From positions 9,858,001-9,922,000 of the forward strand of contig OZ024746.1 in the NCBI GenBank assembly GCA_964016885.1: a stretch of 64,000 nucleotides of DNA. The letters run 5' to 3'. This DNA is from Eledone cirrhosa. Taxonomy: Eukaryota. The translations under genes and the position numbers were made by a program. Shown one piece after another: positions 1 to 64,000 of the stretch (positions are counted from its first letter, which is position 1; the number at the start of each line of letters is the position of its first letter). Below the pieces are notes generated by a model. It did not search any database, was not told where the DNA came from, and saw only the letters and a list, made by a program, of their open reading frames with translations.

Positions 1-482
1 AAATAGCATGTGACGTACATAGCTGAATGATTTCAACAACTCAACTTTGTATTTTGAGGAGAGGTGGTACTTTTAATTTGCATTGATTTCTTTAACCAGA
101 TTTTCTTAAATTTTCATTACATATTCACCTGTATTTTATTCCCTTCTAATCTATACAAACATTCTTTATTCTTTGCTCAGGTTTTACAGGCAATATAATA
201 TAAAAACCACTCATTTTCTATAAAAAGATGTCCTCATAAAATTGTGCAAATCACTTTTTATTGATCTTTACATAAAGCAAATTTTGAACGTGCCAAATAA
301 ATATAGATTTCTTTATCCATTAATTTATGATGAATTACTTGTAATTTCATTTGATGTATTCGTAATTTTGTTAATTATTTAATTTTCAATGCGACAAAGA
401 TTCTATCCTTTCATAAAAGACACACAATACACTTTTACATTTCATATTTTTTTATTTATAACTTTCCATATTTTATTTGCAG

Positions 483-634
483 CCAGAAGAATTGACACAA
501 GCATTGGAATATAGCAATATAGTCTTCAGTTTCCTTTTTGCTGTTGAAATGTTGCTCAAAGTTGCAGCATACGGTCTTTTTGGATACATCAGTGATGGGT
601 TCAATTTATTTGATGGATTCATTGTAGTGTTAAG
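483..634 (+). CDS. Cav3: T-type voltage-gated Ca2+ channel alpha-1 (Cav3), internal exon, domain II S2-S3
   Basis: Acceptor ttttatttgcAG (481-482), donor GTAAGC (635). 152 nt, phase 0 to 2. Translates [50 protein letters not shown](S), typical of Cav3 IIS2/S3. Confidence 0.95.
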
Positions 635-3600
635 GTAAGCTTCTATGTTTTTCCTTAATCATTTCGTTAGAATATTTTTAATAAAAGACATTGCCAGTAA
701 TGGTCAAACTATTTTGAAAACAATAAAGAATTTCGAAGGATTTAGTAAAAATAACTAATTTTTGTATATTTATCAGGTGTTTGGAATGTAACTTAACAAA
801 GAATTGATTGACGAGTTTTAAATAAATATAAATGCTTCAAAATAACAACTCAGTATCAAAGAACCAGGGGCAGTTTCAGGCAGATTGGTATCAAGAGGAT
901 TAAATGTATATAGTGTGTTTGATATATTATTAAATGTTTTTACTCTCTATGCCAAATCATATTAATACATGCACTTTTCTGAATAATGGAACAAGAAATA
1001 AGTCCAATTTAAATTCAAAAGAAAAATCTTTTAGCTCTTTTAATACCAAACTGCCTGAAACTGCTCTTGATTCTAGAATACAAAATTGTTTCCTTTAAAA
1101 TGTTTATATTTATCTAAGAAACTTTAAGCTATGGTTGGGATGATGATAATGATGATGGTGGAGGTAGTAGTGGCAGAGGAATAGCAAGCAGTTGTGAGGA
1201 GGGTCAGTCTTCACACTCTTCCAGTACAGGTATAAAGGGGCACAAAGTTTCTCCTGAGCTATAATGCCTGTTAATTGAGGTGGGTGCCTCCCAAAATGTC
1301 TTTCTCCTCCCAGAGGAGCTGGTGATGGTGGAATAACGATGACAATGAACATGATGATGGTCATGATTGTGACTAACAACTGGTAAAAGTTCACGTTAAG
1401 GAAAGTGACCTTCGAGATGCTGCAGGTTACCAGCATCAGTAAGAGTCAATACAAATGCTAGTATTCATGGCATGAAGAAACAACAATTCTCCTAAAGTCT
1501 CACATTCTCCCTTGATATTTGTCCCTAGTTCAGCCCTGATCAAGCAGGTCTATAATGAAAGACATTCCACCTGTGGCCACTCCATCTAGGACTACTTTAT
1601 CCAGCACATCATTTCTTCTTTTCCATGATAGGAAGATATTATTTGAGGAAGATTTGCGGCTGTTTTCAACTGGTCACATGACCACACCAGTGCCAGATTT
1701 TTACTTAATATTTAAATTTTACAAAGTTTAGGAGTCCCTTGTTAAAAAGTTACACCAGGTCTCACAAAAATTGATAACATATATGCTTTTTAATTATTTT
1801 TTTAGCTCCCCTGTAGATTGCGTGGCTCTAAGTTTACATTTGCATAGCCTGTGCCTAAATCTAGTACCAGACTGCTCAGAGGCAACATACTGTTGTTTAC
1901 TAAATATTAGATGTAAGATGTCTACAGAAAGATTGTAACAGAGATTATTTATCTGGGAAAACATTAAAAGTAGACATTAAAAATTGATCAGAAAGAAAGA
2001 TTGATATTTTTTATAGGATGTGAAGAAAATTGATATCAGGTGATGGTTGGTGGCCTATCATCAAGTGAAGTAAACCAATAAAAACCCAAAACAAGACATC
2101 CTAAATCATTAAGAGGTAATAGGGCAGAGTAACAAAAGGCTATCATATCTATAGCAGGCTAAGCCAGAATGTTAAAATAGTCCTAAAAATGATAAGTATC
2201 ATCTGCTGCTGTAGTAGAATCATCACTGTTGTTTATCATATCATCACACCTTCTTCATTTACACTACCACATTCCTCCAAATATTTTCCTCCTTCCCCAC
2301 TCCATCATAATACCACCACTGCCACCACCACTACTACTGCTGTACTCCACACTCTGACCATCACTACTGATATCTTTATCACTGCCAATATTATTATTAT
2401 GAATATTATCAACATCCTACCCTTCCTCTTCCTCCTCTTCATCATTCCCTTACTCATCACCCTCCATCCTCATCCTCATCGTCCTCAGCATCAGCATCCC
2501 CTATTACAACTGCCACCATCATCATAATCAGTAGCATGTTGGATGCCACTACTACTACCATTGTATTATGGCCTTCATTATTAAACTGCAGTCATTACCC
2601 TCACACTCATGTGTTATTAATTCCATTCTTTTTTATATATTCCTCCCTCTCTCAGATTTTAACATCAATATTTGGTCCAGCATCAATTCTCCCCCAACAC
2701 CACCGCCAGCACTACTGTCAACATTTTCTTTAAAAATCAATCTTCAGAAAGTTTCAATAAAAACTCCAGTCAGTGATAGCCAAAAAAAGTTAATTTTTTC
2801 TCCTTTTTTTTATTTCGTCTTTCTTTCTATTAATTTTAAAATCAATCATTTCTTAAGATCAATCTTCTGGCTTTGAAATCAATTTTTGAGTCAATTTCAA
2901 GTTTTACACAAAATTAATTGTTGACTTACAAACTTGTACCTTAAAGAAACCATTTGCCAAAGATACTAATTTTGGAATTTAAAAACCTTGATTCAAATTG
3001 CTTTCAACCATTCTTTATTTTATTGCTGGTACCAGAATAAAATACACTTAGTATACTCTGTAAAGTGGTTAGTGTTAGGGAAAGCATCTAGCCATGGAGA
3101 AATAAAATGTTGAGGACACTCTTTAGTTGTGTCAAAGACATGATAACCTCTTGAGTGCTGGTGACATAATAAAATATACTTAGTACACTCAGTAAAGTCG
3201 TTGGTGATAAGAAGTTGTAGAAACCATGTCAAAGCCAGAACATATATGAGACATGGTTCACAGTCTTCCTGGGCAGACAATAGTTCCTATTAAGTACTGA
3301 CTTGGTCAGTGATCATCCATCCAATTCATGCCAGAATGTTTTATCAGATATTAAATGATAATGATGATGATTGCCTATATAGGTTAAAGCACTGCCCATG
3401 ATATCTATTTTTCTGAGCCTTTGAGATTGACAAGAAAAAGATAGGTAGTTATCCTCAAATGTTTACATCAGAGTGAACTCTGTTAAAGACACTGAAGGAC
3501 CAAATGGTAGTGTTAAAATGGGCAATTTTAATACCATCCAAAAACTCAGAAGGCAAAGAGCCAGAACTATTCTCTTACTCTTACTACAAGGCATGTCATT

Positions 3601-5036
3601 TGATGCTGAAACACTTTTGCTAATCTGATAAATACTTTGAACCAGTACTTTATTTTATTGGCACCCACCCCACCTCCATTTGGATAGTAAAGCAAGGTTG
3701 ATCTCAGTAGGATTTGAACTCAAAACACAGTGACCTAGAATAAATACCACAAAGCATTTTATCCTTTCCCCCTAATGACTGCCATGTTGCCTTTACAATT
3801 TACAAATTTTAAATACTTTAATATTTGGCAGGTGGGGTTCTTTTTTCATTTTAGTAAAACTATTTTTGTTTATTTATTTAATTGTCTTAAGTTACAAAGT
3901 GCCAGGCAAGCAACAATGGAACTTCTCTTTTTGAAGAGTTTTTAGTTAGCATCACAAGCTGTGCTGGAAATAGCTAATTTAATAAATCCTGGCAGAAAAT
4001 TAAGTAAAGCAAGTTAGAGAATATTGCCAAAAGATAATTTTCTGACACAAGAAAACAAAATTGTTCTTCACACGTTTAAACATTGTTTTATTAAAGCAGA
4101 TAAAATGGATTCAATCAAACCAAGTAACTGACAGTTTACTTAACCTGTCTGGCACTTGTTTTTGAGCTGGCTCTTTGGACATTTTGTTTTTCTTTTATCT
4201 TTACCATTTAATTATGTATGTTTTCTTTTTGTTATCAATACCAATATTAGAAGTTAGATATGTCTACAAATTCAGAAAATTGGCTTTATTTTAAGACCAG
4301 GTGTTCAATAGAAGTATATGGGTTAAACATGTCTACATATTCAATGAGTTTGATTTACTATAAAAGTAGACAGTCATTGCCATTATAAATGTCAGATATG
4401 TCAACAGATTTTGACAATTTGCTTTATTCTAAGACCAGATGCCCTACACCAGTATGGGTCTGAAATATGTCTACAGATTCAAACTGTTGGTTTTATATTG
4501 CTGTTTAGCCACATCTCAACTCTGTGTCAAGATCTGTGATCAAAAGTATTCCATGTTGATCCTCTATTTCTTTTATGTAGAGGGAACCTAGAACAACATT
4601 ATCCAATGTGCCTTTTGTTAAGAAGATAAGATGATTTAAGGGAAATTTACCTGCTATTTCTAACAAATCAAACAACTAGGAGCTCCCTCGTTGGCTTGTC
4701 TAAGAACAGGTAATCAATGGAGGTTAAATAAAGGAACAAATTCAAACATTGGCTTTATATTGTTTTTACCTTGTTTAACCTCAGATCAGCACTGACTGAG
4801 ACAACCTATGATCAAAGTATTCCAAAGCCATATTATCCATTGTATCCTTTTCCAAGATTATAGGATGTAATTCAATAACTATTTAGCTGCTATTTCTAGC
4901 AACTCAACCTCCCATACACACATGCACTTAGCTAATTGTATATGTTCTCTTTTGAAGGAAAGATGAATGACTAGGTCCTTGTTCAATAACAGCTTATTAA
5001 ACATTGTTTCTTTTTATTTTGTTTCTTTAACTACAG

Positions 5037-5222
5037 CATTATAGAACTTGCGCAAGATGGTGCTGGTGGCCTGTCTGTATTACGTACATTCAGGCTACTG
5101 AGAATTCTCAAGTTGGTACGCTTCCTTCCTGCTCTCCGAAGACAGCTTATTGTCATGTTGAGAACTATGGATAATGTTGCTACTTTCTTTGCACTACTTA
5201 TTTTATTTATGTTTATATTCAG
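5037..5222 (+). CDS. Cav3: Cav3 internal exon, domain II S3 end, S4 voltage sensor, S4-S5 linker and S5
   Basis: Pyrimidine tract plus ctacAG acceptor, donor GTGAGT. 186 nt, phase 2 to 2, in frame with the previous exon. (S)[61 protein letters not shown](S) carries the Cav3 signatures [12 protein letters not shown] and TMDNVATF. Confidence 0.97.
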
Positions 5223-5700
5223 GTGAGTTTTTCTTCTTTTTTCTTCTTTCAAACTTAAACTATACTTTTGTTTCTCAGTGAATTTTTAACACTTGTTCTC
5301 ATTTAATGTTAATTATAAATTTTCTATTTCACTTAGGATTATATTAGATATTATCAAAAAAAAAAGAGCCCACAAAATTTATAGTCTTCCTTTAATAACA
5401 ATACCATCGTTGGTTTAAAGTTTAAGTCATTTCACAAGATATATGATTGAATACCTCAGTTCTCCATTTTATTGTGCTTTATTACTGGTATATGTTGTAT
5501 TATTTATGGATGCATCATGACTGAATTGAATGGTTAAGAAGTTAGCTTTGCAATGAAGAGATTCTAGCTTTGGTCCTATTGCATGTCACTCTGAGCAAGT
5601 TTCTTTTACCTTAGCATCAGGTTGACCAAATCTTTATGAGTGAAACGGGATTGACATAACCATTTGGAAGTTTGTTGGATGGAATGTACCTGTCATTTAA

Positions 5701-5920
5701 CCCTTTAGCATTTACATTACTCTATAAATATTATTGTATTTTCGTGGTAAAAGCTTTATTTCACATAATATCTAACATAATATTGAATTTATGAGATTTT
5801 GATATTATCTATTTTGATAACAAAACCTTAACATCAGTATGAGTGACCAGTTATGACCGGTTTGAACAGAAAGAAGGGAGAAAATTCTGGCCAGATATGA
5901 CTGGTTTAAATGCTAAAGGG
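5701..5920 (+). mobile_element. piggyBac-type MITE, about 220 bp (family A)
   Basis: TTAA on both sides and TIRs CCCTTTAGCATTTA...TAAATGCTAAAGGG. Homologous copies occur elsewhere in the window. Confidence 0.85.
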
Positions 5921-6892
5921 TTAAACAGCCAGTTTGTCCCAGTGTCCTGCTAACTTTCCCTGAGAATTATGTGAAAGATACCTGTCTTTTTTTATAACTG
6001 TGGAGTACTCAGCTAATGATACATTTATTTAACAAATAGGCATTCTGTTAACTGAATATCTGAAACCCTCATCGTCAAAACCAACATTTTTTTGTATATT
6101 GTTGTTTGATTCTTTCATTTTTTACATTAGCTCTCTTCCCTATCCCTCTCTTCCCTCTTTCGCTCTCTCTCTAATTGGTAATATTTGTGGTAATTTACTC
6201 ATAGTGGTCTTAGATAAATACATACTTAGATATCTTTCTTCATTTGCCACAGGGGTGTACAAAAATGGGACATTACAAGATGTGATGGCGGGAGTTTTTA
6301 CATAAAAATCATATAAGTTTAACATTAATAAATAGCAATAAACTATATATAATATTGTTATTTATTAAATACATACTTTGATATTTGGTGCATAATACCA
6401 GCAGAGGAAAAGACTCTATTCTATGATCAGCTGTCTTATATACTAACAGCAGTGTGTCAGGGTGATTGGTTATTTCTGCTTGGGGAACTAAGTGAAAACA
6501 GCCTTCCTAGACCAACATTGGCAGTCTTTAAGAAACGTTCCAAATGAAACCACATGAGAGACTGTTAGCTTGTAAAAAAAGACTTCACAAAGACTGGTTC
6601 AATGACAACAAACTCATTATTACAAATCTGTTAAAACAAAAACATGACAGCTTCCAGTAGATATTTATGATCATATGTAGATGAGAATGTTGATTAAATA
6701 TCTAAACATCTGAATTGTTGCTAATGTGATTAGAATTTTTCAGACTACTAACTTCATTTTTTATAGATGAAAAATGTTTTGCTTTAGAATAGTTACCCCT
6801 ATGCTGTGTTTTCTATTTGGCATCATCTCCAGCCATCATCAGGAGCCTGTCTTATTTATAGACATGTTTCATTGTACTGAACTACTTTTTAA

Positions 6893-7104
6893 TCCTTTAG
6901 CATTTACATTATTCTATATTTACTATTATAATTTACTATAATTTACTATTATAATCTCGCATAATATTGAATCTATGAGATTTTGATGTTGTTTATTTTG
7001 AGGACAATACTGTAACATCAGTTTGAGTGGCTGATTACTGCTAGTTTGAACAGAAAGAGGTGAGAGAACTCTAGTTGGATATAACCGGTTTAAATGCTAA
7101 AGGG
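6893..7104 (+). mobile_element. piggyBac-type MITE family A copy
   Basis: Same TIRs, TTAA flanks and internal sequence as 5701-5920. Confidence 0.85.
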
Positions 7105-7642
7105 TTAACACATCCACTTTTCCTATTTGACCTTTATTTTAATTACTGTACTCGATAGTATATAATACTTCCTCTTTTCCCCAAAAATGGTTAAAAGAAA
7201 TATTATCCTGGTCTCAATTGTGAATTTGAGGTATTTGAGAGGCTAATGTCTTCTTAATATTCCATGCTGAAATGTCTTACACATCCTGGGGTTCTATATG
7301 ACGTCAAATATGGTATATAGCATTTTAAATCTTGTTACTTGAGGTTTTAAGAATGAAGACATAAAACTCCTGCGTAATTACAGTAGTAGTAGCAGCAGTA
7401 GCAGCAGCAGTAACTGTTGGTGTTGCTGCTGTTGTCAAATAGAGTAGATATTAATTGATTTGAAAATCTATTACATTAATTAGCAGCTGTACAAGTACTG
7501 AACTGTTCACCATATATGGTAGTAAATTCAACATTTAGCTGCAGGGGAGTTTGCTGTGGTCTCAGACAAGCTATCCTGCTTGCTTTAATGCAATAAGACA
7601 AGCAGATACCTGGAAGGATTGGATTTAAACTGATGAAGTGTG

Positions 7643-7725
<83 letters not shown>

Positions 7726-8094
7726 ATGCGTGTCTGCATGTGTGTATAAGATTAAGTGCAGACTAATGCTTCAGGCTATTCAATTATTCAATAAGAAAAT
7801 TGGAAATATTGCTGCTCAAAACATTGGTCTATACATGCTCACAGAAAAACAACACACTATACTTCATCCACAATTTCAGTAACCATGGTATTAATACTTC
7901 TAAATGTCCAAAATATTCTGGGATTTTTCACTTCTCATAGCAAATCAGCATTCTGGTATTTTTCTTATATGGATTTCCTTCAATTATGAATCTTATTTTA
8001 CAACATTTCAGTTTAATTCTAAGCTTATTCTAGAAAAAATCCGAGTCATCATTAATTTACTAATTCTGGTGGCTATCCTTCTATGTCATTTTTT

Positions 8095-8322
8095 TAACCC
8101 TATTGTTACCAACCTGGCCAAAACCAGCTCTGGTTCTATGAAATAAAACCACCCATTTTCAAGGGTTCCAATTTAAATTTAAATCTCCCAACATAATTTT
8201 ATACATTATATTACTATTTTAGTAATGAAATAATTAATAATTTTAATAAATCTTTCAAAGTTCTTAATTAATTAATTGAAACAGAGTGTATATCATTAGA
8301 AATGCAGTCATGAAAGGGTTAA
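8095..8322. mobile_element. older TTAA-flanked MITE (family B), with related copies near 660-903, 54546-55010 and 55056-55300
   Basis: Degenerate TIRs ttaaccctattgttacc...gtcatgaaagggttaa and internal motifs shared with the other copies. Confidence 0.5.
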
Positions 8323-8392
8323 ACTTCTCTTAGTATTTAATCCTTTGTATAGTATCTACTTGCTTCATTGATGTAACCAAAATATTGCTTAA

Positions 8393-8613
8393 CCCTTTAG
8401 CATTTACATTACTCTATATTTACTATTGTATTTTTGTGGTAAAGACTTTTATCTTACATAATGATCTCATATAATATCAAATCTACAATATTTTGATGTT
8501 ATTTGTTTTGAGAACAATACCTTAACATCAGTATGAGCAGCCAGTTATTATCCTTTGAACAGAAAGAGGTGAGAAAATTCTGGCTGGATATGGCCAGTTT
8601 AAATGCTAAAGGG
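8393..8613 (+). mobile_element. piggyBac-type MITE family A copy
   Basis: TTAA-CCCTTTAGCATTTA ... AAATGCTAAAGGG-TTAA. Confidence 0.85.
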
Positions 8614-9099
8614 TTAACTCAATATGTTGTTTTGTCTGATATTTGAGATATATCACCATTGGTTGTGTCCTCAAAAGTCCTGTTTTCCAGCATGAGCCTG
8701 GTGACAGGCGGCAGAATTTTAACTAACATTCAAAAAGAGCCATAACAGATATCCCAATGTATCTTATCTGATGCTTTTAGAATTCCAACAATCACTTTCC
8801 CTGAATTATATGAATTTTGTTTTTTCATAATTTCAAGGTCAATAAAGTACATTCTGTATTGATCTTGAAATTATTGAAAAACAAAATTGATCTCAGTAGG
8901 ATTGGAACTCAGAGTACAGGAACAACTACCACAAGGCACTCTATTTGATGTTCTAATAACTCTACTAATTTAATGTCTTCTTTTTTTTTTACATATGTAA
9001 AAAGTAAAAAGACTAAACACTTTCACTAACAATTAACAAAAATACCAATAGCAGTTTTTTTCTTTTTGTTTTAGGGTTTAGTCAATGGCTTAGGGATTG

Positions 9100-9595
9100 A
9101 TATAATTGATACTCAATTTAAACATTTGTAGTCAACGTCAGTAGGGAAAATATGGCTAGAAAAGGGAATCCCAGAGGGTTGATGATCTTAGAAAGAACTG
9201 GTCATAAGGGTTTAAGGGTTGGTATAGGGGTTGTTGTGTGACTCATAGTAGAGGTGGTGTGAGGAGAGATGTGTGTGTCAGATGGATCTGAGTATAGCTG
9301 GTATGTAACTAGTTAGTTCAGAGATAGAATAGACAGAGAGCATGAGGGAGAGGTAGAGAAAGAGGCAGTAGCACATCTGTGGGCCAGAACTTATAGGGTG
9401 TTAATGAGTGAGATATTTCCAATCAGTCCAATGGTTTTCTTTTCGATTTATATGTGTAGCAACAGCAACAGATGTAGGTTCAACGTGGGTTTATCCTGAG
9501 TTTTGTAGAGAGAGAGTCAGAAGCTGTCTGGGACTGAAGTATTCTCTGGTCCTAAACAAGAAATCTAGTCGTTGAGATGCAGTTTTAGCTATGTT
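9100..9595 (-). mobile_element. degenerate CR1/L2-group LINE RT C-terminal fragment
   Basis: The minus strand reads IAKTASQRLDFLFRTREYFSPRQLLTL..., resembling the region downstream of RT in CR1/L2/Crack-type LINEs. It is frameshifted. Confidence 0.5.
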
Positions 9596-12500
9596 GTGTG
9601 TGTCTGTGTGTGTGTGTGTGTCTGTGTATGTGCTTTTGTGTGTGTGTATTTGTGAATGTGTGTATTGTGTATGTGTGTATACAGAGGGTCATCAGGAAAC
9701 TTTAGGTAGAACAAAATTTCTAAGATATTTTCAGAAGCACTAATATATTTTGAGAACCTTGGTAGAAATCATAATTCCATCCCTAACCTTATCCAGCAAT
9801 ATTTATTGCAGCAGTTCTTTCAGCTTCATCTTTATCCAAATTCTTAATAGTAATTATGCCAAATATAAAAATTGAATATTACTTCATAAGTAACGACTGC
9901 CGGTCAAGATATGATCCTAGTAAGGGGAAAATATGAAAATTGATGTCATTCTGTTTATGTAAGTTTTAAATACTCCATTTAATACATAATCTCCATGTAT
10001 ATATTGATTTTAATTTTAATTTTTGTTGTTTTTGTATATAATTATGCTTCTTTAAAAACAAAACAATTCTTCAATTGATTTTAAAAAATATATTGAGAGT
10101 CAGCTGTTTCATTCAGTAAGTGATCCTTACAGCATCTTTCAGAGACAATTATTTATTTAGAGAAGATTTATTGTAAAAAATGCAAGTGTCTTTTGTGGTT
10201 ATGAAAACAGAAAAGGGAGGGAAAGGCAAGGGCTCTAGGGTGACAGAAACGTTACTTATTTCTGTCATATCAGATATATAGTAATGTACAGCATGGTGTG
10301 CACAAAAGTACTGGAATTTGCCTCTTAGTGGAAGAAAGAAAACAAAAGACCATTGTCAGCCACTGTCATAGAAATGAGGAAATAATTTCGAGAATTTAAG
10401 ACTTAATGTGTGTTAAACTTACTAATGCCTGCTTCCTTCTCAGTGGGCTACCATTCCTTCTAGCTGATATAACAACTCAGCTTGGTAATTTTTATTTAAT
10501 GTTTTCACTCATTATATGTTGATTAAGCATAAATATTTTTCTCCAGCCATGCCAACTCTCAGCAATTGTGTAATCACCCAAACTAATAATTTTCATCATA
10601 AAAGAATGTAATACATTCAAGAATATCATTGCACACTTGAGAACAAAAATACACCAAAAGAATAAAGAAAATAAACATCAGTAAAGAATTTACTTCAAAT
10701 TCTATATTGAGAGGCTTAGAAAATGCTTTAAGGTGTAACTGTCTGAATAAAACATTCTAACTAAATATTTACTTTATGAATATTCTTGGTATTTAATTGT
10801 TTTTGTCTTTGCCAGTCTATGAAATAATTACCATCACCATCATTATTATCAACATCAGCGTTATTATTACAATTTATCATTATTACTATTATTGTTGTTG
10901 TTATTGTTACTATTATTATTATGATTATTCATTTACTTATTTCTCTTCCTTCATTTTAGTCGATGTTTCCATAAATCTACAAAAAGCTGTATCAACCAAA
11001 TGTTTAACATTAATTGACTGAAGTTTAATAATATTTCCTTTAAACTTTTTTAAAATATCTTTATTCTATTTCATTATTTTTTAATATATTTCTATCAGTT
11101 TCTTTCTAATTATGACTGAAAAATAATTTGATATACTCTTTATTCTCTGTTTGCTAGCATATATATATATATACATATATATTTATACATATATATATAT
11201 ATATATATACACACACTTATACATATATATATATATGCATACAAATATTTATGTGTATATATATATATATATATATCCTTTTGCATGTATTTTGTTCAGA
11301 TGATTTATTGCAATGTATGTATATCTGTTAGATTTATGACTAAAACTACTTGGTGCATTAATTGTATGTCTCTTAATATCTGTATCAATGTGTATATGTA
11401 TCTAAATATCCCTCCCTCTCTCACTCTCTTTCTCTCTACCTGGCTGTCAATATAGTTTGTCACTATTCCAATTACCTGCCCATCTGTCTACTTGTGTATT
11501 TTAATAAATGTATTTAGCTTCTTTTTCTTTTTTTCCTTTTAGTATTTCACTTTATTTTTCACTTGGAAAGCTTTCCTTTCCCTGTCAATATATAATACTC
11601 TTTATTCTTCGTTTGTTCGTAATGGATACTAAAAATGTCAACTTGTATTTAGAGTAAGCACCATGTTAAGTAATTACTCCATTTGCCTCAATCAACCTTA
11701 CTGAAAAGTAGTTAGCACTCCTAACTTACAGTCAACGATTAAAGTGTGAAAGGTAATTCAGCTGTAAAACACACACTCATATTCAATATGGGAGGTTTAA
11801 CATTAAGATGATAGGTTGTCTGTCAACTCCTATTTGAAATGATCTTTATTCAGGAATAGATTATTTATTAGAATATGATGTTGGTGTTTTGTCTTAATAT
11901 ATTATTTTCTTTTTCTTATATTCCTCACGACTCATTGTTCTGTTATAAGTAGAAGATAATTATGCACAATATCTGTGGCTGTTACCGTTATTTTCTATAT
12001 TGGGAATTTTACTCAATATAGTCTACTGGAATACAATTAGTTTCTCTTTTGCATTTGCTGGTTTTGGGGTTTTACTGATTGGAAACAATTTCCTTTCTGT
12101 CTACAAATATTACTGTATGTCGTATGTCATTGTTATTGTTTTATCAGTAAAATTACTAAACACAGATCAAAGACCATACCAAGGTATTTTCATTATTTTG
12201 AGGTGAATAATTCAGGATTAGTCAGAAAACCTTTTAGCTTTACATCAAGCAAAGTATTCTTTAGTAAGCAGTGCCAGGTTTGTTGTTTTTCTCATACAGC
12301 TATATTTGTTGGATTGTTCTTGCAATCTGTAACCAGGCTAAATATTTTTGGTGATTTTTATCATTTACTTTAAATAGAACAAATGGATCTCTGCCTGAGT
12401 TGACGATAAGTATTCAGTTGTTCCACCAAAATCCTTTCCCACTTGTTTTGGCTTGCACCCTCCCCTCTAGACATAGCCACCAAATTTCCCTCAGATCATG

Positions 12501-13135
12501 CCCTACTATCTTAGAAGAAGAAAGGCACATTAGATCATGTAGTCTAGGATACATTATACCTAAAAAAGACAAGATGATCACAACTAGAATGCCTTTGATC
12601 ATAAGTCTGCACAATCATGGCTAACTGGGCACAACAACAAAGAAAAAAACTAGTTTCTAATTTTATATTAAATTTCTATTTGTTTTGGTTTGAGGCTTTC
12701 TTAAAACAAAGTAAATATAAAAAAACAACAACTATGATGGACTGAACTTATTGTTCACAGTTTCCACCAGAGGAATGTTCTATAGTATTTTCCTTTGTTC
12801 TGAAACATTATCCCAAATCCCCCAGTGTTTTATTCACTGAAAGGTCAAGCTGTAGAATGGAGTTTGACAGCTGAAGCCAGTCCTCAGTATAACTAGTTTC
12901 GTAATACAAGTCAACAGTTACAATTTACATGTATTAAATATATCCCAGTATTATAATTACCATATTCATTAGTTTTATAATGTATTGATGGATCTTGTAA
13001 GCAATTTACAAAGCTTTACCTGCAATAAAATGCCATTTGTTTAGTTTTGTTTATGGTTATTTGATAATGTTGATACTTATGCCAATTTTAAGCAGTCAAA
13101 ATTACTACCATACACAACAAAAGTAAATGTCATTT

Positions 13136-15121
13136 GTTAACTGCTAGTTAAGTCATTATATATATATGTATATATATGTGTGTGTTAGCTGCTAGTTAAG
13201 TCATTATATATATGTATATATATGTGTGTGTGTTAGCTGCTAGTTAAGTCATTATATATATGTATATATATGTGTGTTAGCTGCTAGTTAAGTCATTATA
13301 TATATGTATATATATGTGTGTTAGCTGCTAGTTAAGTCATTATATATATGTATATATATGTGTGTTAGCTGCTAGTTAAGTCATTATATATATGTATATA
13401 TATGTGTGTGTTAGCTGCTAGTTAAGTCATTATATATATGTATATATATGTGTGTGTTAGCTGCTAGTTAAGTCATTATATATATATATATGTGTGTGTG
13501 TTAGCTGCTAGTTAAGTCATTATATATATGTATATATATGTGTGTGTTAGCTGCTAGTTAAGTCATTATATATATGTATATATATGTGTGTTAGCTGCTA
13601 GTTAAGTCATTATATATATGTATATATATGTGTGTGTTAGCTGCTAGTTAAGTCATTATATATATGTATATAATGACTTAACTAGCAGCTAACACACATA
13701 TATATACATATATATAATGACTTAACTAGCAGCTAACACACACATATATATACTTATATATAATGACTTAACTAGCAGCTAACACACACATATATATACA
13801 TATATATACATATATATACACATATATATACATATATATATACATATATATATACATATATATACACATATATATACATATATATGTATATAATGACTTA
13901 ACGGTGTGGAAGTCGGACCTTCGTAGAGACCTGAAAATCCGCCTCTTCATTGCTGTAGTGGAGTCTGTGCTGCTGTATGGGTCTGAGACTTGGACACTGA
14001 CCAAGAAACTCACTCAGATGGTGGATGGGTGCTACACGAGAATGCTGAGGATGGCTCTGAACATTAATCAGTATACACTGAGGATGAAAAACTCAGTGCT
14101 GTATGGGAGCATCCCAAAAGTCAGCTCAAAAGTGACACAGAGGAGACTGAGGTTAGCTGGACATGCTCACCGACATCCAGAGTTGACATTGCACTCAGTA
14201 CTCCTTTGGGAGCCCCTACATGGACACACTAGAAGAGGAAGACCAAGGTTAACGTATGTTGATGCCCTAAGGACAGACACTGGTCTGTTGGAGATGCAGG
14301 ACATGGCAGCGATAATGAGGGACAGAGACCGCTGGAGAGAACTCGTCCATGGATCTCGGGAATTTTACCCGCCTTAGATAAAGAGATATATGTATATATA
14401 CGTGTGTTAGCTGCTAGTTAAGTCATTATATATATGTATATATATGTGTGTTAGCTGCTAGTTAAGTCATTATATATATGTATATATATGTGTGTTAGCT
14501 GCTAGTTAAGTCATTATATATGTATATATGTGTGTGTTAGCTGCTAGTTAAGTCATTATATATATGTATATATATGTGTGTGTTAGCTGCTAGTTAAGTC
14601 ATTATATATGTATATATATGTGTGTTAGCTGCTAGTTAAATCATTATATATGTATATATATGTGTGTTAACTGCTAGTTAAGTCATTATATATATGTATA
14701 TATATGTGTGTTAGCTGCTAGTTTAGTCATTATATATATGTATATGTGTGTGTTAGCTGCTAGTTAAGTCATTATATATATGTATATATATGTGTGTTAG
14801 CTGCTAGTTAAGTCATTATATATATGTATATATATGTGTGTTAGCTGCTAGTTAAATCATTATATATGTATATATATGTGTGTTAACTGCTAGTTAAGTC
14901 ATTATATATATGTATATATATGTGTGTTAGCTGCTAGTTTAGTCATTATATATATGTATATGTGTGTGTTAGCTGCTAGTTAAGTCATTATATATATGTA
15001 TATATATGTGTGTTAGCTGCTAGTTAAGTCATTATATATATGTATATATATGTGTGTTAGCTGCTAATTTAGTCATTATATATATGTATATATATGTGTG
15101 TGTTAGCTGCTAGTTTAGTCA
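13136..15121. repeat. minisatellite of about 43 bp (GTTAGCTGCTAGTTAAGTCAT plus a variable TA/TG tract), with an internal inversion and LINE insertion
   Basis: Direct units at about 13136-13670 and 14400-15121. Reverse-complement units at about 13670-13900. Confidence 0.95.
13902..14385 (+). mobile_element. 5'-truncated RTE-clade LINE, 3' end of ORF
   Basis: Open frame 13904-14377: KIRLFIAVVESVLLYGSETWTL...RRLRLAGH...GRPRLTY. GC-richer than its flanks. Confidence 0.88.
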
Positions 15122-16884
15122 TTCAGTTGAAAATACTCATCTGCAACACTACACAGTGGACAGAAGACAGACATAATTAGTTACAATCCAAACAACATAG
15201 AAAACCATATAGTTAAGTAATCGTATGAAACACCACCATTTGTAAATAAAAAAAATATCTAATTTAGATATTTAATTCAAATTAAATATTTTCATAGAAT
15301 AAATATTTGATATTATACTCATAAATCATCAAAAGTTGTATTTTTCTAAAATATATCTTGCTAATGATATAATGCATATTATCATTTGTAGCATCTTAGG
15401 AGCTGCAAAATATGATGATTTTTAATATAATCTTTTGTGTGAAATGTGGGCATCTTATTGATGGTACTAGTCACTGGTCTGGCTGCAGTTTTATTAGGAA
15501 GATGCGATCAGTGTAAAGTTTTCAACTAGAAAATCTAGTTAAATATTTATTGAGATTTAATTGTTAAACATGTTTTTTACTAGCTGAATTATTTGTCTTT
15601 GACACCACAATTTTCTTTTTTAAATATTTAATTAAACCAATTTAGAAATCAGGATAACATGAATGAAGATAATGATTAACTCCCCACTATTATCATTATT
15701 CGCCTTAATATTATTACAATCATGTTTATCCTGATCATCTTCTTTTACATTACCCACAATAGCACAATAATAATTATGATTATAACAATAATGATTATTA
15801 TTAAGATAATTTACAAAACTGATCTTCATTAGAAGAGGAATATTCAAAGAACCACTTTGAAAAGTGCTTCTTTCTTTCCACTCACTTTTTTCTATGGTAC
15901 TAACACCTGTTACCAACATGCTAAACTAGACTGAGTCATATATACGGATGACTTTTTGTCTATGATGGTTTGGGCTTTACTGCAGATAACAAACACGAAA
16001 CCATGTTACTATTATGTATAATTTTAGAAGGGTTATAAGCATAAATTTTAAAAGTTAGTTAGGAAAACTTGTTAATATCACTTTGAAGAAAAGGAAATTT
16101 ATAAAAATCTAATTATATACTAGATAATTTGAGAGAAATAAGGTAATTGTAACCAAAATCAAACTTAGAATTATTTAAAAATTAATAAACCAGGAAGGTT
16201 TCAAAAGGGTTATTAAATACGTGCTAGGTTAAAACTTAAATCTGAGCTTACTACCAAAAGTAAAGCAATGGATGCCAGAGTTTTGTTGCCAATTTTATGA
16301 TAAATAGTGGCATCAAATTTAAGTCTTATAGTTTATCTTCTTGTTCCTGGTTGAGACACTGTTGTTAAGATATTTCTAATAGAAAATTCATTACAAATAA
16401 TTTTACTTGAGACAAACCGGTTTCAGTTAATTATTTTATTAAAAATATTTTGTATTTTTACCATTATAAAGAAATTCATGGCTGAATTAATAGCGTCCCA
16501 AAGAAAGTTTTATGAATTTGCTACAGCCATCATCATCATCATCATCAACATCATTTAAGGACATTAAATACTTTTTGTTTAAAATATAGTTCTTGTTGTC
16601 AAAGGGATAAAACTAAAAAGCCCAGCAGAAGGCACAAATATATTGCTACAGCCATCACTGGCAGGGCCCTTCACTGTGGGGACCTGGGGCAATTTTCCTC
16701 TTTGCCCTCATTAAATCCAGTCCTGCCCCGAGGATGTGACCCTAAGCTATAGTTTATTTAGCTTATAGGTAAGTCCAGCACTGATGACATACATTTTATA
16801 AGTTAAAACCATTTCCTTTCATTTACATTGGTTTTCACTACTTCACTCTTTTGAAATTGCATGAATTTAATACACTTGGGTTTC

Positions 16885-17063
16885 ATTAATGCACTGGGTA
16901 ATTGCTGGCCTTGTGCCTAAAGTAGAAACAATTAATTAATATAGTTATCCCGCCGAGGTTAACTTTGCCTTTCATCCTTACGGGGTCGATAAAATAAAGT
17001 ACCAGTAATGAACTGGGTAATTGCTGGCCTTGTGCCTAAAGTAGAAACAATTATTTATTATAG
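16885..17063 (+). mobile_element. two adjacent 5'-truncated SINE family 1 fragments
   Basis: The 3' end ggtaattgctggccttgtgcctaaagtagaaacaatt is repeated, and the central gcctttcatccttacggggtcgataaaataaagtaccag is present. Confidence 0.8.
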
Positions 17064-17315
17064 TTATCATTGTAATATAAACAAAGTGGTGGTTAGGAAT
17101 TATTTTCATTTGAAACGATGACAAGGAAACAGATATAAGATATTGTGTATCATCATCATCATCGTTTAACGTCTATCTTCCACACTAACATGGGTTTAGA
17201 TGGGAATTGTCCCACTTGAGGCAAGATTGGTCCTTTCACTCGTATAGGACTGTCTGGTAGGTTTTCTACGGTTGGATGCCCTTCCTAACACCAACCACGT
17301 TTACATATATATCAG

Positions 17316-17527
17316 GTATGTGGCTGAGTGGTTAGAGAATTAGATTCACAATCTTGAGGTTGTGATTTTCATTCCTGAACCGGGTAATGTGTTATGTCCT
17401 TGAGCAAGACACTTTATTTCACGTTGCTCCTTCTACCTGGAATTGTGACCGATAGATTGTATTAGCAACTGGAAAGACCAATGGAAACATTGTTTCCTCG
17501 GTCCGATTTGACGAAAGTCGATAGATC
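17316..17527 (+). mobile_element. tRNA-derived SINE family 2 (3'-partial copy at 44689-44808)
   Basis: A-box-like tggctgagtggttag and central gtccttgagcaagacactttatttcac. The 3' part is nearly identical to 44689-44808 and ends in (TA)n. Confidence 0.7.
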
Positions 17528-17934
17528 CTTCTATATATATATATACAATAAATTGAACTTGGTGCATTTGTTTTCTCTATTTCATGATATATAATGGTAT
17601 ATTAGGCTATTATGAAAATATCCAATGGTGTGTATATGGACTGGCAATTAGTGAATAACTAGTAATGTAATAACAATACACTTGAGCATTAACCAACTGT
17701 TATAAGTTTACTTCTTGCTGAATGCGTCCCACTAATTACTCATCTATATTTTGCTAATATGTTGTACATGGTCTCATTTAATTTATATATATATATATAT
17801 ATATATAATGTGTGTGTGTATATATATGTATTTATATATATATATATGTATATATATGTATGTGTTTATGTATATATATGTATGTATATATATATGCATG
17901 TGTTTATGTATGTATATATATATATGTATTTATT

Positions 17935-17965
<31 letters not shown>

Positions 17966-17975
17966 ATATGTGCAG

Positions 17976-18011
<36 letters not shown>

Positions 18012-18765
18012 TCAATATTACTATGAAATAGCTGCATCTAAGATAGATTCTCACTTCTCACAAGTGTAAAATAGATGGACCAATCAGAATAGTGCTTGTT
18101 GTGACATAAATATAGTCAAAAATAAATAAATTAATAAATGCAAAATTTAATAAAAATCTTCATGACGTAATTATCAAATTTAAACAAATTTACACTGCTG
18201 TTTCCAAACATGTTTATGTTGGGGGCTCTTTGAAGTAAGCAAGTATGTGATTGATGAGGTTGTTAAATTTGATAGCTTATTTTGTTTTTAAGTGACTTTC
18301 TATATCAACTATTTTGCCAGAGGGGTTATATTGATCTTGTAAGTGGCTATAATCACACCCGAACTTTGATTGTAGTGATTTTTAAAAAAGAAAACATTTT
18401 TTTATAAAAATTCTCTCTCTAGCTCTCAATAAAAAATAATAACTTTGAAAAGGCTCCAACTTTTCGAAACGGGAATTTGTAAATGCTATGGTTATTTTGT
18501 TGATTAAAGTGATACATAAATTGTCAGAATTCCAGTGTCATTTGTCAGATTAATAATGCCCTATACAAACATATAACTTTAAATCAACTCTACTGCTGGA
18601 TAAAAAAAAAAGCTAACATTTTTAAAATAATGTAATTACATTCTATTTTAATAGTATCAATTTTTTATATCATTATTAATCAATGCTAACTTTGATTAGT
18701 TTGTATTGAAATAGATTACATAAAATGATTGAATAAATTGTCTGTATTTTATTGCTACCCTGTAT

Positions 18766-18820
<55 letters not shown>

Positions 18821-19113
18821 TATATATATATATATAAACACACACCCTCACAAATTATTTTATACTTGACATAGCAGTAATATGTGTATGTATGTAGGTA
18901 GATATGTATGTGTGTATGTATGTATTGTATTGTATGTATGTATTGTATTGTATGTATGTATGTATGTATGTATGTATGTATTGTATTGTATTGTATGTAT
19001 TGTATGTATGTATGTATTGTATTGTATTGTATGTATGTATGTATGTATGTATGTATGTATGTATGTATGTATGTATTGTATTGTATTGTATGTATGTATT
19101 GTATGTATGTATG

Positions 19114-19142
<29 letters not shown>

Positions 19143-19144
<2 letters not shown>

Positions 19145-19720
19145 CATCCCAGTACAACCTGTCTCATGGTCGGGTCGTTGGCGACTAAACTGGCAACCCC
19201 ACCAAGGTTTCTTGGTGAGGAGGGTGACTTTGGACATCCTGCAGGACTAAAAACAAAACCTGTCAAAGGGCAAAGGAGCTCTTAAGAGTCAATGGCCATC
19301 CAAAATCACTGGGAGAGATGACCCCTTAGCCTTTGTCAAGGCAGAATTCTAGGAGAAGGAAAACTCTGATATAACACCTGCAACCCTGATGGTATCCAAT
19401 GATGTTGACTTGTTCTTCTTTTTGGTAAATATCATCTTGGTTAAGAGAGTGGGACTGGCTTTGTGCAGTGCCTTTGCTCACTATAAAAGCTTCACGGCAC
19501 AGGCATTGCTTTATATCTGGAGATCTCTCTGCACTTGTCGTCACATGGTACCATGGGCCCAGCACTATGTGTCAATAATTGTCACAAGTGTAGTGTTTGT
19601 ACCAGAGTTTTCAAGTCACTGGCTGGACTAAAAAGTCACACTCGTTCAGCGCATCGGTAGGGGTTCTCCTACATGGATATAAAGTAGTGGCCGTACTCGA
19701 AAACGAGTTGGCAGCCACCA
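19143..19720. mobile_element. unclassified GC-richer repeat-like insert inside an (ATGT)n/(ATTGT)n microsatellite
   Basis: A sharp composition change bounded on both sides by the same microsatellite. No recognisable protein. Confidence 0.4.
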
Positions 19721-20789
19721 TGTATGTATGTATGTATGTATGTATTGTATTGTATGTATGTATTGTATTGTATGTATGTATGTATGTATGTATGTATGTA
19801 TGTATTGTATTGTATTGTATTGTATTGTATGTATGTATGTATGTATGTATGTATGTATGTATGTATGTATGTATGTATGTATAGCAGGGTGGGGACGATG
19901 GTTGAGTAAATAAGGTATTGAACTATTTTACTCATGTATTGAGAGTTTAAAACTGTTGTTAGCAATTAAAGAGACTCTACATGGATGCTCCACATGCTAT
20001 ATATAAAATCAATGTTTCCTCAAATAAAGAAGGATGGAGTTAACTATGCAATCCTAGATATACAAACAGATGTGTTAGTCACAGTTGAAACACCATGGAA
20101 CATAATTCTGATCAGTTGGGCTAAATAATAACAATAATAAAACACAGTTGAAGTTATGTTGATTACTTATCATATTCGTTCTTCAGTTATTTTAGTAGCA
20201 ACATTTGGTTTCATTTCTAAAGGCTATCTAATATGAAAATTGTCATTACACTGAATGGATCAATCTAACCCAAATGAATATAACATACAATCATAGAGAA
20301 AAAAAAAAGGTCTTTCATTATATATGCATCTATCAGTGTGCACACTTACACAAATATTTATTGATTTGTGTAGCCTTAGCCATGCAGAAACATATATAAA
20401 AATTAAAAATAAAAAAAATCGAAAATTATTGCACTTCTATATTCATTACAGATATTGTATGATATCCTTTGCCAAGATGCATTATTTAAATTTCCACAAT
20501 CAAATTTCACCTTTGAGGATTTAGCATTAGAATGGGCACGCAACTCTATACATTTTCAGTACACCCAAATGTATTGTAACATAAAGTGAAGGAAATCAGA
20601 TATAGGAACATTAAAAGAATGTGCATATCATTAGGGAAACTAACATATGTCACATAAATCTACATGCTCCATAAATCCTGCAACCATTTATAAACATATT
20701 CAAACAAAGAGAGATATGAAGTATTCTACAATATTGAAAGCATGAATACATGCTTATATATATATGTGTGTGTGTGTAAATATATACAT

Positions 20790-20872
<83 letters not shown>

Positions 20873-21128
20873 TGTATATACATATATATATATACATGTA
20901 CATACATATATATATATATATATATATAGTAAAAGAGTGAAGAATAACATGGTTGGCTGTACAAAAAGGATTTATTTACAGTATTAACAATATATATATA
21001 TATGTATCTATTTATTTAAATGTATGCATGTATGCATATATTTAATGTCTGTTCTTCCATGCTACACATACATACATACATACAAACATACATACATACA
21101 TACATACATACATACATACATACATACA

Positions 21129-21164
<36 letters not shown>

Positions 21165-21219
21165 TATGTATATATAATCATCTTTTTATGTCTGCTGTTC
21201 TGTACTTGGATTGGAGAGG

Positions 21220-21660
21220 TCTTTTTCATCACAGAATTCCTCGACTTGTCGTGTTCCTTTGTCATCTCTCTATGAGCTTCAGTGATTTGAGGGAAGCTCT
21301 CTCACTACCTCCAGATAGGTTCCTTGGTCTTACTCTACTGTGGCTTCCTTACACTGTGATTTCTTGGCATTTCACTTCACCCATTAATCACATCCATGCA
21401 CATCACATATCCATACTATTACAGTCTCCTCTCTAGCACATTACATTTTATTCCTCTTACCCCCCAGTAACTCTCTCAGTTCATCCATGCTTAGTCATTC
21501 ATGCACATTAACATTTCACATCCATCGAAGTAGGCTTGCTTCATTTCTCTCCAGCCTTCACATAGCCACTGCTCTCGCTGCCCATCTCACACTACCATGC
21601 ATCACCGCACTTCACACACATTAATCATACAGTTATCCTTCCATTCATGGGAAGAAACCT
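21220..21660 (-). mobile_element. degenerate RTE LINE fragment, same family as 23622-24580
   Basis: The reverse complement aligns by eye with the GRLYDAC...HGSETWA...LERNEASML region. Confidence 0.6.
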
Positions 21661-21699
21661 ACATATATATATATACATGTATAAGTATATATACTACAT

Positions 21700-21746
<47 letters not shown>

Positions 21747-21751
21747 AATAG

Positions 21752-21931
21752 TTGTTTCTATTTTAGGCACAAGGCCAACAAATACCCAGTGCATTACTGG
21801 TACTTTATTTTATCGACCCCGTAAGGATGAAAGGCAAAGTCAACCTCGGCGGGATTTGAACTCAGATCGTAAAGGGACGTAACTATGCTGGAAAGCATGG
21901 CGTCCGACGCTCTACCGATACTGCCAATCCA
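21752..21931 (-). mobile_element. tRNA-derived SINE family 1
   Basis: Full family consensus in reverse with a B-box-like gagttcaaatcc. TSD TGAAATAGT. Confidence 0.85.
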
Positions 21932-22096
21932 TGAAATAGTGAAGAATAGCATGGTTGGCTGTACAAAAGGGGTTTTATTTACAGTATTAACAATTGTTTC
22001 ATTGATCAGGTGAGTCTAAAGGCAGCTGATCACTCGAAGTTGCATCACTCGACCTTAAATACAGAGTGCCTGATCAAATCATTGGAATATATATAT

Positions 22097-22262
22097 ATAT
22101 ATAGCTTTCACCGTATTTTTTACTAAAGGAATTTTAGCCTGATAATGGGGTTTAGAACCCTCGGATACGTCAATACTCATCTTTTTCCATTTATCCGAGG
22201 GTTCTAAACCCCATTATCAGGCTAAAATTCCTTTAGTCAAAAATACAGTGAAAGCTATATAT
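22097..22262. repeat. fold-back palindrome (arms about 68 bp, 24-nt loop), Penelope-like remnant in (TA)n
   Basis: agctttcaccgtatt...ccctcggata / tatccgaggg...atacagtgaaagct. Confidence 0.85.
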
Positions 22263-22432
22263 TTTCTAATTTCAAACCTGCTCACTGTTTCAAAACATAC
22301 TTACTTGATATATATATATATAATCATCATTTAACAGCCACTTTTCCTGTTAGCAAGGGTTGGACGAGTCTACATAGAGCATGTTATTACTGAAACATGA
22401 GTAATGATCTCCCAGACAGACCTAGGAGTCTG

Positions 22433-22465
<33 letters not shown>

Positions 22466-22585
22466 AGTTGATGGAGTACTCGATCAGAAAAGATTACAAT
22501 ACACCAAGAAATTAAAAATCAATTTTCAAGTTAATTTACATGGTTAGAGAAAGGACAGTCTGATCTTGATTTGCACACAGGGACA

Positions 22586-22627
22586 ACAATGTACATGTTT
22601 CAGTATATTGGACCTCATCAGCATAGT
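22586..22627 (-). ncRNA. minimal type I hammerhead ribozyme motif (Penelope-type)
   Basis: Minus strand actatg-CUGAUGA-ggtccaatatact-GAAA-catg-UA-cattgt. Stem I is 5 of 6 bp, with a palindromic stem III and a GUA site. Confidence 0.6.
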
Positions 22628-22872
22628 ACAGTTTAAGCAAGCTTGCAGATTGGTGGATAGGATTTTACTTATAGAAAAAGAATTACACATATTTTTGTTC
22701 TGTTTTCTGTCAGACATCTTGATATCAAGGCCAATTGTCTAACATTGATATAAATCATTCTTTCACACAGACATATGCATACACATAACACAAACACACA
22801 ACACCTAACATATACACATAACACATACATATAGCAATAAGATTATGTATCACACCTAATACATACATATAA

Positions 22873-22930
<58 letters not shown>

Positions 22931-23005
22931 ATACCTAACACATATAACCCCTATAGATAATTCATAGCACATAAACATATGTAAACCTTTCTCTCACCTT
23001 CTCTC

Positions 23006-23049
<44 letters not shown>

Positions 23050-23621
23050 ATAGACAACCAGACTCCAGGAAATGTAGCTCTCTTTCTCTCTTTAACCCCC
23101 CCCCTTCTCTCTCTCTCTCTCTCTCTCCATATAGACAATCAGGCTCTGGAAAATGAAACATAACCCTCTCTCTCTCTCTCCATATAGATACTCAGGGCTC
23201 TGGAAAACAAGATGTAGCTAACACATTCTATTTTTCTTTTCATCTGCACACTTTTGTAATTTTATTAAGCACTCTAGTTTCTTCAGAATTTTACTAAGAT
23301 ACATAATAATTCTTACAATATAATTTATTACACTGTCTGAGTCTTTATACAAAATCACTGCAACACCATCTTTATAACAGCTGGCCACCGCCTTTATCAA
23401 AGACACATTATGATGTTTCAGTTAATGAGAGATTTTTTTTAAATGTTTAAATTTTGATCAATTTGTTTAGATCTTAGAAATGCTATTGAAATGGAATATT
23501 TAGTCTTGAAATTGGTTAAGATATGGAAAGAACAGGTACAAAGAAACACACACACAAATACTCTCACACTCACACACACACATATATATTTATATATATT
23601 TATATATATTTACATATATAT

Positions 23622-24580
23622 GCAAGCAGCAAACAGCCACAGGAAACAAGTACCACCAATCTCTGGGAGGGCTCTGTAGAGACAGTAGACAGCTTCTGCT
23701 ACCTAGGTGACCGAATTAGCAGTGGAGGTGGATGTTCAGAAAGTACAATAACTAGGGTAAGAACGGGATGGAAGAAGTTCAGGGAACTACTGCCACTGCT
23801 AGCTGCAAAAGGCTTCTCCCTCAGAATGAAAGGCAGACTGTATGATGCGTGTATCCGAACAGCAATGTTGCATGGTAGTGAGACCTGGGCGCTGAAGGTG
23901 GAAGACTTACGTAGATTAGAGAGAAACAAAGCCTGCATGCTCCGATGGATGTGTAATAGTAATATACGCGAACGACAAAGCATAAATGAATTGAGAGAGA
24001 GACTGAGCATAAGAGGAATCAAATGCTGTGTGCAGGAGAGGCGGTTGCGTTGGTATGGATATGTGATGCGTATAAAGGATGACAGCTGCATAAAAGGTGC
24101 AGAGCACTAGAAGTCGATGGAAACCGCGGAGTGGGGAGATCCAAGATGACCTGGGATGAGGTGATAAAAGCCGACCTTACCCAATTACACCTCTCAAAGG
24201 CGATGACACACGACCGTGACCTCTGGCATCACGCAGTAATACACAGTACCCGACCTCCCATGGGTACAAGCTGAAGCATATAGACAATATGCCCCCACAC
24301 CCCCCACTGCAAGGTGGTCGTGGAGGTGCCACGGCAAAAAAGCACCCAGCCCACGCTGTAAAGTGAACGTGTAGGCACCACGAAAAAGCACCCAACACTC
24401 ACTGTAAATGAGGTTGGTGTTAGGAAGGGCATCCAGCTGTAGAAATCAAGCCAAATCAGTTCCCATATGAGCAAGGCATAGTCAGCTGACCAGACACTGC
24501 CCACAACAGGACAACCCATCTAACCCATGCTAGCGTGGAAGAACGGACATAAAATGGTGATGATGATGATGATGAGGATG
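23622..24580 (+). mobile_element. 5'-truncated RTE-clade LINE with composite 3' UTR and (GAT)n tail
   Basis: VDSFCYLGD...KGRLYDACIRTAMLHGSETWAL...RRLRWYGYV. The 3' end is aacccatgctagcgtggaag...gatgatgat. Confidence 0.88.
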
Positions 24581-24888
24581 ATATATAATATATATATAAG
24601 TATACATACACACACATATATGCATGTGTTTACATGTGTGGGTGCATGTGTATACCAATCAATATGTGTGAGTGTGTTTGTCTGTACTTATATATACAAG
24701 CATGCATATGAATAATTACTGTATATCCATGATTTTAGGAAAGCAAAAGAAAGGTTATATTTACTCTAATAAATATGCAACTGATGTCATAAATATTCTC
24801 TGCATTGATAAACACATATCACTCAATAATAGCAGTAATGATGATAGAAGATGAAATACATACATATAATATATGTATATATATATTA

Positions 24889-24931
<43 letters not shown>

Positions 24932-25041
24932 AGGATAAAAAGGACGATTGATTATTCCTTCATTGCATTTATTGATAGGTGACGCGCGTTTCGCCACTGA
25001 TCAGCTCAAGGTTCGATCTATATCGATCCTACCCATCTCAT

Positions 25042-25353
25042 ATAGTATAAAAAAACGAAAAAATCAATGATGCATCTGGACTCGGTTTATTGCGTGTTAC
25101 AATTGTTTCGTCGGCAGGTAGCTCGAGACATGATCACTGTAGGGATCTGGCTGATTCTACAGCTGTAGGTTCCTTCGAACACGGGCAGTTTGTCCATCTG
25201 AACGAACTGCTCATGTCCGAAGGAACCTGCAGCCGTAGAATCAGCCTGATCCCTACAGTGATCATGTCTCGAGCTACCTGCCGACGAAACAATTGTAACA
25301 CGCAATAAACTGAGTCCAGATGCATCGCTGATTTTTTCGTTTTTTTATACTAT
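25042..25353. repeat. long fold-back palindrome (arms about 152 bp, 8-nt loop), Penelope-like remnant
   Basis: The arms are reverse complements, which explains the mirror ORFs 25087-25305 and 25090-25308. Contains GAAA-caattg-UA. Confidence 0.9.
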
Positions 25354-25876
25354 CCACACTCTGCTCTGTATGAATATTGAGTGCTAATTTTGGCATACCG
25401 CCTATGGAAGCACCATAGCTACCATTATACACACGTATATATATATATATGCACACATCATCATAATCATTTTATGTCTATTTTCGATCTATATCTGTAT
25501 GCATGCAATACATGTATACATATACAAATACTTAAAGTAATTTAGGCTAAATTCAATAGAACAACCTATATACAGCATCTCTAATGTCGGCTCCAACAAT
25601 GTGCTGCATCAATATTTTTACCATTACTATAGAAGCTTCATCTCTTCTAGACTCTCTCACTGTTCACTAGCATCTATCAAAATGCTAAAGTAAGCATGAT
25701 TCTCCTCTGCTTGTAATTTTTCTGTATTATCCCCCATTGCTGGACTTACCTATAAGCTAAAATATTCTAAGGCTTAAGGACATACACCCTCGGTGGCCTT
25801 ATATTTTTTATTTTATCATTATTAATATCTTATTCTTTAACATTAAATCATCAAAAATTATATATATATTAATATA

Positions 25877-26022
25877 TATTTAATTAGAAAGTGAACAACA
25901 CAAAATATAACTAATCCATTACCAAAGGTTTCTGAATCCCAGACATATATTATTATCATCTGTGATCCAGAAACCTTTGGTAATGGAGTAGTTATATGTT
26001 GTGTTCCCTTTCTAATTAAATA
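25877..26022. repeat. degenerate fold-back palindrome
   Basis: ccattaccaaaggtttctg / cagaaacctttggtaatgg with extended flanking arms. Confidence 0.8.
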
Positions 26023-26222
26023 GCCCTGTTCTATACATAGAGTACTTTTTTTTCTTTGCTTTTCCTTCGGAATTACCTAACACATATATTGATATATATA
26101 TATAGTTCGAAATAACAGAAAACAAAAAATAAACAAACGCAAGAGTAAATGTTACATGGTATTATTAGTTTCATGCTTGGTGAGAGTGGGGGGGGGGGTT
26201 ATATATATATATACAATATGTT

Positions 26223-26311
26223 GAGAAGGTAACACACTAGAGAGAGATAGTGCGCCATCAATAAAACAGTTTGATTGATGGCGCACTATCTCTCTAGTGT
26301 GTTACCTTCTC
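26223..26311. repeat. fold-back palindrome (arms about 40 bp)
   Basis: gagaaggtaacacactagaga...tgcgccatcaat / attgatggcgca...tgttaccttctc. Confidence 0.85.
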
Positions 26312-28574
26312 TTGTATTTTAAAGAGCTCAGGATTCCTTCTCCTTTGAGCACATTATTGACAGGGAATAGTGAGAGTCTATGGCTCCCTTAATTTATCAT
26401 GATATATATATATGTACATATTATTTATTATTTATCATTAACATTAATATAAAAAATAATAATTATATTTTTTTAGAGAAGGGTCTCAAATTTCATATAA
26501 AGTCTGGCTCTGGTTCTCCCTACCCAACAATACTCATCCATCTTATGCTTTGTGTAACTATGGAACTATACATAGGAAGTTCCTCTCTAATGTACAGGTT
26601 AAAGTAATGTTTCTTTTTATGGAGGACCAGTAGTTTCCCATGGAAGCAAGTCTCCTCTTTCCACACTGTTGGATGATGTTTTCCAAAACAAAAGACAAGA
26701 GTTGATAGAGCTTCTCACAATATTATTGCAAGTGTTGTTAGCAGAACACAAATAGCAGGAACAGATACTGCCATTACTGACAAAATCTGTGGCATGTTCT
26801 CAGAGAAAAATAACTTTTTCTATTTGAAAATTATTTTTCTTCAATACTGAGGCTACCATATAGTATATGCTTTCACATACTTAAACACTGTCTTAGTGCT
26901 ACTGCCAATATATATATCATCATCATCATCCTTTTATGTCCACTTTTCCTGCTTGGTGGTGATAATGATGAATTATATTTATATATACACACCACCTCTC
27001 ACACACACACATACTATCCTTTTCCAGTATGACCAACATTTTACATGAATGATACAACAGCTTTAATGTTATAGCTAAATTGTCACAAGATATATCATGG
27101 AAAGTGATGCACTTCACAGAAATGTGTCATTGTATTAAAAATAGTGAGACAAACTGAGAGCATGGCAGCTGAAAATAGTAAGACTGCCATATGATGCATT
27201 GTAAAAGCATAAATAATTGGAATACTACTTCAGTTTCATGCTCAAAACAGCATCTAAATGTTGCATTCTCCACAATGATTGAAAATTCTTTTTAGAACAA
27301 GATAATGTTTCTTTTTAACTTATCTTTTTTTTGTTCATTATTATTTGCTTTCATGAAGTGGATGCTTCTGGTAATTTGGATATTTGCAAGAATTATTGGG
27401 ACATATTTTTATAGACAGATACACATTTTAATGCCAATCACTGAACAATAGAGTAAGAATTATATCTAATTTTCAGTAAAATTTATAAGGAGCCTTGCAA
27501 TATAAAGCAGAAGAGGTGACAATAGAGGCAGCAATTATGATGTCAATGTCAATGTTCTGCTCAAAGAAGAGGTGAGGGTGGGGGAAACAATTTTTAGTAA
27601 CAAGAAAGCAATTAAAAGATAGTTTGTTTATTCTATTTTTCTATAATAGAAAGTTTTCTATTATATTTTCTATTATATCATTATATAACTTTTCTTCAAT
27701 TTAAATATACACTAGAACAAATATGGACTTGTTGCTTTTACTTATTCTTTTTAAATCATTATTTTATAAATTCTTACATTTTCGTTTTTTTTTAATCAAA
27801 ACTCTGCATGATATTACCACATTATTAACAAGATTCCATCTTATTTATAATGGTTCCATATTATTTATAATAGTTCCATCTTTAAAGAAACTAATTGTGC
27901 TATTTTATCTTTAACAGTAAATCTAAAATTCTTCACCATCTATACAACTAGTGATGGGTTTATCCATTCTATTGTCCTGCAGCATGAAATTGAAAAGGAC
28001 TTCAATCATAAAATAGTTATTTTTTGACAATTAGTATTTCCCTTAACTTATCTATCCAGATTTATCCCATTGGCTCAGTTGAGTTATTTCCCTTTAGCTC
28101 ATTTTATTTTTATTTTATTTAATAACTAGTATAATTACTACTATAAATAGTCTTTTTTTATAGTTTTAATTTTAGACATTGCTACATCCCATTCCTCAGT
28201 AAGCAAAATATCACAACTGTATCTCTTTTTTACATACAAAGCTAGTTTGTGTACTAGTTAACCAAATTTAAATACAGAGTAGACACATTGTTAGACTGGA
28301 TAGCTTGCTTAAAATTATTTAACTCTCTTCTCTGCCTTCCCTCCATCACACACAACAATATAATTGATAACAGTAATATAGTAAATTTAGTCAAAGCCTG
28401 GTTGTATCTGAGTGGATATTTAGGAGTTACTTTACATCTTAAAGCTCTGATTTACTAAACTTTATTAGATAAGTGAAGTCTAAATTACTTAATGTAGTGA
28501 CCAAAGAAATGTCTAATCAATTGAAATTATAACCTTAATGAAAAGAAAATTCATAAAAGTTAATAACTCTTATT

Positions 28575-28695
28575 ATTTAGCATTTAAACTGGCTGTATCC
28601 AACCAGAATTCTCTCACCTCTTTCTGTTCATAACTGGCTGCTCATACCAACATTAATGTATTGTTCTCAAAATAAATGATATCAAAATCTCATAG

Positions 28696-28697
<2 letters not shown>
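28575..28697 (-). mobile_element. partial MITE family A copy in antisense orientation
   Basis: tttagcatttaaactggc...aattctctcacctctttctgttc...aaaatctcatagat is the reverse complement of the family 3' half. Confidence 0.75.
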
Positions 28698-28789
<92 letters not shown>

Positions 28790-29872
28790 ATATGTTAAAT
28801 ATCATTAAGTTTAGGATAATAGATCAAGAATTGTGCTAATAAAAAGCATAATCCCTTTTGCCAAAAGTAATATGTAGTTTAACTACCTGTATTAGCTTCA
28901 TAAACAACACACTCAAGAGCTAACTATACAAACACATTCGTGTGAAGAAATTACCACATCCTATTCTGTAATACATTTAGGGATCGAAACACAAAAAGAT
29001 TACCAAATAACTACCAAGTAAGATGGCCCATTTTAAACACAACACATTTCTTCAAAAATATGCCCAAAATGCTATATCTACATATTCAGCTCCTTTTCAT
29101 GTTCTGAAATCACTTAAGATCTTCAAAAACATTTGCAAGTTTTTAATTATTCATATGCTTGGTTTGTTTATTAAGGTCAGCTATGATAAAATGGATTAAA
29201 AGTGGTTATATTCTTCCCAGAAAATGTTCCTTACACCATATTATCACATGCATGCTTACTTTTTTCTAAGATAGTAAGGTGTTATTTGGAGATTTAGCTA
29301 CTATTTCAAACAGATCAATCAATCAACTACTTACAGGTTTGTGTACCTGATTTTAATTTCTAATGGATTTATTTTCTTCTAGATATGTTTTCCTATAGTT
29401 TTATTTTCCTATGATTGATACCTACACATTATTATGGCTTATACTCCTATTACTTATTTTCATTTCTATAAATTTCTACCTGTTTTCTGAAGCCTGCTGC
29501 ATCTATAATTATGTCCATGCCATTTTATGTGATATAGAGACATTGTAGCTTCTGTTTATAGCATATTCTATCTTTTCAAATCATTTTTGTCTCATGTGTG
29601 TGTATTTTAATAGCTTTGGGGTTTTTTTATCTCGGCTTATAAAATTCATTGATTCTTTGCAGTTCATGTGTATCATCCATTTATTTTCAAGGATCTCTCA
29701 CCCTTCCTGTGATTTATAGTGAATTTTGCCCTGTCTTATCTAAATCATTTCAGTTTTTTCATTAGGTGTATGTTTGGTTCTATTTAGAATGTTTTTCTGT
29801 TGTCCCAATTCAGTAAATTTAGAAAAATGTCTGAATATTTCTTTGCTTATCAATTTCACAGAATTTATAATG

Positions 29873-29907
<35 letters not shown>

Positions 29908-30214
29908 AGGCCTTGGGCACGCTGCTGATTGCTTTCGATGTCCTGTTTTAAGCACCAAAACATCTATGATCTGCAGTTAACAGCTGATGAAGGGGTTCTT
30001 CTCTTGTTTCGTCCATATTACCATCTTAAACTTTGTTTACAGTAACTACATAGCCAGATTCGTTTCTTGTAATTTTATATATATATATATATATAATGGT
30101 GTACTCATGCAGTGAGATGCTATAAAATAGCTTATAAAGTAGGCTGAAGACCCTTAAAGATGGAAAAAGAAGTTGCCATCAACTGCTATGAGGAATCTCC
30201 CAGAAACCGGCTAG

Positions 30215-30247
<33 letters not shown>

Positions 30248-32556
30248 CATATATATATATATGTATATGAGTGTGTGTGTGTTAGTTAAGTGTGTAACAA
30301 CAGTTACAGGCAGTGCACCATTCAAAGCACTTGATGCTGTTATGATGTCCATTTTCTTTGGGTTGTATTCCAGTGTTATGGCTGTAGTGTAAATAGATTT
30401 AAAAGAGTCAGTCATATGTATGTATGTTTGTATATATACATACACATACATTCTACAGAGAGGGTGAAGGGGATGACATGAATATTGGTTTGCCAGTCTA
30501 GGGTCTGTAATTTCAAGCCCACTTCAAAGATTCTATTGTGTCTCTAAGCAGAGCACTTTTTCTACAGCTCTCAGTTTTATAAAAATTATTTGCAATAGGT
30601 GGGCATTTTAGCTAGGATGATTTTTCTTATTGATTTTCCTTTTTACAATTTCTTTTTTTTTTACTTAAGACATTAATATCATGCATGATAATGTATAATG
30701 AAGGTATATGTCTCAAGATTTCTAATATTTCATCAGGAACATTCATAGGCCTTATTCCTATATATTTGGCTGAGGTCAATTTTAAATACATTACTTTATT
30801 CTAAAGCCATCAGCTAATTCAGGGAGTTTAAAGATGCTATAACTTATATAACCATATAATCTTAGATATGTTGATTAAAAGTAATTAGTGGTCAGGTCAG
30901 ATATTAGTGATATAATTAATTTCTTTGAAAAGACATGTTCATCTTTTGTAAGAATGAAATATAATCATTTGAATTAAAAGACGGAATACAGGAAACAGAG
31001 TTAATTCTAAGATTAGAACATAGATTCAAGGATGAAGGATCTCAATTGTATTATATTACCAATGGAATGTGTTGAACCACTAATATCAAAATGTCTTTGA
31101 TTAAGACGTCTATAATACTACCAATGAGATTTAAATTATCTGTCTGTCCTTTAGTTTATCTCATGGTACCCATAGGAATCAGCAAATGATGACAGTTTCT
31201 CTGTCTGTAATCATCATCATCATTTTACTTTTGCTTTCAAAGTTGGCATGGGCTGGATGACCCATCATGGTCTGAGACTAGATGGATCAGTAAACCATAT
31301 CATGCTTATACATTTGATTTTGTCATGGTTTCTTCGACTGGACGCTTTTCTTAACACCAACTATTTTATAGCGTGTACTTGGTACATTTTATTGTAACAG
31401 CAACTCTAGAGAAGTTGTCATATACATGGAAAGATTAAAGCAACCTCTCTACTCTGTATTGGCTGTTTGGTGGCCAGACACTTAACAGATTGTACTGTGT
31501 GAATTTTATCATGGCCCTAACACTAGAGAAGTTGTCAAGTACTCAACAGGACTAACGGGTCCTCTATGTTGCCTTGGTTTATATAGTGCATATAATAATG
31601 TATAATAATGGGTATACTATACTTTTAATTATTTAGTAATTTTTTCTAGTTTTCTCCATATTATAGTGAATTATTTCATAGTTCAAAATAAAAATAAAGT
31701 TTTAATGGAAAATATATTAGATTTTCTTTTGTATAAATTGCTGTCATTTCGTTTTCTTTCATATTTCATTTTTTCCTTTAATCTTTTGTTGTGTAATTTA
31801 ATTTATTGTCATTTCTTCACTTATGTATTTGTCTTTTAATTATTAATTTGTATATATTTATGTTCTGTATATTTATATTTTGTAAAAAAAATGTTTGTTT
31901 TTCCTAACGTGTCATAAATCATAAAGTTGAAGTAGTGATGTTATGGTATTGTTTTTTCATCTATTTATTAAAGCACAATTTCATATCTGTGTAATAGTTT
32001 TAACTTTGTTTTATATATATATATATATTTTATATATATATATATATTTTATATATATATACAGAGAGAGAGATAGAGAGAGAAATGAATATATAAATAT
32101 AGATATATAGCTGTGCGTGTGTTTGTGCATTTTGTTAGTGTAAATTTTTTTTAATCTTTTTACCACTTTGTTTTACTAACTGCTTTTATATATATATATA
32201 TATCTTTTTTTTTTGTATTTTACTGACTGATTATATGTTCTTTCAGTTTACTTCTACTATATACTACAGTCACCACATCAAATGGTTCTCCAAAACAGAT
32301 TTTACATCTTTTATATAAAATTAGTGTATATTGAATTATTTTCTATCTTGTTTTAATTAAATAATCTTACATATGAAATTATTCAATTTTTTTTTACTGT
32401 ATTTGATTTATTTTTTAATATTGTCCATCTGATAATTTTTACTTTCTTGCATTCAGCTTTTTATTGCTTTTTTTAAAGATATTTTGTCCCTTTTTAATCC
32501 TATATTTTCTTTCTTTTCCTCTTTATTTTTTGTTGCATTCATTCTGTCACTCCATT

Positions 32557-32666
<110 letters not shown>

Positions 32667-32886
32667 ATTACTTTTATCAAATACTTTCCATTTCTTCCAA
32701 CTTATATAACTCTATCTTCAGCCTGCTTGAACTCATCCCCTCTTTTCTCCATTTCACCATGAATATCTCTCTATTTTATCCCTTGTCTTCAATATCCTCA
32801 CCTTTCATCATCATTGCTGTCATCCCTCATCAATACTTTCTTTTTCCACTATTTTTCCTCTTCCTAAGCATTTTCATTTCCCTTAA

Positions 32887-33098
32887 CTCTTTATCATTTA
32901 CATTACTCTATATTTACCATTATGTTTTCATGGTAAACATAATTATCTCACATAATATCGAATCTATGAGATTTTGATATTATTTATTTTGAGAACAATA
33001 TCTTAACGTTGGTATGAGCAGCAGCTGGTTACAGTCTGTTGGAACAGAAAGCGGTGAGAGAATTCTGGCCGGTTACAGCCGGTTTAAATGCTAAACGG
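32887..33098 (+). mobile_element. MITE family A copy upstream of exon 12a
   Basis: TTAA flanks, degenerate TIRs and family internal sequence. Confidence 0.8.
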
Positions 33099-33195
33099 TT
33101 AAGCTGCTAAATTACAATGTTGTGAAATGCTATCCCTATCATTACCATCACCATCATCACAATCATCCTCAATATTGTTATCATTATTTTTATCA

Positions 33196-33390
33196 GGGCG
33201 GTGGATTGGCAGTATCAGTAGAGGGTCGGACGCCATGCTTTGACGCAAAGAGTTATGTCCCTTTACGATCTGAGTTCAAATTCCGCCGAGGTTAACTTTG
33301 CCTTTCATCCTTACGGGGTCGATAAAATAAAGTACCAGTAATGTACTGGGTAATTGCTGGCCTTGTGCCAAAAGTAGAAACAATTATTAT
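33196..33390 (+). mobile_element. full-length tRNA-derived SINE family 1
   Basis: Head gggcggtggattggcagtatc, B-box gagttcaaatt, central gcctttcatccttacggggtcgataaa domain and (ATT)n tail. Confidence 0.88.
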
Positions 33391-33435
33391 TATCACTGTC
33401 ATTTAACATGTTTCCTAATTTGTGTTCTGCTTCAG

Positions 33436-33577
33436 CATCCTCGGAATGAACTTATTTGGGTGTAAATTTTGTGGCCAGAAAAGGATAATGTCCACGCAGA
33501 CGTACTCATATACCCACCAAAACTGTAGTCGAAAGAATTTCGACTCCTTACTCTGGTCAATCCTTACTGTGTTTCAG
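33436..33577 (+). CDS. Cav3: Cav3 mutually exclusive exon 12a-type (IIS5-P turret plus descending pore helix), tri-cysteine CxxC...C
   Basis: Acceptor ttctgcttcAG, donor GTATCG. 142 nt, phase 2 to 0. (S)[47 protein letters not shown]. The CxxC...C pattern and RKNFD lysine match protostome exon 12a. Confidence 0.93.
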
Positions 33578-33685
33578 GTATCGTATTTCAACCCACTGCA
33601 TGACGGTATACGTAGTTTACATTATCCTTGCCTTACTTCACTCACAACTCAAATAACAAACCCCATGTACCACCATTAATCATCC

Positions 33686-33719
<34 letters not shown>

Positions 33720-34733
33720 GTGTATATATATATATACATACATGTATGTAATATATGTATATATTTGAAAATATTTATATGTATGTATACATATATACAT
33801 ACATACATACATACATACACAGACATATACATACATGCATACATACATACATACATGCATACATACATATATACACACATACATCATATATACACACATG
33901 CATACCTACATACATGCATGCATGCATACATACATACATACATACATACATACATACATACATACATACATACATACATACATACATACATACATACATC
34001 AAACATGCATACATTTTCTTTTTAGTTTATTTTCTGCTGCCTAGACTAACTGCTACTATTACTAATATCTTTGATAGATATTGGTATCTGTACCCTTCCT
34101 TAGTTCCTCAAAACTTATTACCTTCAGACTTCTCATTTGACTGTCTACTCACTTAACAATCAAAAACTAATTACTTACTTATCATAAAAACACACACACT
34201 CACATACATGATATTTTATATACAAAGATGTCTGACGAATCTATATTCTGAATCTATAGAGATTACACCTTTCTATCCCAGCTAACAACAAAACAAAAAC
34301 ATTAACTTAATTAACTATCAGGTGTTGATTACGAATTCTCTGCAACATCAACAACAATATATAGGTTTCTAAGTCCTTATCCTAAACATCTTAACTTTTT
34401 TCTACTTTGGCATATTTTCATGCTTATAAGTATTTAGTCAGCAATTAATTCTAATTATAATCAAACTAATTAATTTCATTCGTTCCACCTTCTTGGTGTG
34501 CAGGACCTCAGGTAGATATTGCCACATAGTCCCAGCAGACGAAATTGAGAAGGCATTATGCCAGAGGATAGCAAGGAAGATACTGAAAAAAAAACATTTT
34601 ACATTGAAAAATCATTTTAACTTATTTTTTCATGTAGCAGTGAGTTAGGAAATGGTTTTTGAGATCCAGAATGGCAGAAGTTTCTGTCACTATAGGTTCA
34701 ATGGTAATAAGGTTCACTTTGATATTTAGTTAA

Positions 34734-34949
34734 CCTTTTAGCATTTACATTAAATATACTATTATATTTTCATGGTAAAGGCTTTACCTTACATAATTAT
34801 CTCACATAATATCAAATCTATGAGATTTTGATATTATTTATTTTGAAAACAATATCTTAACATCAGCATGAGTCGCTGTTTGAAACAGGATTGAACAGGA
34901 AGAGGTTAGAAAATTCTGGCAAGATATGGCCGGTTTAAATGCTAAAGGG
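34734..34949 (+). mobile_element. MITE family A copy downstream of exon 12a
   Basis: TTAA-CCTTTTAGCATTTA ... TAAATGCTAAAGGG-TTAA. Confidence 0.85.
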
Positions 34950-35693
34950 TTAAGCAAACTGGATTGAATAGTTGATATTACTGCCCGAGGCATGTGAATG
35001 AGTTAAAAGGGATTACAAACTTAATGAAGAGACATATGTTTAATACCTTCCACCCCATGTGTGGCAATCAAAACTTAACATAGAATTGATTTAACATTTG
35101 TTTTTTAGTTTTTTCTGGTTAGTTTTTGTTGTTTTGTTGTGGGTGGGGCCTCATCATGTAGAAAATATAAATGTCAAAGAAAAAGACTGCTGTTTTCTGT
35201 AAATAAAGTTTGTAGCTACTAACACAAGTCTTAGTCATTGCATTGCTTTATTTAAAGCATACTTCATTCTTGAACTGCTTAGTTTTCTGGAACAAGTATT
35301 TTAAATGTTGTGTTCTTCTTGCTGGAAGACAAATATCCCTTTGTATGCAATTCAATAACTATGACAAGGTGTTTTTTGGCTGATACTATGATACTGATGT
35401 GCCATATATAATAAATGAAGCAACAACAACAAAACTGAAAGCTCTAACAGGAAAGGTTGTTTTTTCATAGAATATCAGCTCTCAATAAGTTGTCTGTCTG
35501 ACAGAGATCTAAGTTGGCATCTCAGACTAACATATCAGACATCTTGTACCTAACTAACAGATATGTGCACACATTTGTCTGTGTGTGTGTGTATAATGAC
35601 GTTTATATATATATATATATATATATCCAGATAACCTTCAACCATCAAGGTTGTTTTTCTGCGGGTATGTCAACATTTATAAAACAAATTTTG

Positions 35694-35759
35694 TATTTTA
35701 TCTGATGAAAGCGCACCAAAATTTGCCTTGGTTGCCCTTGAAATATATATAATAAAATA
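35694..35759 (+). ncRNA. minimal type I hammerhead ribozyme motif (Penelope-type)
   Basis: tattttat-CUGAUGA-[imperfect stem II]-GAAA-tatata-UA-ataaaata. Stem I is a perfect 8 bp and stem III is palindromic. Confidence 0.65.
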
Positions 35760-38392
35760 ATTATGGTTTTATAAATATAGTTTCCATTTATTAATATATT
35801 GAATATTTACTCCAGTAATCTGTTGAGTGCTTTATATCAGTTATAAAACTTTTAAGCTTGTTGAATCCCAACAAATTAAATATATATGTTTGTGTGTGTG
35901 TGTGTTGCTGTAGAAGCCATTTCTATATTAAACATGATATATATATATATATATATATAACACATTTTATGGTTCTTAGTGGATTAACCTTAGAGCACCA
36001 GAGAAAATGGCTGACAATATTTGTGCTGGTTCTTTACATTCTAAGTTTAAATCCACTGAGGTCAACTTACCATTTCATACTTAAGAGGTCAATTGTTTCC
36101 CTCTGCATGAGTACTGGGGTTGATATTCTCAATCTTTTCCTACCACACAAATTTTTGGTCTTGTATCTATGTTATAAATTGTTCTTTCTGTTGTTAATGG
36201 AAGTGAGAGAAAAGTAGAGATCTAGACACCCAATGCTGCAGTGTTCTGAGTTCAAATTCAGGTAGATCCTAATAATTATCAATTATTATAATATACTGAG
36301 GTTAATACAATTAATTCTGCTTGCTTTCTCCAAATATTAGGTTTTGTATAGTCAAAGGAATTTGTTCTTATTCCCTAATCAAAACAAAAATTGAGTCAAA
36401 CACTTTTTGGGAGATATTAAGTAAATTTGAAAATTACTCTATTTGAGTGATTGCAAATATTTTGAAAAACTGTCCCACTTGTTCATATGAATCCAAACAT
36501 ATGTTCAGTACAGGGATGTTAAAATATGCATTTTAGTAACCAAATCCCAAGCTTGGTTTTGATTTACATTTGTGACTTTATTGATATCTGCAGTGGCAGA
36601 AACACAAAGCATCAACTAAAATACCTTTTGGTAGTGTTTATTTAGCTCATTTTACATTCTGAGTTTAAATTCCACTGCAGTACTTTATGCATTTAATCCT
36701 TATGAGATCGATAAAATAAAATCCCAGCCATATACTGGGTTTGGTGTATTCAGCTACATATCTCATGCTAAATTTATAATATTGTGCTAATGTCCAAAAT
36801 CACTATTTATATAAAAGGAATGACCATTACTTACAAGTTCCAATGCCTTCTCCTCTAAATCTTCAATCTTGTTTCAGAATTTAAACCCACAGAATACAGT
36901 AAAAGTATATAAAGATGCCATGCTTTAAATTCAGTTTCCGCAATACCATCAGTAACAAAGTAAAAAATATTGTTTTTAATATCTTACAAAATTATGAACA
37001 CTATAGAGATAAGTTCTTAAGAATCTAATTTCTCAATTCAACAGAAATTGCTAATAGTAGCCACTCCATATAAGACCCACTCAACATCTCACACAACAAT
37101 TCCATTCACTCCTACAAACATGAGAACGTCTGCTGCTTGTCCATGTAATAAAAAAAACAATATCTTATAAAAATTTACCAGTTATTAAAGTAGCTAGAAT
37201 GCATGCTGTATTTAGAATTGAACTGTATTTATTTGATATTTATACTTATTTTTATATTACAGCATATTAACTGAGTTTGGTTTTTGTTTTGTTGTTGTTG
37301 TTTTTTTTCCCTCTTTCTCTCTCCATAATAATGTGTTTCATATCTTAAGGTGTAGAAAAATGAATTATTGTTTTGTAGTTGCAAACCCAACTTCTGATTA
37401 TATGCTACACTCAACTTTATATCTTCTTTTCACTTCTATTACTTATTTATCATAAATATTTTGCTACTAGAACATTAATATTTTTTTCTCAATTCCAATT
37501 TGTTTCAATAATACTTTTTTTCCTATTATCATAGCTGCCAATATTTTATTATACTATGAAGTTTTGATACAACAACTTACATACAAACATACAAATAAGC
37601 TATTTAAAGATTTAATAATGATTTTGAGATCACCAAGACTATAAATTGTCAGACTGAATACATCAGATATAGATTTCTCGTTTTATATTTTCTGAGATGA
37701 TTTAGCCATTGTCTATAGGTTTTTTTCACCTCTAAATCCTTCTATTACATATTTTTCCAATTTAACTAATTCTTCAAAGTTTGACATGTAAGTCACACAT
37801 AACTTGATTAACTATCAAATTTGCATTATAGGTGTATTACAGTGTGGCTTAAAAACTGACCAAGGTTTTAAAGTTTTTAAATAGTGGTATCAATCATCTT
37901 ATGTGTAATCATTAAAGGTGTAAATTATTTTCAGCTTATTGTTTTAAAAAATTACTAAATCATACCTATAACTTCAAAAAACTATTTTGTCACACTTCTT
38001 TGACATATTGCTAACTTTTACTCTCAACCTCCATTTCATTACACAAAACTTATACCTGTATATTTAGTATATAAAGATATATGTCCGTGTGAGTGTATGA
38101 GTTGCATGTGATTATGTGTGTCTGTGTGAATTTCTGTGTATATAGATGTGGGTATTTGAAATATACTTTTGATGGTTCCTTCACTGGTTATGACAATGTC
38201 ATTAAGTTGCCTGATCAAATCAATATCCTAACTCAGGTATACTTAAGATTGGTTATGACATTGAACTAACATGTGTCGTTAACATATTTCTAAGACAGAA
38301 TCAATATGACAATGCTGGATATTGGAGTTATGTACCATCCAACTGTATAATCCAGACATACCAGATGGTACTTGGTGAGACTGAACCGACAA

Positions 38393-38429
<37 letters not shown>

Positions 38430-38567
38430 CATCATCATCATCATCATCATCTTAACATCTGCTTTCCCTGCTAGCAATGGTTGGATGGGTCCACAAAAAC
38501 CAAGTCAACTGAAGGGTCCTCCCAATCCTTTTGGCAAGCTTTCCATGGTTGGATGCCCTTCATATCA

Positions 38568-38631
<64 letters not shown>

Positions 38632-38636
<5 letters not shown>

Positions 38637-38761
38637 AATGAGTAGGACCCTGACGGCTGAGCTCAAGCCGTTTCGACGGCTAATTCTGGACTAAAAAAAA
38701 AGTCCAGAATTAGCCGTCGAAACGGCTTGAGCTCAGCCGTCGGGGTCCTACTCGTTCCTAT
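38632..38761. repeat. fold-back palindrome (arms about 60 bp, A8 loop) containing a hammerhead 3' half
   Basis: gacggctaattctggact-A8-agtccagaattagccgtc followed by GAAA-cggct..agccg-UC. Confidence 0.88.
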
Positions 38762-38924
38762 TACCCACTCTACTACCCTAAGTATTGAGTACTTTGGTGT
38801 GTTATGGTCCACCTGGTTCCTTACCACATTTCCTTCGTTATATATATATAGATAGATAGATAGGTATATAAACACATATATCTATACATATATATATGAA
38901 TGTGTATATTGCATATATATATAT

Positions 38925-39093
38925 ATATTATTCAAAATATTAACAAATGAAGATATTCACATAATCAAAGTATATGCATTATTATATATATTTCGAAGGT
39001 ACTGTGTTGTTTTTTTTACCTTCGAAATATATATAATAAAGCATATACTTTCATTATGTGAATATCTTCATTTGTTAATATTTTGAATAATAT
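38925..39093. repeat. fold-back palindrome (arms about 77 bp) containing a hammerhead 3' half
   Basis: gaaggta...taccttc-GAAA-tatata-UA-ataaag. The downstream tail (gttgagtgct...) is shared with the elements near 35820 and 62305. Confidence 0.88.
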
Positions 39094-39183
39094 TAAAACT
39101 CCAGGAATATTTCACTGTTGAGTGCTTTTAATCTATTGTAAAACTGTATTCATTGAGTAATCAATGAACCATATTAATTTTTG

Positions 39184-39244
<61 letters not shown>

Positions 39245-39750
39245 TATATGCTCATCCACAAACATACACACACATCTCAAACATACACACATATATATGT
39301 AGTATAAAGTTATTTAATTTCATGAGAATAATTTCCTGACATTTCATACCAAGTCCTTCATCAGAGAAAGATAAAAGTATTGTGTGTCTTTAGTTCATAG
39401 AAGTTTGGAAATAGTGAAGAATTAACTTCAGTGAATGTGTGGCTAAGAAGTATTAAGAAGAGATAGAGAAAGGAAAAGATATTAGAAGAGATTGAGTTTG
39501 TAGAGGGAGAGGGGAAAACAAGAAGGAAAGGGGCAAGATTATTGATTAGTTCTAGGTAAGGAAGGGGAGACAGTTAGAGGTTAGCTGGTTCCTAAATAAC
39601 ATCAGTCAATAACAATACACACATTCATGTTTGAGTATATGAATAGCTTATTGCGATCTAACATACTTAATAAAGATTATTCAATCATTCAGAATTACAC
39701 TATTAGCCTGTTTATTACTGCATACACATTCACACACACACACACACACG

Positions 39751-39795
<45 letters not shown>

Positions 39796-40018
39796 GTGTA
39801 TGTGTGTGTGTGTGTGTTTGTGTAGGTGTCACAACAAAAAGCATCCAGTCCACACTCTAAAGTGGTCGTTTTGGTTCCACAATAAAAAGCACCCAGTACT
39901 CACTGTAAATGCAGTTTGCATTAGGAAGGGCATCCGCCATAGAAACCAAAACAATTCAGTCCAGTGTGAGCAGGACATCTGCTAGCATGGAAAAATGAAC
40001 ATTAAACGGTGATGATGT

Positions 40019-40060
<42 letters not shown>

Positions 40061-41068
40061 TAAACCACCAATCAAAACAACATAAACTAACCACCATATG
40101 AATGCGAAACATTACAGACATTTCTATGTTTTATATGTTCATTCTGTCATTACAACAACAGAGGTCCGACGAGGTTTTGATTCCAGAGTCAGGCCAGATC
40201 GATACAGATCGAACCTTGAGCTGATCAATAGTGAAACACATGTCACCAATCAATAAACGTAATGAAAGCTTAACAAATCCTCTTTGTATTATTATATTTA
40301 CACTCTGTCTAGCTCTACACCTCACTACAGACGTGAATCTAAACATCGAGTGCTCACCTAGGTGAACCTACAGTAACTTCATGTTACACTCCCTGGATAT
40401 ATATATAGTAGTTTGACTTTTTGTTGTTTTTTGCTTTACAAAACAGTTTCATATTGTCATCCCATGTTACAATAGCATATATAAAAGCAGATGTTTTTAA
40501 AACACCAACTCTCCAGCTTCTTCATTACAAATTTCACATTTTTATCACATTTAAAAGAGATGTTTGATTACAATCATGAAACTGTTTCATAGTGCAGAAA
40601 ATAAGTTAAAATTTTATATAAATATTCTCAACTCCTACATTTTGTGTTGATTGCTCATTCTTTTTGTTTCTACATAAACATATATAAACAAAGGAAGTTT
40701 GTGTGGAACACAGCAGGTGAAGTGTTTAGAATTGAAATAGAAATAGAAGTTTTGCAGTAATATGTTTAACTATAGTCAAAAATATTACAGCAAATCTTCT
40801 ATTTCAATTCTAGAAATATGTATACATATTGTTGTCGTGCACCTGAGCACTGTACACAATTTTTCCATTATTATGGTCAGATGCCAAATATATATATATA
40901 TATATATATATTGGAAAATGTATAAGATCCTTGGTACAGTAAGGTATATTTGAAAAAGGAAAAAAATGGCTTCACTTGTTGGTATTCTATAACAATTTAA
41001 TTTTATAATTCTACAAGTTTACAATGTTGCTATACAGACCTAACAAATCCTCTGTTAACTTTGGTGGA

Positions 41069-41136
<68 letters not shown>

Positions 41137-42206
41137 AGCACTTAATGCCTGTTTTCCATATATATGCAGATGTTAAATAATGATAATAATATACATCATA
41201 CGTCTACTTTTCATACCAGGATGGTTTGAACAAGTGATTACAGTTCAAATCACTTCTTATTCACAGTTAGATAGAAAAGGAAAAACTTTCTAGTGTGTGT
41301 GTGTGTGTGTGTGAGTTTATTTGTGAGAGACTGAGAATATAAACAAACATTTCATATCACAACATTGATTATTTGAAACAGCAACGTTTTCCAGATTTTG
41401 TGGTAAAATAAAAGAAATTGGGGCCTGACCAGCGGTAGCCATAGCAATGTATTTGTGCCCTCTGCTGGGCTTTTTTAGTTTTAGGATGGTTAGATTTTTT
41501 AAACTTAATACCTGTATGTATAACTTTTCAATTCCAATTACTTACGCCAAGCTGAGCTTCATATGTAAAATTGTATTCTAACTTTTTGTGTATGAGCACC
41601 CAACTCCCAAAACCTGAATCCCCCCCCCCCCCCCCGTCTACATCTGACATGATCCCTTTTCCTTGCTTGCATGGGTTTATCAAATCAGTTTCAGGTCTTT
41701 ACTAGCTTTGTTCCTTTATTATCTACTTTATGGGGGCCAGTTTGCTGAGATTAGCTTTCATCACCTCTGCTGAAGTATTTTATGGATTTTCTCTTCTGTG
41801 ACTTCCTTTCTTGGAATTCTTGGCCCTTCCTAACCCAATGATCATCAACCATGTGCATCACATCTTTATCAATGTAGTATTAAAATAAAACAGCTGTTGC
41901 ATACTTAATGGGGTTACAGTTCGCCCAGTTTCATGTCAGCTTTATGGATAATGTAGAGAAAAAATATGCTAAATTATAGGCCAAAACAACTTAGTCATTC
42001 TGTAGTAGCAACAATGCTTGGCACATCTTGAGCAAGTGGTACTGTCAAAAAGTGGCAATCTCTAATTTGACAATCGAAGACAGTTGTATTCAGCAGTGCA
42101 AACTGTATGTAAGATATAAATATAAGCCTAGATGTGTGTGTGTGAAATGAACCCTGTTTATTATATGATAATGAGAAGCCACCAATAATGTTCCGTTATA
42201 TATAAC

Positions 42207-42398
42207 AGCGGTGGATTAGCAGTATCGGTAGAGGGTTGGAAACCATGCTTTGACGCATAGAGTTACGGCCCTTGCCATTCTGAGTTCAAATCCCGCCGAG
42301 GTTAACTTTGCCTTTCATCCTTACGAGGTCGATAAAATAAAGTACCAGTAATGCGCTGGTGTAATTGCTGGCCTTGTGCCAAAATAGAAACAATTATA
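42207..42398 (+). mobile_element. SINE family 1
   Basis: Full consensus with flanking direct repeat TTATATATAACA. Confidence 0.85.
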
Positions 42399-43967
42399 TA
42401 TAACATGATGAGGAAGCATGTTTTAATATGCTGCTTGAAAGTTAGTCTCTGATGAATTCACTTTACATGTCTTTCAATGAATATAATTTCAAATGATTTA
42501 CATTTAATTAGAATTCACAGAAGATTAAGGTAAGAACTATTTATTAACTATAACCGACTATTGTTAAGTAGCTTGGAGTGTTAAATACACAACTTATTGC
42601 TACAGGCAGTCGATAATACAAAAGTAAAACATAAACTTCATATATTTTTTTATTTTTATGGCTATTTTTTATTTTTTATTTGATATTTGTCTTCATAATT
42701 CTGTGTATACTACTTGTGAGTGTGTGTATGTGAGTGTGCTTGTATGTATGAGAGAGATAGTGTATGATTGTCTATGTAATCTGGTGTATGTGAAAGTGTG
42801 TTTTTCGCATACTTTGTTTTAGAAAAGGAATTACAAGAAAACAGATAAAATATTTGTTTTAATCAAAACTACATAATTAGATTAACCTCTTCAAGTCTCG
42901 AGCTGCCAGAATAGCTTGTAAGAAAAACTAATGCAGCCAATACTTGCTATGTCAGTAATACGATATAGCTAGGTATGCCAAATCATACATTAAATGAGAT
43001 TTGCTCCAAGTTAATTGCCAATACTTTTGACAATATTATCTTTATACTCTCTATTACAAATTAATTATGTATATAATGCTACAGTCAACAATAATTCTAT
43101 ATCTGAAAGTTGAATATTGCTTGGTGTTGCCAACAAAACAAGTCGAATTCACATCCCTTTAAATCTCATTGGCCTTAATATACTGCCAAAATGTGTTTAT
43201 AATCCTATTGACCTTTAGCTCTATAGCATTAATAGAATGCTAGATGTAAAGTTCAAGTGTAATAAGGCAGGATTTACCTATAATGTATCGATTTCTTCCC
43301 TGGCTAACATAAATAGTAGTCAACTTTGAAATTCCAAAATCAGTTGTTTAGTTTTCATATTTTCAAACAGATTTTCATCAATATTTTCCCAGCTATTTTG
43401 GTTAGTATTATTCCCTGCCAGTTATTTGAATATATCATGGATAATTATATTTACTTTGTTGTTTTTTTAATTTATTTATTTTATGTCACTAACAGTGAAC
43501 AGTAGCATCAGACCTTGCAGATATCCAACAAGTGACTTGCTGGTTAACTGCATTTTTTAGGGCAAACGCTTTAAGGTGGTAGGGGCTGATTTAATGCAAA
43601 CGTAATTCTTTCAATTTTCTCATGAATGTTTGTAGCATATGCCAATATAAGCTGATGAAAAATACACACAAACACACACATCATCATCATAATCATCATT
43701 TTATGTCTGCTTTTCCTTGCTTGCAAGGGTTGGACGGGTCCTATTCAGCACAGCATCTCTCCACCCATCACAGTCCTTTTTCATCTCCTCGGTGAGTTTC
43801 AGCGATCTGAGGTCTGCTCTCACCACCTCCGCTTATCCTGGCTTAAATCGGTGGTAACCACAGTAAGTAAGCTACTCAATACAAAGCAGAACAGGACTAG
43901 AACTGTTTCATATATATATATATAAGGTAGATTAGATCAGTTGATAATACAGTCATTCATAAATAAT

Positions 43968-44155
43968 TGTTTCTATTTTGGGCACAAGGCCAGCAATTAC
44001 CCAGTACATTACTGGTACTTTATTTTATCAACTCCGTAAGGATGAAAGGCAAAGTTAACTTCGGCGGGATTTGAACTCAGATCATAAAGAGACGTAACTC
44101 TATGCTTCAAAGCATGGTGTCCGACCCTCTACCGATACTGCCAATCCACCGCCCT
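43968..44155 (-). mobile_element. SINE family 1 with a 17-bp TSD
   Basis: AGTCATTCATAAATAAT at 43951-43967 and 44156-44172. Confidence 0.9.
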
Positions 44156-44223
44156 AGTCATTCATAAATAATACAATTAAAACCTTGTTATTTTTAATGG
44201 GTTATTTTTTATGTGTGTGCCTA

Positions 44224-44270
<47 letters not shown>

Positions 44271-44652
44271 AAACCCATATATATATATATATATATATAT
44301 GGGTTTCCATAGAGTGTGCACCCATGCTCTCATCATAATGTGTCACTTGGATTCAGCCTGAGAGCTGCATTAAAGGTATACATATCTGTGGAATACTCAG
44401 CCACTTACACATTCAATTCATGAGTACAAATTCAGGTGTTTGAACAACTGCATGCTCATCAATGAGACTCATGAAGAATCCATCATAGGCAGCAGAACTT
44501 ACACAAAGATGACCTAGAAATATTTCCAATACCTCACAATTACATGCTTTCATAGTAATATTTTTTATGTATATTTTTGTGTGAGTATATGTAGCTATAT
44601 CTACCTACCTACTTATGGATATATATATATATACAAATACATACATATATAT

Positions 44653-44687
<35 letters not shown>

Positions 44688-45014
44688 AGACACTTTATTT
44701 CACGTTGCTCCTTCTACCTAGAGTTGCAACCGATAGATAGTATTAGCAATTGGAAAGACCAACGGAAACATTGTTCCCTCAGTCCGATTTGACGAAAGTC
44801 GATCGTTCCTATATATATATATATATATATACACAAATACATACATATATATGTATGTATTTGTATATATATATATATATATACAAATACATATATATAT
44901 ATATATATATACAAATACATATATATATATACACACAAAAATAACAATATATATATATATACAAATACATATATATATATACACACAAAAATAACAATAT
45001 ATATATATATACAA

Positions 45015-45041
<27 letters not shown>

Positions 45042-45045
<4 letters not shown>

Positions 45046-45285
45046 AACGTTAGAATATGTGTAACAAGGCCAAGACAATGCAGATATGGACATTTGGAAA
45101 TTTAGACGCTGGTCTGAGACTTTTACTTCCCTCCGAAGAAGAGATATTATCTCGAAAATTAAGGACATTTAAATAAATTCAAGGTGAAAGACGAATTCTC
45201 ATCAATATCTCTCACTATTGCATTCTTTTTTCTATGTCCATATCTGCATTGTCTTGGCCTTATTACACATATTCTAACGTTTATA
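45042..45285. repeat. inverted repeat (52-bp arms, 140-bp spacer) with a hammerhead-like motif in the spacer
   Basis: Arms 45042-45093 and 45234-45285. The spacer has cct-CCGAAGA-agagatattatctc-GAAA-attA-agg. Confidence 0.8.
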
Positions 45286-45323
45286 CCTCATTACACAATG
45301 CTTCAAGTGAACTATAACCTCCT

Positions 45324-45364
<41 letters not shown>

Positions 45365-45476
45365 TAAAAGGAATTCCAACTTTGTCTGATTTACTCGTTT
45401 TATTTACAATCCTTTAAAATTTATAATGGTATTAGAATGAAATAGTATGGTAGAATATTAAATGTTAAGTGTTAAT

Positions 45477-45515
45477 TGAACGAGTACTTTCATGCTTTCG
45501 CAATCTTCAGGTTCA
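45477..45515 (-). ncRNA. minimal type I hammerhead ribozyme motif
   Basis: Minus strand tgaac-CUGAAGA-ttgc(gaaa)gcat-GAAA-gtac-UC-gttca. Confidence 0.7.
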
Positions 45516-45596
45516 TAATGTGTGGTGACAGTCAAGTTTGTAATTTTCAACTGTCTGAAAATTGAAAATTGCAAACTTGACTGTCACCACACATTA

Positions 45597-45635
45597 TGAA
45601 CCTGAAGATTGCGAAAGCATGAAAGTACTTGTTCA
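45597..45635 (+). ncRNA. minimal type I hammerhead ribozyme motif
   Basis: tgaac-CUGAAGA-ttgc(gaaa)gcat-GAAA-gtac-UU-gttca. 5-bp stem I, GNRA-capped stem II and palindromic GTAC stem III. Confidence 0.7.
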
Positions 45636-45799
45636 ATTAACACTTAACATTTAATATTCTGCCATACTATTTCATTCTAATACCATTATAAATTTTAAAG
45701 GATTGTAAATAAAACGAGTAAATCAGACAAAGTTGGAATTCCTTTTATTAATATAATCTTCTATACACAATCATACACACCCGTGTATATTTATCTATC

Positions 45800-45830
<31 letters not shown>

Positions 45831-46333
45831 GTAGATGCCAAGATATATAGGTGTGTGTATACAACAGGTATAAATACATGAATATAATCAAGTATCTACG
45901 CATTACCAGATGCTTATAGAATACAAACTGCAGCTCCATTAAATTCTTAAAAACACACGAAAAAATGCGTCAAGTACACTCTGTAAAGGGATTGATATTA
46001 GGGCAGCCAAGCATAGAAAACATGCCAAAAATTGGAACATAAAGCAACACATTGTCCTCCAAATTATCCAGCCCATGCCACCATGGGAAGCATATGTAGT
46101 GATGATGGGGATAATATATACACACACTCACACGTGTGTGTTTCATCAGCTAGTTCCAGACTGGAACTAACTGTTGAAATGGCAAGAGCTAAGTCATGGG
46201 GACCCCCACTCTTTATAATATATATATATAATAGTGAAAGAGAGAGCGAGTCTGTGCTGAGACTGGGAAAACAATAAATCATGGAAGATACAAAGTGGAT
46301 AGAGAGAGAGATATGAATCTGACCACATGTTGT

Positions 46334-46410
<77 letters not shown>

Positions 46411-47636
46411 CCATTCCAAGATATCTATCAACTATCAATACTTCTTAATTTTGTATTTATCTTTCTGTTTATTTTTTTAACCAACAGAATTATTTGTGTA
46501 ACTATATTTTCTTCCCTTTGGGAAAGTTGCTTCGTTGGTAACCATAATAATTACATTTTACTCATTAATAATTGGCCTCTATAATTACATTTTCTTCATA
46601 AGAAGTGGTTGCTATAATTACATAGAGACTAAGAGCAACTCTGAAATAGTAAGGTGATATAGAAAGAATATTAATGTTCTTTGAGGAAAAAATTAATTCA
46701 TAGTCTAATTAGTCTTAAGTTTTTCATTCATAACACTTAGAAGTAACATGTAATTTTGCTGTTCTTTTCGCTTCTATATTTGTTGTTTTAATATTGAAAA
46801 TACCTCATAAATATGGCTGAAGAAAATACCTCACAGGAGTGTTCCACATATTAAACACAAATATGGTAGGGTCTTACATATATAGTATTGTCAGTTGAAA
46901 ACCTTCGAACATACAAGATTATCCAAGCAATTAGTTGACAAAACTCCTTCCTAATTATATAAAAACAATAAACAAGGTAGATAACTCCAATAAGCTCAGC
47001 TGCTCAAAAGTGATGGACAATATAGAATAAAAAACAAATTAGAGAGGCCCACAATTGAAAGTTCGAAGTAGCCTTTCTGATACATTAAAGAAAAAATGTT
47101 TTGGTGGATAATATTTTGAAATTAGTGTTTCATTTAAAATATTGATAGCAATAATAGTTGTTTTTGTTGTTGTGTAGTCCAAGCCGAAACGGATCAAAGG
47201 TATGTCATGTAAGTCCTCATTGCCAAGGTTGACTTTTCCTTTCATCCTTACTGGGTCGATAAAATAAAGTACCAGTAATGCACTGTGGTAATTGCTGGCC
47301 TTGCGCCAAAAGTAGAAACAATTATGATAACTAAGCAATATCTAACTCTCTCTATATATATCTGTGTGTGTGTATGTGTGTGTTCCTCTAATGGCTCACT
47401 AAACACACGCTTTCCTCCCATATTTTTTTCCTGTTTCTTCCTATTCTTATTCTCATCTGTCTTTCTATGTCTTTTATCTATCATCCAATAAATTCTATCT
47501 TCAAAAAAAGGACTAGAGCCCAAAACGTTGAGATTCATTTCCTACTATATCAAGTGTTAAACTGATATACATCCTCGTTGTACTGTATCATTCTACTATA
47601 ATTTTGTATTTGTTAACATTTTGCATATATATATAT

Positions 47637-47965
<329 letters not shown>

Positions 47966-49888
47966 TAGGACTGGGGTCCCTATCAAAGCACCCAGTCCAC
48001 ACTGTAAAGTGGACGTGTAGGCACCACGGAAAAAAAGCACCTAGCACTCACTGTAAATGAGGTTGGTGTTAGGAAGGGCATCCAGCTGTAGAAATCAAGC
48101 CAGAATCAGTTCCCTTCCCACCCTTGCAAGCAGGGAAGAGCAGACGTAAAATGATGATAATGATATATATATTATAATTGAAGACCTCAGATTTATTATA
48201 TAGATTGGCAGTCTGGGTATATCATTGCCTATCCAGACTATTGTTTGCCTGATAGTTATCAGAATAGGTGTGGCCAAAGTGGATTCTGTGTATAGCAGTT
48301 GCTATTTCTCTACTTCTTTGGCTCACCTTTTTTTATATTAGATACAATTGTTTCTACTTTTGGCACAAGGCCAGCAATTACCCGAGCGGGATTTCAACTT
48401 AGAATGGCAAGGGACGTAACTCTATTCGTCAAAGCATGGCGTCCGACTCTCTACTGATACTGCCAATCCACCGCCTTATATTAGATATAATATACTTTGG
48501 ATAGTTTAGTCAGTATTATGTATTTTTGTATATTGTGCTTATGTTTTGAAATACTGGGTGTTGTTTTTGTTGCTGTCTTTGTACTGGTTACAACAGGAAT
48601 GTCTTTTTCTTTATTGGAGCTTGCTTTAATAATATGATAAAGACAAAATCTCTGGGCTTTTTTTAGTTGATTTTTAATACAGTTTAGAATATGTTTAGGT
48701 GAGGTTTGGTACTCTGCATAGACTGTATACATGTGTCTGTCACATGAAATATGTTTTTCCTCCGGATTGATCTGGTTGTTTCCTCACTCAACAAATATTT
48801 GAAGTAGAACCACCCCATACTTTATTTCTAGTTGAAGAATAATATAATTAGGATTGGCGTTTTCAGTATATTTTTTTCAAGATGTTTGGGTATGGCTGTT
48901 TTTAAAAATATTTGGGTGAGGTTTTTCTGTTTCACTCATTGATGATTAATATTCTCGGTGAAGTAGGAAGAGAGTGCTACCATATACAGACAAGTGGGAG
49001 GGTGAAGGGTTAGACCTATATGATATAGAGTGATGGGAAAAACTTGTGCTAGACTTAAGAAGCAGATACCATTAAGATGCATTTGGAAAGTAGAAACTTT
49101 TAATGGAAATGCAATGATTGTATTTTAAAACATCTATCAGCATCTTCTACAATAGGCTATCAAATGTGAACATGAAAATATAAACCCCAAAATTAAAGCC
49201 AGTATTATTCCCACTACCTTTTCTACCAATATTATATACTCTGAATTAGCAAGCCATGTACCATCTCTACCAATGTCAACTTTCTACTTTTCTTCACCAC
49301 TTCTTGGATTCAATCTCCTAAATCCCAGGCTAAACATTTTGCTCAGCTATTCTTCCTTAGTATCGCAACCTTCTGAAACTCATAATTTTCCTACAACCCC
49401 ACCCCACCTCTACTGCTTTCAACCTTGACTAAATACATTTAAAAAAACTTAAAGATTACATAATATATGGGGGAAAATGCGTTCATAGGATGAATAATAT
49501 ATGAGATATAACCCTGTAAATTTGGGATGAGCTTAGAAGGATAATCCATTGACTGCAGTAAAATTTGTTATTGAAACTCTGCATGAAGTTGAGCTGTTTT
49601 TAAACCTAACAGTCATTGTGTTTTAATCATATAAGAAATTCAATTCAATGTATGTGTAATAAAGATTGTATATTTAATACATAGGGAACTGAAATGTTTT
49701 GTATGTAGAAAACATTGCTGTATAGTAAAATATACTGTAGTGAACAGAATATTCTGAATGTCAGGTCCACAGATGACATGTGGTTTGAAAAATGTAAGAG
49801 CCCTAGAGACTAATAAGCTTTTAAATTGGAAATGTAGTTGTCCCAACACAGATGACTATGTTAATAGCCATTGATCACTATAAATAAT

Positions 49889-50077
49889 TGTTTCTACTTT
49901 TGGCACAAGGCCAGCAATTATCCCAGTACATTACTGGTACTTTATTTTATCGACCCCGTAAGGATGAAAGGCAAAGTTAACCTCGGCGAGATTTGAACTC
50001 AGATCATAAAGGGCCGTAACTCTTTTGCTGCTAAGCATGGTGTCTGACTCTCTACCGATACTGCCAATCCCCTGCCC
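49889..50077 (-). mobile_element. SINE family 1 with an 18-bp TSD
   Basis: TTGATCACTATAAATAAT at 49871-49888 and 50078-50095. Confidence 0.9.
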
Positions 50078-50304
50078 TTGATCACTATAAATAATAGTTG
50101 AAAATCAGATAAAATACTTCTGAAGATGGCAAAAGGGTAGAAAAAGGGCCTATAAGGTATCAAATCTGGCATCTTTCAGGTACCAGGTGAGTGCATTAAC
50201 CATTACACTATGGTGACTCCCACTCCTGATTGCCATCTTTGAGATTTTAAACCTATAGCAAGCAGGGTAGACATCCAGTTCACTTTGGTAACTATTATTT
50301 ATAA

Positions 50305-50657
50305 CTGGTAGAGGGTCGGACGCCATGCTTTCCAGCATAGTTACGTCCCTTTACGATCTGAGTTCAAATCCCGCCAAGGTTGACTTTGCCTTTCATCCTT
50401 ACGGGGTCGATAAAATAAAGTACCAGTAATGCACTGGGTAATTGCTGGCCTTGTGCCTAAAGTAGAAACAATTATTTATAACTGGCAGTATCAGTAGAGT
50501 GTCGGACACCATGCTTTGATGCATAGAGTTACGGCCCTTGCCATTCTGAGTTCAAATCCTGCCAAGGTTAACTTTGCCTTTCATCCTTACGGGGGTCGAT
50601 AAAATAAACCGCTGGGATGATTGCTGGCCTTGTGCCAAAAGTAGAAACAATTATTTA
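50305..50657 (+). mobile_element. two tandem SINE family 1 copies
   Basis: Copies at about 50305-50475 and 50483-50655, separated by a repeated ATTATTTATAACTGG. Confidence 0.85.
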
Positions 50658-53600
50658 TAGTCATCTGCATTAAGACAACTACATTCCAAATTTCAAATTT
50701 TTCCAATGCTTCTTAAGTCAACCAGATCTAATGGTCAATATATTCGACCAACATCCAAGAGATACATGGTTTGATTCCTCATAGGTGCCTCTGTCTACTT
50801 TTTTCATCTCCAGGGGAAGTTTATCCAATTTTTCAATAATTATTTATAGTGATCAATGACTATTAATATAGTCATCTTTGTTGGGACGATTACTTTCAAA
50901 TTTTCCCATTGCTTCTTAAGTCAACTGAATGTTTATACATTAAGCATATATATATATATCATCATCATCATCATCGTTTAACGTCCATCTTCCACGCTAG
51001 CATGGGTTATATATATATAAAGTCAAATATATTGGAATCATATTTATTTTGAAAATATTTTACTTGTTTTTTTTTTCCATGTGGCTTATTTAATACAGAA
51101 CTATAAGATTTTACACACACACAGCATTTTACACACACACACACACACACACATTCATGCACATGCTCACTTAAATATACATAAACATATTGCCGTGAGT
51201 TGAATTAACAGACCAAATCATGCGTATGTTTTTGAAACCAGTCTGTTGCCTATTTTTTTTTCAATCCAAACATGCTATCATGTAATTAGAAGTGGCCTAC
51301 TTCTTAATTAAGTAAACCAAAGAAAGAATATACCACTATTACTTGCTCAATGATATATGAAAAGGAAAAGAAATCTTTCAATGTAATAGTTGTTAGTCCT
51401 TCATCAGGAAAAAGTAAAGTTAGGAGAAAGAAGAGGCTGCAGAGTTGAGAAAAAAAGAATTTAAATATGTGAGGGGGGGGGGGGGGGGTATACATGCATG
51501 TGTGTGTGTTTGTGTACAGAGAGAGAGCAAGGGGCAGACAGATGTGAATTGTTAAATTATTATCAATCTATATATTTATTTCCTGTCGATAAGGACTGAA
51601 ACAAAGGTGGTAAGCTTTTAGAAAACAGAGCCAATAACTTGAATTTCTGACTAGATTCTTTTTCTCTTGAACGACTAATACCTTTGGGTAATGCATAAAT
51701 GTCACAATCCAATCAACCGTTTGATGCTATCAATAGGACTGGTCACTTATATTTGTATATCTATGATTATTAAACATTATGTAGTTGACCCATGGGACAA
51801 ATAATACACTTCTGTCAATATTTGCCTGTGATAAACTCTCCGTTTCTCACATTTAAAAAAAATTAATAAACCAACCTTTTATTATTTGAAATATATCAAG
51901 ATTACTCTGAAATGCTGTGAAGTGTGGCAATGTCTTCTGATCTTCGCAGTTTTGGGCAAGATTTAATTCTTGATTTTTTTTTTTTTGTCTTTTTACTTTT
52001 TTTTCCAACTAACATTTTCTTCTTAAAAAATAAAATGGGAAATCATTTATTTTTCAGAAATTTAATTAATTTCTTTTAACCTTTCAATTTTGTATTAACT
52101 TTTTTTTTTGTCCTCCACCCAATTCTTCTAATGCATGTCTTAGATTCTTAGTAATGCATATTGTTTTAGCTTTTCAATACAGGCCGCCAGGAAGTACTGT
52201 TTATTTGCATCTACTTCAGTAGTAGCATGCACCATTGCATTATTCTTGATCCGCATTAACTTTTCCATTGCTGTACCAAATGGTTATCAAACACCCCACC
52301 ACCACTAACTTAACCTCAATTATTTGTTCATATTTTAATCATTATCAATTCTCTAATGAGAATTTCAGTAGTTGGCTTCAAGCAAAAGTTATATCTTTAA
52401 TGTTTCAACATTTATTTTATCTATACAATATAAATTAGAAAATACATATTTGAGATCTACTTTAAAAAAACTGACAAAATTCAAATATTTTCCTTTTTTT
52501 TCTTTTCAAAACAATTTTTCTGGTCGTTTTGCAATTTCGTATATTTCTGTACAAAATTCTTATGAAAATATTTTACTTGTGGATGCTCTTCTATGGATGA
52601 TAGTAAAATAAGACATCTTTTCCACCAGAATGGAATTGTCAGAGCAATAGACAAGATGCCTTGCATTATCTGTTCTGGCTCTTAGCATTCTGAGTTCAGA
52701 TCCTGCTGTAGTGATATAATCTGTTGCTTGGTTCAAACACTGTCACTTGGCTCTTAGGTAACTTTAATAGAGTCCACTCTGTTGTAAGTATTTAGATAAA
52801 GCCTAGGGTTTCAGGATACATTACTCCTTCCCTCCAACTACTTTCAGAAGCTCTGAAGACAGTCATGAGACCTGGCTTTCCTCCAAGGTATTGATAAGCT
52901 TGATAAGGGCAAACAGAGTAATGTGTTTCTAGAATGACTGTAAAAACTCTTTGTTGCTTGAAAAACTAACAGTTAAGTGGATGTTAACATACTTTAAACA
53001 GTAAGCCGAAGAATATTAATTGATTAAAATTATACTCTTAGTGATATTGGAAAACATCATTATCTTAATGTCTAATTATGGTTAAGAAAGGCAGGGGCAA
53101 CGACTTTAGAGTTTAAGTTAATTAAACTTAATTAAATATAGAATTCAGTGCAAAGTGAGTTTGATTTTTGGCAGTACAATGACAACTCCAGATACTTTTT
53201 AGGTTTGTTTTATGTTGTGTTCTTAGGTTACTGCAATTACTGATCCAAAGCCATAATACTTCAATAAACATGTGTAAGTCAATTTCTAAATATTATTTAG
53301 AAATTATTTTAGTTCATTTATTATTGATTTCCATTGTTTTCCCATTCAAAACTTAAAAAATAAACTGCCAACTATCACTTTATCTTGTTTCTCCCTCAGT
53401 TTATTTTTCTTCTAAGTTCAACAGATATTGATTTTTCTATTGAGTTGACTTGCAACTCAGATAACTTGATATTTATCAGTAGTAAATAAGTGATTAAAAA
53501 GCATAAGGGTGCATTCAAATTTAGCTTCAAGCATTGCAGTTCCTTTTTATGACACTACATATGTTAGGTAACTTACCTGAGTCTACTAAAAATATAATTG

Positions 53601-54739
53601 TAATGTTTATACCATGTATATTGTATGAGACATGTATAGATTTCATTGAGTTATATATATATATATAAGAGAGACAGAGAGAGACAGAGAGAGATATCAA
53701 TGCTTTTGTTTCTTCATTATAAAAAAGAAATAAAGAATTAATCTAGCTATGGAAATAGATACAATGAATTTCATTTTGGAAGCTATCTAGATTTCAAATA
53801 TTGAAACTAATATAGTAGAGAAAAAGTGTTTTATTTACTTGTTGAATTTAAACAATAACACATCTTAATACACAGACATATGTATTGTCATTCAGCTGTA
53901 TAAAAGTGGTGTGGAATAAGCATAAGTTAAAATATTCTAAAACTTAACCACAATCTTCATAATATTTTGCTTTTATTTCCTAACAATAAGTCATTTGATA
54001 ATAGAAAATATTATAAGCATTTTTCTTCCCTTGAGACCATATAGCGCTTTGTTTGAGGAATTTAACTCTATTTGTCTTATAGTCAAACATATACTGCATT
54101 TTCCTCAGTTCCTTTATTTAGGCTAAATCCTCTGGGGCAATGCCTTCTCTATTCTGTCCACTGGGGCTGTGTGGCAGCCAGCACATGGTCCCCCATGTGA
54201 GCTAGAGGCAGAGGCAGTGACAAGGGAAATTTTATTCCATTATGTTCAGACTTAATATATATGTATATATTTATCTACCATACATAAATTCTTTTATATT
54301 AATGGTGAATTAACGTGTCTCTGTAGACACAACACTTCTTCTATTAAAACAGTATTTAGGTCAATGGTGAGGAATCAATTTGTGGTTGATTTATATTTCA
54401 TCAGTTTTGTAAATTTACATAAATTAAGCAAGGAATTGAAGAATAGCTTGAATATATAATATAAGTAAGATCATATGATAAACAAATCATTTATTAGCTA
54501 GCAATAACATGGACCTAAATCCAGTTATGTGTAGTATATTTTTTTTAACCTTTTCATGGCCATACTTCAAATGAAATTCACTGTGTTTGTGTTTCAGTTT
54601 ATTTTTAACATAATCATGAATGTAGATGGAGTTAGTAACATAATTGACTTTTTCATTGTTAAGCTGGTGTTTGGAATATAATTAATGAAAGAGTATTGCA
54701 TAAAATTAGGATGAAAGGTTCTAATTTCAGATTCTTTAA

Positions 54740-54961
54740 CCCTTTAATGTTCAAACCGGCCAAAACCGGCTAGAATTCTCTATCCTTTTCTGTTGAAACT
54801 GGCTGTAACTGGTCACTCAAACTGATGTTAAGGTATTGTTCTCAAAATAAATACTTTCAAAATCTCATAGATTCGATATTATGTGAGATAATTATGCGAG
54901 GTAAAACATTTACCATGAAAATATAATAGTATATATATAGAGTAATGTGAATGCTAAAGGG
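54740..54961 (-). mobile_element. full MITE family A copy in antisense orientation, about 1.15 kb upstream of exon 12b
   Basis: TTAA flanks. The internal sequence is the reverse complement of the 8393-8613 and 34734-34949 copies. Confidence 0.85.
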
Positions 54962-55858
54962 TTAAAATAAGAGATTCTGTATGGTGGAACCACAGTCTCT
55001 TGTTTATTTATATAGAATCACATCATCTTCTCAGAAGAGTTGATATCAATGGATTTAACCCTTTTGTTACCAACTACCTTTTGTTCCATGATGAAACGCT
55101 ACTTGCTTTAAAGAGTTCATATTTAAATTTATTGTAAGAATAAATTAATGTAAGATTGGTTTTCTTGAGTTATATTCCAAACACCAGCTTGAAGAGAAAG
55201 CTATTTTTACTAAATCTCTGCATAGTTTCGATTATTTAAAAAATTCATTGAAAATAATGGTCTGTGTATTTCAATAGAAATATGGTAAGAAAACAGTTAA
55301 ACAAGGATATTGAGGTATGAGAGGGAGTAGGTATGTTGTTTGAACTTAACATTGCTTTTCTGTGAAGCATCAGAATTTATTATCTATCCCAGTCTCCTCA
55401 CATTAACTTGATGGAATTTAAAAACTAAATTCTCTTGATTTCTGGTACATTATGTTACAGCAATGGAAAGGTCAATGAGTAGATTTGTATATTGTGCAGC
55501 TAAATATCTAGCCTTGCAACTGCATTTTGTCCTATGTTTCCAGCAATATTACCAGTTAACCACTTACAAGAATCATCATCATTATCATCAACCTTATTAT
55601 CAACATCACCATCATCACCATCAATTACATTAACATTGCTTTTGCTAATAGAGTTCCATTGCTTATTGGCATCAATATTAGAGGCAATGTGTCCCATATC
55701 CTGCTATCTTTATCATCATCATCTGCAACTATATCCTTCTCTTCCTTGTCATCATTATCATCAACAACAACAGCAGCATTAGTAGTAACAGCTGCTGCAG
55801 CATCTGCAGGCATATTAATGCCATAGCCAGAATTTTACAATATATATACATATATATG

Positions 55859-55940
<82 letters not shown>

Positions 55941-56117
55941 GTAAGCCATGGTATCAATTTTATGTAATAACTAATGCTTTCTTCAACCTCACCTACAATT
56001 GTTAGTTGTTGTCTAAAAAACTGTAGTCAGAAATATGTAACCATTAATATCAGAACTGTTCTTTACCCAAGTTTTGCCAACTGTGTCACTTTATTTTATC
56101 TCCCCACCTGCATGCAG

Positions 56118-56439
56118 TGTTTTAGGCATGTGCTTTTTCGGCGGCAAATTCTGTGAAGGTCATCAGCAGAACTATGAACCCATTAATATCATCAACACTA
56201 CTACTAGTACTACAACTACTCCAATCTCTACCATCACCAACACCACCATCACCAACAACAATAATAGTACCACAACTGTCACAGACATTATTAATTCTAC
56301 TGTTATTACTACTACTACTACTTCTGCTACTATATTCCCACCACTCCAAAAACGGACATCTACAACCAGCAAAATTAGTTGTCACTGCAAAAGAGCTAAT
56401 TTTGATTCCCTTCTTTGGGCGTTTATAACAACTTTTCAG
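56118..56439 (+). CDS. Cav3: Cav3 mutually exclusive exon 12b-type with a long Thr/Asn-rich turret insert
   Basis: Acceptor tttatctccccacctgcatgcAG, donor GTAACC. 322 nt, phase 2 to 0, the same as 12a, with no stop. (S)VLGMCFFGGKFC...[T/S/N-rich]...SCHCKRANFDSLLWAFITTFQ. GGKFC, the terminal CxC and RANFD are 12b hallmarks. Confidence 0.88.
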
Positions 56440-57708
56440 GTAACCATTCCTTTGTTTGCTTTGAGGGTGAGGAGGTGGGTAAGGGTTTTGCATGCTTTGG
56501 GCCTTTTTTGTTTTTTTGTAACTCTCAGTATTCTTTATTGTCTTAATGTTGTTGTTGCTGTTGTTATTGTTCTTGTTTAGTGCTTCATTAGTAGAATCCA
56601 CAAAGTTATCCATTTCTCCACACCTTTACTAATTCTTGAATGAAACTGGCCTTCTCCTATTTTGTTGAATTTCTGTAAATGAAACATTAAATGCAAAAAA
56701 ATGTATATGTATATAATTTAAATGGGAAGGCAAGCTTCTCTTGTGCTATATATACTTCTTTAATACATTTTGATTCTTCTTGCCATTTTTTTTTTTGTTT
56801 TTGATATACATATATAATTGTGGGTTGGAAAGATGTGCAAATTTTCAGCGTTTACATAAATAATTTGAAAGAAATTATTTACACCTGAAAAGAGAGTGAC
56901 TCTTTATATATTTATTTATTTATTTTTTTTTTTTTATTATTGCTCATTAAGCTCCTTCAAGTAAGAAATACTTACCTGTAATCTAAATTTGAGCTGACAA
57001 CTAAATGAAAGATTATTCTAGCAGTTTAACTATATGGCTAGCCTCCTCCTCCTCTTCTCCTTCTTATCTATCTTCTTCTCCATCTTCTTCTCTGTCTTTT
57101 CTTCTTCTTCGTCTTTTCTTCTTCTTCTCTTTCTTCTCATCTTTCTTCTTCTTCTTCTTCTTCTTCTTCTTCTTCTTCTTCTTCTTCTTCTTCTTCTTTC
57201 TTCTCCTTCTCTTTCTTCTTCTTCTTCTTCTCTTTCTTCTTTCCTGAGAGGGTCGTTGGGTCAGAGACCTCAGATATACCTTCCAGAGTGCCCTACCAGA
57301 AGCAACTGTCACCAAAGGGTACAGCTGAATCCCCAAGCAGGACTGAGGCTATGGATGTTATCCAACCATCTTGCTCGTGAACTACCTCTGTGTCTCTGGA
57401 AGGTGTGGGATGGTTGCACAGAGGTTGCTTATCCCAGGGCCCCAAAAAAGGTCCAGAAAGGAGCAAATGTTAACAATTTGTAAGTGAAGCATTACGTCCC
57501 TTACAGGTAAGAAGCAGTAACAATGTGAGGAGGCCAGATGTTACCTGCTAGATATAGTTGGGATTTCCTCAACAAAGATCCATAGCTCCAACATTATATA
57601 TTTGCTTACGGGGCTTCCCATATTTGAAAATGTTTTGTTTCTTTTTACAACTTCCTGCCTGATAATTTTATTATATGAAAGAACATTATGAAAAAGATGT
57701 TCCTTACA

Positions 57709-57774
<66 letters not shown>

Positions 57775-60240
57775 GTGTGTGTGTGTGTGTATGTGTGTGT
57801 GTGCATATGTTGTAGAGAAGGTTAGATAAGAATGTGTTTCATTTGACAATTTGTTTTTTATATATTACAGTAAAGACAGTAAATCTTTACTAGAGCTCCA
57901 AATATCCAATCATTTAAGAAGGCATTACTAGTACAGGTATGACTTAGTGGTTCAGAAGTTTGCTTTGCAGCAATGTGGTTTAGGTTTGATTCCATTATGT
58001 ACAACCTTCAGCAAATATCTTGAAAAGTTATATGCAAAAAATATATATGTATGTAATTTAAAAGTGAAGACGAGCTTCCCTGATGCTATATATAATTTTT
58101 TAATTCATTCTAGGTTTTCTTACCATTTTTAGGGGTTTTATTACATATATTATTATGGTTCAGAAAGATGTGAACATTTTCTGTATGTACTTAAACAATT
58201 TGAAGGAAACTATTTACACCTGAGAAGAGCCGTTCTTTATTTTCAAATATGGGTAGCCCAATAAATTGCTAAAATAATCTTTCTATCATAGATTTGGGTT
58301 TGATGATGTTGCTGACATAATTGTGTGTAGCTTTCACAGATATATATATCAGCAAAGGATGTACACATTGATTAAACAACTAATAATACCTAGATGTATT
58401 TAGTCCATCTGAATTACATAGACACATCCTTCATCGTCATAGGTTAGACAGGTTTGTAACGAAGTGAAGCAAGTCAGGTGACTATGACTTGCTCCTATAC
58501 TCCATTTTTGCCTTGGTTTCTATGGCTGGATGCCATTTCTAATACCAACCACTTTAGAAACTGTACTTGGACCATTTTATTGTAACACAAACACTACCAC
58601 CTTGCAGGGTGGACTGGGTGCTTTTCGTCCTGGTACCTAACACCTGCACAACCACATTACAAAATGGGCCATGTGCATTTCATCATGGTAGCAGTAGCAG
58701 CACTATCTCATTATAACACTAAAGCACACAGTGTGTCCTTGGTCAAGCTGGGAAACATTGATGGAAATGCAGGTATATAAATAAGAGTGCAGGCTATATG
58801 CTATTTGCTGGAGTGGGGGAGAGATATCCCCTCGTGGGAGAGAAAGCATAAAGTCATGGGGGTTGCCTTGAAGCAAGTGAAAGATGTATAACACATTGTG
58901 AGATATATCTGACTTTTGTGTTGGCCTGGGTTAGACAGGAAAGATGAGTCAGGGTTGTGAGTGTGGAGAGGAAATGGGTTGGATATTTTATCCCACTTAG
59001 GAAGGTGATTCTTCTGAAGTACAGCATGTCACCATTCAACTTCAACATTGTAAATCCAATGAACCAGTGATTGGCCCTTTGGAAGTCTATCACTAATGAT
59101 ATAAAATGCATGATATATAATCAAAAATATATAAAATAGTATATTCCAGTACCCTTCAGCCAGTCCTAACTATTCCAGATATCAAAATGTTTCATACAAG
59201 GTTTGAATTCATTGCTTGCTGATTATTTTGGCTGAGAAACAACAGTCAGATATAAAAAACAACTCATACAAATTACAACATTTCTGGAAGAGTTCAGCTT
59301 CTCCTAACATTTAAATGCAATCGAAGAAATAAGATTTAGAAATCTCTATCCTCATCAAAAATACCTTGAAGCAAAAAAAGAAAGACTTTCAAAATATTGC
59401 TTTTAATTTGTGTTTAATTTATCTTTGTTTTCTCTTGAATATCTTCTGGTTTAATTCTAAGATAATATTTGTTTAGTAATGTGTTGCTCTTAATCAGATA
59501 ATGGTAAGGAATTTATGAAGTGTAGTACTATGTAGATTGATAAAACTGAACAACAGAAACCTTTTTACTATAATCTGATGATGAAAAAGATATTCCAAAC
59601 ACTTCCTTATATCTGTGTATGTATGTAAGTATGTGTGTGAGTGCATATGTTGTTGTTGTTGTTGTGGCTGAATCTTTACATTACAACAGGCAATAAAATA
59701 AACTTGCTTCCTGTAAAAAGAAGACAACAGAAACTATTGTTTATTTAAACAAAATGGATTTAATTATTAATTAAAAAAACTCATTAGTAAAAGAAGAATT
59801 CGTTAATTAAAGCATGAAGGTGAAAAGGCTTAAAATTGTGAATAAGTACAATCAGAGGATAAGAAATATAGGGAACAACCATAAAGGAAACAACCAATGA
59901 AATAAATCAGATAAAAGAAGGAATAGCTAGTTTACATGACTGAAACATGAAATCTTGATAAACTGTCTTTCGACAAGAGTAAACACAAGATGAACTCGAA
60001 AAGGACAGTATTTAGCATATTAGTTATCACCAGTTAGGTGATTTGAATATCTTACTAAGCAAAACAAAAATAGCTTGTTGATGTTTCATATATATATATA
60101 TATATATAAGTATTAATAAAATAAATGTTCTTTTGATCAATTACATTTTTATTATACATATTTCAGAATTAATTAACAAAAAAAGTGAATTATTCTCTAA
60201 TTGCCTCCATAAAGCTATGTCTACTTTTTTAGCCTCGCAT

Positions 60241-60825
60241 AAAACGAGAAAGAACCAATAACAACTCGGTTACCCCAGGAATATAATCAACAGTAAAAAA
60301 CATCAATGGCCTTTAATATTGATTTATTTTATGGATATCTATAGAAAAAACAACGTTAGAATAAATGACAATATTTCAATTAGCATGCCTAAACATTGAT
60401 ACACACAACTTTATTTGTTAGCTTTGATCAACACCATCATTTGTCTATAATTTAGTACAATACCTAATCTTTACATATCTACTGAATTTATTTAACTGTG
60501 AATTTTTAATACATTTGTAATCTAATACATTTGTAATCTAAAACGAGAAAGAAAGAACCAATAACAACCCGGTTACCAGGAATATATAATCAACAGTAAA
60601 AAACATCAACGGCCTTAATATTGCTTTATTTTATGGATATCTATGGAAAAAACAACGTTAGAATGAATGACAATATTTCAATTAGCATGCCTAAACATTG
60701 ATACACACAACTTTATTTGTTAACTTTGATCAACACCATCATTTATCTATAATTTAGTACAATACTTAATCCTTACATATCTATTGAATTTATTTAACTG
60801 TGAATTTTTAATACATTTGTAATCT
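60241..60825. repeat. tandem duplication of about 290 bp
   Basis: aaacgagaaagaaccaataacaac...aatacatttgtaatct occurs twice (from 60241 and 60541) with scattered differences. Confidence 0.9.
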
Positions 60826-62182
60826 CTTTTAACTTTTAGAGTTTTATACCCAATCCAAAAATGTTTACGAAATTTATCTATAACTCCAAATGTTTAATGA
60901 CTTTTTGATCTATTATTTATAGTATAATATAGCATATATTTCTTTTAATTATACTTACTGCACTATAATATCTAAATTTGAGACAGATTCAAACTTATAT
61001 ATAAATGTGAATTTTTTCGCTGTACGTTCGATCTCTTATTTATTTATTTATTTATTTATAATATAATAGTTTTATAATATATATATATAGTTATATATTG
61101 TATTTTATATATTTTTAAATATTTTTAAATATATCTACCATACTTCTATATACATGTTTCAAATATAGAGAAAATATCCAAACTAAAAACTATTATAGAC
61201 ATTATTTTGAATTTTATACATGCACTCATTGTTCGTTTTTCTTATATGTATATATATATATATATATATTTAAATGTAACACGTTGTTAAGAGTATAACT
61301 GTTATCATTTACCTAAAGTATACTACATTAATAATACCTAATATATATCTAGTTATATATTGTATTTTATATATTTTTTTATATTTTTAAATATACCTAC
61401 CATACTTCTATATACATAATAATACCTAATATATATCTAATAATACCTAATATATATCTCTATATATACATATCTAATAATACTATATCTAATAATACGT
61501 TGATATCTTGGTTGAAGAATAATTATCTATAAATTTTATCTGTAACATATTATTTTATTTTATTTTATTTTTACCTTATACATACTGACTCATTAATATA
61601 TACCTATATACATAATATTTATAACAATAAGTACTTTAAAAGCTTTACATACCTAATATGTTGAGATATTTCTTAAAGTTTAGATTTAGCTAATTAATCA
61701 ACAGTATAATATTTCTTTGTTTACGTGCCAGCTGAATCCTTTAAAATGTTATTCTCACAATTCAGAAGTTTAGAAATGATAACACACTTATCGAATTTAT
61801 ATATATAAATAAATAGCAAATAATCCTGAAATTTGGAGTCTTCACATTAATATTATAAATTAAATATTTCCAAATTCTAACCATTTAACTTTCGAAACCC
61901 TCCACACACACTTTATCTTTCCCTCCTTATAAATCTTTTTCCAGTGGCTATCACTGGCTGTTATGAATCATGAGACGTCTCCCTAGATATTGTATCATAC
62001 AATTTAAAATTTTAGAACACTTTAAGTATGCAACGTTTTTTCTTACTCACAAATTCTCTAATGAATTCATTACGTTTTCGCACTCTCACACAAATATTAT
62101 ATAAGCAAAATTTTTCTATCGCGTAATCACTACTTTCATTAAATCTTAACCATTTAACATCTCAGGATATGTCATGTATCAT

Positions 62183-62241
62183 TATATTTTGTCTGATGAG
62201 GACGTACAGTTGTACATCTGAAATATGTATAATAAAATGTA
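62183..62241 (+). ncRNA. minimal type I hammerhead ribozyme motif
   Basis: tatattttgt-CUGAUGA-ggacgtaca(gt)tgtacatct-GAAA-tatgta-UA-ataaaatgta. Stem I is 10 bp including G-U pairs and stem II is long. Confidence 0.72.
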
Positions 62242-63599
62242 ATTGATCAAAAGAACATCTATTTTATTAATATTTATATTAATAACTCCTGAAAATTATT
62301 TTCAGTTGAGTGCTTCCAATCTACTGTAAAACTCATTCTTTGACATAATCATCGAATATTGTTTAACAACTTAATACTTATATATATATATATATATATA
62401 CCGTCTAACCCATGCTAGCGTGGAAGATGGACGTTAAACGATGATGATGATGATGATGAAATATATATATGTAGTTCCAGATAAATAAGATGAATACAGA
62501 GATAAAATAGCTTCACATTTGTTGGAAAAGTAAAATGAATTTACTAATATTCTTTTACTGGTTTCAGTCATTTGTGTGTGGCAGAGGTATTGATTTGAAT
62601 TGATTTAGTCAATCATATCGAATTCAGTATTTATTTTTCCAGGTCTGGAAAATATTATTGATCACTTTTTACAAAACCTCTAGGTTCAACATAAAGAAAC
62701 ACAGCTATACATCATCATCACCATCACCACCATCACCACCACCATCATCACCACCACCACCACCATCACCATCATCACTACCACAACCACTGCTTAACGT
62801 CCATTTTTCCCATGCTAGCATGGGTTAGAGTGAGATGAGTTGTCCCATTGTGCAACTAGCCAGATAAGATGACCATGGCTTTCTCATTCAGAAATATATA
62901 TATACTAAACTTAAGATACATAAGTTTGTTCTCCTTTTAAACGTATTACAAATCAATATGAGTTTTGATGTATCTTCATGCCTAAAAGCATTCCTCTGCA
63001 GGAATAATTATACCATTATTGGGTAAGTTCAATTTGCTGTTGTAGAGATTGGACTTTGCTCCAGAAACAGCATTAAAGACAATAATGTTTCTTCTCTGAG
63101 GATTCTGAAGTGCATGAGCCTTATAATAATATATATATCGATACACATATATATCGACCTGTTGTATTGTAATTGTACTTATAGATGAAATACTGTGTAA
63201 GGAGTAAATCTTGTTTTTAAATGTATTGCCTTCTCCTCCATTTATTTTTGCTTATATGTATATATATATATATAGTGTATCAGTTCCCGTATGGGCAAGA
63301 CAAGGTCACCCTTCCTGGCATTTCCCACAAAAAGACAACCCATGCTAGCATGGAAGAATGGACGTAAAACAGTGATGATGATGATAATGTGATTCAGTGA
63401 ATTGCAGGTGGTGATACCAAAACAAGCTCTCGATACACAGGCAGAGTGTATGTATTGATAAAAACTTTGTCAGATCACCAGTCTGAATAGCAGATCAGTA
63501 ATGGATCAGGTCCATAACTTCTATGTGACCCATACACAATAAAAAAACTAACTACATGTATACAAAACTACATCATTTTTATCAATATATATATATATA

Positions 63600-64000
63600 T
63601 CATCATCATCATCATCATCACCGTTTTACGTCCGTTCTTCCACGCTAGCATGGGTTAGACGGGTTGTCCTGTTGTGGGCAGTGTCTGGTCGGCTGACCAT
63701 GCCTTGCTCATACAGGAACTGATCTGGCTTGATTTCTACAGCTGGATGCCCTTCCTAACACCAACCTCATTTACAGTGAGTGCTGGGTGCTTTTTCGTGG
63801 CGCCTACACGTCCACTTTACAGTGTGGGCTGGGTGCTTTTTTGCCGTGGCACCTCCACGACCACCTTGCGGTGGGGGGGGGGGGCATATTGTTTATATGC
63901 TTCAGCATGTACCCATGGGAGGTCGGGTACCCTGTATTACTGCGTGACGCCAGAAGTCACGGTCGTGTGTCATTGACTTTGAGAGGTGTAGTTGGGTAAG
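63600..64000 (-). mobile_element. 3' end of an RTE LINE (same family as 23622-24580), running off the window edge
   Basis: Highly similar reverse complement of 24175-24575 with a (CAT)n tail. Confidence 0.88.

Follow-up and report, generated by a model that had tools for sequence, protein, structure and literature searches.

The Cav3 T-type channel gene of Eledone cirrhosa: a long threonine-rich turret exon at the 12b position

In Cav3 T-type channels, the choice between exons 12a and 12b is a rare case of ion selectivity being set from outside the filter, and 12b has so far been described as always 48–55 aa long, with a five-cysteine scaffold. In the window analyzed here, i.e. the whole stretch of 64,000 nt from the genome of E. 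cirrhosa (G000:C6:9858001-9922000), an open exon of 107 codons, with a Thr-rich middle, is found at this position. The locus thus raises the question of whether so long an exon is really part of a Cav3 channel, and how its insert is to be explained.

The exon and its place in the Cav3 gene

The exon lies at 56118..56439 (+; 322 nt, 1 nt plus 107 codons) and, on the basis of its reading frame, alignment and contig junctions, is assigned to the 12b position of domain II, encoding the end of S5, the D2L5 turret and the P1 helix. It is preceded by a polypyrimidine tract and an acceptor ending in GCAG, and followed by the donor GTAACC. Upstream, the window contains a preceding Cav3 exon for domain II S2-S3 (483..635, +, coding limits approximate), the common exon 11, spanning domain II S4 to S5 (5039..5222, +), and the partner exon 12a (33436..33577, +; 142 nt, 47 codons); exon 13 is found 42 kb downstream of the 12b exon, at G000:C6:9956407-9956562. 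An earlier, sequence-only reading had described an open exon with proper splice sites and phase, more than twice as long as its partner (107 vs 47 codons) and located at the 12b position of a Cav3 gene. All of this is borne out: the ends are AG and GT, no stop interrupts the frame from exon 11 through the 12b exon to exon 13, and both flanks are those of a Cav3 exon 12. Since, in addition, contigs join the exon to exon 13, the assignment is far beyond chance. The frame from exon 11 to exon 13 is preserved with either 12a or 12b by itself, both or neither leading to an early stop: from the frame, we infer that the two exons form a mutually exclusive pair.

No third copy of exon 12 was found between exons 11 and 13. 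A genome search with 12a returned five rows, in which the only real matches are the 12a and 12b exons themselves, those on C9, C4 and C1 being rejected as chance, and the 3' end of the 12b exon is single-copy in the genome. A canonical penta-cysteine 12b, which the sequence-only reading had considered as the form possibly expressed instead, was found neither between exons 11 and 13 nor elsewhere in the genome search. The ORF of the 12b exon in the window was not found in the protein collection, and no match at E<=10 was detected among proteins of 190–2000 aa, in a weak search crowded by low complexity. A PDB sequence search with the same exon gave one row, judged to be chance, and a degenerate DNA pattern had no match in metagenome contigs.

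Judged from its sequence, the surrounding gene is an intact Cav3 T-type channel gene. The 30 coding exons mapped (1902 aa) span about 600 kb and contain no stop; the set omits some linker exons and the C-terminal tail. The selectivity filter is EEDD (SLESW, TQEDW, SKDGW and TGDNW in the mapped exons), with the domain II outer Asp, and the D4L6 loop contains four cysteines, DCDASDDCEKNCC, the invertebrate pattern. The closest solved relatives of exons 12a and 13 are human Cav3.1-3.3; the 29 exons other than 12b are 97.5–97.9% identical to the Cav3 models of Octopus bimaculoides, O. vulgaris and O. sinensis, which identifies the source as an octopod, exon 12a sharing 45 out of 47 residues with the Octopus models.

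Some further features of the gene may be mentioned. Exon 12a, at 47 aa, is one residue over the published 38–46 range, and its own sequon (NCS), adjoining the last Cys, is common to the Octopus models. In domain I S2, a Cys is found in ELCDHF (L026:1480-1728; G000:C6 about 9568741-9568989), where nearly all other channels feature Phe; it was found in the present genome and the Octopus models alone (6 of the loops counted), and is a second octopod-specific Cys. Two intronic open frames of the window (13772-14374 and 23520-24107, +) resemble fragments from the C-terminal part of LINE retrotransposon proteins. A dispersed repeat is present in two similar, oppositely oriented copies (24180-24520, -, and 63659-63996, +), which flank exons 12a and 12b, and at 25051-25349 both strands give like translations, which suggests a long, MITE-like inverted repeat.

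Switch residue, cysteines and threonine-rich loop

In the snail LCav3 channel, the outer Asp of domain II is neutralised by Lys1067 when 12a is used, giving a Na+ current, and Ala in 12b leaves the preference for Ca2+; exchanging Lys and Ala takes the Na+/NMDG+ current ratio from about 15 to about 2.3 or back (PMC9694082). In the E. cirrhosa 12b exon, alignment places Ala at this switch position (last Cys +3; 56395..56397, +; K1067/A1078 in PMC9694082), within CKRANFD, as opposed to CSRKNFD in 12a, a CxxC...C exon with its Lys at 33533-33535. The earlier proposal that splicing also switches ion selectivity is plausible on this ground, and a Ca2+-preferring current of the 12b isoform is predicted as likely, by analogy with the snail. 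In the published work, a neutral residue at the switch position is given as a rule for molluscs and nematodes. Insect Cav3 12b loops feature Lys there (CDRKHF); the Lys/Ala rule, therefore, fails to extend to insects.

The first turret Cys (GGKFC; 56152..56154, +) is invariant in the alignment and equivalent to Lymnaea C1054 (numbering of PMC7382465), and the final CxC (CHC; 56380..56388, +) is equivalent to C1073/C1075. Within the penta-cysteine pattern C...CxC...CxC, the outer pair is kept and the middle CxC is absent, while a further Cys is found at the end of S5 (GMCFF; 56131..56133, +), four residues before the Cys which bridges to the voltage sensor in 12a and in vertebrates: both peculiarities had been pointed out previously, and both are found in the alignment. 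The S5 Cys recurs in a relative, P0121, described below, and in none of the 269 other exon-12 starts counted. For the snail 12b turret, bridges have been proposed between C1054 and C1075, between C1064 and C1073, and between one of the middle cysteines and the S1-S2 loop of domain I (PMC7382465). If CHC pairs according to this scheme, its first Cys would be left without its canonical partner. The domain I S1-S2 partner Cys (YRPC) is kept in the gene, although the middle cysteines are lost, and for this reason the tether may be re-routed. Removal of the snail 12b cysteines raises the Na+ ratio no further than to about 3.8, from about 2.3 (PMC7382465), and for the cysteine-less snail mutants, stated jointly, changes of about 50-fold in Zn2+ block and about 10-fold in Ni2+ block are given. 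As the ratio shifts little and metal block strongly, the channel would be expected to work here and to carry mostly Ca2+, its block being altered.

Between GGKFC and CHCKRANFD lies a loop of 75 aa (56155..56379, +), with no cysteine, rich in Thr, Ile, Asn and Ser (26 Thr, 11 Ile, 9 Asn, 8 Ser, with 4 Pro) and with 6 charged residues out of 75. The sequence-only reading had counted about 30 Thr/Ser and five N-x-S/T sequons, two of them overlapping: the translation contains 34 Thr/Ser, and the five sequons are indeed present (56194..56301, +; Asn codons at 56194, 56239, 56260, 56263 and 56293). At the DNA level the loop is a decayed (ACT/ACC/AAC/ATC)n repeat, in which 52 out of 75 codons begin with A and the only periods are 3, 9 and 15 nt. 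Composition shuffles produce 3.8 sequons on average, as compared to the 5 observed (P=0.30). Outside mapped exons, the 664 kb surrounding the gene contain 34 further windows of 40 triplets with the same repeat type, neighboring ones not being independent: 27 of them are stop-free, 6 contain at least three sequons and 3 at least five. Given the P value and the similar texts obtained from non-coding repeats, sequon enrichment was rejected as a mark of selection. The mucin-like text is what a common octopod microsatellite spells in frame, since non-coding repeats read alike. Selection of a glycan brush is not supported so far by the loop sequence; the stalk would probably be glycosylated. The 12b exon is the sole low-complexity expansion among the 30 mapped exons, with a lowest 25-aa entropy of 1.87 bits, as opposed to at least 2.47 in the others.

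A search of the 12b exon against 1.84 billion representatives selected three proteins at E<=0.001, of which one is an ordinary arthropod-type model, one a low-complexity protein matched by chance, and the third P0121. The latter is the ORF of a relative; it reads through the same donor, and its similarity fades about 8 codons into the intron. It shows the same design at about 80 aa: MCFFGGKFCE is identical, and only one difference is found in the last 20 residues. Its loop, of 48 aa, is a purer Thr/Ser run, with one sequon (1.7 expected) and one Cys at +10 from the first, where the canonical middle CxC has its second Cys; CHCARANFDSLLWAFITTFQ follows. The S5 Cys and the Thr-richness are thus common to the two exons, while length, sequons and middle Cys differ; persistence of the sequons among relatives is not supported so far, five being found here and one in P0121. 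The comparison of flanks, cysteines and loops suggests that the insert grew inside the inner loop. Single-sequence AlphaFold models, obtained with no alignment input, show a long hairpin for the insert, in the E. cirrhosa exon as well as in P0121 (pTM 0.34 and 0.26), and no fold match was found at E<=0.001. These models are not relied on, because Thr/Ile runs often draw strands.

All 58 other distinct FGG-type (12b) loops, collected by pattern, are 50–55 aa long, as against 107 aa here; the published range is 48–55 aa (PMC7382465). Most distinct lophotrochozoan 12b loops, 15 out of 19, carry one sequon, in 13 out of 19 between the middle and final CxC, and a glycan site at the loop apex is therefore likely to be ancestral, not new. 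Among the 11 Octopus Cav3 cluster members, exon 12 is covered by seven, every one of which uses 12a. No squid, cuttlefish or Nautilus Cav3 was found among the 120 matches listed. Several public Cav3 models (P0003, P0004, P0024, P0138, P0140, P0144 and others) string 12a and 12b together, and are likely annotation artefacts.

Splicing and origin of the insert

Six sequencing runs matching the exon are listed, and four of them were compared; that none is on record as RNA, and that run X2 yielded no contig, says nothing on expression. In run X6, one 308-nt contig follows a single diagonal from 56157 to the end of the exon, and then continues into exon 13: the repeat, masked at 56182-56336 in the contig overlay, has the exact genomic length (156 = 156), and 23 out of 23 loose letters are those of exon 13. 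This is a single contig of depth 6, near-identical to the genome, whose library type is unrecorded; it comes from another sample of the study of run X3, which has the same organism label, covers both intron flanks and behaves as DNA. The Thr-rich part is thus kept in a spliced form, the X6 contig combining full genomic length with exon 13. A contig of run X1, from a different organism and study (RNA by guess, 90–95% alike, depth 5 over the masked repeat), also joins the 12b exon to exon 13, with 21 out of 22 letters. Its coordinates leave the repeat 22 nt short, which corresponds to an exon of 300 nt, out of frame; the deficit may be an assembly or read error, or a real frameshift or decay. 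On the 5' side, X1 stops 5 letters beyond the acceptor, and the exon 11–12b junction is outside the contig coverage. Contig ends were also considered as a proof of 12a co-expression, and rejected: X1 (24 letters) fits, X6 (25) does not.

The sequence-only reading had admitted that the Thr-rich part might be spliced out, which the full length of X6 contradicts, or that the exon might not be used at all. On the latter point, too, the outcome is in its favor: the junction from 56439 to the next exon, now recognized as exon 13, is seen in the X6 and X1 contigs, though no exon 11–12b junction was seen. Taken as a whole, its observation is confirmed and its interpretation holds in part, three of its four refutation tests being in its favor and the fourth, on frameshifts in relatives, turning on the 22-nt deficit of X1, which is no multiple of 3.

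With about even confidence, we explain the locus as an octopod, mutually exclusive exon at the 12b position, in which a Thr-coding trinucleotide repeat likely expanded in frame by slippage, and which would provide a calcium-preferring isoform bearing a tolerated, probably glycosylated stalk. Splicing would pick either 12a or 12b, messages with both or neither being frameshifted. An outer disulfide, between the first and last turret cysteines, would pin the base of the loop, so that Ala, not Lys, would face the domain II outer-pore Asp and Ca2+ preference would be kept. The repeat may have grown in the inner loop, already bearing one N-glycan site in molluscan 12b, because the tip of this loop faces away from the pore. 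Both the inner disulfide and the tether which normally reaches the voltage sensor of domain I would be lost or re-routed; for the tether, the candidates are the CHC Cys left without its partner and the new Cys of S5, which precedes the bridging Cys of 12a by one helical turn. The resulting channel would partly behave like the snail 12b cysteine-less mutant, mostly carrying Ca2+, with altered Ni2+/Zn2+ block and kinetics. Tolerance is in agreement with the comparison of P0121 and the 12b exon, whose flanks are constrained and whose middle is not; against it, the uniqueness of this low-complexity exon among 30 and the Thr-richness of two lineages also fit selection, and the 300-nt exon of X1 and the seven Octopus models with 12a fit decay or low use. 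A more ambitious version, in which octopods rebuilt the calcium-selective splice form, replacing a cysteine knot with a microsatellite-born, tunable glycan stalk and a re-routed voltage-sensor disulfide, so that one splice choice would set both selectivity and shield, seems to us distinctly doubtful.

Selection for the stalk itself is possible, if doubtful: a long O/N-glycosylated (or beta-hairpin) projection might have been kept for peptide or metal access, surface expression or extracellular contacts, and be switched by splicing. A Thr-rich insert in at least two octopod-type lineages, within the sole low-complexity exon of 30 and at the ancestral sequon site, would fit such a role, as would the hairpin modelled in both species, the O-GalNAc reported on octopus rhodopsin (PMC6272458) and the dependence of pharmacology on pore-loop length in TRPM3 splice forms (PMC9290681). 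However, length (75 vs 48 aa), sequons (5 vs 1) and sequence are not conserved, sequons are not enriched over composition, non-coding repeats read alike, and the models lack both an alignment and a fold match. The loop also has few charges, and mollusc sialylation, according to a review, is trace-level.

It is also conceivable, though in our opinion unlikely, that 12b is a decaying or poison exon, losing its role in octopods under relaxed selection, 12a being the working form and inclusion of 12b frameshifting the message of some species. The frame-breaking deficit of X1 points in this direction, along with the stepwise loss of middle cysteines (one left in P0121, none in E. cirrhosa) and the lack of 12b in all public Octopus models covering the site. 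Yet both the 12b exon and P0121 retain an open frame, good splice sites and near-identical flanks, the junction to exon 13 is found in contigs of two studies, and the depth of X1 across the masked repeat makes an assembly or read error plausible. Moreover, microsatellite-rich exons are easily missed by annotation, which counts against decay. That the long middle is an artefact, either an assembly error or an intron within the exon, could be suspected from low-complexity DNA adjoining long AT repeats and from the masking of the overlay. This is largely refuted, and very improbable: no usable donor-acceptor pair was found inside the exon, the middle has its full genomic length in the spliced contig of X6, and a relative, P0121, features a comparable in-frame insert.

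Comparison with known systems

No description of a long or Thr-rich cephalopod Cav3 turret was found in the literature covered, a scope without Senatore et al. 2014 (JBC 289:11952), the widest species survey, which could mention one. A term search found no cephalopod names in the supplement text of PMC7382465, the gene-tree figure of which, a picture, could hold some. The isoform described here is real, spliced, unannotated and structurally odd, and a channel specialist would not expect it. As a natural, spliced 107-aa form with the switch residue, and without the inner cysteines, it tests to what extent the scaffold is required, and whether a large appendage can be borne by the shortest pore turret. 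The public Octopus models examined miss what is likely to be the calcium-preferring isoform of the T-type channel, a point of importance for the neurophysiology of cephalopods. Should the insert prove neutral, it would remain a clear case of an octopod microsatellite turned into an extracellular channel loop.

Mucin-type PTS domains are extracellular, Thr/Ser-rich regions with Pro-rich peptide tandem repeats and dense O-glycosylation. The E. cirrhosa loop resembles them in being predicted as extracellular and in its Thr/Ser content (34 out of 75), but contains only 4 Pro out of 75 and no peptide tandem unit, is closed at both ends and originates from a trinucleotide repeat. In TRPM3, splicing alters the length of the outer pore loop, and thereby pharmacology, in the alpha1 and alpha2-6 variants (PMC9290681); the family is unrelated, and the abstract of that study mentions no mutually exclusive exons with either a cysteine scaffold or a Thr-rich repeat.

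The closest comparisons are with the snail channel. The LCav3-12b cysteine-to-alanine mutant (PMC7382465) shares the loss of the inner turret cysteines in a 12b background; in contrast, the E. cirrhosa exon occurs in nature, retains both the final CxC and the outer pair, and is longer by about 55 residues. Lymnaea LCav3 exon 12b itself, with its penta-cysteine D2L5 turret, has in common the position after 12a, the phase, the FGG start, the first Cys, the final CxC, the switch Ala and a tri-cysteine, Lys-bearing 12a partner (PMC7382465, PMC9694082). The E. cirrhosa exon differs in its length (107 vs 48–55 aa), in the absence of the middle CxC, and with it of the Cys for which a bridge to the domain I voltage sensor has been proposed, in the new Cys at the end of S5, and in having an uncharged Thr/Ile/Asn loop with five sequons in place of a short, charged one with a single sequon. 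It lies at the 12b position and likely works like 12b, yet departs from both the five-cysteine pattern and the length range, and may be best described as a non-canonical 12b exon.
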